From Epiperipatus broadwayi (Eukaryota > Animalia > Onychophora): a DNA stretch of 64,000 bases. The stretch lies in NCBI GenBank assembly GCA_028023455.1, contig JAQFVV010000002.1, positions 26,784,001 through 26,848,000 of the forward strand, read 5' to 3'. A program made the position numbers and the translations under genes. The notes under the pieces were generated by a model. It worked only from the letters and a program-made list of their open reading frames with translations, ran no database searches and had not been told where the DNA came from. Below are positions 1-64,000 of this stretch, piece by piece. Numbering within the stretch: the stretch's first letter is position 1; every line of letters begins with the position of its first letter.

Positions 1-679
1 TACAGTTTCCCAGAAACTATAGTATCAGAAAATGGAATCAGTTTCACATCCACTAAATTTGAGGATTTTCTGAAGGAATGGGAAATTAGATATATAGCCA
101 CACCCCCGCATCATCCTAAGTCCAATGGAATTGCAGAAAAGACAGTACAAATGCTAAAGAAAATGCTATGGAAGGAAGGAATTGCAAATATACAAGAAAC
201 GTTATATTCTGCCTTATTGTATCAGCAGAGTACACCGACGAGTAGTATGGGAAAATCTCCAGATGAAATAATATTTGGACAGAAGATCGTACAAAGTTAT
301 TGGTGATTCTCCCAGATCAAAATTTTTCAAGTAATGAAAACAACAGCACAGAATGGTAGCATGCAGTGGGAGAAAAAGTCTGGGTGAGAGATGTGCTTGC
401 AAAATACTGAGTGAAAGGCATCTATCAAAACAAATAGTAGTAGTTGAGACAGAAATGGGGAAAAGCACACAAAAACATCTAAATCATGTCAGACGTCGGG
501 AAGAAGAAATTGAGCGAACTGGAAGTAATGTAGTGCCGGACATTCCAAATTATATAGAAGAAGTGGACTCATCGGAAGTAAACGAAGAACCCAAAGCAGA
601 CAAAGACATTACTCTTGAAAAGGAAGCAAGCCCGCGTAGGTCACAAAGAATCAAGAATGAACCGAGGAAAACTATGTAA
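1..679 (+). mobile_element. Ty3/Gypsy LTR retrotransposon, integrase core and C-terminal remnant (disrupted)
   Basis: Frame 1 reads YSFPETIVSENGISFTSTKFEDFLKEWEIRYIATPPHHPKSNGIAEKTVQMLKKML (rve integrase pattern PETIVSDNG...HPxSNGxAE). Stop at 304-306; the ORF at 353-679 continues the C-terminus after a frameshift. Confidence 0.85.
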
Positions 680-713
680 GACTTCAAAAATTGTAATTTT
701 CGAAGTAGAGAGG

Positions 714-1032
714 TGCTTTATATGTGTATATTTAGAACTCAAAGAAATAGGGTAATTAGAGATAAAGTAAATGATAAGCATTACCAGATTAGAAAGTGAT
801 TAATTAAAAGATAAAGAATAATTATATTTAGTTATTTTCTAGAACATTGCATATTACGGGGAAATATATAAAAACTCGAAGATAAGGAAAATCGAGGTCT
901 TTTTACACATACTCGCATCGTGGGATCTGCTCGTGCTAGAAAAGATACAAAGTGACTGAGTGTAATGAGGACTATGGAGGGACCCAGTGAACTTCCTCAC
1001 TAAGGTACCAAAGTGGACCTAGGGACTATACA
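714..1032 (+). mobile_element. Probable 3' LTR of the Gypsy element
   Basis: Polypurine tract AAGTAGAGAGG (703-713) directly followed by TG at 714; TATATAAAAA inside; candidate CA end at 1031-1032. The right boundary is inferred. Confidence 0.55.
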
Positions 1033-1199
1033 GGCCACATTGGCCTTATTATAATTTATGTAAGCCTCGTTGGAATTTCCTAATTAATATTATTAATATG
1101 ACTAAATTATAAATATATTAAGCATATTGGTAAAATCTTACTATTAGTAACTTGCGGCAAATAAAGTTAGTATTTTGTTAAAAAACCTTGTTTCCAAGT

Positions 1200-3075
1200 T
1201 GCTTTTATTTCTGTTGGTCTGACCACTTTTACCCCCGATTGTAGTATTCAGGGTGGCTGTATACAAACAGCAATAACCTATTTAAAATTTTACAATAATC
1301 TAAAAACTTTTTTCTTATTTTACAAATAATTGATTTTATTTTGGCGTAACCCAGAGATGGAGATAGTTGCCAACAATAGAGTCTAAATACAAAAACCAAC
1401 CTGAAGAAAAAAAGGGCCAGAGAGAAAGCTGCTAATATTTTGAGATACATCACTAAATCTAAAAATAACTATTGGACATGCAATATTAACTGCATTAGAA
1501 ATTATATAGCGAAAGAAACTTCATTTGCTTAAAAGAAGATGAGGGCAATCAGCTGGTGATATTTAAAAAAAAGGAAGAGTTCGACAAGAAAATTAGCCAG
1601 CAAATTGGGAGTTTGTTTTATTGAAATAAAAGGTTATAATTTGAAAGCTAAAAAGGATAAATTTATTGCTTCAATTTTAAGAAAATACCGAGATAAATCA
1701 GTCAAAACTCTGAATACTACAAAATATATCCATTGGCTGCTCATTGTTCCTAGAATATTCATTAGTATAAAGCTTCACAAGGAAAAATTCCCATTTAGAT
1801 TGCTAATTGACTTTAGTAATTCGTATTTTTATAACTAAGTGAAAATTATTGCATCCTGGCTTATAGCTGACCTGGGTTTTGGATTGTACATTAAAAATCT
1901 ATGTACAAATTTGTTGAGAAAATCCAAAATCTTAAAAATAAATATTAGTCACAAAATTGCCTATCTGGACATCAAGGAATTATATGGGTCTGTCCTTTGT
2001 AATGAGTCAATTAAAGTTATAGATGAATTGTTGCAGCAATTTAATTATAACATCCAAAAAAAAGATTTTATTATAGAAACACTAAATTAGATTAGTGAAG
2101 ATATAGTTGCAACAATAAATAATAAAATCTATAAAACAAATCACGGTTGATCAATGGGACTACCATTTAATGGAGTGGTCTGCAGTTTGTATTTGTCTAA
2201 ATTTGAAAGACTAATTATTCCAAAATTTGAGAATCTTCCAAAAACAATTTTATATAAAGATATGTGAATGATATGCAGCTATGTGCAAATGAAGGGACAA
2301 ATTGATCAAATTCATCTAAAGTTAACTTCCATAATTTCCTGGTTATGGACTATTGAGAAGGAAGAAGAACATCACAATATCAAATTTTTAGACTAAACAT
2401 CCAAAGACAGAACAATATACTGGATTATAGGATGGAATTGAAGCACTTAATTATGAGAGACATTATACACCCCAAGTCTATAATCTCCTGGTCCCATAAA
2501 TATGTGGGGCTGAAAGATTTCTCCATAGGAACTGGAAATTGTAGAAGTTCGAAGCAGATCGGGAAAAAAACATAGAATTATATGCAAAAGATTTAGTTAA
2601 CATGGGGCATAATATTAAAAAAATAAATTCAATAATAACTAATTTCTATAGCAAAATTATGCATCTTTAAATCTCCAATCTGAAAACAAAAAATGAACTA
2701 GCTTCCCTTACATATCTAAAGTCGTGCAAACATTATATAATGATAAATACACCAGTTTCCGGTCACCTCCATTATTAAATAAGTTGTTAAATAACTCCTT
2801 CAAGTAATGTACAAAATTGCATGTAAAGATTCCAACTGCTTAAGGCTTATTATGGAGAAACGAGAATTAACCTATCCACAAGACTTGTTCAGCACAATTA
2901 TCTATATAATTGGGCTAAGAAAGGCAGTGAACTCATCAATATTTTTGGATCATGAGCTACAATCAGGCCACAACTTCAATCTCACTATGGATGACATTGT
3001 TTGATCTGAGAGAGATGACAGAGAGAGAGGTGTGGTCTATAGCCAAAGATATGCAGTTCATAAATAAAACAGAAA
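1200..3075 (+). mobile_element. Degenerate Penelope-like element (RT + GIY-YIG), many stops and frameshifts
   Basis: Motifs in the expected order: KEDEGNQLVI (ADKGN), PRIFISIKLHKEKFPFRLLI, AYLDIKELYGSV, SMGLPFNGVVCSLYLSKFE, Y-V-N-D (YVDD), TIEKEEEHHNIKFLD, then MYKIACKDS...YYGETRINLSTRLVQH (GIY-YIG). Confidence 0.85.
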
Positions 3076-4521
3076 CTAGCACCCCTCTTTCTAAAAATGG
3101 CATCTATAACTTCCTGTGCAGTTAATAGAATGTAAATCAACTTCTAAAATTCAATTTCATGCTAATTCGATTTGTAATATACAAAACAATGTTAAAATGG
3201 GAGTTTAACCAACTTTAATTGTATAATGCTACGATTAGGATATGTTTTAGTATTGAAATCACTTAGCTGAATAAAATAAATATTTGTAACATTGAAAAAA
3301 ACTTGTTCTGTTGTTAAATGTAGAAGCATTTACTAAATCATCACAATTAGTGCAGAGAATAGATAAATAAATTCGTACAGAATTACAATATTTTCTACAT
3401 AATTCTGAATATTATTCTCTTATGGTGATAAATTATTTAAGTTTTAATAATAATGTTGGTATTAGTAAAATAACTTTCATGCTCTATCATTGTCTTTTTA
3501 TAATATTATGGTTATTTATTGAGCTGCTCCCCATTTACTTCTGCTTAAGAATAAAATGATTTAAAACAATTTATTCAGTTCTTTTTCCAGTTAAGTAACA
3601 ATTCATTCTGTTTCTGAATTTTTTTTTTGAATTGAAACACTTAATTTTAGGATATAATTTTTTGATATTTAGAAATAAATGTGATACAGCATTACCATGA
3701 CAATATTCCATCAATTAAATTAATTGAGGATTTCTGATATAAGCTACAGACTCTTGTTCACCATATGTGTATTTCTCTGAATAATCTCTGATCATATCAA
3801 GCAATTAGAAGTTTCAACATTTAAAACTTTACATCATAAACAATAGCCTGACATTCTATTTAGTTAATTGTAATTGTGAGCTTATTCTGTATTAAAGCTT
3901 GAATCTGTTCACAAACAAATGCCTATATGTCTCAATGAATGGTGAGGTGTGTCCACATTAAAATATCCAATTGAATATTATTCATCAGACTTTAAGAAAT
4001 ATATATGTAATAATTAAGTATGGAAACAATCAAATTAATTCACAGCATTCCTTTGACGAGTTCCACACTTTTGTGAACTATAAATGTGGACATCATACCA
4101 TAAACACTGTAAAAAAATTTGATGGATTAGATGCCTCTACAATCTAAAACTTAATTGGTACACAATATATATATATATATATATATATAAGTTAAATCAA
4201 TCTTTAAATATTCCAAAAAAGAATACTGAGGAAGAAGGCATTATTCATCTTCTTATCAGATACTCATTTACTGAGCAATAATGAATAGGATAGCTAGAGT
4301 ATATATGAGCTTGCTATATAGAAAAATAATCCTAATCTTTGAAACTTGGAAAAAGATTTTTTATTCTTTACCCAATCCATATTCAAGATCATGAGTGTAG
4401 CAAATAGATATGTTAAGTATTATGCCATGAGGCCCTTCATGGTATTAATACACACATACACAAAATATCAAAAGTTAAATACGAAAATTTAAATAAAATT
4501 ATAAAATAAATATATTCTTAC

Positions 4522-4623
4522 ACATATCCTTGACATGCTAAACCATAACTTGCGAAAATTTTCCAGGTTCTCAGCGATTCTGTACTCAAAAGACATGCCT
4601 CTTTTAAATTAAACATCATTGAA
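4522..4623 (-). CDS. RPAP1: RPAP1 exon 15 of those seen (phase 2-2)
   Basis: SMMFNLKEACLLSTESLRTWKIFASYGLACQGY (matches E-A-x-R-L-W...SYG); tttttag acceptor, gtaaga donor. Confidence 0.9.
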
Positions 4624-5799
4624 CTAAAAACATAAAAAAAAAAAAAAATCCTATTAATTTGAATCAATTTTCTCCTTCCACATCTTCATTCCGTAAAATA
4701 AATGAATTTGCTGTGAATACAATACAAATAAATGATTTACATTACAAATAGAAAAATTACAGTTATAATTTTATTTTTCAATTACATATTAATTTGCAGC
4801 ACATTCATATTTTTGAAACACTTTTTTTAATATGCTTTTATGAATTTGTTTCCTGTGTCTGTTCTAAAAATAATATGAATATTTTTAAGTGTTCACAACA
4901 CTTTTGGTCTTATTACACGAAATAATATGGATCCTCAAATAGTTGTTAATATAGCGCTCAACACGATTTAAGCAACAGTTAATTCTTATGGGTTAAAATG
5001 ATTTCTAAGATGCATAATCAATTACCTAATGCACAAATTTTATGACTAACTATTGAAGAGTATTATTAAACTAAATAAAGGAAAATGAATTTTTTTTAAA
5101 AAAAATTAGGATATTCAATATTACAACTATGATCATGGTTACAAGTACTTTTAACTGCATACATACTCAATTAAATTTTTTATAGGAAAATAAATGTCAG
5201 TTAATGTTATATATAAAATAAAAATAAAAACCAACTGACCAATACTTTTGACATAAATAAATGAAAGGCTATTATTTCCATATGACCGCTAGAATTATTC
5301 AAACAGACTCATTTGCATAGTAAAAGTAAAATATAAATTTGGAGTTATTGATCAAAATTCTTTCTCTATAAACTTCATTTATATGCACTTATAATAAATA
5401 AAATTATGACTGACTTAGAGGAATTCATCTTTGTCAAGTATCCTAAAAGATTATTGTTTGAAAATAAGACATTTTATTTATAAAAAACTAGGACACGATT
5501 AAAAACAGGAAAAAAAACACAAGAAATTGTGATGATTTATGCCATTTATATAAATACAGAAATTATAGAAAGACTATGCCCAAACTATAAAATTTCAGTA
5601 ATAGTTAAAATACTAAAAGATATTTGATAGAGAAACTGTTTGCAACTCATGCATATACATTTGAAGCAGCTCTGCTATCATATGTCATGGTTTGAGAGGT
5701 CAGATATTGCTTGACTATTATATACTTCAAGGCGCATTTGATACAGGTTATAGCCTGTCTTAAAAGTATTTACATATACTTCCTGTGCACTTAATAAAT

Positions 5800-6300
5800 A
5801 ATTATAACTCTACAATATGATGCTGGGTAATTTTACTACCTTTCAAGCTTGCGATATTTTGTAATCAATGAAAGTTGCAGTCAAAGCTAGCGGAAGTTTA
5901 AGTTCACTTCTCCAATTTTCAGGCCACTGTGAGACTCATGGTAGAGATATCCACTATCAGTGCTATTAACTACTTTTTGATTCCTTCATTGTCTGGTAAC
6001 AAATACAGTCATTAGTGGATTGGCATCTGCTGAATTCCTGTCATCCTTCTACAATAAATGATAACGTTTTTCAGTAACCACAAATACCCAATTCTTTCTC
6101 ACATTTTATTGAGCACAAGCTGTGACTTGACTTATGAATCACACAGCTTGGAAATAGTAGAACCCTTCTTTGACAAGATGTCCTTGCATCATTTGCAATT
6201 TATACGTACCGATTGCTATCTTTGATAATTTTCAAAATACTAAACCATTTCCTTTAAATAGGGTGAGATTTGTGCTGATTACTGGATTTGTGTGTACATA
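5800..6300 (-). mobile_element. Possible hAT transposase relic with BED zinc finger
   Basis: Minus strand near 6130-6250 reads xYFENYQR...INCK*CKDILSKKGSTISKL, resembling the BED pattern W-x-Y-F...CxxC...G-S-T-S-x-L. Heavily decayed. Confidence 0.4.
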
Positions 6301-6580
6301 CGCATTAATATATTTGTCCTTTATAGTATCGATTGCTAGCTAACATAAATTAATCACAATAATGTCTCATACTACATATGTTTCAATGCAAAATAGCATC
6401 ATATGTCAATTATATCAGAAAAGTATATAGAGTTTCTTATATTTATAAATACATTCATGCAGTATATTTTATTTTTAACATTTTAATAGATAGTGATTAA
6501 TAAAATTCAATTCATTTAATACAGGTATTTTTAATTTAGTTATTATTATACATATTCCCAATAAATACAAATAACTATAC

Positions 6581-6633
6581 CTTGGATCCATTGAAACATA
6601 GTGAAATAGAATTTTGTCAAGTCCTCGAGAAAT
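6581..6633 (-). CDS. RPAP1: RPAP1 exon 14 (phase 0-2)
   Basis: ISRGLDKILFHYVSMDP; ttgtttag acceptor, gtatag donor; links exon 13 (phase 0) to exon 15 (phase 2). Confidence 0.85.
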
Positions 6634-6690
6634 CTAAACAACAAAAAGTAATGAATTATAAGTAAAATAAAAACTGTATTATGGCTTGTG

Positions 6691-6780
6691 AACATAATGA
6701 AACAGCATTTTGTCAAGGTCTTAAGAAATCTAAAAAAGAATTATAAATAAAATAAAAACTACATTACTTGTGTGCATATA
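6691..6780 (-). pseudogene. Tandem partial duplicate of exon 14 and its acceptor (pseudo-exon)
   Basis: About 96-bp diverged tandem copy of 6595-6690; after ttttttag it reads ATT TCT TAA GAC CTT GAC AAA ATG CTG TTT CAT TAT GTT (in-frame stop). Confidence 0.75.
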
Positions 6781-6936
6781 TACACATGCAAATGCACATA
6801 TATTAAAATGTTTGCAAAATACAATCTTAAGATACAGCAATAAAAAACACTAGCATATAAAACTGGAGGAAAAAACCCTCCATATGCATTAAAATATATT
6901 TTCTAAATCTTAACTATCCTGCTTTATATATAAAAA

Positions 6937-7231
6937 GCAGCTCTCAAGTGCCATCTATAATAAGGTTACATAATCAATGATTACCAGATAAGGGTGCAAT
7001 TAAAATCTCATACCCAGATTGGTTTTTAGTTTTATCAGTGACGCTTAAGAGTCAATATGAAAAATGCATGCATACATCTAGCAAAGCTACATTAATTTCC
7101 CTATATATCCTATTTTGCTGATAAAGACAAAAACCAGAACTTAGTCTAGGGATGAGAATTTAAATGCATTACTGTCTAGTAATTACTGATTGCTCAATCT
7201 TGCTATAAAGGGCGTTAGAATAGAGAGCTGC
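6937..7231. repeat. Diverged foldback / MITE-like inverted repeat
   Basis: GCAGCTCTC...GAGAGCTGC termini; inner arms about 6970-7038 and 7128-7192 are complementary. Confidence 0.6.
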
Positions 7232-7880
7232 CCATGATTAATCAGATATTTGTATAAGATAAAGAATTAAATGTTTTGGTATTATTATTTTAATCTATAT
7301 TCTCTATCTTATTATCTACATTCATCCAATAAAAATAAGATTACTAAACTTGTACTTATTTCATGACATATTTTCGATAATATTCAGTATTGCTGGGATT
7401 AATTATAAAAGTTTTGCTTATTATTTTTACTTCAGTCATGGATAGTTAACCTAAAATATTTATTGATTTTCAATCATCTTAATCAGATTCTATGATGAAT
7501 TGATCGCATTGTGCAAGAAAAATCATTAATCTTTGTAAATCCATTTATCACACCTACATATTAATGATTTAATATTACATACAGCAATGCTTTAGGAAAA
7601 GTCGCAGGAATTATTTATAAAGATTGCAGCATAAACAGCAGTCAGACATGTAAGTTTTTAATCATATTATTTTCCTTCAAAATAATATTTGATTAATAAA
7701 CTAAATATTTGATAATCCATTAGTTTGGCTTTATGACCGTTAATATCTGTTTGCTTCAGTAATACTGACCACAACAACAGCTGACCGATCATGCAAAAAA
7801 GTATACGATTTATTAAATATTTGACTGAAAATTTGTGATGATGGCATTTTACTTGTAATTATATTTTGGATTCTTTCCGT

Positions 7881-8507
7881 TAATAATTGTTAAATGTCTT
7901 TAGAAAAATTCAAACTTTATTTCAACTTTTCAAATACATTCGAATGTTGATAATAGCGTACAGATTAATACGTAACACAACATTTCGAATGAAAGACCTA
8001 TTGAAAATGATTCACAAAGTAATAATTAAGGACGAAAGAATAGATGTATCTAAAGTATTAGATTATGCATATATCATTGAACAAATATTCAATTTGGAAA
8101 AAACAAACATATTAGACAGAAAGGAAAAAAAAAGAAGAACATTTACAGAAACTGCTGGCAAACAAGTCCATAAGCCAGCATCATGTGACGATTCATAAAA
8201 TTTAGAATCAGTAACTTTGCTCCTGGAGGATCCCATAGATAAGTATATCAAATTTCTACCGATTGTTAGACCGAGTAGTCTGATTGATTAGAGCGTCACT
8301 TTAAATTCAGTATTCACAAATGGAAAGATCCCAAGATTGATTCCCATGCTAGTGCTGTCACTGATTGGGCTAGTAATACCCAAAGAGAAAATAAAAATCT
8401 CAACGTGTTGTGTTATATACTAACCTGTGTGCTATCACTAACAGACAAATGTATCAAAAAAGTTGAAATAAAGTTAGAATTCTTCTAAAAACATTTAACA
8501 ATTACTA
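7881..8507 (+). mobile_element. 5'-truncated Penelope-like element with inverted pLTR: GIY-YIG C-terminus, tRNA-like segment, HHR remnant
   Basis: 7881-7990 is the reverse complement of about 8400-8507. ORF 7887-8198 ends IHKVIIKDERIDVSKVLDYAYIIEQIFNLEKTNILDRKEKKRRTFTE (GIY-YIG tail pattern). A/B-box-like segment at 8269-8345. Tail is homologous to the 16.4-17.0 kb element. Confidence 0.7.
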
Positions 8508-8754
8508 ATGGAAATAATCCAAAATATAATTACAAAACGCTACTAAAATATTTTCTGAAATTAATTAATAGATCGGAATGAAATTGGGTTAAGAGGATGT
8601 CGGGTAATAGCTAACTACTAGTGATAATGATCATATATTACTGTAGGTGCTGCATTATAGCTTGCATTTAAACAGAAAATTTAGCATAAATACCACTGAG
8701 AAAGTTAAATTACTTATCTAAATTTCTATGAATAAGTGATCATTATATATATAT

Positions 8755-9240
8755 AATGATACATAAGGAAATTAAATTTTCCGATATGTGCTGTTCATTA
8801 ATGTATAAATCTCTGCGCACTCACCTATCAGCAAGAGCTTTAAAAACACAAGTGCATCACTTGTATTTGGAGCGTATTCATATATAAGCCAATTCTTGCT
8901 GACCATGCTTATCTCAGGATTATTGTGTGCCCAATATTACTTATAGAGTTACATCTATCAAAATTAATATTATGTAATTGCAGGTAATTAAAAATGAGAT
9001 ACCATCTCTTTTCTGTGATATATGAACTAAATTTGTACATTTCAATTGACAATTATAATATCAGGCACAATAGGTTCAAGCCTCAAGATAAGCACAGCAA
9101 AGATTGGCTTATATATAAATATGCTCTAAACACAAGCGATGATTCATTTGTGTTATTAAAACTCTTGCTGAAGATGAGTATGTGGAGATTTATACATTAA
9201 TGAACAGAGCATGTTGGAAATAATAATTTCCTTCTGTATC
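8755..9240. repeat. Long head-to-head inverted repeat, possibly a PLE pLTR pair
   Basis: 8755-8950 is complementary to about 9040-9240. The right arm has CTGAAGATG at about 9171, but a full hammerhead fold is not recoverable. Confidence 0.7.
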
Positions 9241-9899
9241 ATTATCTAAATTTCATATTTTCTTTTCAAACACAGATAATAGAAATTTCAGACTTATTAA
9301 AGTTTTTGAATCTTAATAGATATAAAGGATATTGTTGAAGAATTTAGCCTAGATATTCTAATAGAAATTTAGTAAATGTTTGTTTTATTTACATTAAGAA
9401 GTAACTCAAACATATATTGTGCTCTTATTGATTCTAAAAATAAAATATAATTAACTTTAAAATAAGATTCTTGAATCACCTGTGATATGTTGGATTTCTG
9501 AACCTTTGCTCTCTACAAGTTTTAATACCTTGAAGAGTTGCCATTTAAAATTGGTAATCAATGATAAATTATTATCAATAATCGACAGATATTATTGCTT
9601 GGGTTTCATACTACAACAATGCTTATCCTCATATTTAATAAAGCTACACTTCTACTTTTAAAGATTATGTAAGGCACCCACCCTATTTGATTACTAATTC
9701 TGAACAATTAACTCATATAAGTCATTTACTTGAATTACATGAAGGTGAGATGCATCATAGTTAATCAATTCCTAGGATAATTACTTTTTTAGATGCTCAT
9801 ATTCTTTCCACTGTATTAAAATAAAATAAAAGTAGGTGCATCAGCGAGCATATACTACTGCGATGAGTTCCTTTTTCTTTTCTTTTTTATTACAAATTA

Positions 9900-10713
9900 T
9901 CTATTTTGTTTTGCTTCTCTTTGTCGTAAATTTATTTTTAAAGCAATAATATATGTATATACTTATGTGAACATTTTCATGGATAAAAGATGTTTGCATA
10001 CAACATTTGAACAGGAACAGGAAACTCAGTTTATTGTCTGAAAACTGTTTTAACTTGTAATACTGTCCACATTTAAATTCTCTAGAAAGATATGATAATC
10101 TGTTGCACATTTCCCCACTATTTTGTGTATATATTTGTGCATACAAAGAGTCTGCTTGAGTGAGTATATATTTAAAGGGTATTTTATATTTGTTACATAT
10201 ACAGTGCGGCCCAGTAAAGAGATGACTGGTTTTCTCCCAAAGGTGCTTGCACTATTGTCTCCATCTCAATGCATTGGCTATGTTGTGACATACTTCAGCA
10301 ATTTATCATAAAAATTTTAAGGCGCTAGCATGTCTGGATTATAAATGATATAAAATGTGACAGCACGTTTCATACCTTAATTTAAGATTGAAAAAACAAT
10401 GCAGTAATATTAAATTTTGTTTATATTGAACTAAACTGTCATTGAGCCATTTGAAATGATTCAAATTGTATATGACAATGAAGCCATGAATCACTAGAAT
10501 ATTTTTAATTCGTTGGTAAGATTTTGTGATGGCAGGAGAGTTAGGAAGATGATCTATGAAGGTGCAAAACACACTATCACAGTTCACGTAATAACTTGTG
10601 ATCCATATCCTTAAAATTTTTGTGAACGGGTGACTTGTCACTATGTAACACAGGCTTGGATTTACAGATGGCGCATCAGGCAATATAGAGATAGTCACTT
10701 TTTCACTGCACAT
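9900..10713 (-). mobile_element. Unassigned coding-like relic, possibly a DNA transposase
   Basis: 124-codon open frame (10339-10713) plus a further open stretch to about 9901. Weak resemblance to hAT-type F..Y.L..F..LN...Q....I..LH; not part of the RPAP1 spliced frame. Confidence 0.3.
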
Positions 10714-11299
10714 ATTATAGTTATAATTATATTTTTGAAATAAAAACCTGAAAATAATTCTTTAAAACAGCTCTAAAACTGAAATAAATTCTAATATAAA
10801 ATTTGAAAGCTTTCTATAGAAAAGTTTTGGAAAATTATTGAGCATTTCAAATCAATAAAATTATTGATTTTATATAAATATATTGTACCCTGCCAATAGG
10901 ACAGCCCCTAGATGACATGATAATTCCCTAAAATGGGCTATACTATGACTTTATCTAGTACAATTTAATACTCTTATTAATTAGTATTAGCAATTATGAG
11001 ACCCACCGATCCTTTTAATAATACCCCTTTGACCTTAAGTAAATACCGAAAGTATTCATTCAAAACCATAAGAATACCAACACATTTCTCCTTATTAAGT
11101 ATCTAAATATTCCCATGACTAACAATAATACTCAAATAAATATAATAAAAATATCTATAATTATTAAATTTAAGTTAACCTAATTAATAAATTATATTAT
11201 CATTTTATTGTATATTGATTTTTTATTATTATTACTTTTATAGAATTATCATTAAGAATAACCATAAAAATAATATTATATTAAGGAGATCTTGGAACA

Positions 11300-11480
11300 G
11301 TGCGCTGGTCTTTCATAATCTAATGCACCTTTCTTCTAGCAACCACCATTTACATTTCTGATATACTACCAAGCTATGTAAATATTTTCAATCTTAGCCA
11401 ACTTGCTTGTATAGTTTTATAGATCTGAAACCAGTTCAGTATGTATATATTATGGTTAGCTTAATTTCTTAATTATAACT
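11300..11480 (-). repeat. Fragment of the LTR-like interspersed repeat family (see 13381-14325)
   Basis: Reverse complement matches ACCATAATATA...GAACTRGTTTCAGATCTATA at 14007-14050 and 24230-24270. Confidence 0.65.
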
Positions 11481-11976
11481 GATATAAAACTAAAATGAAC
11501 ATTGCATGACTTCAGTTTACATAATGCTGTTCAGTAGCAAATTGGCTTAGATTAAAAATATATTTTTTGATTTGAGCTGGTAGTTTAATTGTAAACAAAG
11601 AAGGAAAAGATAGCTATAAGATAAAAGGTTCATTGGATCCCATATGATCAAGGTGCTCTGTTCCCAGATCCAAACATACCTCACTAATTAACCATAAGCT
11701 AGAAACATTGAATATAAAGCACCACATCTAGCATCTATTTATTATAATTGAGGTGAGAGAAAAGTATTTGCTACTAAAAAGCATTATGTAAGCTGGAATC
11801 ATGTGATATCTTATTGATTTTATATTAATCCTGGCTAAAAGATAGAGGTGCTGTTACATTTAAATCTAGATTATATATACAAACACCAATGCATGTAAAT
11901 ATGTTTTAATAATATAAAACAAATATACACTTGTGTATTTACACTATATTTATACTGGTTACATTTCGTCTACTAA

Positions 11977-12480
11977 TGTTGGCGAGGTATAGTTCCTAGT
12001 TCTAGGATGAAATTCGAAAGAAGGGACTGCATGTGACCTTGGAACCAGCAGCTTCCAACCCTGAACATGGTCTTGTCTCTCAATGTCAACTGTTTAGCTG
12101 AACTGCTATTATCTGGATAGCTTCAATTCTGTCTTTCAGCTCTATGAGTTTTCTCTGGATAATATGTATATTACCGTTCAGTTATGTGACAGTAGTTCTT
12201 AGCCCAAAAACTGTATGTATATTGCTGTTCAATGTGAATACTGCCATTCAGCTATGTGACAGTTGTTCTTTCCCATAACAGTTCTCTGACTTTACTTTCA
12301 AAAAGCTTGACTATTTATTGCCAGATCCCCATCCCTAATGAATTAAGTGAGCATCATTGCCACTGTCATGTTCTTGTCATTGGCTATGTGTTATCCCTTT
12401 GTATATGCATGCATTGGTTAGAGGCAATGAGATCTGGGTTAGTTCATTATTTAAAGGCAAAGAGAGATATAACATTCCTC
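11977..12480 (+). repeat. Partial copy of the LTR-like repeat family
   Basis: Colinear with 13381-13975 (GTATAGYTCCTAGTTCTAGG...GGACTGCATGTG...CATTATTTAAAGGCAA). Confidence 0.7.
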
Positions 12481-13380
12481 TCCTATTCTCTAATTAAATT
12501 AACCCTGGAAAACAAAGTCATGCAGGTGCGTTGGTAGGCATCTTTTTCGCTTTGTGGCTTCACCTGTCTTGGTGATCTTTTTAGCAGATCCAGAGGCCTC
12601 ACCCATCGATTTTGAAACTGTAGGTTCAACCCAGCTGGCTGGAGACTCCTCACTGATATATTGTGACTCTTCTTTATCATCTGATGAGGCTTTGCTGATG
12701 GTTAATTTTAACTCAGACTTTTAGATTAGATTATCCTGCGTATAGAAGAGAACTACATCCTTGTAGCTTGGCCAATGTTCCGAATAGGCTGGATCAATTT
12801 CTTTAAATGAGGCAATTTTAATGATTTTACTTTTCCCCTCTTTATGCCATGAGAGAAATTTTTATTTTTATTTTTGATTTGTGAGAGTAACCACTAAATT
12901 TGCTTTTTTAATCTTCATTTGGGAAACTATTGCTTGTGTTATTGTCAATCTTTTGATTAAAGATAAAATCTAACAACCCTGGGGGAAGTTTCTACCTCTA
13001 TTAATAAAAAGTAACTATTCATATGAGACTTTAAAATTTTTTTACTGACAAGTCAATAACGTTTTAGCAGTCAATTTTTTATTTTTAATAATGACAAATC
13101 TAATGACTCATAGAGGCAAGACTTTGTCAATTTAAACTTTTTTTTTCCAATCATGGGGGAGATTTTTTTATTTATTTTGTTGCCTGCACCAAATCTGTTA
13201 TTTATTCGAGCAGTATATATGTGATTTAATAATCACAGAATCATGTAAATACATTTTAAACTTGTTTTTCAACTGTGGAAAAACAATTTTTTTTTTTTTA
13301 TCAACTGCACCAATATGTTTTAATATTGTATTAACAAATATTTACAATATATTTTACAATGACTATAGTCCATCTGCTAT

Positions 13381-14325
13381 TGTTTTGAGAAGTATAGCTC
13401 CTAGTTCTAGGGTGAACAATGGAGGAAAGGACTGCATGTGCCCTTATAGGTTTTCTACTACTTTCAGTTGTACTATAACAGCCTGCCTTGTGAGAAGGCC
13501 TTATGACACTTCCGGCTGGACTTGACAACTTGCCTCCTATCAGCACTTGGTTCTAGCAGCTTCTAGCCCTGAACGGGGATTTGCCTCGCTGCACCAACCA
13601 TTCAGCTTAACTGCTAGTGTCTAGAAAATTTGAATTCTATCTTCAGCTCCATGAATGTGTATACTGCCGTATAGGTTTTATAGTATTAGTTCTCTGGAGA
13701 AAGTGTATGGAGAATGTGAATACTGTTATTCAACTATATGGAAGTTGTTCTTTCCTACAGCTGTTCCCTGCCCTTACTTCAAAAGATTGACTATTTATTA
13801 CCAGATCCCTATCTGTAATGAAAACATTTAGATTCAGTGAGCATCATTGTTTATTGGCCTGTACTTGCTATTGGCTATATATTATCTCTTTGTATATGCA
13901 TTGGTTAGATGCAATCCGATCTACATAAGATGGGATCTGGGCTAGTCCATTATTTAAAGGCAAGGACAGATATAGCAAGAGCTTATAGTTATTAAAAAAC
14001 TAAGGTTACCATAATATACAGACAGTGAACTAGTTTCAGATCTATATGATTAGATAAATAAATTAGTTTAGATTGAAAGTATTTATGTTTTTCAATTTGG
14101 GCTGACAGCTTGATAACAAAGGAGAGGTGCGTTAGTTCCAAACTATCCAAGTGCACTGTTCCTAGATTCAAAAGTTCTTCACTGATGAAAGTCATAAGCT
14201 AAAAACTAGTTTTAGATATTGAATAAAACAGAAAAGGATAGGGATTTATTAAGCACTACATTTACTGCTTACTAAAACTTACACTAAATAGTACAAACAT
14301 AGACAAAATTTTTTTTTTTAGTACA
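13381..14325 (+). repeat. Longest copy of an LTR-like interspersed repeat
   Basis: TGT...ACA ends, several ATTGG (CCAAT) boxes and TATTTAAA; homologous to three other copies in the window. No target-site duplication (TSD) seen, so the LTR identity is inferred. Confidence 0.55.
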
Positions 14326-14701
14326 GTGTTATTGGTAAGTGCTAGAGATTGAATTATTGCATTGAAATTCAACCTAACGTTTGGATATACACACACATGA
14401 TTTCATGAATAATTAACTATTCAATAATTAACTTTTCAATAATTCAATTTTGCAATTTTTATCAATAAGATGTGATCAAGAAAACAGTTTGTCTATATTT
14501 CTTACGTATAACAAGATTCTATACCCTAAATAAAACTATAGCAATTAAAACTAAGAAATAAAATCTTTTAAAAATATTTATACAACAGGTTTAATATGAA
14601 ATATACATTCATGAGATTCTAAAACTTTCTAGTTAAAATAAGGCGAGTTATAAAAATATAAATAGCATAATTTAATCGAAAAAAAAAAAAATATTATATA
14701 C

Positions 14702-14805
14702 CAAAGCAGAAGCTGAATTGCGCCCCACAGTGGCAATTATTCTCATTAATTTAACAGCCTGGTGAAGAGGATAACCATATGCTAATTTCATAGGACTTGA
14801 AGAAT
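14702..14805 (-). CDS. RPAP1: RPAP1 exon 13 (phase 1-0)
   Basis: DSSSPMKLAYGYPLHQAVKLMRIIATVGRNSASAL (YG-x-P...KL-x-R...GRN). Confidence 0.92.
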
Positions 14806-15089
14806 CTAATTTAAAAAAAGAAAACATGATTAAAAGATTCTAAATATTAACATTTTAAAATAATATATACTTTTTTAAAAAATACAGAATTGTTACAATT
14901 AAAAATAAAAAAAATTATAACAAAATTAAAGTTTTATGTCCATACAACTAAAAAAATGTGTGCAAATAATCCAAATCATTATCTTTTTTTTCTTTAAGTG
15001 AAAATACAAAATTAAAAAAATATTTTTGCAACTGAATGGGCTGATGAGTAATGTATTAATTATTATCAAGACTAGCGAAAAAAAATTAC

Positions 15090-15159
15090 CAAGTGGTTTC
15101 CAAGAAAAAGGCAGAAAATTTTCAAAAATTGTATCCATCAATCGTGGGCAATTTAAAAC
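15090..15159 (-). CDS. RPAP1: RPAP1 exon 12 (phase 0-1)
   Basis: VLNCPRLMDTIFENFLPFSWKPL; 94-nt upstream intron. Confidence 0.92.
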
Positions 15160-15253
15160 CTGTACTAAAGAAAACCAAAAACAGTTATATTATTTGTTCT
15201 TTTTATCAAAATGGAAAATGTCAATTTGGTACTTAAAATGTAAAAAACCCCAC

Positions 15254-15388
15254 CTGAACAGCACTCTGTAAAGAATGTCTAGATACCCGAATAAGAATAT
15301 TCAATGTGGCAACAACTACATTAATATCAGGATGACAGACTTCAAGAACATACCGTAGCCGAGGAAGCAATTTCATTTGAATGAGACC
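15254..15388 (-). CDS. RPAP1: RPAP1 exon 11 (phase 0-0)
   Basis: GLIQMKLLPRLRYVLEVCHPDINVVVATLNILIRVSRHSLQSAVQ. Confidence 0.95.
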
Positions 15389-16436
15389 CTGAAAATAATT
15401 AAAAAAGATTATATCACATCATAAATTTACTAAAATTTTTATAAATTTAAATTACTAAATTAAAATAATTATGAAACAAACTGATGACTTGATTTAGGAA
15501 TATTTCTAAAAGTAATAAACAATTATTATTCCTATATCTTGTTTGATACAATTATATAAACATCACTTTTTTCAATTCTAAACAAAAGCTGCCACATAAA
15601 ATAAGAGATATGTAATCATGATGGAATTTAATACATGATATATTAATCTTTAATTAGGTTTAAAGTATATATTGAGAAAATTGAAATATAATTTATAGCC
15701 TAATAAAAATGATTTGTAAATAATCATTAATATTTATCCTAGATGATATTATCAAAATGAATGCATTTAAATGGAGTTGCACTTGTGAATTAAATTGTAG
15801 ATATTTGCTATGGATAAATACCTACATTTTGAAAATGAAGACGTGTGGAAAAGGATTTGGGCCAAATAACATTGGTAGGTTCTGCCACAGATGCACCTTG
15901 GGGATCATTTGCTTTTAACATGTCTTTATGCCTATGTTTTAAGGAATGTGTTAATTCAGAAGTTTCGTTATATATAAATAAATTGCAAAGATTAATAAGA
16001 ATTCATGATTTATATGAATTATGTTTACTATTATTAAAAAAAAACCACAATCAATATGTAAATTAAAAAGTCACTAATATTTTATATGAATACTGTTAAT
16101 ATATTCAATATTACACCCTGTATATAACAAAGTATCACACGATACTCTTAATTTCAACATTTGCAATAATTAGAAGTATTAACTCATTCTATTTTCTACA
16201 CTCTAGAACCATCTATTGTAAGACTGAGTTACTAAATATTAATGTAGCCTAGTGTCTGGTTATAATTCTTCAACAATGAGATGTGAATGAAGGCAAACAG
16301 TCAGAAGCTAGTCTAGGAATTTAATTGGTGCTACCATCGAGTACTTATTGTTTACTCTACCTTAGTATAAATGTCTTTTAAGTAGAATAAATACAACACA
16401 TTATTGATGTTAAGATTAGATTCCTAATTAGCTACA

Positions 16437-16990
16437 GTTATCTATCTGTATTTTTATATTGGACTATTTCCATTATCTAATATGTGTGTTGAATGTCTTT
16501 AGAAAAGTTTTATTTTATTTAAATATTCCAAATACATTCAACTGTTAGTAATATCACAGCAAACAGGTTAGTATATTCACAATGTTTTGAGAGGTATTTT
16601 TCTCCCATCTTCTTCAGGTGTTGCTGGCCTGACCGGTGACAGTACTGGTATGGGATTTGAACTTGGGTCCTTAGATTCTTGATTATTGAATTTTACCAGG
16701 TAACCAACTGACCTAAGAATCCAGGTTCGAATCCCAAGCTAATACTGTCACTGGTCAGGCCAGCAATATCCGAAGAAGAGGGGAGAAAAATACCTCCCAA
16801 AACGTTGTGAATATACTAACCTGTTTGCTGTGATATTATTAACAGTTGGTGCATATATTAACCTGTTTGCTGTGATATTACTAACAGTTGAATGTACTTG
16901 GAATATTTAAATTATATTAAACTTTTCTAAAGACATTCAACACACATGTTAGATGATGGAAATAGTCCAATATAAAAATACAGCTAGAAC
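16437..16990. mobile_element. Head-to-head inverted pair of a tRNA-headed, HHR-bearing PLE-type repeat
   Basis: Arms 16441-16674 and 16713-16987 are complementary. B box GGTTCGAATCCC at 16724-16735; the minus copy starts GGTCAGTTGGTTA (A-box-like). Same family as 7881-8507. Confidence 0.8.
16578..16620 (-). ncRNA. Minimal type I hammerhead motif (G12A lesion)
   Basis: CAC CUGAAGA A GAUGGG agaaaaaua CCUCUC AAAACAUU GUG. The right-arm copy (16767-16809) keeps the AACGUU palindrome; the two-arm consensus is canonical. Confidence 0.7.
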
Positions 16991-17939
16991 ACCATCATCA
17001 CAAACCTTCAGGAAAACATAGTTACCTATATTTCATTTCATTTCAATACTTAAAGAAATTGATATTTAATTGAATTTATTACAAGAATTGAAAGAATGGT
17101 AAACTTCAATATCCATAGGTGTCTGCCCTTTCTCATCAATAGTTGACACTCTATCATATTACATTCATATTTTTGATTTATGAGCAGAAGTATATCAATA
17201 TTCATCTAATCATTCCAAATTATTTTGGGATCATTATTTTCCTGCAGAGAATAAATACATGCCCATTCACAGGCATATTATTATGGTTGATTGGTTTAAG
17301 CATGGATTATCTATCTAAAAAAAATTTCCAAGCTTAAAGAGGAACTTCAACAACAAATAATTAATTGATAAATATATATATATATATTTCAACTGTTCTT
17401 ATCATGCTAAATGCATGTTTCATAATCAAGTTTAAAATCTATTCATATAAATATGTGTGTAAAATACTTGTGACAATTTATTAATTTTACACAAAATGAT
17501 ATATCTTTAAGAAGGATGGTAAGTTATTGCTAATAAAACTTCAATAAAATTCGTTTTGAAAATTCAAGAGACAAAAATTCTTTTTTATAAATTTTGTCTA
17601 AATATATATATATTGCTGTGTCCTGAGAGTCTCTAAAGACCAGTCAGGGAGCTACATAAACAAACAATGTATATATAACAATATTTGTTTAATATCAATA
17701 ATAATGTGATAAAAACAACAAAAAAAGCTAATAGTCCATTAATATTCATATACTATTTATAATCTTCAGGTGAAAATAGTCTTCTTTCTCATCAGGAGCA
17801 ATCCAGTTATTTTATTTATGCTTTTAAATCAAATGTCTCTTGAAGCATAAATAAGCATATATAATTTCAGTATAGAATAAACTATTAAAGTTCACAATCG
17901 CAGTGTTATACACATTTTATTCATTATATATTAACCATC

Positions 17940-18200
17940 TCCATTACCAACTTTCTTACGGTTGGTTAAGCTTCAGTTAATCACTCCTTGCTGGTAATAT
18001 CCTTTTCCATTCACAAACACGTATTGCTTCTCACTTGCCCCTATTCCATTTTAGACTTAATTTCTGCTAGTCGATCTATTCATCTATCATTGACCATTCT
18101 TTACTGCTGATCTTCCATCACTTCAAATCAATACAAACCTTAATCTAGTCTAACCATTTTAGCAGCTCCCTCCCTCTTCTTCATTTATGAGAGTATCTTA
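17940..18200 (-). mobile_element. Old LINE (RTE/CR1-like) 3' fragment
   Basis: Purine-rich minus strand with decayed C-terminal pattern (...KDITSKE*LTEA*PTVRK). Weak. Confidence 0.35.
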
Positions 18201-21200
18201 TATACAATCTAACTTGTATGCAACTAACTTTATTTGCATACAAATTCTATTCTAATTTAATTTATAATTTGGGATGATCTCTCAAGCAAATTTCTAAAGA
18301 AAATTTTCTCCAAAAAAAGAGGGAAAACACTCAAATTCATTCTTAATTTTCAATATATCAATAAACAAACAAAAGGTACGAGCTTATGGCATGACTGCCA
18401 ACTTGCGTCACAACTGACAATTAAATTTTAAATGTAAATTGCTATGCAGTCAGGTGGCAAGGTGGCTAAAGCTTTTATTTAAATTGTAGAATTAATTCCA
18501 TGTTTGTTTTATTGTTTTGTCTTTGTTATATATATCTAGAACATATTTTCCATCTATGTTGTTTTAAAAAAAAAAGATTTACTATTTTAAAGTATTCACA
18601 CTTCTAATCGATTAAGTTAAAAAATAGAAAACTGATTTTGCACTAGCATGGGAAGTTTAACCCGAATTCATACAAATCCATTAAAAAAATTACTTTGATT
18701 TCAATATTTGAATTGCAAAAAAAAAATCCTTAAAAACAATTTATATTAATTTTCAGGAATCTTAAAATGGATAAATAATCACAACTGTAAGAAGTATTTC
18801 TTCATCCATATAATATGTATTAAAAGGGATTATGTCCTTACATGAGGGATCAGATTGACTTTAGGCCAACATGGGTGTGACAAGAATCTCAGCCTCAGGG
18901 TGGCCTTTGAGCATTCCACCATCAGATTTTCAATTGGATGGACGGTTGAAGAGTTAGAGTATGGAATGGATTGAAGCCTGTCCATTAAAGTATGAGGATT
19001 GGCTATCTTAATATATATCTGAGCACTTATTGCATATATGTGTGGAGATGATAATCTGGACCAATTGATAATTGCTGGTTTAGAATGAAATACAAATATT
19101 GGTGATTATTTATTTTTTTGACATATATGTGTTCAGGTGTATCAGTGTTATGAGAAAGAGTGGAGAGTGGTGGGTTGTGTGAAAGTCTGGGCTCATATAC
19201 CCTATATATTACATAAATATATTGAAATAAATAATTTAGCTCTGGCAAAAAGTTAAAAAAAAAAAAAAAAGAAATCAGTTCATAAAAGAATATCTCAACA
19301 AAAAGACGATAATTGACATTCAAAATAATAAATGAAATCAATGCAAGTCAATTTTTATACAATAAATAACAAGTTATTATAGCAGCAAGATTATATAAAA
19401 TAAAATAAAATCATTCTAATTTAACAAAAGAATATATCTAAGCCTTGGACTTATTGTAAATAGTAAACATAACTGCATTATTGTTATGTTAAAAGGAATA
19501 TAAAATTTTCTTACTAAAAAATTCAAAGTAATACCAACACATAGAATGAACTATTTGAGTTTTTACTTACATATATAAATGATAATCAAAACTATGTGCG
19601 ATTCATACACATCCAATCTTTGAACATTGATTGAAACCAATATATATTTCTATAGGTATAGATTGATTTGCGATATTGAACACAATATTGTGGAAAGGTC
19701 ATAAAAGGATCACTTCACTCTATTTATTGGCCTGCTACTGCCTATTGATGTGTCAGTAAACAATTCATTATTATTTGTTATTAGTATAAATATATATAAA
19801 AAAAAGCCCCATAAGGATCAAACAATATTCATAAAGAATTTACAGTTAAAAAAAAAAAAAAGGAAGAATCATACCACCAATGTATATTAGCAATTAATAC
19901 TATAAGAGATCAAATTAAGTATGGAAAGGCTTAAGAATTTTGAAAAGGTTTATCGATATATTTAAAAACCAATCTTTAAAAATATTGATCAAATTTTAAA
20001 GTACGATCTATATATCTTTTATGGGATGTTAATTTATGAGTACTAGATTAATGTGGAGGTCCGTTTATTATGTTAGCTCGTAAACTCCTGCTTATAAAAA
20101 AAGTAGTACATTCTATTTTCTCTATGTTAGTTATCTATTGCAAGGTTGAGTAATCAATGAGACATTGGATGGTACCACATTCCCAGATTTATTATTTGCT
20201 AATACCATCTTCCATGAGAAGCACAAATGCTGCTACAAGACTTCAATAATGGATTTTATTTAAGACAAAGTATTAATCAAATTGTTAGACAAAGAAAAAT
20301 ATTTTGTAGCCAATAATGTTATACAGATATATACTTTGGCAAATGTTTTACACATCTGTTTGATGTAAATTGTAGAAAACAAAATGTTACACAGTAGACA
20401 AATAAGGATTTTGGAAGTGGGAATCTGAAGGTTTTTTGAATTTTTTATTGTTTGCATTCTCTTAATGGGATACTTAAAACTCAGATATATTAAAAAATGT
20501 TTTAAAAATATTTATTACTTTTTAAGATACCTGAAAAACTATGTTATGTATGGTCTGTTCTCAAAGAGAGTTGTAGGTATACACACACAAAAAATAATTC
20601 CATAGTTAATAGCTCAGAAAATCAAATAATATTTCATGGTAACCTATCTATTTGTCCTAAGGTTTATTTTTTTACATTATTCTTTAGCCAACTACTCTAC
20701 AACTATGCCAAATCAAATTTGAGCTGCCTCTTTGTTCAAATCAATCTTTATATAAAAAAAATATCAATACTGTAATTGTTTCAATTAGAGAAACAATTAA
20801 ACAAAATAATGTGAGCTCATGTTAGACCTTGAAGTAAGTTCTATTTTTATTAATTTGTACCAATGAATTGACAAATCTAAAAATAAAGCATAAATTAATT
20901 CTTTATTTTTATAAAAGACAGATCAACATATCTATAGTACCATGAATTTTTTATTTTTTCAAACTTGGTACTGGAATCTTTTAAAAATAAAATGAAAATT
21001 CTTATATATTTGAATGCATCATGCATAATTGTATTTATTCAGCAGACTATAGCCTATTCTGCAGAAATATTTTTACATTGTAAATTTAGATTTTAAAGTT
21101 CCTCACTGATATGAATAAATTTTGGGCAATCTATAAAGAATACGTATTGAAAATTGGAGAAGATTAATATAGTATTATACAATGGAACATATAATCTAAA

Positions 21201-21307
21201 GCATTGAATTTGCTACAAACCATTTCCAATATTGATTTTTATTCAAGTCTTAGACATTTTATTTTTTCCATTACTACTGTATATCATAAAACAGTTTATT
21301 TCCCGTT

Positions 21308-21690
21308 ATATATAAATAAACACAAAAACTTAAAAGTAAAGTTTAAAAGAGAAGTTATAAATAAATATAATAACAAGCTGAACGTTTTCGAGGATCCATG
21401 CCTTATAATCATAGCTTTCTTAAAAATATATAATAAAATATATACAAAGATATTTAAATTAGCATGTGTTACTAATGCTATAAATAGAAAAGACACTTGC
21501 TTTGATATATCGAAGAAATAGTCCACGTAACACGTGCTAATTTAAATATCTTTGTATATATTTTATTATATATTTTTAAGAAAGCTATGATTATGAGGCA
21601 TGGATCCTCAAAAACGTTCAGCTTATTATTATATTTATTTATAACTTCTCTTTTAAACTTTACTTTTAAGTTTTTGTGTTTACTATATAT
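21308..21690 (+). mobile_element. PLE 3' end with inverted pLTR; arms carry A3-U8 hammerheads
   Basis: Near-perfect arms 21308-21472 and 21527-21690; the spacer encodes NAINRKDTCFDISKK* (GIY-YIG tail, same pattern as at 39.8 kb). Confidence 0.85.
21582..21624 (+). ncRNA. Hammerhead motif with variant core AUGAUUA (mirror copy 21375-21417, minus strand)
   Basis: AAGCU AUGAUUA U GAGG cauggau CCUC (G/A)AA AACGUU C AGCUU. Helices I and II and the palindromic helix III all pair; GAAA is intact in the left arm and G10.1 in the right arm. Confidence 0.8.
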
Positions 21691-22145
21691 CATATAACAA
21701 ATAATCTTATGGTCTTTTATTTTATTTCTCCAATATTTTTTTTCATGATTTGAACCATAAGATCATGTATGATAAGATCATTTTTTTATACATCATTAGG
21801 TGAACATTTTTTTTTTTGGCATAATAATCATGTAAAATATACTCATGATTAACTTTATTCAATAATTGTCTTTTTTTTAAAAAAAAACAAAAATACTTTT
21901 AATCTTTTTTTTTACTGCAGGAAACAGTGCTCAGACTGATTTTTTTAATTTTATTGCAATATATATATATAAATATTATTCTAAAAATACCTTAGATGCC
22001 CATATATATACAAATTCAATTTATCCTAATTAACATTAACTTTAAAATTTGAATGCAGTCTTTATATACATGTAATATAATCATGATTATGGCATCCTGC
22101 ACCAAAAATATATTTGCATAAATTGAATTTGTATTTTATTTTAAA

Positions 22146-22254
22146 TTTACACAGAGGCTAAACTCTCCATACAGTAGCGCCACCAGTGCAAGCCAGAGTA
22201 ATGAATGGATGCACTGGTGGTGCTATTGTATGGAGAGTTTAGCCTCTGTGTAAA
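22146..22254. repeat. Short hairpin repeat / MITE-like element
   Basis: TTTACACAGAGGCTAAACTCTCCATACAGTAGCGCCACCAGTGCA...inverted; related copy at 28356-28498. Confidence 0.75.
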
Positions 22255-22699
22255 CAGCTGGTGTAAGCATAAGAAATGGTGAACAGGTGATATTTGAAAT
22301 TTACTGTACACTTCGCCAACACACACACACACATGTATGAATATATTTTAATACATATATATATTTCTCCTATTTAGAAGATTAAAAAAAAATTATTATA
22401 AAACATTAAACATTACAAAGATGATAAACAAGACCTCTAAAGTATTCATAAATGAGTGATATATGGATAGCAATAAATATTTCATTAAGTGAAAAGCTCA
22501 GAGATGTTTAAGAAAGCACTTTGAATGAAACTAAATTTTTTTTTATTAAAAAATAAAAGTATGATATGATAAGAAGTCCATGTACTTTTTAAAAAGTACA
22601 CCTTTCAAACCTGATGGAAGTTTAATTTTTATAAAATCCTACTTATAGAGTTTCTGTTTTAAGTTAGTTTAAATAAAATGGCAAAGTTTCTGAGGCAAC

Positions 22700-23620
22700 T
22701 GACTCACATATCTATTTCATCTAATTATTTGTTAGTAAATCAGTTTCTAATTATTCTTAACAAAAAAGTAAAATGTAGAAAAAAAACCCTCTTTATTCTT
22801 CATCTAACCAGTAATCTCGTAAGGAATGTTTCCTTCTTCCTTGATCTTTTTCAGAAAAGGAGAGAACTTTGCCGTACAGATTGCTATTTTGATTTTGCTT
22901 TATTAAAAACAAAAAAAAAATGCTTTTAATAGAGATCATAGGCTTCTTGATTTCTGTTATCAAGTAATTAAATACTGTGAAAGAATTATGCTTTTCTAAT
23001 GACGGATCATTTAGAAAAGTCATTTCATAATGAGTTACTAATCTTTTGAGGAGATAGTTCATTATCTTATTCAAACAAACAGTATAAAATATTGATAAAT
23101 TTTTCAAAAGATAAATAGTAAATACAATGCCCACTTTTCTTTGCCATATCACATTCTCATAGATGTGTGATATAATATGCATGTTTGCATTTTCGATTTT
23201 GCATTAATAATTGGGATAATGTTGAAAATTTTATAAGCTTAAGACGATTTCCCCAGAATTGCGTTAAATATTAAGATTCGTTTTGAATAACCAGAACAAT
23301 GATTACCAAAGACAACGTTTACCATATAATTTATGAACATCACCTTAATATGAAAAATCAAAACAACTGAGTGAAAATCAATAGACCTTTGACTTTGATA
23401 ATTAAACAATAGATGATTTGGATGTTTGGAATTTGGGCAGTGACTTGTATTTCTCTGATTAGCGAAGGATTATGATGCTTTATTGGTATATTATCAGCAT
23501 TTTCTAAAATTTTAATAATGCTTTCGCATATTTATTTTGATATGGGGTACGATATTGAAAAATACAATTCAAAAATAACTTTATCAAATGTAGATGCCCC
23601 CTTTTTTAACACTCTCCATA
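22700..23620 (+). mobile_element. Possible highly decayed Penelope-like element
   Basis: Scattered patterns SFFLD, FSLPY, IYEHHLNMKN, FDFDN in the order expected for RT thumb then GIY-YIG; many disruptions. Confidence 0.3.
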
Positions 23621-24139
23621 GAATAAATGATTTCAAGACCTCCTAAATGACTATAAGACTGTGCAAAGTTACACATCACAAACAAGATTCAAGCTATAAA
23701 AACATTAATTAGTCGTTCTCATTTCTCCTAAAAATGAGCATTGTATTTCACTTGCTCTTTATTGGTGAAACCAATGAATACTGTTCACCTCAACTTGTAT
23801 TACACAATTTATCTCAATCACCTTTCCAAGTATGGTTTTATATACAAACTTTTCCTTCATCTAATACTCAGCCCTTTGAAAACAATGATAACAGATAACC
23901 TCTTTCTCTGAAATAAGATGAATTTTTACGTTTAATTTTCTCCTGTTTTTTTTTAGGACTCATTATTCCTAAAATAAGTTTGTCCTTTTGTTTTCTAAAA
24001 ACAAATAACAAAAAAGCATTAATTATTTAAGTATCAATCACTTTTAATTTGAAACAATGAAACCTAACATAACCTCAGACTAAATGGTAGTGCTTAAAAA
24101 TTCTTATCCAGTACTATCCTATCTAATATCCTTACATTA

Positions 24140-24570
24140 GTTTCTAGTTTATGACATTCTTCAGTGAGGAACTTTGGACTAATCCTGGTGAAAGGATAGC
24201 ATATCTATAGTTATTATAAAATTAAGAATACCATAATATAAGAATAATGAATACTTTCAGATCTATATAACTATCCAAGAAAGTTGGTTTAGATTGAAAA
24301 CATTTGTTTCTCAATATGGGTTGGAAGCTTGATAGTAAAACAAAGTAATAAAAGATGGCTGCTGGAAGAAAAATGCATTAGATCCAAAAAAAATCCAGGT
24401 GCATTACTACCAGATTCAAATCTCCTCGCTGATGAATGCCATAAACTAAAAATTAGTTTGGAGATATTAAATAGGATATCACTGGATAGGATTTAATTAA
24501 ATGTTACCACCTAACATCTACTAATTACTCAAATTTACACTAGGTAGCGTATATATGGGAAAAGAGAATT
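24140..24570 (+). repeat. Copy of the LTR-like repeat family (3' half)
   Basis: Colinear with 13985-14320 (TTTCAGATCTATAT...GGTTTAGATTGAAA...CTGATGAA...TTACACTA). Confidence 0.7.
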
Positions 24571-25526
24571 TGCTATAGAACTTTTAATTTATAATGAAGA
24601 AAACAATTTGTAATAAGAATGTTAAAATAATATTTTCATTTAAATTAATATACTAGAAATTAGAATGCCCCCCATGTTGTAATGGAAATGCATGTTTCTG
24701 CTATAATTATGATCTGAAGTTTAAATCGAGACTGTTAAAGTTTTGATATTTTTTTCAATTCATAAGCAGGCTTAGAATTTTTCTTTTAGATAGTCTACCA
24801 CCTACAGTATTGATTAAGAAATACATACCTATCTATTATTAAATGGAGAGTAAAAATCTCAAAATTATTCTGGATTGATCAGATGACTATACAATGAGGT
24901 GAAAATGGCCTTTATCAATGAGAGGAGGGGACGTCAAATTCATACAGGTTCTGAGACTAGTTTATTTATATTAACAATTTGGCAAAAAAAAAATTGAAAT
25001 AATTGGGGGGAAAAATACAATATAAATAAACGATGTTTAAAAATGACATAAAAATTCTAATTAAAATTCTTTAAAATAGTTCAATATAAAATTGTCATAT
25101 AATAATTTTAGATACATAAAAAAGATTAAAGTTGAATAATGGACTTATATATCCAAAGTCAAGGATTGAATCCATTCTTACATAAGCATCTGTCTAATGT
25201 GAAATAAAAACAAATTGTAATGAATAAGAAACATAGATGACTGAATGTATGCAATATTTTTGTAAGCTGCTGAACTATTAACAAGAGGCATTATTTGCTA
25301 AACTTTTTTTTTTTATATCAAATAAAGATGTATCCTTTTTTTCATCTTGTAACATAAACACAATGCAAAAATAAAAGTTAAATTGCATCATTTAGAATTT
25401 TTACATTCATCCATAACTATTAATTAACAAAAATATAAAATATAGTATATTTCTTAATTATACACCCCCCCCCCCCATACAGATATGCATAACATAAAAA
25501 AATTACTACATAAATATAGATTGAAC

Positions 25527-25667
25527 CTTAATAACATCTTCTTTGACTAATTCAATATCTGATTTTTCACTTTTCTCTTCTTTCGAATCTTTTTGTGTGG
25601 ATAATTCTGGTTCAAGAACAAAATTTTCATAACCCTGATGCCAAATAAATATTCGATCCATGGCAAC
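25527..25667 (-). CDS. RPAP1: RPAP1 exon 10 (phase 0-0)
   Basis: VAMDRIFIWHQGYENFVLEPELSTQKDSKEEKSEKSDIELVKEDVIK; 74-nt upstream intron. Confidence 0.9.
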
Positions 25668-25741
25668 CTAAATAAAAAGTAATAAACTGAAATATAAATG
25701 TGGAGATATATTAAAAATAATAATTGCAACAAAAGACATAC

Positions 25742-25909
25742 TTCATCAGACTGGCAAACAAGTAGAAAATTCAATGCTTGGACTGCAGCAGCTAAAACAT
25801 TTTCATTATTGTCATCTAGGGCATAGCGAAGTATAAAAATAACTCCACCCAGCAATAACTGAGAAATTAATGGGATATCTAAGTAATTGTCATAAACACC
25901 TTCATTGGC
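25742..25909 (-). CDS. RPAP1: RPAP1 exon 9 (phase 0-0)
   Basis: ANEGVYDNYLDIPLISQLLLGGVIFILRYALDDNNENVLAAAVQALNFLLVCQSDE. Confidence 0.95.
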
Positions 25910-26012
25910 CTAAATAAATAAAAACAAATATATAAGAAAAGTATTATATAAATAAATTAATAAAGAAAGTAACTAAAATCAACTTTTCTTTATTTTTGCT
26001 GTAATATCCTAT

Positions 26013-26272
26013 AAATACAATTTATCCAAACCACTTCAAACACTTTTTAGCAAAACTCTTTATTTGTACATATATATACCCCCATTTCGACTGACCTGCA
26101 GTCTTCTTCAGAGCAAGTTTATTTTGATCTTTTAAAAAAACGTTTTTTTAAAAGATCAAAACAAAGTTGATCTGAAGAAGACTGTAGGTCAGTCGAAACA
26201 TAGGTGTATGTATATGTACAAATAAAGAGTTTTGCTAAAAAGTATTTGAAGCGGTTTGGATAAATTGTATTT
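26013..26272. mobile_element. Spacerless palindrome of two pLTR-like arms with HHR core and helix II
   Basis: Centre at 26141-26142; CTGAAGA A GACTG taggt CAGTC GAAA at 26172-26198 and its mirror at 26085-26111. Confidence 0.75.
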
Positions 26273-26464
26273 AAAGAAATGAACTGATAGTGTACTCAGT
26301 AAAAAGGTAGCTTTGTCCAAGCCTCCTGAAGCGCCATCTTTAAATCAACACATATGTTACAAAGCAACCTAGTTTAACTATTCACCATAAAAATTTTAAA
26401 ATCCTAGCATGTTTGAATCATAAATTATAATATGCAATGCATGATTTATATCTTAATACATGAT

Positions 26465-26630
26465 AACATCAATGCGCCTGATTTTAAATTGGGGAAAACT
26501 GGTACTGAAATGTTTGAGATGATTCAGACAAGGTATGGGTAGTAAAGTCATGAGTCAAAAGAATATTTTAAAGTGGTTTGAAAGTTTTGTGATGGCAGGG
26601 GGGGGGGGCATTTAAGATCATCCAGATACA
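26465..26630 (+). mobile_element. Mariner transposase N-terminal HTH fragment
   Basis: FKLGKTGTEMFEMIQTRYG / VMSQKNILKWFESF, matching the mariner pattern KLGKTATETFEML..AYG..AMS...VFEWF.RF. Confidence 0.7.
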
Positions 26631-27481
26631 AAACAGTTACATTTCACATTATAACCTGTGATCCAGACATGTTACGACATAAAATTTTTTTTATGGTTAA
26701 GAACTAAACTATGTCAATATATAACACGTGTTGATTTACAGATTGCAGGCTTCTTGGTGGTTCTGCAGCGCCGCCTGGTGGTTCATCCAGTTCTTGATAA
26801 AAGCACCAAAAAAATAACACCTGCTTCTTTTTGTAATTGAAATGATTTATAACCTTTACAACTTTTTAAAATAAAAAAAAAAAACCCAACAACTTTGAAT
26901 AGAAAATAAAAATCAATGAAGTACGATCATTTATAAGATTAATACTTAAAAATTTATTATAAAGTCAGTAATATTAGCGGCCACTTATAAGCGAATATGA
27001 TTATTCTAACATCAGAAGAAAAAATAGTAGAAAGATAAAGAATATATAAAATACAAAAACGGAAACATTGTAATCAGAATTGCCGTGTTTGTACTTAAAG
27101 GGTAAAAATATGGTTGCATAAACACATAACACCAGTCACATGAGTGACAGCATGAGAAGTCATGACAACTGGGACTGGAGATAGTAAGATAAAAGATTAA
27201 GCTCTCTGCATAAAGCATATTAAGTAACTAATCAATAGATTTCTATTATTATGACTAAATAATAACACTTTACCATTACTGGTAATTGTTATGATTTGCG
27301 ACTCTCTTAACACAATTGTTAAAACATCTCAATTTTCGAGATACACTATGTGTTATAAATTTTAATAAGCTCCCAAAATCATTAAAATGTAAAAAAAAAA
27401 AAGAACGTATGCCATTTCTTCTACACAACTACGTAAAAATTGGCTGAACTAAACAATTTGTCACTGATATGAGGATCTTTC

Positions 27482-27748
27482 AATTAGTAACTTAATTGGA
27501 GCTGAAATATTTAATCAAACTAGTTTATATTCTTTCTCAGCCATCCCAAATATTAAAAGCATACATTCAAATAGTGTACAAACCTTTTGAAACTTTCTGT
27601 AATTGATCAAAAATAATTAGTAACTTAATTGGAGCGGAAATATTTAATCAAACTAGTTTATATTCTTTCTCAGCCATCCCAAATATTAAAAGCATACATT
27701 CAAATAGTGTACAAACCTTTTGAAACTTTCTGTAATTGATCAAAAATA
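27482..27748 (+). repeat. Recent tandem duplication, 2 x 133 bp
   Basis: Two adjacent copies differing at one position (GAGCTG vs GAGCGG). Confidence 0.95.
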
Positions 27749-28355
27749 TTTATTCATTTTTTATTGTATTTTGTAGAGTTTCATGTACTGTATTGAATCA
27801 ATTCCCAGATGAGGAAAAGCAAACAAAAAATTGTTGATTTTGTTCAAATGAATGGAACTATTATGCTCATCTTTAATGTTAGTGCATGAATGTCACACGA
27901 ACTTCAGAGTAACAGATTGCATGAATTTATTTTTTATTGCACTTCCAATAATATACTTTGTATGCAGAACTAATATTGATCTCATATACCTCTTTTTCAG
28001 TTACATGTGTCTACTTATAATGGTTGATCATTTATGATTCAACATCTCATATTGCCTTAATCACATAAATACTCAACTATGTTACTGACTCACATATTAC
28101 TAAGGTGAGTACTATAACTTTCTTAAACACTTTTGCATATAATACTTTAGGCGTGTGCATAAATTATGATCAAAATAGTTGCAGTTGCAATCTGTAAAAT
28201 AAAAAATAATGAAACTACAGTTTTAAATAAAATTTGTCACAGTCATTAATAGAATCACATTTAAGACACTCATTTATTGAATAGTCCTTATATATGTAAT
28301 TCTTTTAAAATAGAAAATTGTTAAAATTTTCAATAATTTGCAATGTATATGCAAC

Positions 28356-28498
28356 AAACTCTCCATACAGTAGTGCCACTTAGTGCCAACCAGTGTAATA
28401 TAATGGATCCCAGAAGGCTTGTGCACAAAATCCCTATCTATTGCCTTCTGGCATCCATTGATTACTCCGGTTGGCAATGAATGGCATTATGGAGAGTT
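28356..28498. repeat. Hairpin repeat related to 22146-22254
   Basis: Shares AAACTCTCCATACAGTAG(C/T)GCCAC...ATGGAGAGTT and the downstream AGCATAAGAAAT. Confidence 0.7.
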
Positions 28499-29663
28499 CT
28501 TCCTGGTTTAATAACAGTAATGTGCTAGCATAAGAAATAATGATCATGCAACAATAAGCAGTATTTTTTTTTTTTATTACTAATTTTAGTTAATATCAAC
28601 TCTGAACTTTAATCTCTACGACCACAAGCTTATGGCTTAAAGCAAAGATTCCAATATAACCTTGAATATAGTAAAACACAACATTTCCACAGAAACTTTT
28701 TGCCTTGTTTGTGATATTTTCATACAAAAATTGTCCTCTTCCATGTCTAGAAAATAATTTCTGGACTAAAAATCAAAAATAATCAAATGGCTTCATTACT
28801 CTAGAGTTTATAAGAGGTTTGAGTATTCTAAGTGCCAGAATTGTAATCAATTGAGGATCTTATACTCCAGAATCTGACACTGACATTGCACTAAATCCCG
28901 CAGGGCATTCCTGGAAAGATTTTTAATATTAAAAAAAAAAAAAGATTGAGAAATTAACAAATTGCATCATCGCATATTTTGTGTTGGAAGGGGAAAAAAA
29001 TTTTTCATTTGTAAATATTCTATATTTATAAAAATATTTAGATACAAAAATAAAGTATATATATATATTTAAATTAATTAACACACAAAAGTTTATACAG
29101 GTTTGCACATGGCTAACGCATGAAAATTTCATGACTAATGCAGTTCAAATAAAAATTTTCTATTCAGGAATGGTTTAAAAAAATAAACTTTTCTAGGAAT
29201 AAATAATAAAAAAAAAAATATTACATTGAAAATTTCTCAATTTTATAAAGTAAACTTCTACTGCCAAATTATTGTAAGTACACCCATCAAAACAGGCACA
29301 GAGAATTGTAAAATTTTTTAGGAGTAAAGAAAACATATTATTTACAGTTCAGACATAAAATGTGATACACATTAATCAAGAATATTCTTAAGTATTTTTT
29401 TCTATATGCTTTTATTACTGATTCTTCGTTGCTTGATTTAATGCGACAATTGTATTTTTAAAATTACAAAATTCATAGCACTTAAATATAGTCACTGTGT
29501 ATTAACATTAAATATTCACATCTCTATACATGCATGCATATACATAATTAATAAAAAAGAGTTTAAAATGTAAATTTTCTGACATAATTTTTTAATTTTG
29601 TAATTAATTACAGACATCAATCATGATATTTATATATAAAAGTTACTAAATTGTTTAAAATAC

Positions 29664-29765
29664 CAGCTTCATAATATTGCCAAGTGTTTGCAATGCTATC
29701 ACTCTCTGTGATGGGAATGAACTGCGAATTATCTGGAATAGATCTTCTATACTGTAACCTGCAAC
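29664..29765 (-). CDS. RPAP1: RPAP1 exon 8 (phase 0-0)
   Basis: VAGYSIEDLFQIIRSSFPSQRVIALQTLGNIMKL (RPAP1_C core). Confidence 0.95.
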
Positions 29766-31939
29766 CTATAAACACATTACCATTAAATTAATAAAGTAAT
29801 AAAAATATTATAAAGAATATATATATATAGATTAATTATTAATTGATAAATTTTATTGGCAATTGATTTAATAGTGACATCTAGTGAAAGTGATAATTAG
29901 ACTTTATGATTATCTGAGCAGATGTGACAGAAAGGATTCAACAAAAAACTTGGTGTTATTAATATTATTTTCAAATATCACATCTTTTAGTGATAATTTT
30001 TATGAAAAAGGCAAATTAAATGAAAAAAAAAAAACCTAATGAAATGAAGCAAAAAAGATGGGAAAAAAAATTTATACTTTAATTAAAAAAAGCATAAAAA
30101 TTTTATGCTATTATGAATGAAAATAATCTTGATATATTTTCTATCAGCATTTCAATGTAATTGCACAGAAAGAATTTTTCTAGAATTGCAGAAAAAGATA
30201 ATTTTTAAGTTAAACTTTCATAAGATTTCACTATGAAAATGAAACAAATGTCTCAAAAGAGGAAATTTAGGGAATATTATTAACCAAAAAAATATTAAAT
30301 AATACACAAGATAGATTAATAAAAATAAATTTTCCACCATAAACAACAATACTACAAATGAAGTCAGTACCAATCAAAATCAGCTTTATCAATTGTGCAT
30401 TCTATGCATTTACAAAGAGTAATAAGTTTTGGCGTGCAGCAAAATTGACTTAAACTATACAAAAAATAAATTATAAAGTCACTTATTCCTTCTCCACTGA
30501 AATAAAATTTTAGAATATTGTTAAATTTTCATAATAAAAATCATAACCTTTTAAAGTAATACATCATTATGTATGATGCATTCAATATCACACAGTCAAT
30601 ATTAATATCACATGACATGATACTAGCAAAATATCTTCTATCTCACATTTATTTTCTAATCCATTGTTTAACAATGCGGTGACCTTAGTAATCTTCAATA
30701 ATACTTTTAACATGAATACTGTCTTTTCCCAAATGGCTGTTATATATATTTACGAAAGAGTTTTATTTAAAAATAATTACTGAAAAATATTTATTAATGA
30801 CTATATCTATAAAAATTTACTCTTTTGTAATTTTGATTCAATGGGACCAAATAAATATGAGATACATGGTAAAGAATAAACCAAAATTAACTAAATAGAA
30901 TCAAAATAGATAAAAGGTGCACGATTGTTGATACAACTATTAGGATTTAGTTTTTTAAGTAATGTGTGATAAATATATAAATATTCTCAGTTGGAAAATA
31001 TCACACACACATAAAAAAATCAGCAGTAGAATGCAATATTCAGATGTAAAGCATTATTTGTGATCATTTTTCATGAGTAATGCTACTATTTAGAATTTAT
31101 GAGCCTAGATTAACATCGTGGCTTTTAAAATGTTATTTAAAGAGTTTTTTTTTTAAATGGAAAGAGTAGGCACAGATCAGCAAAATTGCTAGGACTGGTC
31201 TTAATAGAAATATAAATCTTAAAAAACAATCTGTCTCATTATACTAATAATTCTTAAAAATATTCCAGATAAACTAAATTTTATACAAAATGACAATTAT
31301 ACTTTTTATTTTTAAGAGTTGCAATAAGTCGTTCATATTTTCAACATTTCCAGTAACAGTATATATAGATGAAAAAAGAAAGCATTACAGAATAAACTAA
31401 ATGATTTAACCATAATTTTTAAAAGGAATATTTAGAGCTTAAATTTAACTTTTTTTAAAAGCTTTAAAATATATTTACTTTGACTTGTATATCAATCATT
31501 ATATATTTCATTTTTTTTTACTTATATGTATTTTATTTCATATTTAATTAACAAAATATGTCTAAAAACTTTATTTTGAAATAAATGGCAATTAGCATGA
31601 ATATCATTTTTGATGTCCTAGACAATATTTTGCTTGCCAACTCTGAAAAATAAATTTTGATCTTTATTTATCAAAATTTATTATGCAAAAATGCCATTTT
31701 CAAGGTATGGTGTTCCAGTGTTCAATATATCAAAAATAGTATAAAAAATATACACATAAGATTTCCTCAATGTTGAAAAAACTCACTGGCTTCATTTTGG
31801 GAAGCTATGTTTCAATACCGATTGTCCAAAAGTTGAACCATATATCATTTAGTACAGATAAGATCTCTGAACACACTCCAGGAAATACAAAGCTGTTGCA
31901 AGACTTCACCATGACTAGTCTTTAATGCAGCAATGCTTC

Positions 31940-32310
31940 GATCAATAAACAATGCTCTGTTATATGGGTAGAACCAAAGAGCCATCCCATAGCCAACTCA
32001 TCCATTCTGTTCTTGTTATTTCTCCAGATCTTCAATTTCACATATATATTCCTATCTTTTATATCATCCAGCAAGGTCAATCTTTTCTGTTCTTTATTTT
32101 GGTTTCCATTCATCATTCCCTCTAAAACACTCTTCGTTAAACTAATCTTTCTTCTTAGTATATGTCCAATCCAGTTTCTTTTTCTATGTCTAATTTTCTC
32201 AATCTCTTCTTTTTTCATTCACTTTTTCCAAAACTTCATTATTTATCAATTTATTCACTCAATTAGCTTTCTTCACTTTTCTCCATGTCCACTCAAACGT
32301 TTTTGGAAGT
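31940..32310 (-). mobile_element. RTE-clade LINE 3' fragment
   Basis: TFEWTWRK...NNEVLEKV / IRHRKRNWIGHILRRKISLTKSVLEGMMNG (RTE C-terminal pattern). Confidence 0.75.
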
Positions 32311-33933
32311 ATAAATAATAGGTCTATGATTTGAGAGACATTTAAGCATGACATGAATTTTGAGTTTGCAATTAAAAATTTTTTAATATTTTAAGTCATT
32401 TCCTTCTCAAAGGCATCAGCTTCGGCTACTACACAAAACTATAGCTTGAATTCAATTCAGTAAAACCATTTTTTTACGAAAAATGTTTAAAAAACCAAAA
32501 CATGCATTACAATCGTTTCTTTGGACAAAATAATGGCCTCATATAATAATGCTTTTTATCAAATTATGAAAGAGATCAGGCTATAGTCCAATATAATTTT
32601 CCAAAAACTGATGCTGCAACAACAGGTATGAGTAAGCTTCTTACATCATAAATTTATCTGGCATGGTTCTAAAAATATTTTCAGTTATTTTTAGTATACA
32701 AATTAAAATTACTTCAGTGACTTAATGCAACACATGGATTATTAATTTTTACGCTAAAGGCACAGACTCCTTTGCAATATATGAATTCATCCCTACTGTC
32801 AAGAAGATATAACTTAAACCTAAGGTTTGAATTTGAATATAATCAATAAAACTATTTTAGTCAGAACATTATATATATAAACATAAAATTAACACTGCTA
32901 AACGTATATGTAATTAAGAAATAAACCACTTTACTTTAGGCTACAAATAAATAATATTCTATATATTAATAAAAAGCCAAGAATTTCCACCTATTCTTTA
33001 AGTTTTTGATGTTTATAAGCTTATCCTTGCTAACATTGGTGGAAAATCAGAGTGCACTTTCAATTAGATGAAAAACATTAAACTAATAATCAATTATCTA
33101 AAGATGGAGACAAAATCTCACTTTTAATATCCTATTAGCATAGCTTAATGATATCTAAATATATATATATAAAAGATTTTTTCTTACCAAAAAGTCAGTG
33201 ACAGAACATGTTTTATATATGTATATGTAATAAATTGACTATAAATACATGTAACCAATCAAATCTTTTAGATTTGCAAAGCACTTTTCCAAAGCTAGTT
33301 ACAAATATTAAACTATCATTCAGTATAAAATTTGCCAGACTTAACTCCCCACCCCACCAACCACTTATTCATACATTTCACAAGAAACCACCATTTTCAG
33401 GTGAGTTAGACTTGAAACACTTGAACATCTACACAGAAATGTTTTAGCAATGAGCCATACATATATGAAGAATTTAACCCATCAATGTTTAAATATTCAT
33501 GTGGGATAACATACACAATTATAGAAATTGAAACATTAATGGATTAAATTAAACACACACACGCATATATATATGAGAAAACTTGTTTAGGCTCAAGAAT
33601 TGTCAGTTAGTAGTAACTGATAATTTCTTGGAAACATCAAAAGTTAAAGGTTATTTCTATTTCCATGGATATTATATCCTCTTTCTATTATTTATTATAA
33701 TAGCAATCCTTGGAAATATTTAATTCATCATATGTAGGTATGTTGAATGTTAAAATGTTCCAAGCTCCAAAACAAAATGGTTGTAATTAAGATGTATAAA
33801 TAAAAAGTCTATCAAATCTGCATGGATGCTGAGGCTTTTATTTATTTATTTGAATGTATACAAATAAATTAAAAATTGTAGAATATATAAAACTATACTG
33901 GGAATTTCCATGTATTTATTTAAATAAAACTTC

Positions 33934-34033
33934 AGTTATGATGCAATCAGGCAAATAACCAATTAAAAATGGTGACTGCAAATTGAAATCACACCATTCA
34001 ATACTAACAAATGGTTTGCCTGACATCATAGCT
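33934..34033. repeat. Short imperfect hairpin (MITE-like)
   Basis: AGTTATGATG..TCAGGCAAA..CCA versus TGGTTTGCCTGACATCATAGCT. Confidence 0.55.
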
Positions 34034-34876
34034 AAAGTTTATCTAAGTAAATATACAGAAATTTTTATTAAACTTTCAATATTTATATCTATCAAATCCA
34101 TGAAAATCCTCTAGCTGATATACATATATGATAATAAGTTATTTCTGATAAAAGCAGCTATAATCTTTCACTACAGTAGAAATCTTTACGAAGAAGTCAA
34201 AAAAAAAAATTATGATTAATTTCTTCATGTAATCCAGTAATGGTCATCTATAGTGGATGCAACAATTGTCACACATTATTGGATCATTGAATTTCTGATT
34301 ATCAAAAGTAAGATTAGATCTTGTAAAATAATATTGTAAACAAAAAAAAAATATTAAGTATTCAAAAAATAAAAAAAATTATATCAAAAATTCAAATTCA
34401 GTAAGACAAATTGTTCTGTGTTCATTTTGTAAGAAGATATTTCACTCTTATCTGATTATAAGATGACTCGTCCACTGTAAGTCCATAACTATTTTGAACT
34501 TTCATTTTGCAAATTTTGTCCTTTGTAAGACTCACAGTTTTGTTCTTTATGAAAACTATCTTCATCAATGAAAAATCAAAATAATCCGACTCTTCAAATT
34601 TGAAAAATGATCTGTTTAATTCAAATATTAAAAGTCTAGTGAAACAAATCAAATTCAGAAACTTCATTAAAGTATCTATACATTTAAATTTTTTCTATAA
34701 TATATTGTTATATTATGAAATACTATTTATTTATAGCATACTGTACTTTATATAAAAATTGAATAGTAAAGTAAAAGTTGTATGAATATGTGAACCACAT
34801 TTGAAAAGATTGGTGAATAGATTATAAAATATTGGCAACTCTTGATCTGAACAATTTTGAACCAAATATTTCTTAC

Positions 34877-34978
34877 CTCTGGTTGATCGCCATGATGATG
34901 CAATCCTTTTTTTACATCCTGTTCAATTCCAGGATTTAAAATATGACCTGAAAAATCAAATCTGGCAGTGCAACCAGT
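34877..34978 (-). CDS. RPAP1: RPAP1 exon 7 (phase 0-0)
   Basis: TGCTARFDFSGHILNPGIEQDVKKGLHHHGDQPE (ARF..G...GLHHHG motif). Confidence 0.97.
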
Positions 34979-35068
34979 CTGAAAAGAGATAAAAACAAAA
35001 CAGGCAGATATAATGTAAATAATAAAAATATAAAATATTTAAAAATAACATAGCAATTTTTTTTTTAC

Positions 35069-35184
35069 CTTAGGATTAAGAGGTCTAGCTTTTGGAAGCT
35101 CTTTAAGCCAAGCTAGTTTATCTGCTTCGAGTTTATTCATATGAAGCCAATTGGTATTAGGTTGAACAGGAAGTTCAGAAGCAT
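35069..35184 (-). CDS. RPAP1: RPAP1 exon 6 (phase 1-0)
   Basis: DASELPVQPNTNWLHMNKLEADKLAWLKELPKARPLNPK (W.HM...E..KL.W...LP). Confidence 0.95.
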
Positions 35185-35696
35185 CTACAAAGGTAAATAA
35201 GAATATATACGTTTTGTTAAATAAATTTTTCTTAAACTTTTAAAACTTGCATTGTCAACAATACTTCATTTACTTTACTTCGGAACCATTTATTTTAAAC
35301 TTAAATAATCAATGTAGATTTGAATATGGCACTATCAGCAAGCATTTGGTGATAATATATGGCAGCTGATAGAAAAAATAGAATGAATTATTAATGTTCC
35401 CAATGAAGATGCACAAAAGCTTAGGGTAATTTAATTTATTAAAAAAAAATCCATTGAAATGTGATTGTACATATTTTAACAATATATATTCAATTACTTA
35501 ATTGAACAAGTTTGTGAATGATAACCTTTCATCACCCTTGATAGTCAAAAAGCCTTGTGAGGTAAAGTTCAATCAATACACCTCTTAATGTTTTCAAAAT
35601 ATAAACTCCATACTTCCATACTTCTGTAGCCAGTGTGTTATAGGTGGCATTAAACGTAGTCAATAACATAATCCAATAAACATTATTCTGAAACCC

Positions 35697-36110
35697 TCAT
35701 TATCATTATCATTTTCAATTATTTTCATTCCAATGCAGAATGAAGGTCTTTCCAAGTTTAGTCCAGTTTCTCTGATATCCCTAACCTCTCTTTTTCTCCA
35801 TAACACATCACAAATTTCTTTATTCCAATTATTCATCTTAGACACGGTCTCTGTTTAGCTCTTTTATAATCTCTTGGAATTAATTTAAAACTTAAATTGT
35901 CCCTCTATTATCTTTTCTTCTACCAATACATTTAGACCAACAGCATTTCCGTTACTTAATTCTTTCAATGATATCAGTGAAATTTCATTTTTGACTTGTT
36001 ACTCCTACGATATATCTTTTCCACAACTTGTTCAGTGGTCTTAAATCTCTGAATTACTTTTCTCACTAAGAAAAACTTCAAATTATTTGTTATAAAATTA
36101 TAAAAAAAAA
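35697..36110 (-). mobile_element. Diverged RTE LINE 3' copy, same family as 55190-56389
   Basis: Ends AAACTTGGAAAGACCTTCATTCTGCA...GATAATGATAATGA, matching the 3' end at 56330-56389. Confidence 0.75.
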
Positions 36111-39100
36111 AAACAATGTTAAAGTAATGAAAAACATATGAAAATCCATCAAATTTATAGAACTCATCACCAGTAAACCAACAAATTCGCAGTAGCATCG
36201 AATAAGCTGTGTGAATAAAATTAATAATTTTAAAAACTTCAGTTATTGCAAGAAAATCAGAAGTCTTTCTCACAACTTCTAAGAAAAAAATGAGCAGATA
36301 AAGCACTAACAAACTTTGAATGCATACTCTCCAGATTAATCATTTTTAGAACCTGAATCAATAAAGCCATATTCCCTCCAACTATTCTTGAATTGACCAA
36401 TCAAGAGACTTCCAGTATAGTTACACATCTCTTAAACTAAGTGTAAATATTGCTAATTAGTAAAAGTATTACTTTCTGATTTTATTTTAATTGTTTATTT
36501 TATTATTTTGTTGTCATGTTTTCACCAGGTGTGATGATCAGGTATAGTTCTCAGCTATCAAATTTATTTATTTATTTTTACAGTAATAAAAATCCAAACA
36601 ATTTTCAGAGTGATTCCCTGACAGAGAAATATGAATAAAGAAAATTTGAACATCCAATTGAATTGGCAAGTTATGATATACTGTTTTGATCTTTGAATAC
36701 ACTTGACTTCATCAATTAATGATAGTATGATAAATAAACATATGTGCATTATATTGAAGCAGTCAATCTTAGCTTAAGATTGAGCTTCATAGTTCTATCT
36801 ACTAACCTGTATTCAAACCTTATATCCCATCCCGCTCCTTTTGTCGTGTATATATATTATATATATATATATATTTGAGATGCGTGCCCAAGTTATAAAA
36901 TTTTAACATTTCAATAACATTTTTTTTAAAATTATTATTAATTCTTTTTTATTAATTATTACTTCTTTTATTTATTAAAGTATTATAGGTGCGGCTCAAA
37001 TATATATATATAGGAGCAAAAACTTACTAACAATATTGATTTTTAAATATTTTATTACATGTCATTTTTAAACTTTTTCTTTTAAATTGCTTGTTTTCCT
37101 ATTAAACTATATATTTTATAAATCCAAGATGGAAGATGCAACCGTTAATTGTCCAAAAATAATTAAAGGGTTGAAAATACTATTGTTTTAATCTGGGGAA
37201 GGTATTTTTAATTAAAGTTTTTACTTAAAATAAAATGGGGATTAAGATTAAAGATTTTTTGTTATAAACATTTTGTCAAATCTATTTCTAATCTGGAAAT
37301 ATATTTGAATTTATTTTTGGATGTTATCTAACGTTGCATCTTTCAAAAACAATGGACAAAGAAATGTAAAATTTCTGTTAGGTCAGAGATTAGATTTGAA
37401 GGCTGAAACTAAGAAATTAAAAGTATTCCAAAAATACCTGGGCAGAGTATAAAATGGCCGGATTTTAAATCACCAACAGAGAGATTAGCTATTATTGAAA
37501 GAACTATACAGTTAACTGAATTCAAGCTATTTTGAAGTGTAAGTATAGAAAGTTCATCACCTTTCTGATCCATGAGGGTCATCTTCCGCTGCCGTTATAT
37601 CATGCTCCCGTAGAATGAAGTAAAAGCCCGATTGGAGAATTGTGGAATGCAGAATAAAAGCTTGCTGTTATTTAAGAACCAATTGCCATGCATGAGCAGA
37701 CTTTAAAATATGGACTCTCAAAATGTTACAAGGTAAATTTCAAGCCGCAAGTAAAGTTAGTCTAACTAATCTCAAACTTTATTATCAAGACTTCTTCCCC
37801 TAATGTATTATTTAACTTTATTTCTAATATATAATATGTAAATTGCTCTCAAATAATTTCTATAAATTTAATTTTTCTCATATGCTCTAACTTTCTTTAA
37901 TTTTGGTGCGGTCATTTATTTATAGTTATTTATTATTTGATTTATATATCTGCTTACTTATTATTAATATGCCAATTTCCAGCAACCTGGCGAACTTAAT
38001 TTCTAAAATCCTTTTTGTCTTTCAATTAAATCTCCATTAATTAAGGTTTTTAATTTTCCCTCAAAATATATTATATGATATATGTTCGCCAGTTTGTTTT
38101 TACGAATCAACATTTTATGTTGGTTTATTATAAAATTATTTGTTCAACTCCGAATAGAATAAAGTAATTCTACCCGGGGTAAATCCACCATTCAAGCTAA
38201 TTAACGCTCTGAAGTCTTTTAAAATGTTTTTGTGCCAGTCTTCTTTTATTTTCCATACTCTTAAAATTTCAAATATTGTATTTCAATATTCCAGTTACTA
38301 TAAAAACCACAAAGGTGGGATTGAATTATTTTAAATATCAGAAAAGGGGGTAAATTTTAATATTTTACTATTTTAGTTATTAAGTAAAATCTTGTGTCTA
38401 TATATATTATAACTGCATAGCATATTATTTGTCTAAATTATGGTATTCAAACAAGGGTCATTTATTTTAAAGCAGTAAATCCTATTTCATGTTGTTAGTG
38501 ACATTCATTCGTACTGCGTTACTGACATTCGGCTCATCTTCGTGATTATATATATGTGCTTCTTAATCTGGGGGTTGTGACAAGTTCGAATCCATAGATT
38601 TCTTCTCAAGTCTTGTCCTGAGGATAGTTAATCTTCCCAGGGCTATTTATTTCGTATAAAAATGCCTCTGGCAGTGATTCCCATAAGTTTGGCACACGCT
38701 ATGCATATCAACTACTTCATAGAAAAAGGCCTCTCGCATTGGTTATATCAGTAAAAGTTTGGGCCACGCCATGCCTATCCACTTTTCTCTAAGCACTGCC
38801 CTAGAAGAGGGGGAGTTAGATTTAGTTTTTCGTCCAGAAGCACGACCTTATTTTTGAGTTCTCTGCCTATGTCGGTATCTTATTCATCTTATTATTTCTT
38901 TTGCTTATGATCTAATTTTAGTGCTGTAATAATATTGAAATTGCACTCTGCTCAATATATATATATATAAATGCCAAATAGTACTAGCTAGATTAATTAC
39001 TAATATTATTTTAGTTTTATTATACAATCCCATCATCATAATTTGTTATTTATCTATTTAAGAATATTTGCCTTGGGGAAAATAAAGCGTTCTTCTTACC

Positions 39101-39536
39101 AGCGCTAATTAAAAGAATTTTCATTAAGTATTTTATCATATAATCAAATATGTTTTCAAATGTATTTTATTTATTTTCAAGACCGCAATGGCGTGAAAAT
39201 GGTTTATATCTGTTATGAATCTCGGAACGCTCCCCGAAATAATGTTAGTCACCATGTTTCAGAACCATAACCCAAAAGCGTTAATAACAATTTTATGTGA
39301 ATTCTTTCTAATAGTCGATTGGCATCTTAATATTGGACCCACCAAAGATGTGTGTTTATTTATAATATATTGTTTAGCTAATAAAGAGCATATGAGAAAT
39401 AATAGCATGAATGACAATATAGTTATCTGTCGTTTGGTAGACTGCTGTCTCATTCACGCACATACTAATGTATGAAATCAATTTATAAATGTATAATTGA
39501 AATAAAATACTAGTTTTCTACTTCACCTTTGAGTAG

Positions 39537-40050
39537 TAAGTAATTTAGATTGCGCTTTACGCAAAAAAGTGAAGCTTGTCTCAATCTTATTAAAAAGTTA
39601 TATGGCTAAGCACTTTCAGAGACCTTGAGTCTCCATAATCATAGCCTACTTTTAACTGAAGTTTAGATGTGGTTTATGTAAAATTTATGCAAATTTTATA
39701 ATGACCATTTTCTGGAGATTGCAAAGCACGATTCTTTCCGGTTTATTGCACAATTGTCATTTGCACAACTATGCACTGAACGGAATGATATGAAACGAAA
39801 AATTAAAGAGGCGTGCTTTATTGCAAATGACAATTGTGCAATAAACCGGAAAGAATTGTGCTTTTCAATCTCCAGAAAATGGTAGTTATAAAATTTGCAT
39901 AAATTTTACATAAACCACAGCTAAACTTCAGTTAAAAGTAGGCTATGATTATGGAGACTCAAGGTCTCTGAAAGTGCTTAGCCATATAACTTTTTAATAA
40001 GATTGAGACAAGCTTCACTTTTTTGTGTAAAGTGCAATCTAAATTACTTA
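39537..40050 (+). mobile_element. PLE 3' end with near-perfect inverted pLTR; arms carry A3-U8 hammerheads
   Basis: Arms 39537-39765 and 39822-40050; spacer plus right arm encode LCTERNDMKRKIKEACFIANDNCAINRKELCFSISRKW* (GIY-YIG C-terminal E.N..KR...EA..I pattern). Confidence 0.88.
39941..39983 (+). ncRNA. Hammerhead motif with variant core AUGAUUA (identical mirror at 39604-39646, minus strand)
   Basis: GGCU AUGAUUA U GGAGAC ucaag GUCUCU GAA AGUGCU U AGCC: helix I 4 bp, helix II 6 bp, self-complementary helix III. Confidence 0.8.
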
Positions 40051-40169
40051 TAAATTTATGTAAACAATTTGTCATTATGTTAAAGTAATATTCATTGCTT
40101 AACTTGTTTGAGTAGTTCGAATTCCTTTCTCCACTTCCACACACACAGCTATGCGTGTATATAGTTTAG

Positions 40170-40410
40170 TTAAATCATAGTTAATAGATGTCTCATTGTC
40201 TTCTCAGCTCTGCCAGTGGACCGGATTTGAAATAAATTCTCATGTGCCATCATTGTTATGTTATCTATTAGGTGTTTGATCTGGGACTTAGAGAGTGGGT
40301 TCGAATCCAGACTGGTCCCTGACCTAAATCTTGGGTTTGACTGGGTTTGAAGTACAGTTTGTGAGTTCCAGCACATGTTAGATGGATAAACATGTTTTGA
40401 CCGGTACAAT
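40170..40410 (+). mobile_element. Possible tRNA-derived SINE remnant
   Basis: B box GGTTCGAATCC at 40298-40308 in a GC-richer block; no clear A box or cloverleaf. Confidence 0.35.
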
Positions 40411-41612
40411 ATATATACTTATTATTTACATATTAATAATCCATATACAGGAACCACCGAAGAATAACAAAATTTCTCCGTATCATCACTCTCTATAAAA
40501 AAATTTGGCGTCAAAATAAAAAAATAGGTAGACAAAAATATTTATTTTAGTTTTTTGGTAAATTAAATATTTAATTCATTTAGAAACAAACTATCTCTTA
40601 TTAATATTAGCATTTCCAAAATTATTACATAAAAAAAAAAAATTATCTTTCACATACCATCTGTAAGTCCATTGGGTAATATTGGTAGTATGTTTATCGT
40701 AAGTTGAGAATCGTTACTATAGAGGTTATCTTAACAATAGATTGTTAGATTATAGGGCTAATTTAAGTTTTGGCTGTTATTATGTGTTATATATATTGAA
40801 ACGAATTAAAGTTAAAGTCTAATTTTATCTGCACTCATGAAGTTCAAAAGTGTTATTAATAAAGACCATGGTGAGCTTGTTAAGTGTAGGGCATATATAT
40901 GTGGGACTAGAAAGAATAATCAATCTGTTTAAAATGAACAAACCTAGAGTGTGTGTGGATACATCAGATGTACAGATACCTCCGAAGTCATAATAAAATG
41001 AAATAGAATAATAATAATAATTATAAAAATTTACCCATATATAAAATTAAATTTCAAAGTTCATTTTAATATTTAAACATGCATTTGATATATGTAATGA
41101 CAGGATAACAAAATAAAAAGAAAAATCATGTTAATTCTACTAAGTGTCCGTGCACTTAAGTTAAACGTAAAAATTATCAGAAAAAAGTAATTTTTTATTT
41201 AGAATAAAATTAAAAGTAAAAAATGAGGGCATCTAAGGATTGATTCATTTTGTCATCATCATTGAATAATATCTGGTCTTGTCTATGAGGGAAACCTCAA
41301 TAATGTTGTTTTATAAGGTTGTTTAATATGATATTAATGTTTAATTTTATTTATATATATTTTAGGTAGTTATAAAAAAAAGGATATATACTTATGCATT
41401 TTAAAACATATGATATTAGTTATTGATTCAAAATTAATACTGATTCAAGAATAAAACACTTGGTAAAATTTACAAAGAAAAGTGTTTAAAATATTATTTA
41501 TGTCAATTTTAGGCAATGATATCAGTTAATAATAGTAGAAGTTTTTTATTCAACCTTTAAAGAATAATTGTTATATCGTATTACTTCGAATTTTGAATTT
41601 AAGATGCAAAAG

Positions 41613-41890
41613 GATTTTATAATAGGTAGTGAAAAATAATAAACATTTTTATTTGCTTAAATAGGAAACAAAAAAAAAAGTACAAATAGGGAATCCCGAA
41701 TAAATTTTTATCAACAATCATAATACTATGCGAACAGGATTTTAAAATTGGGAAGAAATATAAAAATGATTTTATAATAGATAGTGAAAAATAATAAACA
41801 TTTTTATTTACTTAAATAGGAATTTAAAAAAAAATATGCACAGGGAACTCTCAAATAAACTGTGATCAACAATCGTAATATTATGCACAC
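41613..41890 (+). repeat. Diverged tandem duplication, period about 155 bp
   Basis: GATTTTATAATAG.TAGTGAAAAATAATAAACATTTTTATTT occurs at 41613 and 41768. Confidence 0.8.
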
Positions 41891-42917
41891 ATGTAGAGCA
41901 TAAAGCACAGACATGATCATTGGGGAGTGGGAGATTGATAAAAATAAGATATTAAAATATTCGCTAAGAATTTAAACTTCACCCTAATTTTACATCTTCA
42001 AAATTAAAAAAAAAAAGCGTGGCTTAAATTTGTATTAATACGGTATTTAATAAAATATTACAAATACTATATATAAAACATAATTAAATGTTACAATACA
42101 TATGCATGTACCTATTGGTTCATATGTGAATGAATGAATTTACAATTTTTATGATATTGGATATTTCAGGTGGCAATGTATAGTGGGTGTACAAGCTATA
42201 AAGCATCATAATCAAGTGTTAACATTTATTACTATATACACCTGGGTCTCGTTTTATGTGGTAGATAGGTTCCTCAGAAAATGCGCACAAAAGAAATCGC
42301 ACAAAAATAAACGTAAATTACCTTAAAAAATAGGGGATATGTTCCAATATTTTTCAAAAGTCGCATAAAAGCAAAGCAACAAGGAAAATTACAATAAAAT
42401 TCGCATTAAAAAAATAAGAAAATAAAGTATGATTAATAAAAAATTCAAATATTTGAAAATAATTAATACAAGACAAACTTTTTTTACTTTTTTTATTAAC
42501 TACAGTATTTAATTTTACATTTTTTCATACATATTTTAATCATTACCGCTGTTTGAAAATATGTGTTCGTTTGTGAACTAGTAAGAAATCAGATTCATGA
42601 CGTGTTGTACAACTAGCGTCACTTTCAGTCTTCAGCTGTTTCTATATTAAAAAAATGAGATCATAATCAAAACAAAAAAATTATACATTATCATTAGAAA
42701 GACTATTTTCAGTTTATAAAATCAATAAAATCTTTGTTATTATTTATTTTAAAAATCTAAAAAAATATTTATTTCTGTTAATATTAACAAAATATATTTT
42801 AAAAGTTTAAAATTTTTGAATATTTATTGTAATATTTTTATACGTACATATAAATCTATTATTATTATTTGCTCATTAGTATAAGTAGGTTCCTTAGCTG
42901 ATAATGTACATCCTGGG

Positions 42918-44834
42918 ATGCATGCCATCCCTAAATTCCTACTATTATACCTTGATTACTTCATAATTCTGATACTAATGAAAATGATTAACCATCTTTC
43001 AACGGAAAAAAAAGAAATCCTGAATTTATATCCAGTAGCCCTGGTCCCTTTTTTAAAAAAGAACAAAGATCCTTCAAGCATGAACAGCATTAGATCCATC
43101 TCCATGACCCCCATTCTAATTAAAGTTATTGAGGGGGTCATCAAAGAAAAAATTCAACACAAGATACTAGACAATATTTCACAATACCAATTTGCCAGAA
43201 AGGGATCTTCTGCCCTCACAGCTATGGGGGAGGTAAAGACCCTACTTCATCACATCAGGAAAAATAGAATGTCAAGACCAATAGCAGTGCAGCTTGACAT
43301 CTCTGAAGCGTTCGATTCAATCAACATCGACATCCTCCTCTCAATCCTTAATAACCTGGATATTCCATTTCAAATCATATGCATTATTGAGAACTTGCTT
43401 TACAATCGTCAGGTTCATATTACATTAAACGGTACATACACAAATAGCTTTCTACCCAACATTTCACTGCCACAAGGATCACCTTTGAATGCCTTGTTAT
43501 TCATTTGCTACTTAAGGGAGATAGAAAACTCTCTCCCAGGAGTATACATTCCTCGACTCAGAAAATTCATTAAACTATTCACTTATATGGATGACGTCCT
43601 CGTCATACTCCCAGATCAAAAACATCTGTCAACACTATATTACATAATAGACAAATTCTCAAATGAATCACAGTTAAAATTCAATCCAGATAAATCAGCC
43701 TCATGGAAAATCTTAACGGGAAAGAAAATCAGCTCTAAATTCCTGGCCGTGCCCCAGGACTTCTTTGGTTTTCACATTTACATGTCTCAAACATCTATGT
43801 CCAAGCATATCCAGAATTCTCTCCTGAACTCTACAATTCAACTAGTCCAAACACTCTCTAGGGTATATCTTTCACTACAAGGGAAAGTATCACTTCTCAA
43901 TATGAAAGTTATATCCAAAATTGCTTATTATCTTCCCATAATCACATTAACAAAATCATTTATAAGAAAGATCAATAGACAATGCTCCCAACTCCTCTGG
44001 AGAGGGAAAATAAATTCCATAAGTATGGCGGCGATGCAACTCCATCGTAAAGCGAATGGTATGTCATTGCATTCTATTCTATCCTTATACTATCAGAAAT
44101 CCCATACCCTGATTTATAACTTGGTTTTAAAACATGGCAACTTCATTACTTCAGAAGTAATACACCCAACTGACAAACCACCACCTCATAACAACTCTTG
44201 GCTTGATGTTATTCTTCAGTATCTCAACCAATATCAGATAATCACCAATACCACTTTCAATTCCAAAATCTCTATATGGGATGCACATCTAATTTTGCAC
44301 CCAATCATCAATAATATAAAACCGTTCTTAGGGATCAACAATCACAAAATCACCTCCTTATTTAAATTCCTTAAATTAGAACCCAAATTTCTTACCTTCT
44401 TAATTAAGGTAAATCAAAATGCCATGCATACTAATCACTTTTTACACTTCAAGAGATATCTAAATAATATTGATCCAATATGCCTGCTCTGCAAGACTCA
44501 AGAGGATACTTTTGACCATATTATTAAATCGTGCCCTCAGCTGGTAGGCATTACACTGCTAATATCGCAAAGTTCGAGCATTGACTTTTACAAAATTCTA
44601 TCATTGAAAGACTCCTTACAAAGTAGACAATTTCCTTTCATTAGACTTTCATTGTTTTTAGTTCATACAATCTGGAGTGTCCATTGCAAACTAATCTTCA
44701 CCCTCCCACCTCCAAATCAGGATGTCATATTTATCGATCACCTTAATAAGTTAAAAAGTAAAGACCTTATCCTGTCTTCAAAATTCCTCTATAATGAGAC
44801 AAGGAATCTCTTTCAAATACCAAAAATCACCTAA
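42918..44834 (+). mobile_element. L1/Tx1-clade non-LTR retrotransposon, 5'-truncated, uninterrupted 638-aa RT ORF
   Basis: LDISEAFDSI, LPQGSPLNALLF, YMDD, LNPDKS-like FNPDKS, L1/Tx1 hallmark LSLQGKVSLLN...ISKIAYY...LLW, and zf-RVT CLLC...DTFDHIIKSC...IW..HCKLIF. Confidence 0.9.
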
Positions 44835-44971
44835 GACATAAACAATCACACACAAAATTTGATACTAGCATTTCCATTAGAGATTCTCCAGGGGATTAAA
44901 CTTTAGATCCATCACAGATTCTCAATTAGGATGTTAGAACTTTTTACCAAGAAAGACAATGTATTCACATA

Positions 44972-45908
44972 CACCTGGGTCTCGTTTTACGCGATAGATA
45001 GGTTCCTCAGAAAACACGCGCAAACGAAATCGTGCAAAAATAGACGTAACTTACCTTGAAAAGGGGGGGATACGGACTGTGATTTTTCAAAAATCGTGTA
45101 AAAGCAAAGCACCAACGTAAAATTACTTTAAAATTCGCGCAAAAAAAAAAATAAGGAAATAAAATATGACTAATAAAAAATTTCAAATTTGAAAAAAATT
45201 GATACAAGACAAACTTTTTTTAACTATAATATTTAATTTTATTCAAAACAATATATTTTTATGCATAATTTACAGTAATTTATATTTTTTTATACACGTT
45301 TTAATTATTATCGCTATTTGCCGGTAAACAGGTTCGTTTGCAAACTGATAAAAAAATCAGATTCTTCACAAGATGAAATACAACTAGCGCCAACGTCACT
45401 CTCATGTTGTGTTAATTAATGGTTTTCTGGTGACAACGTAATTAGTAATTAATCTAACAACTAAAAATTAAATTCTTATTTTTGTCTTTAATTTTCAATT
45501 TTAATTGTGCCCACTGCTATTACTCACCTTTTAAAAATAAAATTACGTTCTTTTTTAAAAAGCAAAAACAGAATGTGATTTAAAATGCAAAATTAACATG
45601 CACAATGTTTGAACAAATTTACATTATAATCTTGTAAAATTTAATGTGTGTATACATAAAATGTGGAAATCATGATTTTAATTTCATTATTGCATAAAAT
45701 CTTACTATTATAAAGCACTGAAAATATTGAAATTACTAAGATGAAAGTCGAATTCCAATAATGTGCTATTACTTTCAATATAACATAAGTGCGCGAAATT
45801 TATTATTTAAAGTAATAGCGCAATATCGGAGTTCGACTTCCGGTGAAACATGAATGGCGTAACTTCAAAATCATGTTAAATAAGTCTGCATAAAAAGAGA
45901 CCCAGGTG
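44972..45908. mobile_element. pogo/Tigger-like MITE copy B (complete, younger)
   Basis: TA|CACCTGGGTCTCGTTTTAC...AAAAAGAGACCCAGGTG|TA; left 400 bp colinear with copy A but CpGs retained. Confidence 0.85.
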
Positions 45909-46313
45909 TATTCTTAAATAATCAAATAATCAACTATTTTTCATTAATAAAGTTATTTTTGAAACTAAGATTCTAAATACACCTCAGGCCATATTCACGT
46001 TAGCTGCTAATATAACATTATATTTTTGAAAAAAAAAAAGTATTTCAAATCAAAATAAGTTATTAATAATTTAAATTTCTTGATATCTAATAAATATAGT
46101 GAAATATTAAAGATATTAAGAAGAAACATGAATTGCATAACTTCAAAATCGCATTAAAATAATCTGCATAAAACGAGAACCAGGTGTATTATAATTTAAA
46201 AATTGTTTCCTAACACTGTGATATAACTCATTTTATCACAATATATGATGGACTTTAAATCATATACAATAAATTATAGCAAAGTAAAACAAAAAAAGGA
46301 AATAAAATACTAC

Positions 46314-46589
46314 CTATCTTCATATTTTCTTTAATTTCCGGTGAACGATTAGTTTCTTGAATGTCCTTATGGTCAACTTCCATCTTGCTGTCTTCAAGTG
46401 CAGCTTCAAGAATCTCAGTTTGAGGAGTATTACTAGATTTCAAAACAGTTTTGTTGTCTTCCTTTATTTGCATTTTTACATCTCTATTTTCTCTAGATGA
46501 TGGGAAGTCAGCAGATCTTTTTCTTGAACTGGATGGGGCTGAGAATGGTTGGCCACATTTTGCTTTAACAAATGCAATTATTTTTGGAT
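46314..46589 (-). CDS. RPAP1: RPAP1 exon 5 (phase 1-1)
   Basis: DPKIIAFVKAKCGQP...KENMKI; completes the RPAP1_N LDP..xAF motif; open for 276 nt. Confidence 0.9.
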
Positions 46590-46761
46590 CTATGCAAAAA
46601 TGGAAAAGTAAATTAAAAAATTAAATTAAAAAAAAAAAAGAGTAACTGCTATAATATTTTTAACAAAATATAAAAATTTGGCTTAACAAATTCTAGAAAA
46701 TAACATATGCTAGAAAATCATCATAAAGTTACATCGGTCCAACATATATATATATACACAT

Positions 46762-47078
46762 AAATATAATGAGCGTCCTAATAGCTCTAAACAAGCTTTT
46801 TTTCCCCCCATAAATGTCGCAAGAGAAAACATTTAAAATCTCTATCTAGAATTATCTCTATCCCCAAACTGGTTTTGAGCTAATGGCTCTGGTCAGTGAG
46901 GCACTAGAACATTCAGACACTAGAACTAAAATACAAATTCAAGCCCAGCATTTATCGAATATTTAACTATAAAATAGAAAACCTGAAATTTTCAAACATC
47001 TACATGTCTACAAATCCAGCTATCTAAAAAAAAAAAAAAAAAAGCTTGTTTAGAGCTATTAGCACACTCATTATATTT
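46762..47078. repeat. Foldback element with about 40-bp inverted ends plus inner poly(T)/poly(A)
   Basis: AAATATAATGAG..TCCTAATAGCTCTAAACAAGCTTTT versus AAAAGCTTGTTTAGAGCTATTAGCACACTCATTATATTT. Confidence 0.7.
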
Positions 47079-47889
47079 ACATTTGTAAATACAAGTTTAT
47101 TAAATTAAGTCACGTGATATATGACTTCATTTCCTTACTAATATATATACATGTGTACACACACATATCTGTTAAGAAGTAAAGTAGAACAAATTTAGTA
47201 TGGTCTAATATAAATACTTCAGATTAATTATAGATGAATCCTTTATATGTACTGATTTGCTTTCAACATATATACGATAATTTTATTTTAATTTCATTGT
47301 TTATCTGTAGTAACTTTGCATATATATGCTAATATGCTGGCAAAGTGTATTATTCTATTTTCATCAGTTATCTGTTTGGTTTAGTGTACCTTTGGTGCTA
47401 AGCACCATGATCATAGCTGTATTTTTCGTTCGGTTTGCTGCTTTTATAGTGTGTATTTATTATTCTTAATATGTAAATGGGATAATTTACATATTCCACC
47501 AGTTGGATAATTGAATGCTATTAACTCTTTTGTTTATAATATAGTTATTTGCAATATACCAAGTCTCCTTTATTTTTCCTTTTCTGTTATCATGTTCCAA
47601 ACACCCTAATTTGATGTGATAATATGTTGGATTATTTCCTTTATCTATCATTAAATGTTAAATATAAAAAAAGTTTTAGAATTTATTTAAACTTTTCCAA
47701 TACAATCAAGTTAATGATTTTTAAAATTAGTTCTGCTTTAACATTTTTTGATTTTAGCCATTTATTTAAATCTTTTCCCCTCCTTATTCTAATTTTTACT
47801 TTTTCTTTTTTAATATGCTTTTTATTCTTGTTTTTTTTTTTTATCTATATGTCTATATCAAATCTTGTAAACCAATTATCATCCATATT

Positions 47890-48330
47890 TATCTTTGTCT
47901 AATCTGGCTGTCCAGACCACATATTCATATGATAACAATATTCAGAAAATTTCTATTTTCTTTGCTAATATAAAACCAATCTCTTTCTTCATAATCTGTG
48001 TTAATTATAGTTTCTAATACCATATATATTTCTTCATAAAATCAATTAAATATTCTGGTATGCCCATTTTCTTAAGAATATCTCCCAATTTAGAGTGAGC
48101 AACTGAATCGAAGGACATGTTGCAATGAATAAAATATAGAAACATTTTTTTTTAGCTTTTTCTATTATTTTACATGTATCAGCAATGATGTCTATTTTCT
48201 CGACTTTTCTCAAAATTAATTTTTACATATGGCAGTTCTCTTAATATATATATACTGATTTCCAAAATAACCTCATTTGCATTTGATATAAAAAAAATTT
48301 TGATAGTTTTCACTCTAACAGGACTTCTTT
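47890..48330 (-). mobile_element. RTE/BovB-like RT fragment
   Basis: SFDSVAHSKLGDILKKMGIPEYLIDFMKK...DYEERDWFYISK, matching AFDCVDHNKLWKILKEMGIP...TDWFQIGK. Confidence 0.7.
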
Positions 48331-48393
48331 TATTATAGGAATAAAAATTGATTTCTTCTAATCAGGTCATTAAATAATTTCACAAAATAATTG

Positions 48394-48514
48394 GATAGTA
48401 GGGACCTCTACAGGCGTTTAACCACAAGCTTACGCTATGGAAGAAAAGAGGGAAACCCTCTTTTCTTCCATAGCGTAAGCTTGTGGTTAAACACCTGTAG
48501 AGGTCCCTACTATC
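48394..48514. repeat. Near-perfect 59-bp hairpin with 3-nt loop
   Basis: Arms 48394-48452 and 48456-48514 differ at one position. Confidence 0.95.
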
Positions 48515-51500
48515 GCATTTTACATGCATATTCTCGAGGTTACAGCCTCAGTAAATATTACTTACGTAATCAATGTGCGTTTAATTAATTTATAATTACA
48601 ACTTCAAAATAATTGGAATAATTTATTTTATTTATTCTTTTTCCGTTTCTACAAAATTTGTGCTGCAACATTATCAATTTCAATGATTTCAGGGCTAAAC
48701 TGATTTATCTTCTATTATTATAAGGTTTTTGTAAAAAATAAAAGAGCACCATGTGCATTAGCTTAATGCTAATTATTATTACAGTTTAAAAACATCACGC
48801 TATATAAAGTAAATATCTTATTTACATATGTTTAATTTCAACTAAGAATGACGTATCATAAATTCTAGTAAATTTCGCAAGTGTCATTCATTCAGACATA
48901 GTAAAGGTAATTTAAAATGATTGTTAATATCTTCACACTCTCATTTTCAAATACTTAAGATTTGCCCATACTGTAACGGTCAGAATCGTCTATCTCGCTA
49001 ACACACTGCAGAATTCAAACCCCAGACACGAAACTGAACATTCTAGGAGGGGTTGCCTTCTAGATATACTAAGTTCAAATCTAAAGTCCAAATTTCACAG
49101 CGCCATCTACGTGATAATGCATCTGGTGCCACTACTAGTATAACCTTTGACCGGTGCCTGGTGGTCAGGGAGAAACAAAAGACTCTATACTAAAAGAAGT
49201 TTGGGTGGCTAATTAACGTCTATGGATTTACAAAAGAAATGCAGAAAATATATATATAGACCGAGACAGTGATAGGAATCAATAAAATAAGATATCAAAT
49301 TTAGTTTTAAATAATTTCACACAATTTATTTAAATAAATAAATAAAACGCCACTGTCTGCTTATATGAGACAGGGATGCGTATTAAATAATTTGGCATTA
49401 TATGACAAAAAGACTTTAGAACAAAGAGATATATTCTATTCCTCGGGCTAATAGCATTACGATAATGTGCTTGACGAGATAGGAACATGTGCGAGGTGCT
49501 TTGAGTAAGTATACAAGTTTAAGAAAATATTTGAAATTAAGTGTTCTAAAATATTCATTGATTTCGAGAATAGTACGGACAAAAGCTTGTTAAGCAACAA
49601 AGTGGGACTGTGATCAAAGCATTTATTTGAGAATAATAATAATAATAGTTACATTGGGAGGTCAGTATTGCTGATAATGAATTTATTAAAGTTGGAGGGT
49701 GTGACACGTTTAAGTCACGGATGCTTTGTAAAATAAATATAAAATAAAACAATATCGAATATCCGGAATGATTACGGAGGGCGTCTCGCCGCTAACCCGT
49801 AGGAAAGTATTTTGATGAACAGCCGAAACTTAGCGACTGTGTGACGATTGCGTTTAATTCCCAGGGGTGTCATTTGGGACACCCTCTGCCTGGAAACCGC
49901 AAGCGTGGAGAGAACGGCTTAGCCGTGTAAAGAATCCTTGGAAAAATAAAACAAAGCGGTCTCAACAACCAATTCATGTACCAGCAATACGAGACTAGAG
50001 TATAAAAAACATACTGAATGGGTTTTACTTGGATTAAGAGAAATGCCCAATCAAATTCCCCGAAATTCATTTAAAAAGGGTCCGCACATTCTCGACGTCA
50101 ATGATGAACTTTATAATTAAAGTAGAACATGGTAATTAAAATAAGAAAATGCATGCTTGCGGGTTTGAAAAGTAAGTATAGATTTATATATGCAATCATG
50201 CATTAGGGGACACATTTAATCATTGACTTCGCACATACTCTTATATTAGATTAAAATCAATAACATGTAGATTTTAAACTATGTGATTATATTATATTAA
50301 AGAAAAGAATCGCCCTCGAACAAGTGATTTGCAAAATAATAAAATTGGAAAATTATAAATTTAAAATATGCCTTAATAGCGGCGTCTTACTTTCAATAGA
50401 GAGAATAGTTCACTCGGTCAAAGATGATTCTGACACATTATCATAATAAAATAAAAGAAAGCTTTATAAATAGAAAATATTAACCCAAGGATAGAGAGCA
50501 AAATGTTGAGTATATTTAAATACATGAAAGAAATACATAATGAAGTTGTGAAATATAAGAAAACAATGTTAAATAGCTATAGCATGTTAGTTAGGAATCA
50601 CAAGAGCTCTTGGGTTAATTTGGGTTACCTCTGGAAATGCATTTGCAGGTAGATGTTCGGCAGGTTTTATAATTCAGCAGCAAAATCTGGAATGTTCATA
50701 TTTTGGCAGCGGCAGCATCAGTTCCGGGGTCCATGTGATAACTTCTGATGGTATGGAGCAGCGGCTGGCTATTCCGAGGGGACATAGCCATCTTAACGCC
50801 TCTACTCGGACATGTCAAGGTTAGCAAATTATTAGAATCTTAGAACAACTCAGAAACCTTTAGACAACTCAGAATTCTTTAAAAGCTTAGAAATGGAGAA
50901 CAAAAGAAAACCATCCTTTTTATAATAAAATTTAACAATAGACTTGCCCTGGAGCGTACAAAATTATTGGACTTATCTGCTGTAATTAAATCTATCCGAA
51001 TGTCTAAAGGAATTCAACATTAATTAATTTCTTTTGTTAACTTCCCCGTCGACATTCGAATTACAAACTAGATTTAATTAAAATTACTGCTACTAATTAA
51101 AGAAAACTTAAGTGGACAGCTGCTGTTTTTAGATAAACTTATATAATTAAACTATTGTCCCTCATTTATTTTAACAGAAATATTTGGGATGATTTTTATT
51201 AAATAAAACGAAAATTATTTTATTTTAAATTGTAATATTTGAATCTATCTACTAAACGAATATTTACTAAATGAATTTTATTTTAAATCAAAATATATTA
51301 CGATGGTAATATATTTGTAAATAGATCCAAACAAAATAACTAACAATTTATAATTTTGATATGTTTTAAAATGGATATCATAGTGTGTGCGCAATTACGA
51401 CTTATATAACTTACTTTTTAATAAATGTAAATTATGTGAACAAATACATAATTCATAATATTTTATTTTATTTGGAAATAAGTTATATATATAATATAAG

Positions 51501-54199
51501 CATTGTGCTCGTGGTTTAAAATTAGGCGGGATCTTCGGTATATACGTGTATTGCAGACACACTACGATCGATTGGGGTTCAAACTAAGGTATGAGGGTAG
51601 GAAGTAGGTGAGAAAAGGTGAAATGAAGATCTGCAAAGCAGACCTTACTGTTTCAATACTTAAACCCTTGGGTTGAAATGATAGATGGATTCATCCTATC
51701 TTTTCACAAAGACTTTATCTTGTATTTGAAAAAATGACAGTATTCATTTATAATTAAATCCACAAAGTGCGCGTGCATTAGCTTAATGCTAATTATTCTT
51801 ACATAATAAATAATCTAACACAGTTAATGTATATATGCCAAAAAAAAAAAAAAAACTGTAATTCTAGATTTTTAATTATCATAATTCAATTGGTAGAATA
51901 TAAACTTGTGCCAATTCAAGAAACCTAAGTTTATAATGGAGCATTTTGCCGACCTTTGTAGAAACATCTAGATAGTTTAACATAATTTTTATTTATTATT
52001 TTTTGCCATAAATATGTTAATTTTTTTTATTAGAAAAAAATTTGTAAAAATTAATGAATTTATATCAACCTTTACTCTTTAAATCAAAGTCTGTTAATAT
52101 TGTTTAATTCATCTTTCACATTTTTTGTTCTAAAGAAATTTCGACTTTCCTGATAGCTATCTCTATGAAAACTGTTGATGATAAAATATTTTATCGTAAT
52201 TTATTTATGATTTTTTGTTTAATTCTACTTTTTTTTTTGTATGTCGCTTAAATTAAACTTACTACTTTATTTGCATTTTCCTTTTATTATACTTAAATCT
52301 TTCATTTTTTAAAAATTATTTTGTTTAATTTATAGATTCTTGAATAATTTGCTTATTTTGCAACAAATAATAAATTTAAATTATATATATATAAATACCT
52401 GATAGTTTCTATACTATTAAAAACGGGGAAATTATTGTATTGAATATAATCACTTTCATTTTATAGAAACAGTTTTTGTGCAAACAAACACATAAATTTA
52501 GGTACAACATACAGTGAATATATAATAAATAATTAAATATAAAAAAAGTCCTAAAATTAATGGAACAATTCTTTAGCAATTGAACTTCATTTTAAAATAA
52601 AATATAGAAAGTAGATCACATTTTAAGTTTTTTTTTTAAAAATTAAACTATGAAGTAATTTTTTGTTTTAAATAGTAAAAGTTTTATAAGATAAAGTAGG
52701 GATATTTCCATTTAATAATCAGAGAAATGTTCAGCAGACGTTGTTTCTAAGAAATCATCAATTAATAATTAGGGACAGAGCTAACGCTAAATTACTTTGC
52801 TCTAGTTCCCAATCATAGCTTTTTTGTCTTGAGTTTAATTAGAAATTAAAGAAAGTCTGCTCTTATTTTTAACCCAAATTGTTATATGGATTTAAACTCA
52901 GACAGTTATTTTTGCAAGGATTATAAGATTCAACTCTTCTTTTGATAAGTTGTAAATAATAATTCATATACAACTCGCAGGGGAAAGAAGAATTATTATT
53001 TATAGAATTTCAAAAGAAGATATGAATTTTCTAATTCCTCATACTTATAAAAAATAGATGACTGGGTTTAAATTTATATAACAACTTCGAGTTAAAAATA
53101 AAAGAGACCTAATTTTATTTCTAATTAAACTGAAAATAAAAAAGCTATTACTATGCACTACAGCAAGTAAAACTTTAGTCTTAGGTCACAAGAGTACTTG
53201 ATAGTTTCTAACAACAATCATTGCAAAACATATCTTTAGTTATTACATGGATAAAATCTCACATTTTACTTTGTTAATATCATAATAAATCCATAAAAAT
53301 ATTTAATCTAATAAATATATAACAATATAACTTTATTAAGATTTTATATTGATATATATTATGTGGACAATGAAGCTATGAACTAAGCTGTATCATTATA
53401 CATGACTTCCAATTATAAACTACCCCCCAAAAAATGTAAATAAACCCAAATTTAAAAAAACATGTAATAAAAATAATGAAACTTATAAACTTATTAAATT
53501 TTACAAATTTAGATATGGTGACAGTCATTTTTTCTCTCTCTAAATATCATATTCTTAAATCTCCAACAAGAATTTATTTAATCAAATTTTCTTCATGATT
53601 TAGTTGTAAGCACATGAGCAGAATTTTTCTTTGTATTTTTTTTTTTCAAAATATTTTATTCTGTATATAGTATGTAATGCAACGAGCGATAAATTTTAAA
53701 AAAAGTTATAAATTTTCATTAAATAGGAAAAATAAGAAGTTGTATTCTGAAGTAGGCTGTATGTTTCAAAAGAATAAATCTTCAATCAGAGAAATTATAA
53801 ATTTTGTTTAATTTTACTTTGTAAATGTAAACTATATGTATAAAAAAGCATCCATTATATATATATTGTAATAGTGGAATTTGAGTTCAAACGCTGTGAT
53901 TTTTTGAAAAATTTAATATTGGTCATGTTATCATTATAATGACGTAATAAAAAAGATAACATATAAATATAAGAGATAAATCATCAATATTTAATTACTA
54001 TACACAATTGCATAAAGCATTAAGTCACTGTTGGATATATATGTGCGGAATTATATGTTGGCATGATTGAACGATAATGAATAAAAAGTATTCATATATT
54101 CTGATTAAAATATTAGTTATTTTCTGTAAAACAAATGAGTAAGAAGGAATATCAAAATTTATTTATTATGTATTTTTTATATTCTAACATATAAAATTA

Positions 54200-54304
54200 T
54201 GTTGTGGAGAAGAGAAGCTAAAGATCGGAGAAGATGGATTAAACTTGGAGAGACCTTCATCCTGCAGTGGATTGATAATGGTTGATGATGATGATGATGA
54301 TGAT
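54200..54304 (+). mobile_element. Short 5'-truncated RTE copy with (GAT)n tail
   Basis: Nearly identical to 56290-56389 (AGAGAAGCTAAAGATC...GAGACCTTCATCCTGCAG...GATGATGAT). Confidence 0.9.
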
Positions 54305-55189
54305 ATTTTTATAAAGATATTTTAAGGACAGGAAATGCCAATTTATTGGAAAAGATATTAAATAAATGAATGAGCAAATGAGCTTGATCCAAATGAGACA
54401 TCTTTTTTCAAAAAAATAAAAATAACAAGAACTCCAAATTTTATTTAATATATATTAATAATTTAGTATAAATTTACTGGTTATACTTGTAATTTACTTT
54501 GAACCATGATGAGTCAGATGGGGTGAATAATAAAACTTCCAGTTATGGATACCAGCCTTTTCTGTAGAGAATCTATATAAAGTAATGTTAAATTCGAAAC
54601 TGAGTAATGAAATATAAATTCGTAAAGTCACTTAAAGGAATAAACAATTACATTATTAATGCACAATTGTAATTCATGATAAAACATGCTAAATGCAAAT
54701 AGGAAATATGATCTTAAATTTAAACGTAGTCGTCAAAGTTTATAATTCTAAAATGAAATGTTCATATTTGAAAAATATAAATTTTATATACATAAATTAT
54801 ATATAATTGATTATCTTGGGATTTCAGCAGAAGATTGAAAGAATATTGAACTATAAATTTTTTTTATGTTTGTTTATAAATATAGGTACAATTATACTGT
54901 AAAAATTGTATTATCATTAATAAATACTATGCTTAGTTGGCATTCCTTACAAATAGAATAAAGTATTTGTTAGGTAATTGATTTAGCTTATTTAAATATT
55001 TACATTGAATGTATGTGTATTATTCAGTATACATCTATATATTTTGTAGCTGAAAGAAATTGTGGTAAATTGTTAATAATATCTATTGGGAGTCATTATT
55101 CTCATTATCAAAAGCATGTCTACATCTCTCACTGTATATTTAATCAGTTTTATATAAAATTTTTACCAAGATAATTATAATTTGTCTAC

Positions 55190-56389
55190 AGAGAACATTG
55201 GATTTTCACCAACCAAGAGAACAAGCTGGATTTAAAAGTGGTTTTAGTACAGTGGATCATATTTAGGTATTGAGAGAAGTTATAGAAAGGATAAATGAAT
55301 ATGAGTTGTCATTATGTTTTGGATTTGTAAATTATGAAAAGGCATTTGATTCTATAAACATTTCTTCAGTGATTAAAGCATTGGATCATCAAGGTATAGA
55401 TCCAGGATATTGTCATATTTTAAAGAATATTTATAAAAATGCAACAGCAACAATTAGATTACATAATGATACTGGGAAAGTCAACATTGAGAAAGGTGTA
55501 AGACAAGGTGACTCCATATCTCCAAAACTTTTTACAGCAGTGCTGCAAGAAGTATTTTGTGGATTAAAATGGGAAACTAAAGGAGTGAAAGTAAATGGAG
55601 ATTATTTAAGTCATTTAGATTTCACAGATGATGTAGTTCTTTTTGCAAATAATGCTTCAGAGCTGCAGGAAATGTTGCAGGAGTTATCAGATGAAAGTAG
55701 AAAAGTAGGACTAAAGATAAATGTTAAAAAAACTAAAGTAATGTTTAATCGATTTGCTCAAAATATGAAAATAAAGATTGATTATGATGAATTAGAAGAA
55801 GTTAACAGTTACAAATATCTTGGTCAGATTATTAATACAGATGGAAACATAATGGAGGCAATTAATCATAGAATTAAACTTGGTTGGAGTGCTTTTGGTA
55901 GAAATAACTTAATACTAAAAGAAAATATGCCTATGTGTTTGAAAAGGAAGGTTTTTAACAAATGTGTTTTACCAGTTCTTACTTATGGATCTGAGACTTG
56001 GACACTCAATAGAAGAGCAATACAGAGACTTCAGACCACTCAAAGAAGTATGGAGAGATGTATGTTGGGAGTAACAAGAAGAGATCGAAAACGCAATGTA
56101 TGGGTAAGAGCACAAACAGGTGTTACTGACCTCATTGAAAAAATTAAAAGATTAAAGTGGAGTTGGGGTGGACATATTGCTAGAAGAGATGATAATAGAT
56201 GGACAATTGAAATTTTAAACTGGATTCCAAGAGATTGTAAAAGACCACATGTGAGATGGATGGATGAAATAAGAAAGTGTGCAGGGGTAATGTGGAGTAG
56301 AGAAGCTAAAGATCAGAGAAGATAGATTAAACTTGGAGAGACCTTCATCCTGCAGCGGATCGATAATGGTTGATAATGATGATGATGAT
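55190..56389 (+). mobile_element. RTE-clade LINE, 5'-truncated RT (ORF 55270-56325) with (GAT)n tail
   Basis: QPREQAGFKSGFSTVDHI*, NYEKAFDS, VRQGDSISPKLF, FTDD, YKYLG, PVLTYGSETW, WGGHIARR; premature stop and small deletion. Confidence 0.93.
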
Positions 56390-57838
56390 ATTTAATCTAC
56401 TGAAATAATTGGTTTGGTAAAAAATTTAAAAATATTTGTAATAAAAACTTAGCCATAAGATTGCAAAATAAAAATATAAAGCTTTACAAAGTGGTAAGCG
56501 AATCAAGCATACTAACTAAAGTTATTTAACAAAATACATCATATTAATGTCAATAATATTATACCGATATATATGACCTAGTTTGGTTTTCGTGAACTGT
56601 TTATAACATATGTTAACACAACTCTAAAAATATTTTATTAAACACCATACTTTATTATCTGCCAATTAAATAATATACTGTTCGATAAAGTACTTATTTA
56701 TTTGAATAATATTTATTGATTTATTTTTTCTTGTTATTATATTAAATGAATTTCATTTCGTTAATTACATTTTTTTTTAAATCACTCATCACGAGTTATC
56801 TCTTTCATCACTAATCATATATATTTGAATATTATACATTTATTATAATTACTAACAAACTTCTATACGGGAATCCCTGAAAATTAAATAGTCTTGTATA
56901 TTATTAATATGATTATTTAATATTCTTTCACAATATTGTTTGGGTTCATTAAAATCCTTTGCAATTCAAACTATATTTAATAAATAAGCATCTCTATTCA
57001 TATCAATTGTTATTATTTGCTAGCCCAGAATAATAGAGAGACATTCAATATGGTCTTTTAATCATTAAGACTATATTAATATCTAAATGTTTTAAATAAT
57101 TATGACACATTGCTCCATTCACTTGTTCCCTTGTGGAGATAAAAAGTACCATAATAATATATAAATGTGTTGAAAAGTATTGTACTGTTCATTTATAGTA
57201 CAATAGACAATACTTATAGTATTATAAATAAAACTTGTCAGCCAAATGAGAGATATTATATATGATTTACGATGTACAGAAAGGAGGCTTGGAATAAAAT
57301 ATAGCAGGTATTGCAGCTCTACTATATATAAAAATTGCAGCTTTTGTTTAATTGAACAATTTATTGCAATGCAAAGACCCCTCTCCTAAGGAAGGTGAAA
57401 GCAGTACTTACCAGCTTACCAATTACAATGTAGATAAAGATTTAAAAAAGTTTTCCAAGAATAGTTAAATAATTAATTACCAAAAAATATTAGATAGCTG
57501 GGGAGGCTAGGACCAGCTATGGCAGGGAGGGAGGGATCCAAGCATTCTCAAAAAATGTTCAAATTTACTTGACCCAAATTTGATCATAGGTATGATAGGT
57601 GAATATGCTATCATTTTACCTTGAGGCCCTCCCGTGTGTTGGAGAGAATAATCTAATGATTTTTGACAAACTAGCAAATAATTTTTCATCTTCTCTAATA
57701 TGTAACACTTACAATATAACCTATTCATAAAACAATTATCTTAATAACGTTTCAGATTCAATTGCTTCATGAATAGGTTATATAGATAGAGAAATTGAAA
57801 CTATAATTTCCAAAAAAAAAAAGTGAATTCAAATTTAC

Positions 57839-57991
57839 CTAAAGATGCCATAAGTTTATCCTGTTCCAGGAGTATTTCTTCTTCAGTCATTCGACTGAGA
57901 AAAGAGACATTTCTTTGGTGGATTGTTTCAACTTCAGATTGACCTAAAATACTTCCTATACCAGAGCCATCGATGAGGCGACTTTTATTAC
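57839..57991 (-). CDS. RPAP1: RPAP1 exon 4 (phase 1-1)
   Basis: NKSRLIDGSGIGSILGQSEVETIHQRNVSFLSRMTEEEILLEQDKLMASL (RPAP1_N). Confidence 0.95.
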
Positions 57992-58134
57992 CTAAAATGT
58001 AAAATACAATAAAGTTTAAAACTGAATAATAATCATTCTCTAGTAATAAAAATATCATTCTAGATTAGATATTATTTAATAGTAACATTAATAAGGTCAA
58101 TTTCATTTATAAATTATTCATACATGGAATAATA

Positions 58135-58430
58135 ATAAACAATGAGCATTGCCAATTGGTCAACAAGTTTTGTGATAAATGCTTAACCAGTGAAAGCACT
58201 TAAAATAGCTCTGTTAGGACACCCCCCCCCCAACCTCTGACCATAGTTTTGTGCTTTGGCACTGCTCAGAGAGGCGCTAGGATAGCTTCAGTCACTCTGA
58301 GGAATGCCAAAACACGAAACCATGGTCAGAGGTTAGGGGGGGTTTTCCTGACAGAGATATTTTAAATGCTTTCTCTGGCTAAGCATTTATCACAAAGCTT
58401 GTTGAGCAATTGGCAATGCTCATTGTTTAT
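58135..58430. mobile_element. Head-to-head inverted pLTR-like pair with canonical-core hammerheads
   Basis: Arms about 58135-58271 and 58295-58430; right arm CUGAGGA A UG ccaaaa CAC GAA ACCAUGGU C AGAGG; left arm supplies CCUCU for helix I. Confidence 0.82.
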
Positions 58431-59927
58431 ATCTTACAAGCTTAAGAGAATTGAGTCATGTGATCTATGATTCTTATTTTGACTATGAAATAATAATGTT
58501 TTCTTTATCTCAGCTAATTCAAATTAACTTCTGAGATTAATCTAGCTTGTGCCTTTATTAAAATAATTTTTAATAACTATAAAATTTAAAATTGTACTTG
58601 CAAAGCATTAATAAAAAGAATACAATAAATAAAAAAAGATACAATCTTTTACTTCATTTCTATCTAACCTCAATGCAATTATGATTATTTTACTTACAAA
58701 ATTAGTTAACAAATAAATACATCAATTTTTAAAACATGAAAATAAAGCTAGTTAAAATTAGACATATTCGGAAACTTCATGTATTTAATGACTTAATATT
58801 TTTTCATTAAGAGGTATAACCATATAGTTACTAAATTATATTTTAATAAAATATTATTTTTGAGGGACAATTTTAAATCATGTGAACAGAATGAATTCAG
58901 TATATAAAAAGTTAGAGAAAAATTAGATAATTTATTACTCCAAGGACTATCTTAATATTTTTTTTACATGTTGTAATATCAAATCAAACCCATACTTTAA
59001 TAATAAAAAAAGTCATTTAAAAAAATGGTTTTACAATAAATGAACCAAATTAAATATAAATTGAAGACCCAAAAGTTTTTGGGAATTATGTAACTGGTAT
59101 TGGTATAAATTACAAAAATTATATTATCTCATCACTAACTGAATTTGAATAATATTTATTCTCAAATATCAATCAAAATAGGTTATTTTATTTTATTAAT
59201 AACAACATCTATTCTTAGTATTTTAATAGTATTATAATTATTAGTTTCAAATATGAGAGACAAATAAATAAAAATTGCTCAGTTACCAAGGAGATCATGT
59301 GACATTTGAGCAAATAAATTCCGAGTTTCACACAATATTTTCATTCAATTATCATATTGAGATTTTTTTTTTTTATTCTGCTAAAAAACAATGTCAGTAT
59401 TGATGTCTAGTGTTCCTTGCTTTTCCATAAATCAGCTCGATCCATCTGCCAATCTCCTTTCACATTTTCAATGATGGGAAAAAAGACCATTTAGGTAAGG
59501 CCGCAGCAAATAATGCAAATATTGAATTAAGAATTAAACAAAATAAAATATTTATTATTTTCTCGACTACATCTTTTTCTCTCTCCAATCTTTACAATAG
59601 TTCTAGTACATTTTATCAGCAGTACAATATTGCAATAAATTATTGTGTGATCTATCTGACTATGGATTTAATTTATATGACACTGAAGGCATTTTGTCTG
59701 TCTGTGATTTTCATAGATGAATGTATACTAGTAAAAATTTTATTTTATTTCATTTTATTATTATTATTTGAGTTTTTATTAGTATGGTTAAATCAAATAA
59801 GATAAGAAAAACACACAAAAAATAATGCATTATAAGATTTACTATTTTATACGAAATTATTTTTATCCACTCAAAAATATTATCAAAACAAAACTAGAAA
59901 AAAAAAAAAAAATACACAGATATTTAC

Positions 59928-60099
59928 TGAAACTGGCTTCGTTAATCATAGACTTTTGTTCAGCTATATCTTCTACCTGCATAAGATCACAATGTTGGTC
60001 TCCCTTACTATTTTGTACATCAGGTGTACTAAGTTGAGTTGATTTGGCAAACTGCTTAGCAAAAAGACTCTTTCTTTTTCTTCCATCCTTTTGAGAATC
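59928..60099 (-). CDS. RPAP1: RPAP1 exon 3 (phase 0-1)
   Basis: DSQKDGRKRKSLFAKQFAKS...EASF (K-S-L-F-A-x-Q motif); tttgaag acceptor, gtaaat donor. Confidence 0.88.
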
Positions 60100-60285
60100 C
60101 TTCAAATTAAAATAAAATTGAAGATTAAATATTCTCAGACTTTAATTTTAAAAAAAAAGTTTGCAAAAATAAATAATATTAATTCAAAGATGAATCAATT
60201 AAAATTACCCCCCCCCCCAATTATTATATATACTTATTAAAAAAATCACCTCACCTTCTCTTAAAAATAATTTAATTTTATTTAC

Positions 60286-60375
60286 CTGAGTTATACTTTG
60301 CTGAGCAACAACATCAGGAAAGGCACGACCTGTAGATTTAGGAGCGAGAATTCTGACATTGCTAACCTCACGTTC
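60286..60375 (-). CDS. RPAP1: RPAP1 exon 2 (phase 0-0)
   Basis: EREVSNVRILAPKSTGRAFPDVVAQQSITQ; ttcgcag acceptor, gtaaat donor. Confidence 0.85.
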
Positions 60376-61280
60376 CTGCGAATAAAGACCAGGAAATACA
60401 ATGAATTATTTGATCAATAATATTGATTTTTTTTTTAAAGAAAAAAAAATGAATTTTTCGTTTATTATCAATAAAAAGAAAGAAAAATATTATCAATAAA
60501 AAAATAAGAAAAATAAGAAAACATTTATATAAAATCTTTATATTTCTAGATGGCTTAATTAATGAAAATTTATTTTTCCATTGATCAAATATCTATCTTA
60601 TTAGTTAAAGCTATATTTAAAGTCATTCAAAACAACACACAAAATAACATTAGTTTAAATGTTATCTCATTTTAAAACAATTTCCAAAGAATGAATTAGT
60701 TAAATTGGTTTTCGTAATTAATTTGACTTTAATCCAAAATATCCTTTATTGATATTATGGTTTCCTATAAATTGATTCCCATGGCTGATTTTCCAATGCT
60801 AAAACACTTAGCATACTTTATAAATTTTTATTTGCACATATAAAAAAAACTGGGAGTCAAAATTGCTGTTATAAGTAATTAAGTGTGTCTGCATATAAAC
60901 ACACAATCTCATAGTTATGTTTAATGCAAAAAAAAATAACCAACAGTATGAGTAGTTTTTTTTTTTGTTTGAAAAACAAATAACAAAAAAAAATAGAATA
61001 AAAATAAATTATTAGAAAACGTAAAGCAACGATTGTTTGTGTAATTAAACAATATCTACCTATTGATGAGATAATATCACAGTCTAAAATTGCAAGTGAT
61101 ACTCTTGGTAGGCCCATTTATTGCTTGTGTGCAAAGATATATAATATAATCACAGCATGAAAGTCTAAATACTCCTACAACATTTTATTAATATATATAG
61201 ACTTCAAAAACAACTAGAGTAATCTTTAAAAAATTACACATATTACAAAATAATATGAGATTGTCTTTTTATAAACTTAC

Positions 61281-61321
61281 TATGATTTCTGATAGCACTG
61301 CAGTTACATGTTCATCATATT
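61281..61321 (-). CDS. RPAP1: RPAP1 first exon seen (phase 1-0)
   Basis: YDEHVTAVLSEII; joins the next exon to give VLSEIIER; ttttgcag acceptor, gtaagt donor. Confidence 0.8.
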
Positions 61322-61402
61322 CTGCAAAAGAACAATAAATAAATTAAATTTATTTTTTGTTAAACTTTTAAACAAAATTTCTTTCTAAGCTCAATAAAAA
61401 CA

Positions 61403-61610
61403 AAGTAATTTAACTGAAAATTTTTGGTACGCAATATCTCAAGGAAACGTAATGTGGATAAAGATTTTAAGCGTATCTCATATGTTTTTGCATAGTTATC
61501 CACATTAAAGTAATTTAACTTTGAAAATTTTTGTTATGCAATATCTTGAGGAAATGTAACGTGAAAAAAGATTGTTTTTGTATATAATTATCCATATTAA
61601 AGTAAATTAA
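61403..61610 (+). repeat. Diverged tandem duplication, period about 105 bp
   Basis: AAGTAATTTAACT...GCAATATCT...GGAAA.GTAA...TTATCCA.ATTAAAGTAA occurs twice. Confidence 0.7.
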
Positions 61611-61699
61611 GTAAATAGGTCTATAAATTAATAACAATATATAATAATGAATATAATAAAAAAATGTCGAAAATTAAGATTCCAAAATTAATAAAAATT

Positions 61700-61940
61700 A
61701 AAAAATAATGTTAAAAAACGATTTTTTAAAAATAATGTTTTTATGTAAACAATTGACTAAAAAGTACAAAAATAACGAAGTAATTGTTTGAAGTCTTTTT
61801 GATTTTTATGGCCTTAAATGCTTTAATGAAATGACATATACTTTTTAGTTGTATTACTTTGTTATTTTTGCACTTTTTAGTTGGCTGTTTACATAAAAGA
61901 TTATTTTTTAAAAAATATTTTTTTTACATATTATTTTTTT
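61700..61940. repeat. AT-rich diverged inverted repeat
   Basis: TTTTATGTAAACA....ACTAAAAAGT.CAAAAATAAC.AAGTAAT and its complement about 60 bp downstream. Confidence 0.6.
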
Positions 61941-62875
61941 ACTTTTTAGTTATATTTATGTATTATTTTAAAAAATAGTTAAAACTACAAAACATCTGAC
62001 AAAAATTATAATTTCATAATAAGATTTGAAAATAAAAAATATACCCTCTAACACATGAATTTTACATTTAAATATCATGTAATTGTCTAATATATAAAAA
62101 AATTTAAGTATTGGCTTTTTAATTAAATATAAGTTAAATGAATGATAAAATTTTATTCTACAAATATAATGTTGCCATCAGATATATATTTCTTTATTTT
62201 AATTAATTAAGTGTTACTTAAAAACAAAACATTAATCTACAAATGTTATATTTCTATTAGCAGTTGTTAAGGAGTTCTCTTGGGAAGCGTAAGGATGTGA
62301 ATGTGTACATACAGACAGAAACCTACACAGACATGGCAAGTTAATATAAAGTGTTTAATAATTTATGAAGAGTGCATATTAAATCCAATTGCACAAACAT
62401 ACGGTTTTTATTTTAAATCATAAAATGATTAAAATTACGTTTCACTGTGCTTTATCTTTATGCATAATTATTTAATAACTTGGATGTTATTTGAAAATGT
62501 TTAATTAAAGTTTAAGTCTTTAAAAAACTGGATTTAAGAATCAGAAGTATTCAGAAAGTTTTTAGCTATTAGATGTGAATTTCTTATATTAATGCTCTTG
62601 TATAAAATCTCTTTAAATCTTGAAATTTACATATATTTTCAAATGAAACAATAAAAATACTACTAGCATAGGATTTTTAAGCAGGCAATAAAATAGCACA
62701 AAAATAATATCAACAATGATATTTCAACCAAAAAAGTGGACATCAGAATTTCCAAGAATTAAAAAAAAAAAGGGTAATCAGAGCTGCCTTTGTGTTGTTT
62801 TATTACACATTTACAAATATGAGATAAAATCAAATGACGGCTGTCAAAAGAATAGAATTGCATTTGGCAGATTAA

Positions 62876-63050
62876 ATATATATATATGTATTGTTCTGAG
62901 ATTACTGGATAGTGCCTAAATGAATCAATCTGCTTATATAAATAATTCCCTTTATAGTTTCCACGCTAATATATATGTATTGTTCTGAGATTACTGAATG
63001 ATTCCTAGATGAATCAATCTGCATATATAAACAATTCCCTTTATGTAAAT
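62876..63050 (+). repeat. Tandem duplication, period about 90 bp
   Basis: TATGTATTGTTCTGAGATTACTG...ATGAATCAATCTGC.TATATAAA.AATTCCCTTTAT occurs twice. Confidence 0.85.
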
Positions 63051-63649
63051 ATAATGAGCCATTCATTTCCATGCTAAATTTTTTATCGTTTAAAAAATAT
63101 ATATATAACAATAAAAATTTAAGTTTTTTAATTAAATCTAATTAACATTGAAATTGATGATGATGATCAAACCATGTGTGACTTATATAATTTTTATTCT
63201 CTAAGATCCCTTGGAGGATTGTAATCATCTCTCATTTATAAATATTTTTGGGGCATGAACTATGTCATTTCTTAATTTTTTAGAATGCCGCTTTCATTTA
63301 AAAAGAACATCTATGAATACATTATACCTTCAAATAATACTATTCTAATTTGATGCCATTAACAACATTCTAGCACTTCTCCCGTTCAGAACATGATTTC
63401 TCATGATTAAGAGTGATCTGTTCAGGTACACATTTGGAATGATATCAATGAAAGAAGAATGGCATGGTTTCTAATATTCTGCATTAGATTAGCAAAATCA
63501 ATAAATAATAATTTTAAAAATTTAACTCTGAATTTCTGATATTTGTTTTCTAATAATGAACTACTTATTAAAAAATAAGTTCATATATATTACTTTTTAT
63601 AAATCACATATTCACTCTAATGTAAATTTTTTTATATTATTCCTTTAAT

Positions 63650-64000
63650 TTTCTAACACTTTCGACTGTCCTCATCAGAGCTACATTTAAACATATAATC
63701 ATATAACCATTATTCTATATATATATATAAAAATACCTATTTTACATTATAATTCATAATCATATTTTATTTTTAATCCTATACCTTTACTTCCCTTTTT
63801 TTCCTAATTATTATTTCCTCATTATTTCTTTACTATTTCTATTTTCTTTTTTAGCTTTTCTTCCTATCTATCATTCTACATTACTCTCTAATATATTTTT
63901 ATCACCTATTTATTTTACTTTTAAAATATGTATTTTTACATGTATATAGGATAATGGTTATATGATTATATGTTAAATGTTGTAGCTCTGATGAAGACTG
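63650..64000. mobile_element. Head-to-head inverted pLTR-like pair with CTGATGA hammerhead cores (runs off window end)
   Basis: Left arm, minus strand: GTAGCT CTGATGA GGACAGTC GAAA GTGTT. Right arm: GTAGCT CTGATGA AGACTG at the window end. Flanks are complementary. Confidence 0.7.

Follow-up and report, generated by a model that had tools for sequence, protein, structure and literature searches.

What is the status of a hammerhead motif whose core reads AUGAUUA instead of CUGAUGA, i.e., A3-U8 for C3-G8, and which lies twice, in opposite orientations, within the remnants of a Penelope-like element (PLE): the leftover of a ribozyme, or a variant of it that has been maintained? The question is raised by positions 39537-40050 of the window (the whole 64-kb stretch of DNA that was analysed, in whose numbering all positions are given), where a first-pass annotation had described an inverted repeat with the motif identical in both arms. 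Both its coordinates and its letters were confirmed, and the cut site that it had placed at 39979/39980 equals the position predicted here from the parse of the motif. Taking all the evidence together, we consider it probable that the locus (E39 hereafter) is the fossil of a single PLE insertion, whose motif belongs to the class of minimal hammerheads (min-HHRs), carries A3-U8 as a trait of its lineage and likely works in active source elements.

Anatomy of the insertion and state of the locus

The features of E39 and of the two elements with which it is compared, namely E21 (the 21.5-kb element) and E47 (at 47.4 kb), are collected in Table 1. The arms of E39, of 229 nt each, are 97% complementary and flank a 56-nt spacer. 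They correspond to two copies placed head to head, both 5'-truncated, each of them retaining the last ~39 codons of an ORF, a 55-nt UTR, the 43-nt motif and ~67 nt of 3' end, in such a way that the motif sits 55 nt past the stop codon and ~67 nt before the 3' end. Since the frame entering the right arm encodes QLCTERNDMKRKIKEACFIANDNCAINRKELCFSISRKW up to a stop, the spacer is sequence by which the right copy extends further 5' than the left one, and other genomic copies of the family carry on upstream of 39768 with ORF-like sequence. At the opposite end, other copies extend past 40043 with ACTTACCACTCAAAG..., which is the reverse complement of 39495-39536. An empty site is provided by another copy of the host repeat, from which a DNA contig joins 39494 straight to 40066. 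The host sequence itself is a decayed LINE, and the whole neighbourhood is a high-copy repeat.

Table 1. Positions of the features at E39 and at the two related elements, E21 and E47
Feature	Positions	Strand	Remarks
Target-site duplication, left, TTATAAATGTAT	39483-39494		11/12 identical to 40048-40059
One-sided 3' "tail" of the inverted left E39 copy	39495-39536	-	~42 nt; outside the inverted repeat; absent from the right copy
Left arm, inverted 5'-truncated PLE 3' end	39537-39765	-	From inverted-repeat search and arm alignment
Left-copy A3-U8 minimal hammerhead motif	39604-39646	-	Predicted cut 39608/39607
Right-copy ORF tail, QLCTERNDMKRKIKEACFIANDNCAINRKELCFSISRKW and stop	39766-39885	+	TAG stop 39883-39885; 39766-39821 is the spacer
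Right arm, 5'-truncated PLE 3' end, no tail	39822-40050	+	Ends at 40047-40050
Right-copy A3-U8 minimal hammerhead motif	39941-39983	+	Predicted cut 39979/39980
Target-site duplication, right, TTATAAATTTAT	40048-40059		12 bp
E21, head-to-head pair, second A3-U8 family	21317-21682		Arms 21317-21472 and 21527-21682
E21 right-arm motif	21583-21623	+	AAA at positions 12-14
E21 left-arm motif	21416-21376	-	A at 10.1
E47, third, decayed A3-type copy	47380-47618	-	Coding 47618-47490; stop 47489-47487

The 5' truncation, the adjoining inverted truncated copy and the tail on one end make up the architecture of PLE insertions, in which an adjacent inverted 5'-truncated copy is frequent and a 30-40-bp tail at one end is optional (PMC8557442; for the tail, also PMC11167929). 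In the mechanism proposed for an Anolis PLE, the two strands of the target are both cut and then extended by the protein of the element, and two internal RT start sites delimit the tail (PMC11167929). E39 was probably formed in the same way, two 5'-truncated cDNAs of a PLE 3' end having been placed head to head in the decayed LINE, one of them primed at the distal start site (and thus carrying the ~42-nt tail) and the other at the proximal site (with no tail), the double insertion being flanked by the 12-bp target duplication. The same head-to-head architecture is found at 21.3-21.7 kb and 26.0-26.3 kb, and apparently also at 63.65-64.0 kb. No full-length PLE was detected within the 64-kb window, where both long RT ORFs are LINE-type. 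LINE-type RT ORFs are found at 42918-44834 (+), with RVT_1 and zf-RVT, and at 55270-56325 (+), with RVT_1; a word-indexed protein search with the 638-aa RT of the former retrieved no protein at E <= 1e-20, an unusual outcome for a LINE RT.

The two arms of E39 differ at 7 of 229 positions, the differences including CpG-to-TpG changes, and are dead copies that decay freely. None of the differences falls inside the motif, an identity that is not in itself significant, since only ~1.3 differences would be expected in 43 nt (P(0) ~0.27). A hairpin of 229 bp (-375 kcal/mol, z = -38) is the predicted fold of a transcript running through the locus. Because this hairpin would form instead, hammerhead action is not expected from read-through RNA, and the locus is expected to be inert, with no function of its own; if it is transcribed, it would give long double-stranded RNA against its own family. 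The only Rfam matches, to plant miRNA precursors at 39716-39871 (MIR6274, E = 1.9e-11, below the gathering score), were discarded, since they stem from the near-perfect hairpin that the middle of the inverted repeat forms.

The family as a whole is very abundant in organism A, where its summed contig depth reaches 5e4-4e5 in a DNA run, and it is present in a second species, since contigs of it also appear in runs of organism B. The read data displayed no accumulation of RNA ends at 39979/39980, but they consist of assembled contigs, which cannot show such ends; one contig from a run labelled "RNA?" bridges the cut site of the left copy, with DNA carry-over as a possible origin. Two apparent signals were rejected as evidence: a 40- to 200-fold drop of RNA-run depth at 40006-40072, most likely caused by tail-bearing contigs mapping to the left copy, and a DNA contig joining 39538 to 39980, which is a single joint among more than 50 scattered in a high-copy family. 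Next to the insertion, the region's highest-copy stretch (40207-40407, summed contig depth >1e6 in the DNA run) holds GGTTCGAATCC, which resembles a tRNA T-arm; ARAGORN called no tRNA on 40207-40407, and the stretch is probably the body of a tRNA-derived SINE.

The motif and its relatives in the window

In RNA letters, the E39 motif reads GGCU AUGAUUA U GGAGAC(U) caa (G)GUCUCU GAA AGUGCU U AGCC and can be parsed as a type-I hammerhead, with the junction order of this type (helix I 5' strand, core, helix II, GAA, helix III, N17 and helix I 3' strand). Helix I (GGCU/AGCC) has 4 bp, the core is followed by an unpaired U, and helix II (GGAGACU/GGUCUCU) comprises 6-7 bp closed by the 3-nt loop CAA, with a G-U wobble at 10.1-11.1; then come GAA, the helix III strand AGUGCU and U17. 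Every position of the hammerhead core is present except C3 and G8, where A and U are found; the two replacements covary and are isosteric with the known 3-8 pair. Being self-complementary, the helix III strand would pair with that of a second copy as A-U, G-C, U-G, G-U, C-G and U-A, i.e., with two G-U pairs. RNAcofold and single-strand folding of the motif recovered helices I and II; for the dimer, only a trivial extended duplex was predicted, so RNAcofold is unable to model a double hammerhead.

E21 presents the same organisation with other letters: helix I AGCU/AGCU, AUGAUUA plus U, helix II GAGG/CCUC, helix III AACGUU and C17, the block AUGAUUAUG that it shares with E39 being located at 21587. 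Each of its arms bears one disabling change (G12 to A in the right one, G10.1 to A in the left one), while the other arm is intact at that position, and 2 of the 4 differences between the arms fall inside the motif. In E47, the ORF tail is followed by AGCU AUGAUCA U GGUGC uua GCACC AAA, which keeps A3 with a C at position 8 and whose helix II, GGUGC/GCACC, is a third covarying version. The unpaired U between A9 and 10.1 is present in all copies, and the 10.1-11.1 pair is G-C in the E21 right arm and in E47, and G-U in E39.

What precedes the motif is also shared. The two tails that the first-pass annotation had compared between E39 and E21, AINRKELCFSISRKW and AINRKDTCFDISKK (each followed by a stop), were confirmed by translation, and the relatedness claimed for them held, with an identity of 0.65 that exceeds all 300 shuffles; the E39 tail is likewise related to the one preceding the E47 motif (41% identity over 37 aa, E = 2e-7). 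Their designation as GIY-YIG found less backing, as the 39-aa tail of E39 gave no GIY-YIG match in Pfam and no match among 1.8 billion representatives, and an Atlas search with it pointed weakly to a GIY-YIG cluster (score 0.81). These searches were unproductive because a 39-aa query is too short. The tail contains a KE-x3-I-x7-N pattern, which we take to fit the end of GIY-YIG domains; together with the homology to the E47 tail, this suggests that it may be the C-terminus of a GIY-YIG endonuclease.

Several other loci in the window deserve mention. Decayed A3-type motifs are found at 47380-47418 (-), with AUGAUCA, and at 22079-22119 (+), with AUGAUUA, both of which read GCACC AAA. G12 has become A directly after C11.1 in three dead copies (the E21 right arm at 21.6 kb, 47380-47418 and 22079-22119), which gives the CpG at C11.1-G12 the appearance of a mutational hotspot in dead hammerheads of this methylated-looking genome. 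This would fit the CpG-to-TpG differences between the E39 arms, given that G12 follows C11.1 in a CpG; the E39 family, with U at 11.1, has no CpG at 11.1-12. An apparent head-to-head PLE pair with the canonical CUGAUGA core is located at 63650-63690 (-) and 63980-64000 (+, cut by the window end); its inverted arms were detected over only 45 and 27 nt, and its left copy has lost the helix II loop. The 63.65-kb and 39.9-kb motifs have in common GUAG(G)CU, immediately ahead of the core, and GAAAGUG(C/U)U, past helix II, a hint that the canonical and A3-U8 families are relatives. MAFFT run over both could not align their motifs. Another head-to-head PLE-type pair (26009-26276) has a CUGAAGA core, a GACUG/CAGUC helix II and an unpaired A, and its arms diverge right after GAAA (ACAU vs AUGG). 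Outside the window, metagenome contigs scanned with the exact E39 pattern gave no match, and with a general A3-U8 pattern they gave four loci, 0/4 with a helix II, which were set aside as chance matches.

Could A3 have been selected as part of an AUG start codon (A3-U4-G5, in frame with A9-U-G10.1)? This explanation was rejected, as the E39 frame stops at U11.1-G12-A13. In E21, the AUG frame from A3-U4-G5, including the A9-U-G10.1 AUG, runs on for 32 codons without a stop, up to where the arm ends (21587-21682, +).

Catalysis, inheritance or chance

If the motif works anywhere, it is in source elements, where it would most likely act like other PLE hammerheads. As the helix III strand is self-complementary, two tandem copies may form a double hammerhead, following the proposal in PMC4209133; in such a mechanism, which we infer for the E39 family, the two copies would come together within a tandem or multimeric transcript, perhaps aided by the protein of the element, and the cut 3' of N17 would trim the RNA. 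Is an A3-U8 core able to do this? Positions 3 and 8 are known to form a Watson-Crick pair (PMC3884650, citing Martick and Scott 2006), U3-A8 variants occur in nature and hammerheads with a covarying 3-8 pair cleave in vitro (PMC3088659), and a C3G/G8C double mutant partly rescues the hammerhead of the Anolis PLE (PMC11167929). On the other side, E39 carries a G-U in place of the highly conserved G10.1-C11.1, and we judge the catalytic competence of the core to be roughly an even call.

Conservation may not mean catalysis, considering that PLE min-HHRs are poor catalysts in vitro (PMC4209133), that cleavage is dispensable for insertion in vitro, which catalytic mutations of the Anolis element leave unaffected, and no RNA-seq reads end at the cut site of that element (PMC11167929), and that whole PLE clades thrive without canonical hammerheads, as the proliferating Naiad PLEs do, and hammerheads may merely parasitise PLEs (PMC8557442). 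The motif might thus no longer cut, having been kept for recognition by the RT or the endonuclease, for RNA folding, or by riding along with successful elements, to which the departure of E39 from the consensus at 10.1-11.1 and the lack of RNA ends seen at its predicted cut site would also be congenial. We regard this as unlikely, although it is the strongest of the alternatives. All catalytic positions but 3 and 8 are kept, namely U4, G5, A6, A9, G12 (in the intact arm), A13, A14, A15.1-U16.1 and H17, and catalysis requires just these two altered ones to covary, a pattern that protein binding alone would not predict, with the 3-8 covariants being active in vitro as noted above.

The first-pass annotation had itself named the case that would undo its claim: E39 and E21 might be one recent family, in which the shared AUGAUUAUG is merely an inherited, possibly decayed core under no selection. 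The two do lie in the same genome, 10 of 14 residues are alike in their ORF tails, and the motif starts at a like distance from the stop codon, 55 and 61 nt. However, the UTR stretches to its left and right are no more identical (0.52 between stop and motif, 0.51 between motif and 3' end) than shuffled ones (0.53), whereas the hammerhead, like the ORF tail, stands at 0.65 identity, above all 300 shuffles; BLAST links the two elements through the shared 18-nt core block alone, with non-significant E values of 1.8-2.6. Compared with the intact arm of E21, E39 shows differences at 0/11 core and bulge positions and at 11/22 stem positions (hypergeometric P = 0.0036), a distribution that neutral decay would not leave. 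Half of the stem positions differ and every pair is nonetheless kept: four are altered on both sides (the outer helix I pair, 10.2-11.2, 10.3-11.3 and 15.2-16.2), two on one side, and none is broken. A single recent family is thus largely ruled out and, in our estimation, very improbable, and the data support two separate, long-diverged, old families. The A3-U8 swap, common to at least two families of the window whose UTRs have diverged to saturation, would accordingly be a lineage trait and not decay at the E39 locus.

Regarding the remaining claims of that annotation, the retention of A3-U8 through substantial divergence is borne out by these comparisons. So is the statement that the helices of E39 and E21 differ and still pair around an unchanged AUGAUUAUG, with the reservation that the lesions of E21 at G12 and G10.1, and the G-U wobble of E39 at 10.1-11.1, had been overlooked. 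Its further step, that this "points to function", is apt as far as selection for the fold in active source elements is concerned and overstated for these dead loci: with the E39 arms decaying and the E21 arms disabled, it can apply to active source elements alone. The contrast between unchanged core and changed stems supports such selection for the hammerhead fold in master or source copies, the covariation being drawn from only two or three families.

That the resemblance to a hammerhead is a chance match in AT-rich repeat DNA is scarcely credible: the hammerhead models of Rfam do fail to match, the 9-mer ATGATTATG alone is not enriched in the window (5 observed vs 2.5 expected) and a chance-looking match exists nearby, at 39184-39142 in the LINE remnant, but a minimal-hammerhead descriptor run on 200 dinucleotide-preserving shuffles of the 64-kb window gave only 0.045 expected matches per window for any 3-8 pair and 0.02 for A3-U8, the motif recurs in three families behind homologous ORF tails at equal distance, and it shares four non-trivial hallmarks with the published PLE min-HHRs (PMC4209133). 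The nearby match, a U3-A8-like one at 39142-39184 (-), reads GGUC UUGAAAA U AAAU...AUUU GAA AACAUAUU U GAUU; its stems consist entirely of A-U and G-U pairs and its surroundings are the remnant of a decayed LINE RT, which makes chance the probable origin even though only 0.045 such matches are expected per window. As for Rfam, a search of the whole window at the gathering score found no hammerhead, and neither did one of 39300-40300 at E <= 10; this says little, because the stretch 63000-64000, which holds the canonical-core PLE motif, gave no match at E <= 10 either, the models being without coverage of the minimal form.

Meaning and known counterparts

Going beyond this locus, it is conceivable, at somewhat less than even likelihood, that A3-U8 is a catalytically competent, naturally selected core and the mark of an entire PLE lineage, old and very successful, in this animal and in a related species. 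What would such a lineage mean? The 3-8 pair is the tertiary contact that reconciled the structure of the hammerhead with its biochemistry. Natural covariation of this pair is recorded only as U3-A8 in the literature covered, so that a high-copy A3-U8 lineage maintained in diverged PLE families would be a second natural test of it, and would bring to three or more, out of four, the Watson-Crick pairs that nature employs at these positions. Censuses based on a pattern would then be seen to miss some PLE hammerheads, published claims that some PLE clades or genomes lack hammerheads may partly reflect the search pattern, and descriptors with paired N3/N8 cores would yield other counts of elements that carry a ribozyme among animal genomes. 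What is understood of the working of PLEs and hammerheads would be left unchanged.

In general terms, the phenomenon is already published, and the A3-U8 pair is a variant of a known ribozyme type: PLE min-HHRs have been described with opposite-strand pairs 100-700 bp apart and helices that covary between families (PMC4209133). The closest counterpart is the min-HHR of Cervera and de la Pena (2014, PMC4209133), with which E39 shares the 3'/pLTR location, a helix I of 4 bp, a helix II of 6-7 bp and one unpaired nucleotide between A9 and 10.1, as well as the lack of a closed helix III, replaced by a self-complementary 15.x-16.x strand that implies action as a dimer. The two opposite-strand motifs a few hundred bp apart and the existence, within one genome, of families related by compensatory changes are likewise common to both. 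Unlike the published form, E39 has AUGAUUA and not CUGANGA, which is why published descriptors and Rfam models miss it, and G10.1-U11.1 instead of the conserved G-C.

As regards the 3-8 pair itself, the known counterparts are the U3-A8 covariants (Perreault et al. 2011, PMC3088659; Cercyon PLEs of Schistosoma mansoni, PMC4209133), in which C3-G8 is also replaced by a Watson-Crick pair. The U3-A8 variant, with about 1,300 matches in Schistosoma, resembles E39 in being carried by PLEs and in its high copy number (PMC4209133; covariation at 3-8 also in PMC3088659), and differs from it in the opposite orientation of the pair, E39 having A at 3 and U at 8. No natural A3-U8 hammerhead was found named in the literature searched, which was mostly without subscription journals.

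Lastly, the Poseidon element of Anolis carolinensis (PAc, PMC11167929) offers a third comparison. The 3-8 swap of PAc (C3G/G8C) is partly active, but it is an engineered G-C pair on a canonical core, and the ORF of PAc starts in stem II, whereas the E39 frame from A9-U-G10.1 meets UGA (U11.1-G12-A13). In PAc, as at E39, the hammerhead adjoins the ORF/pLTR junction, and the cleavage of two strands and the two RT start sites of PAc match the head-to-head pair of E39 with its tail on one side (PMC11167929).
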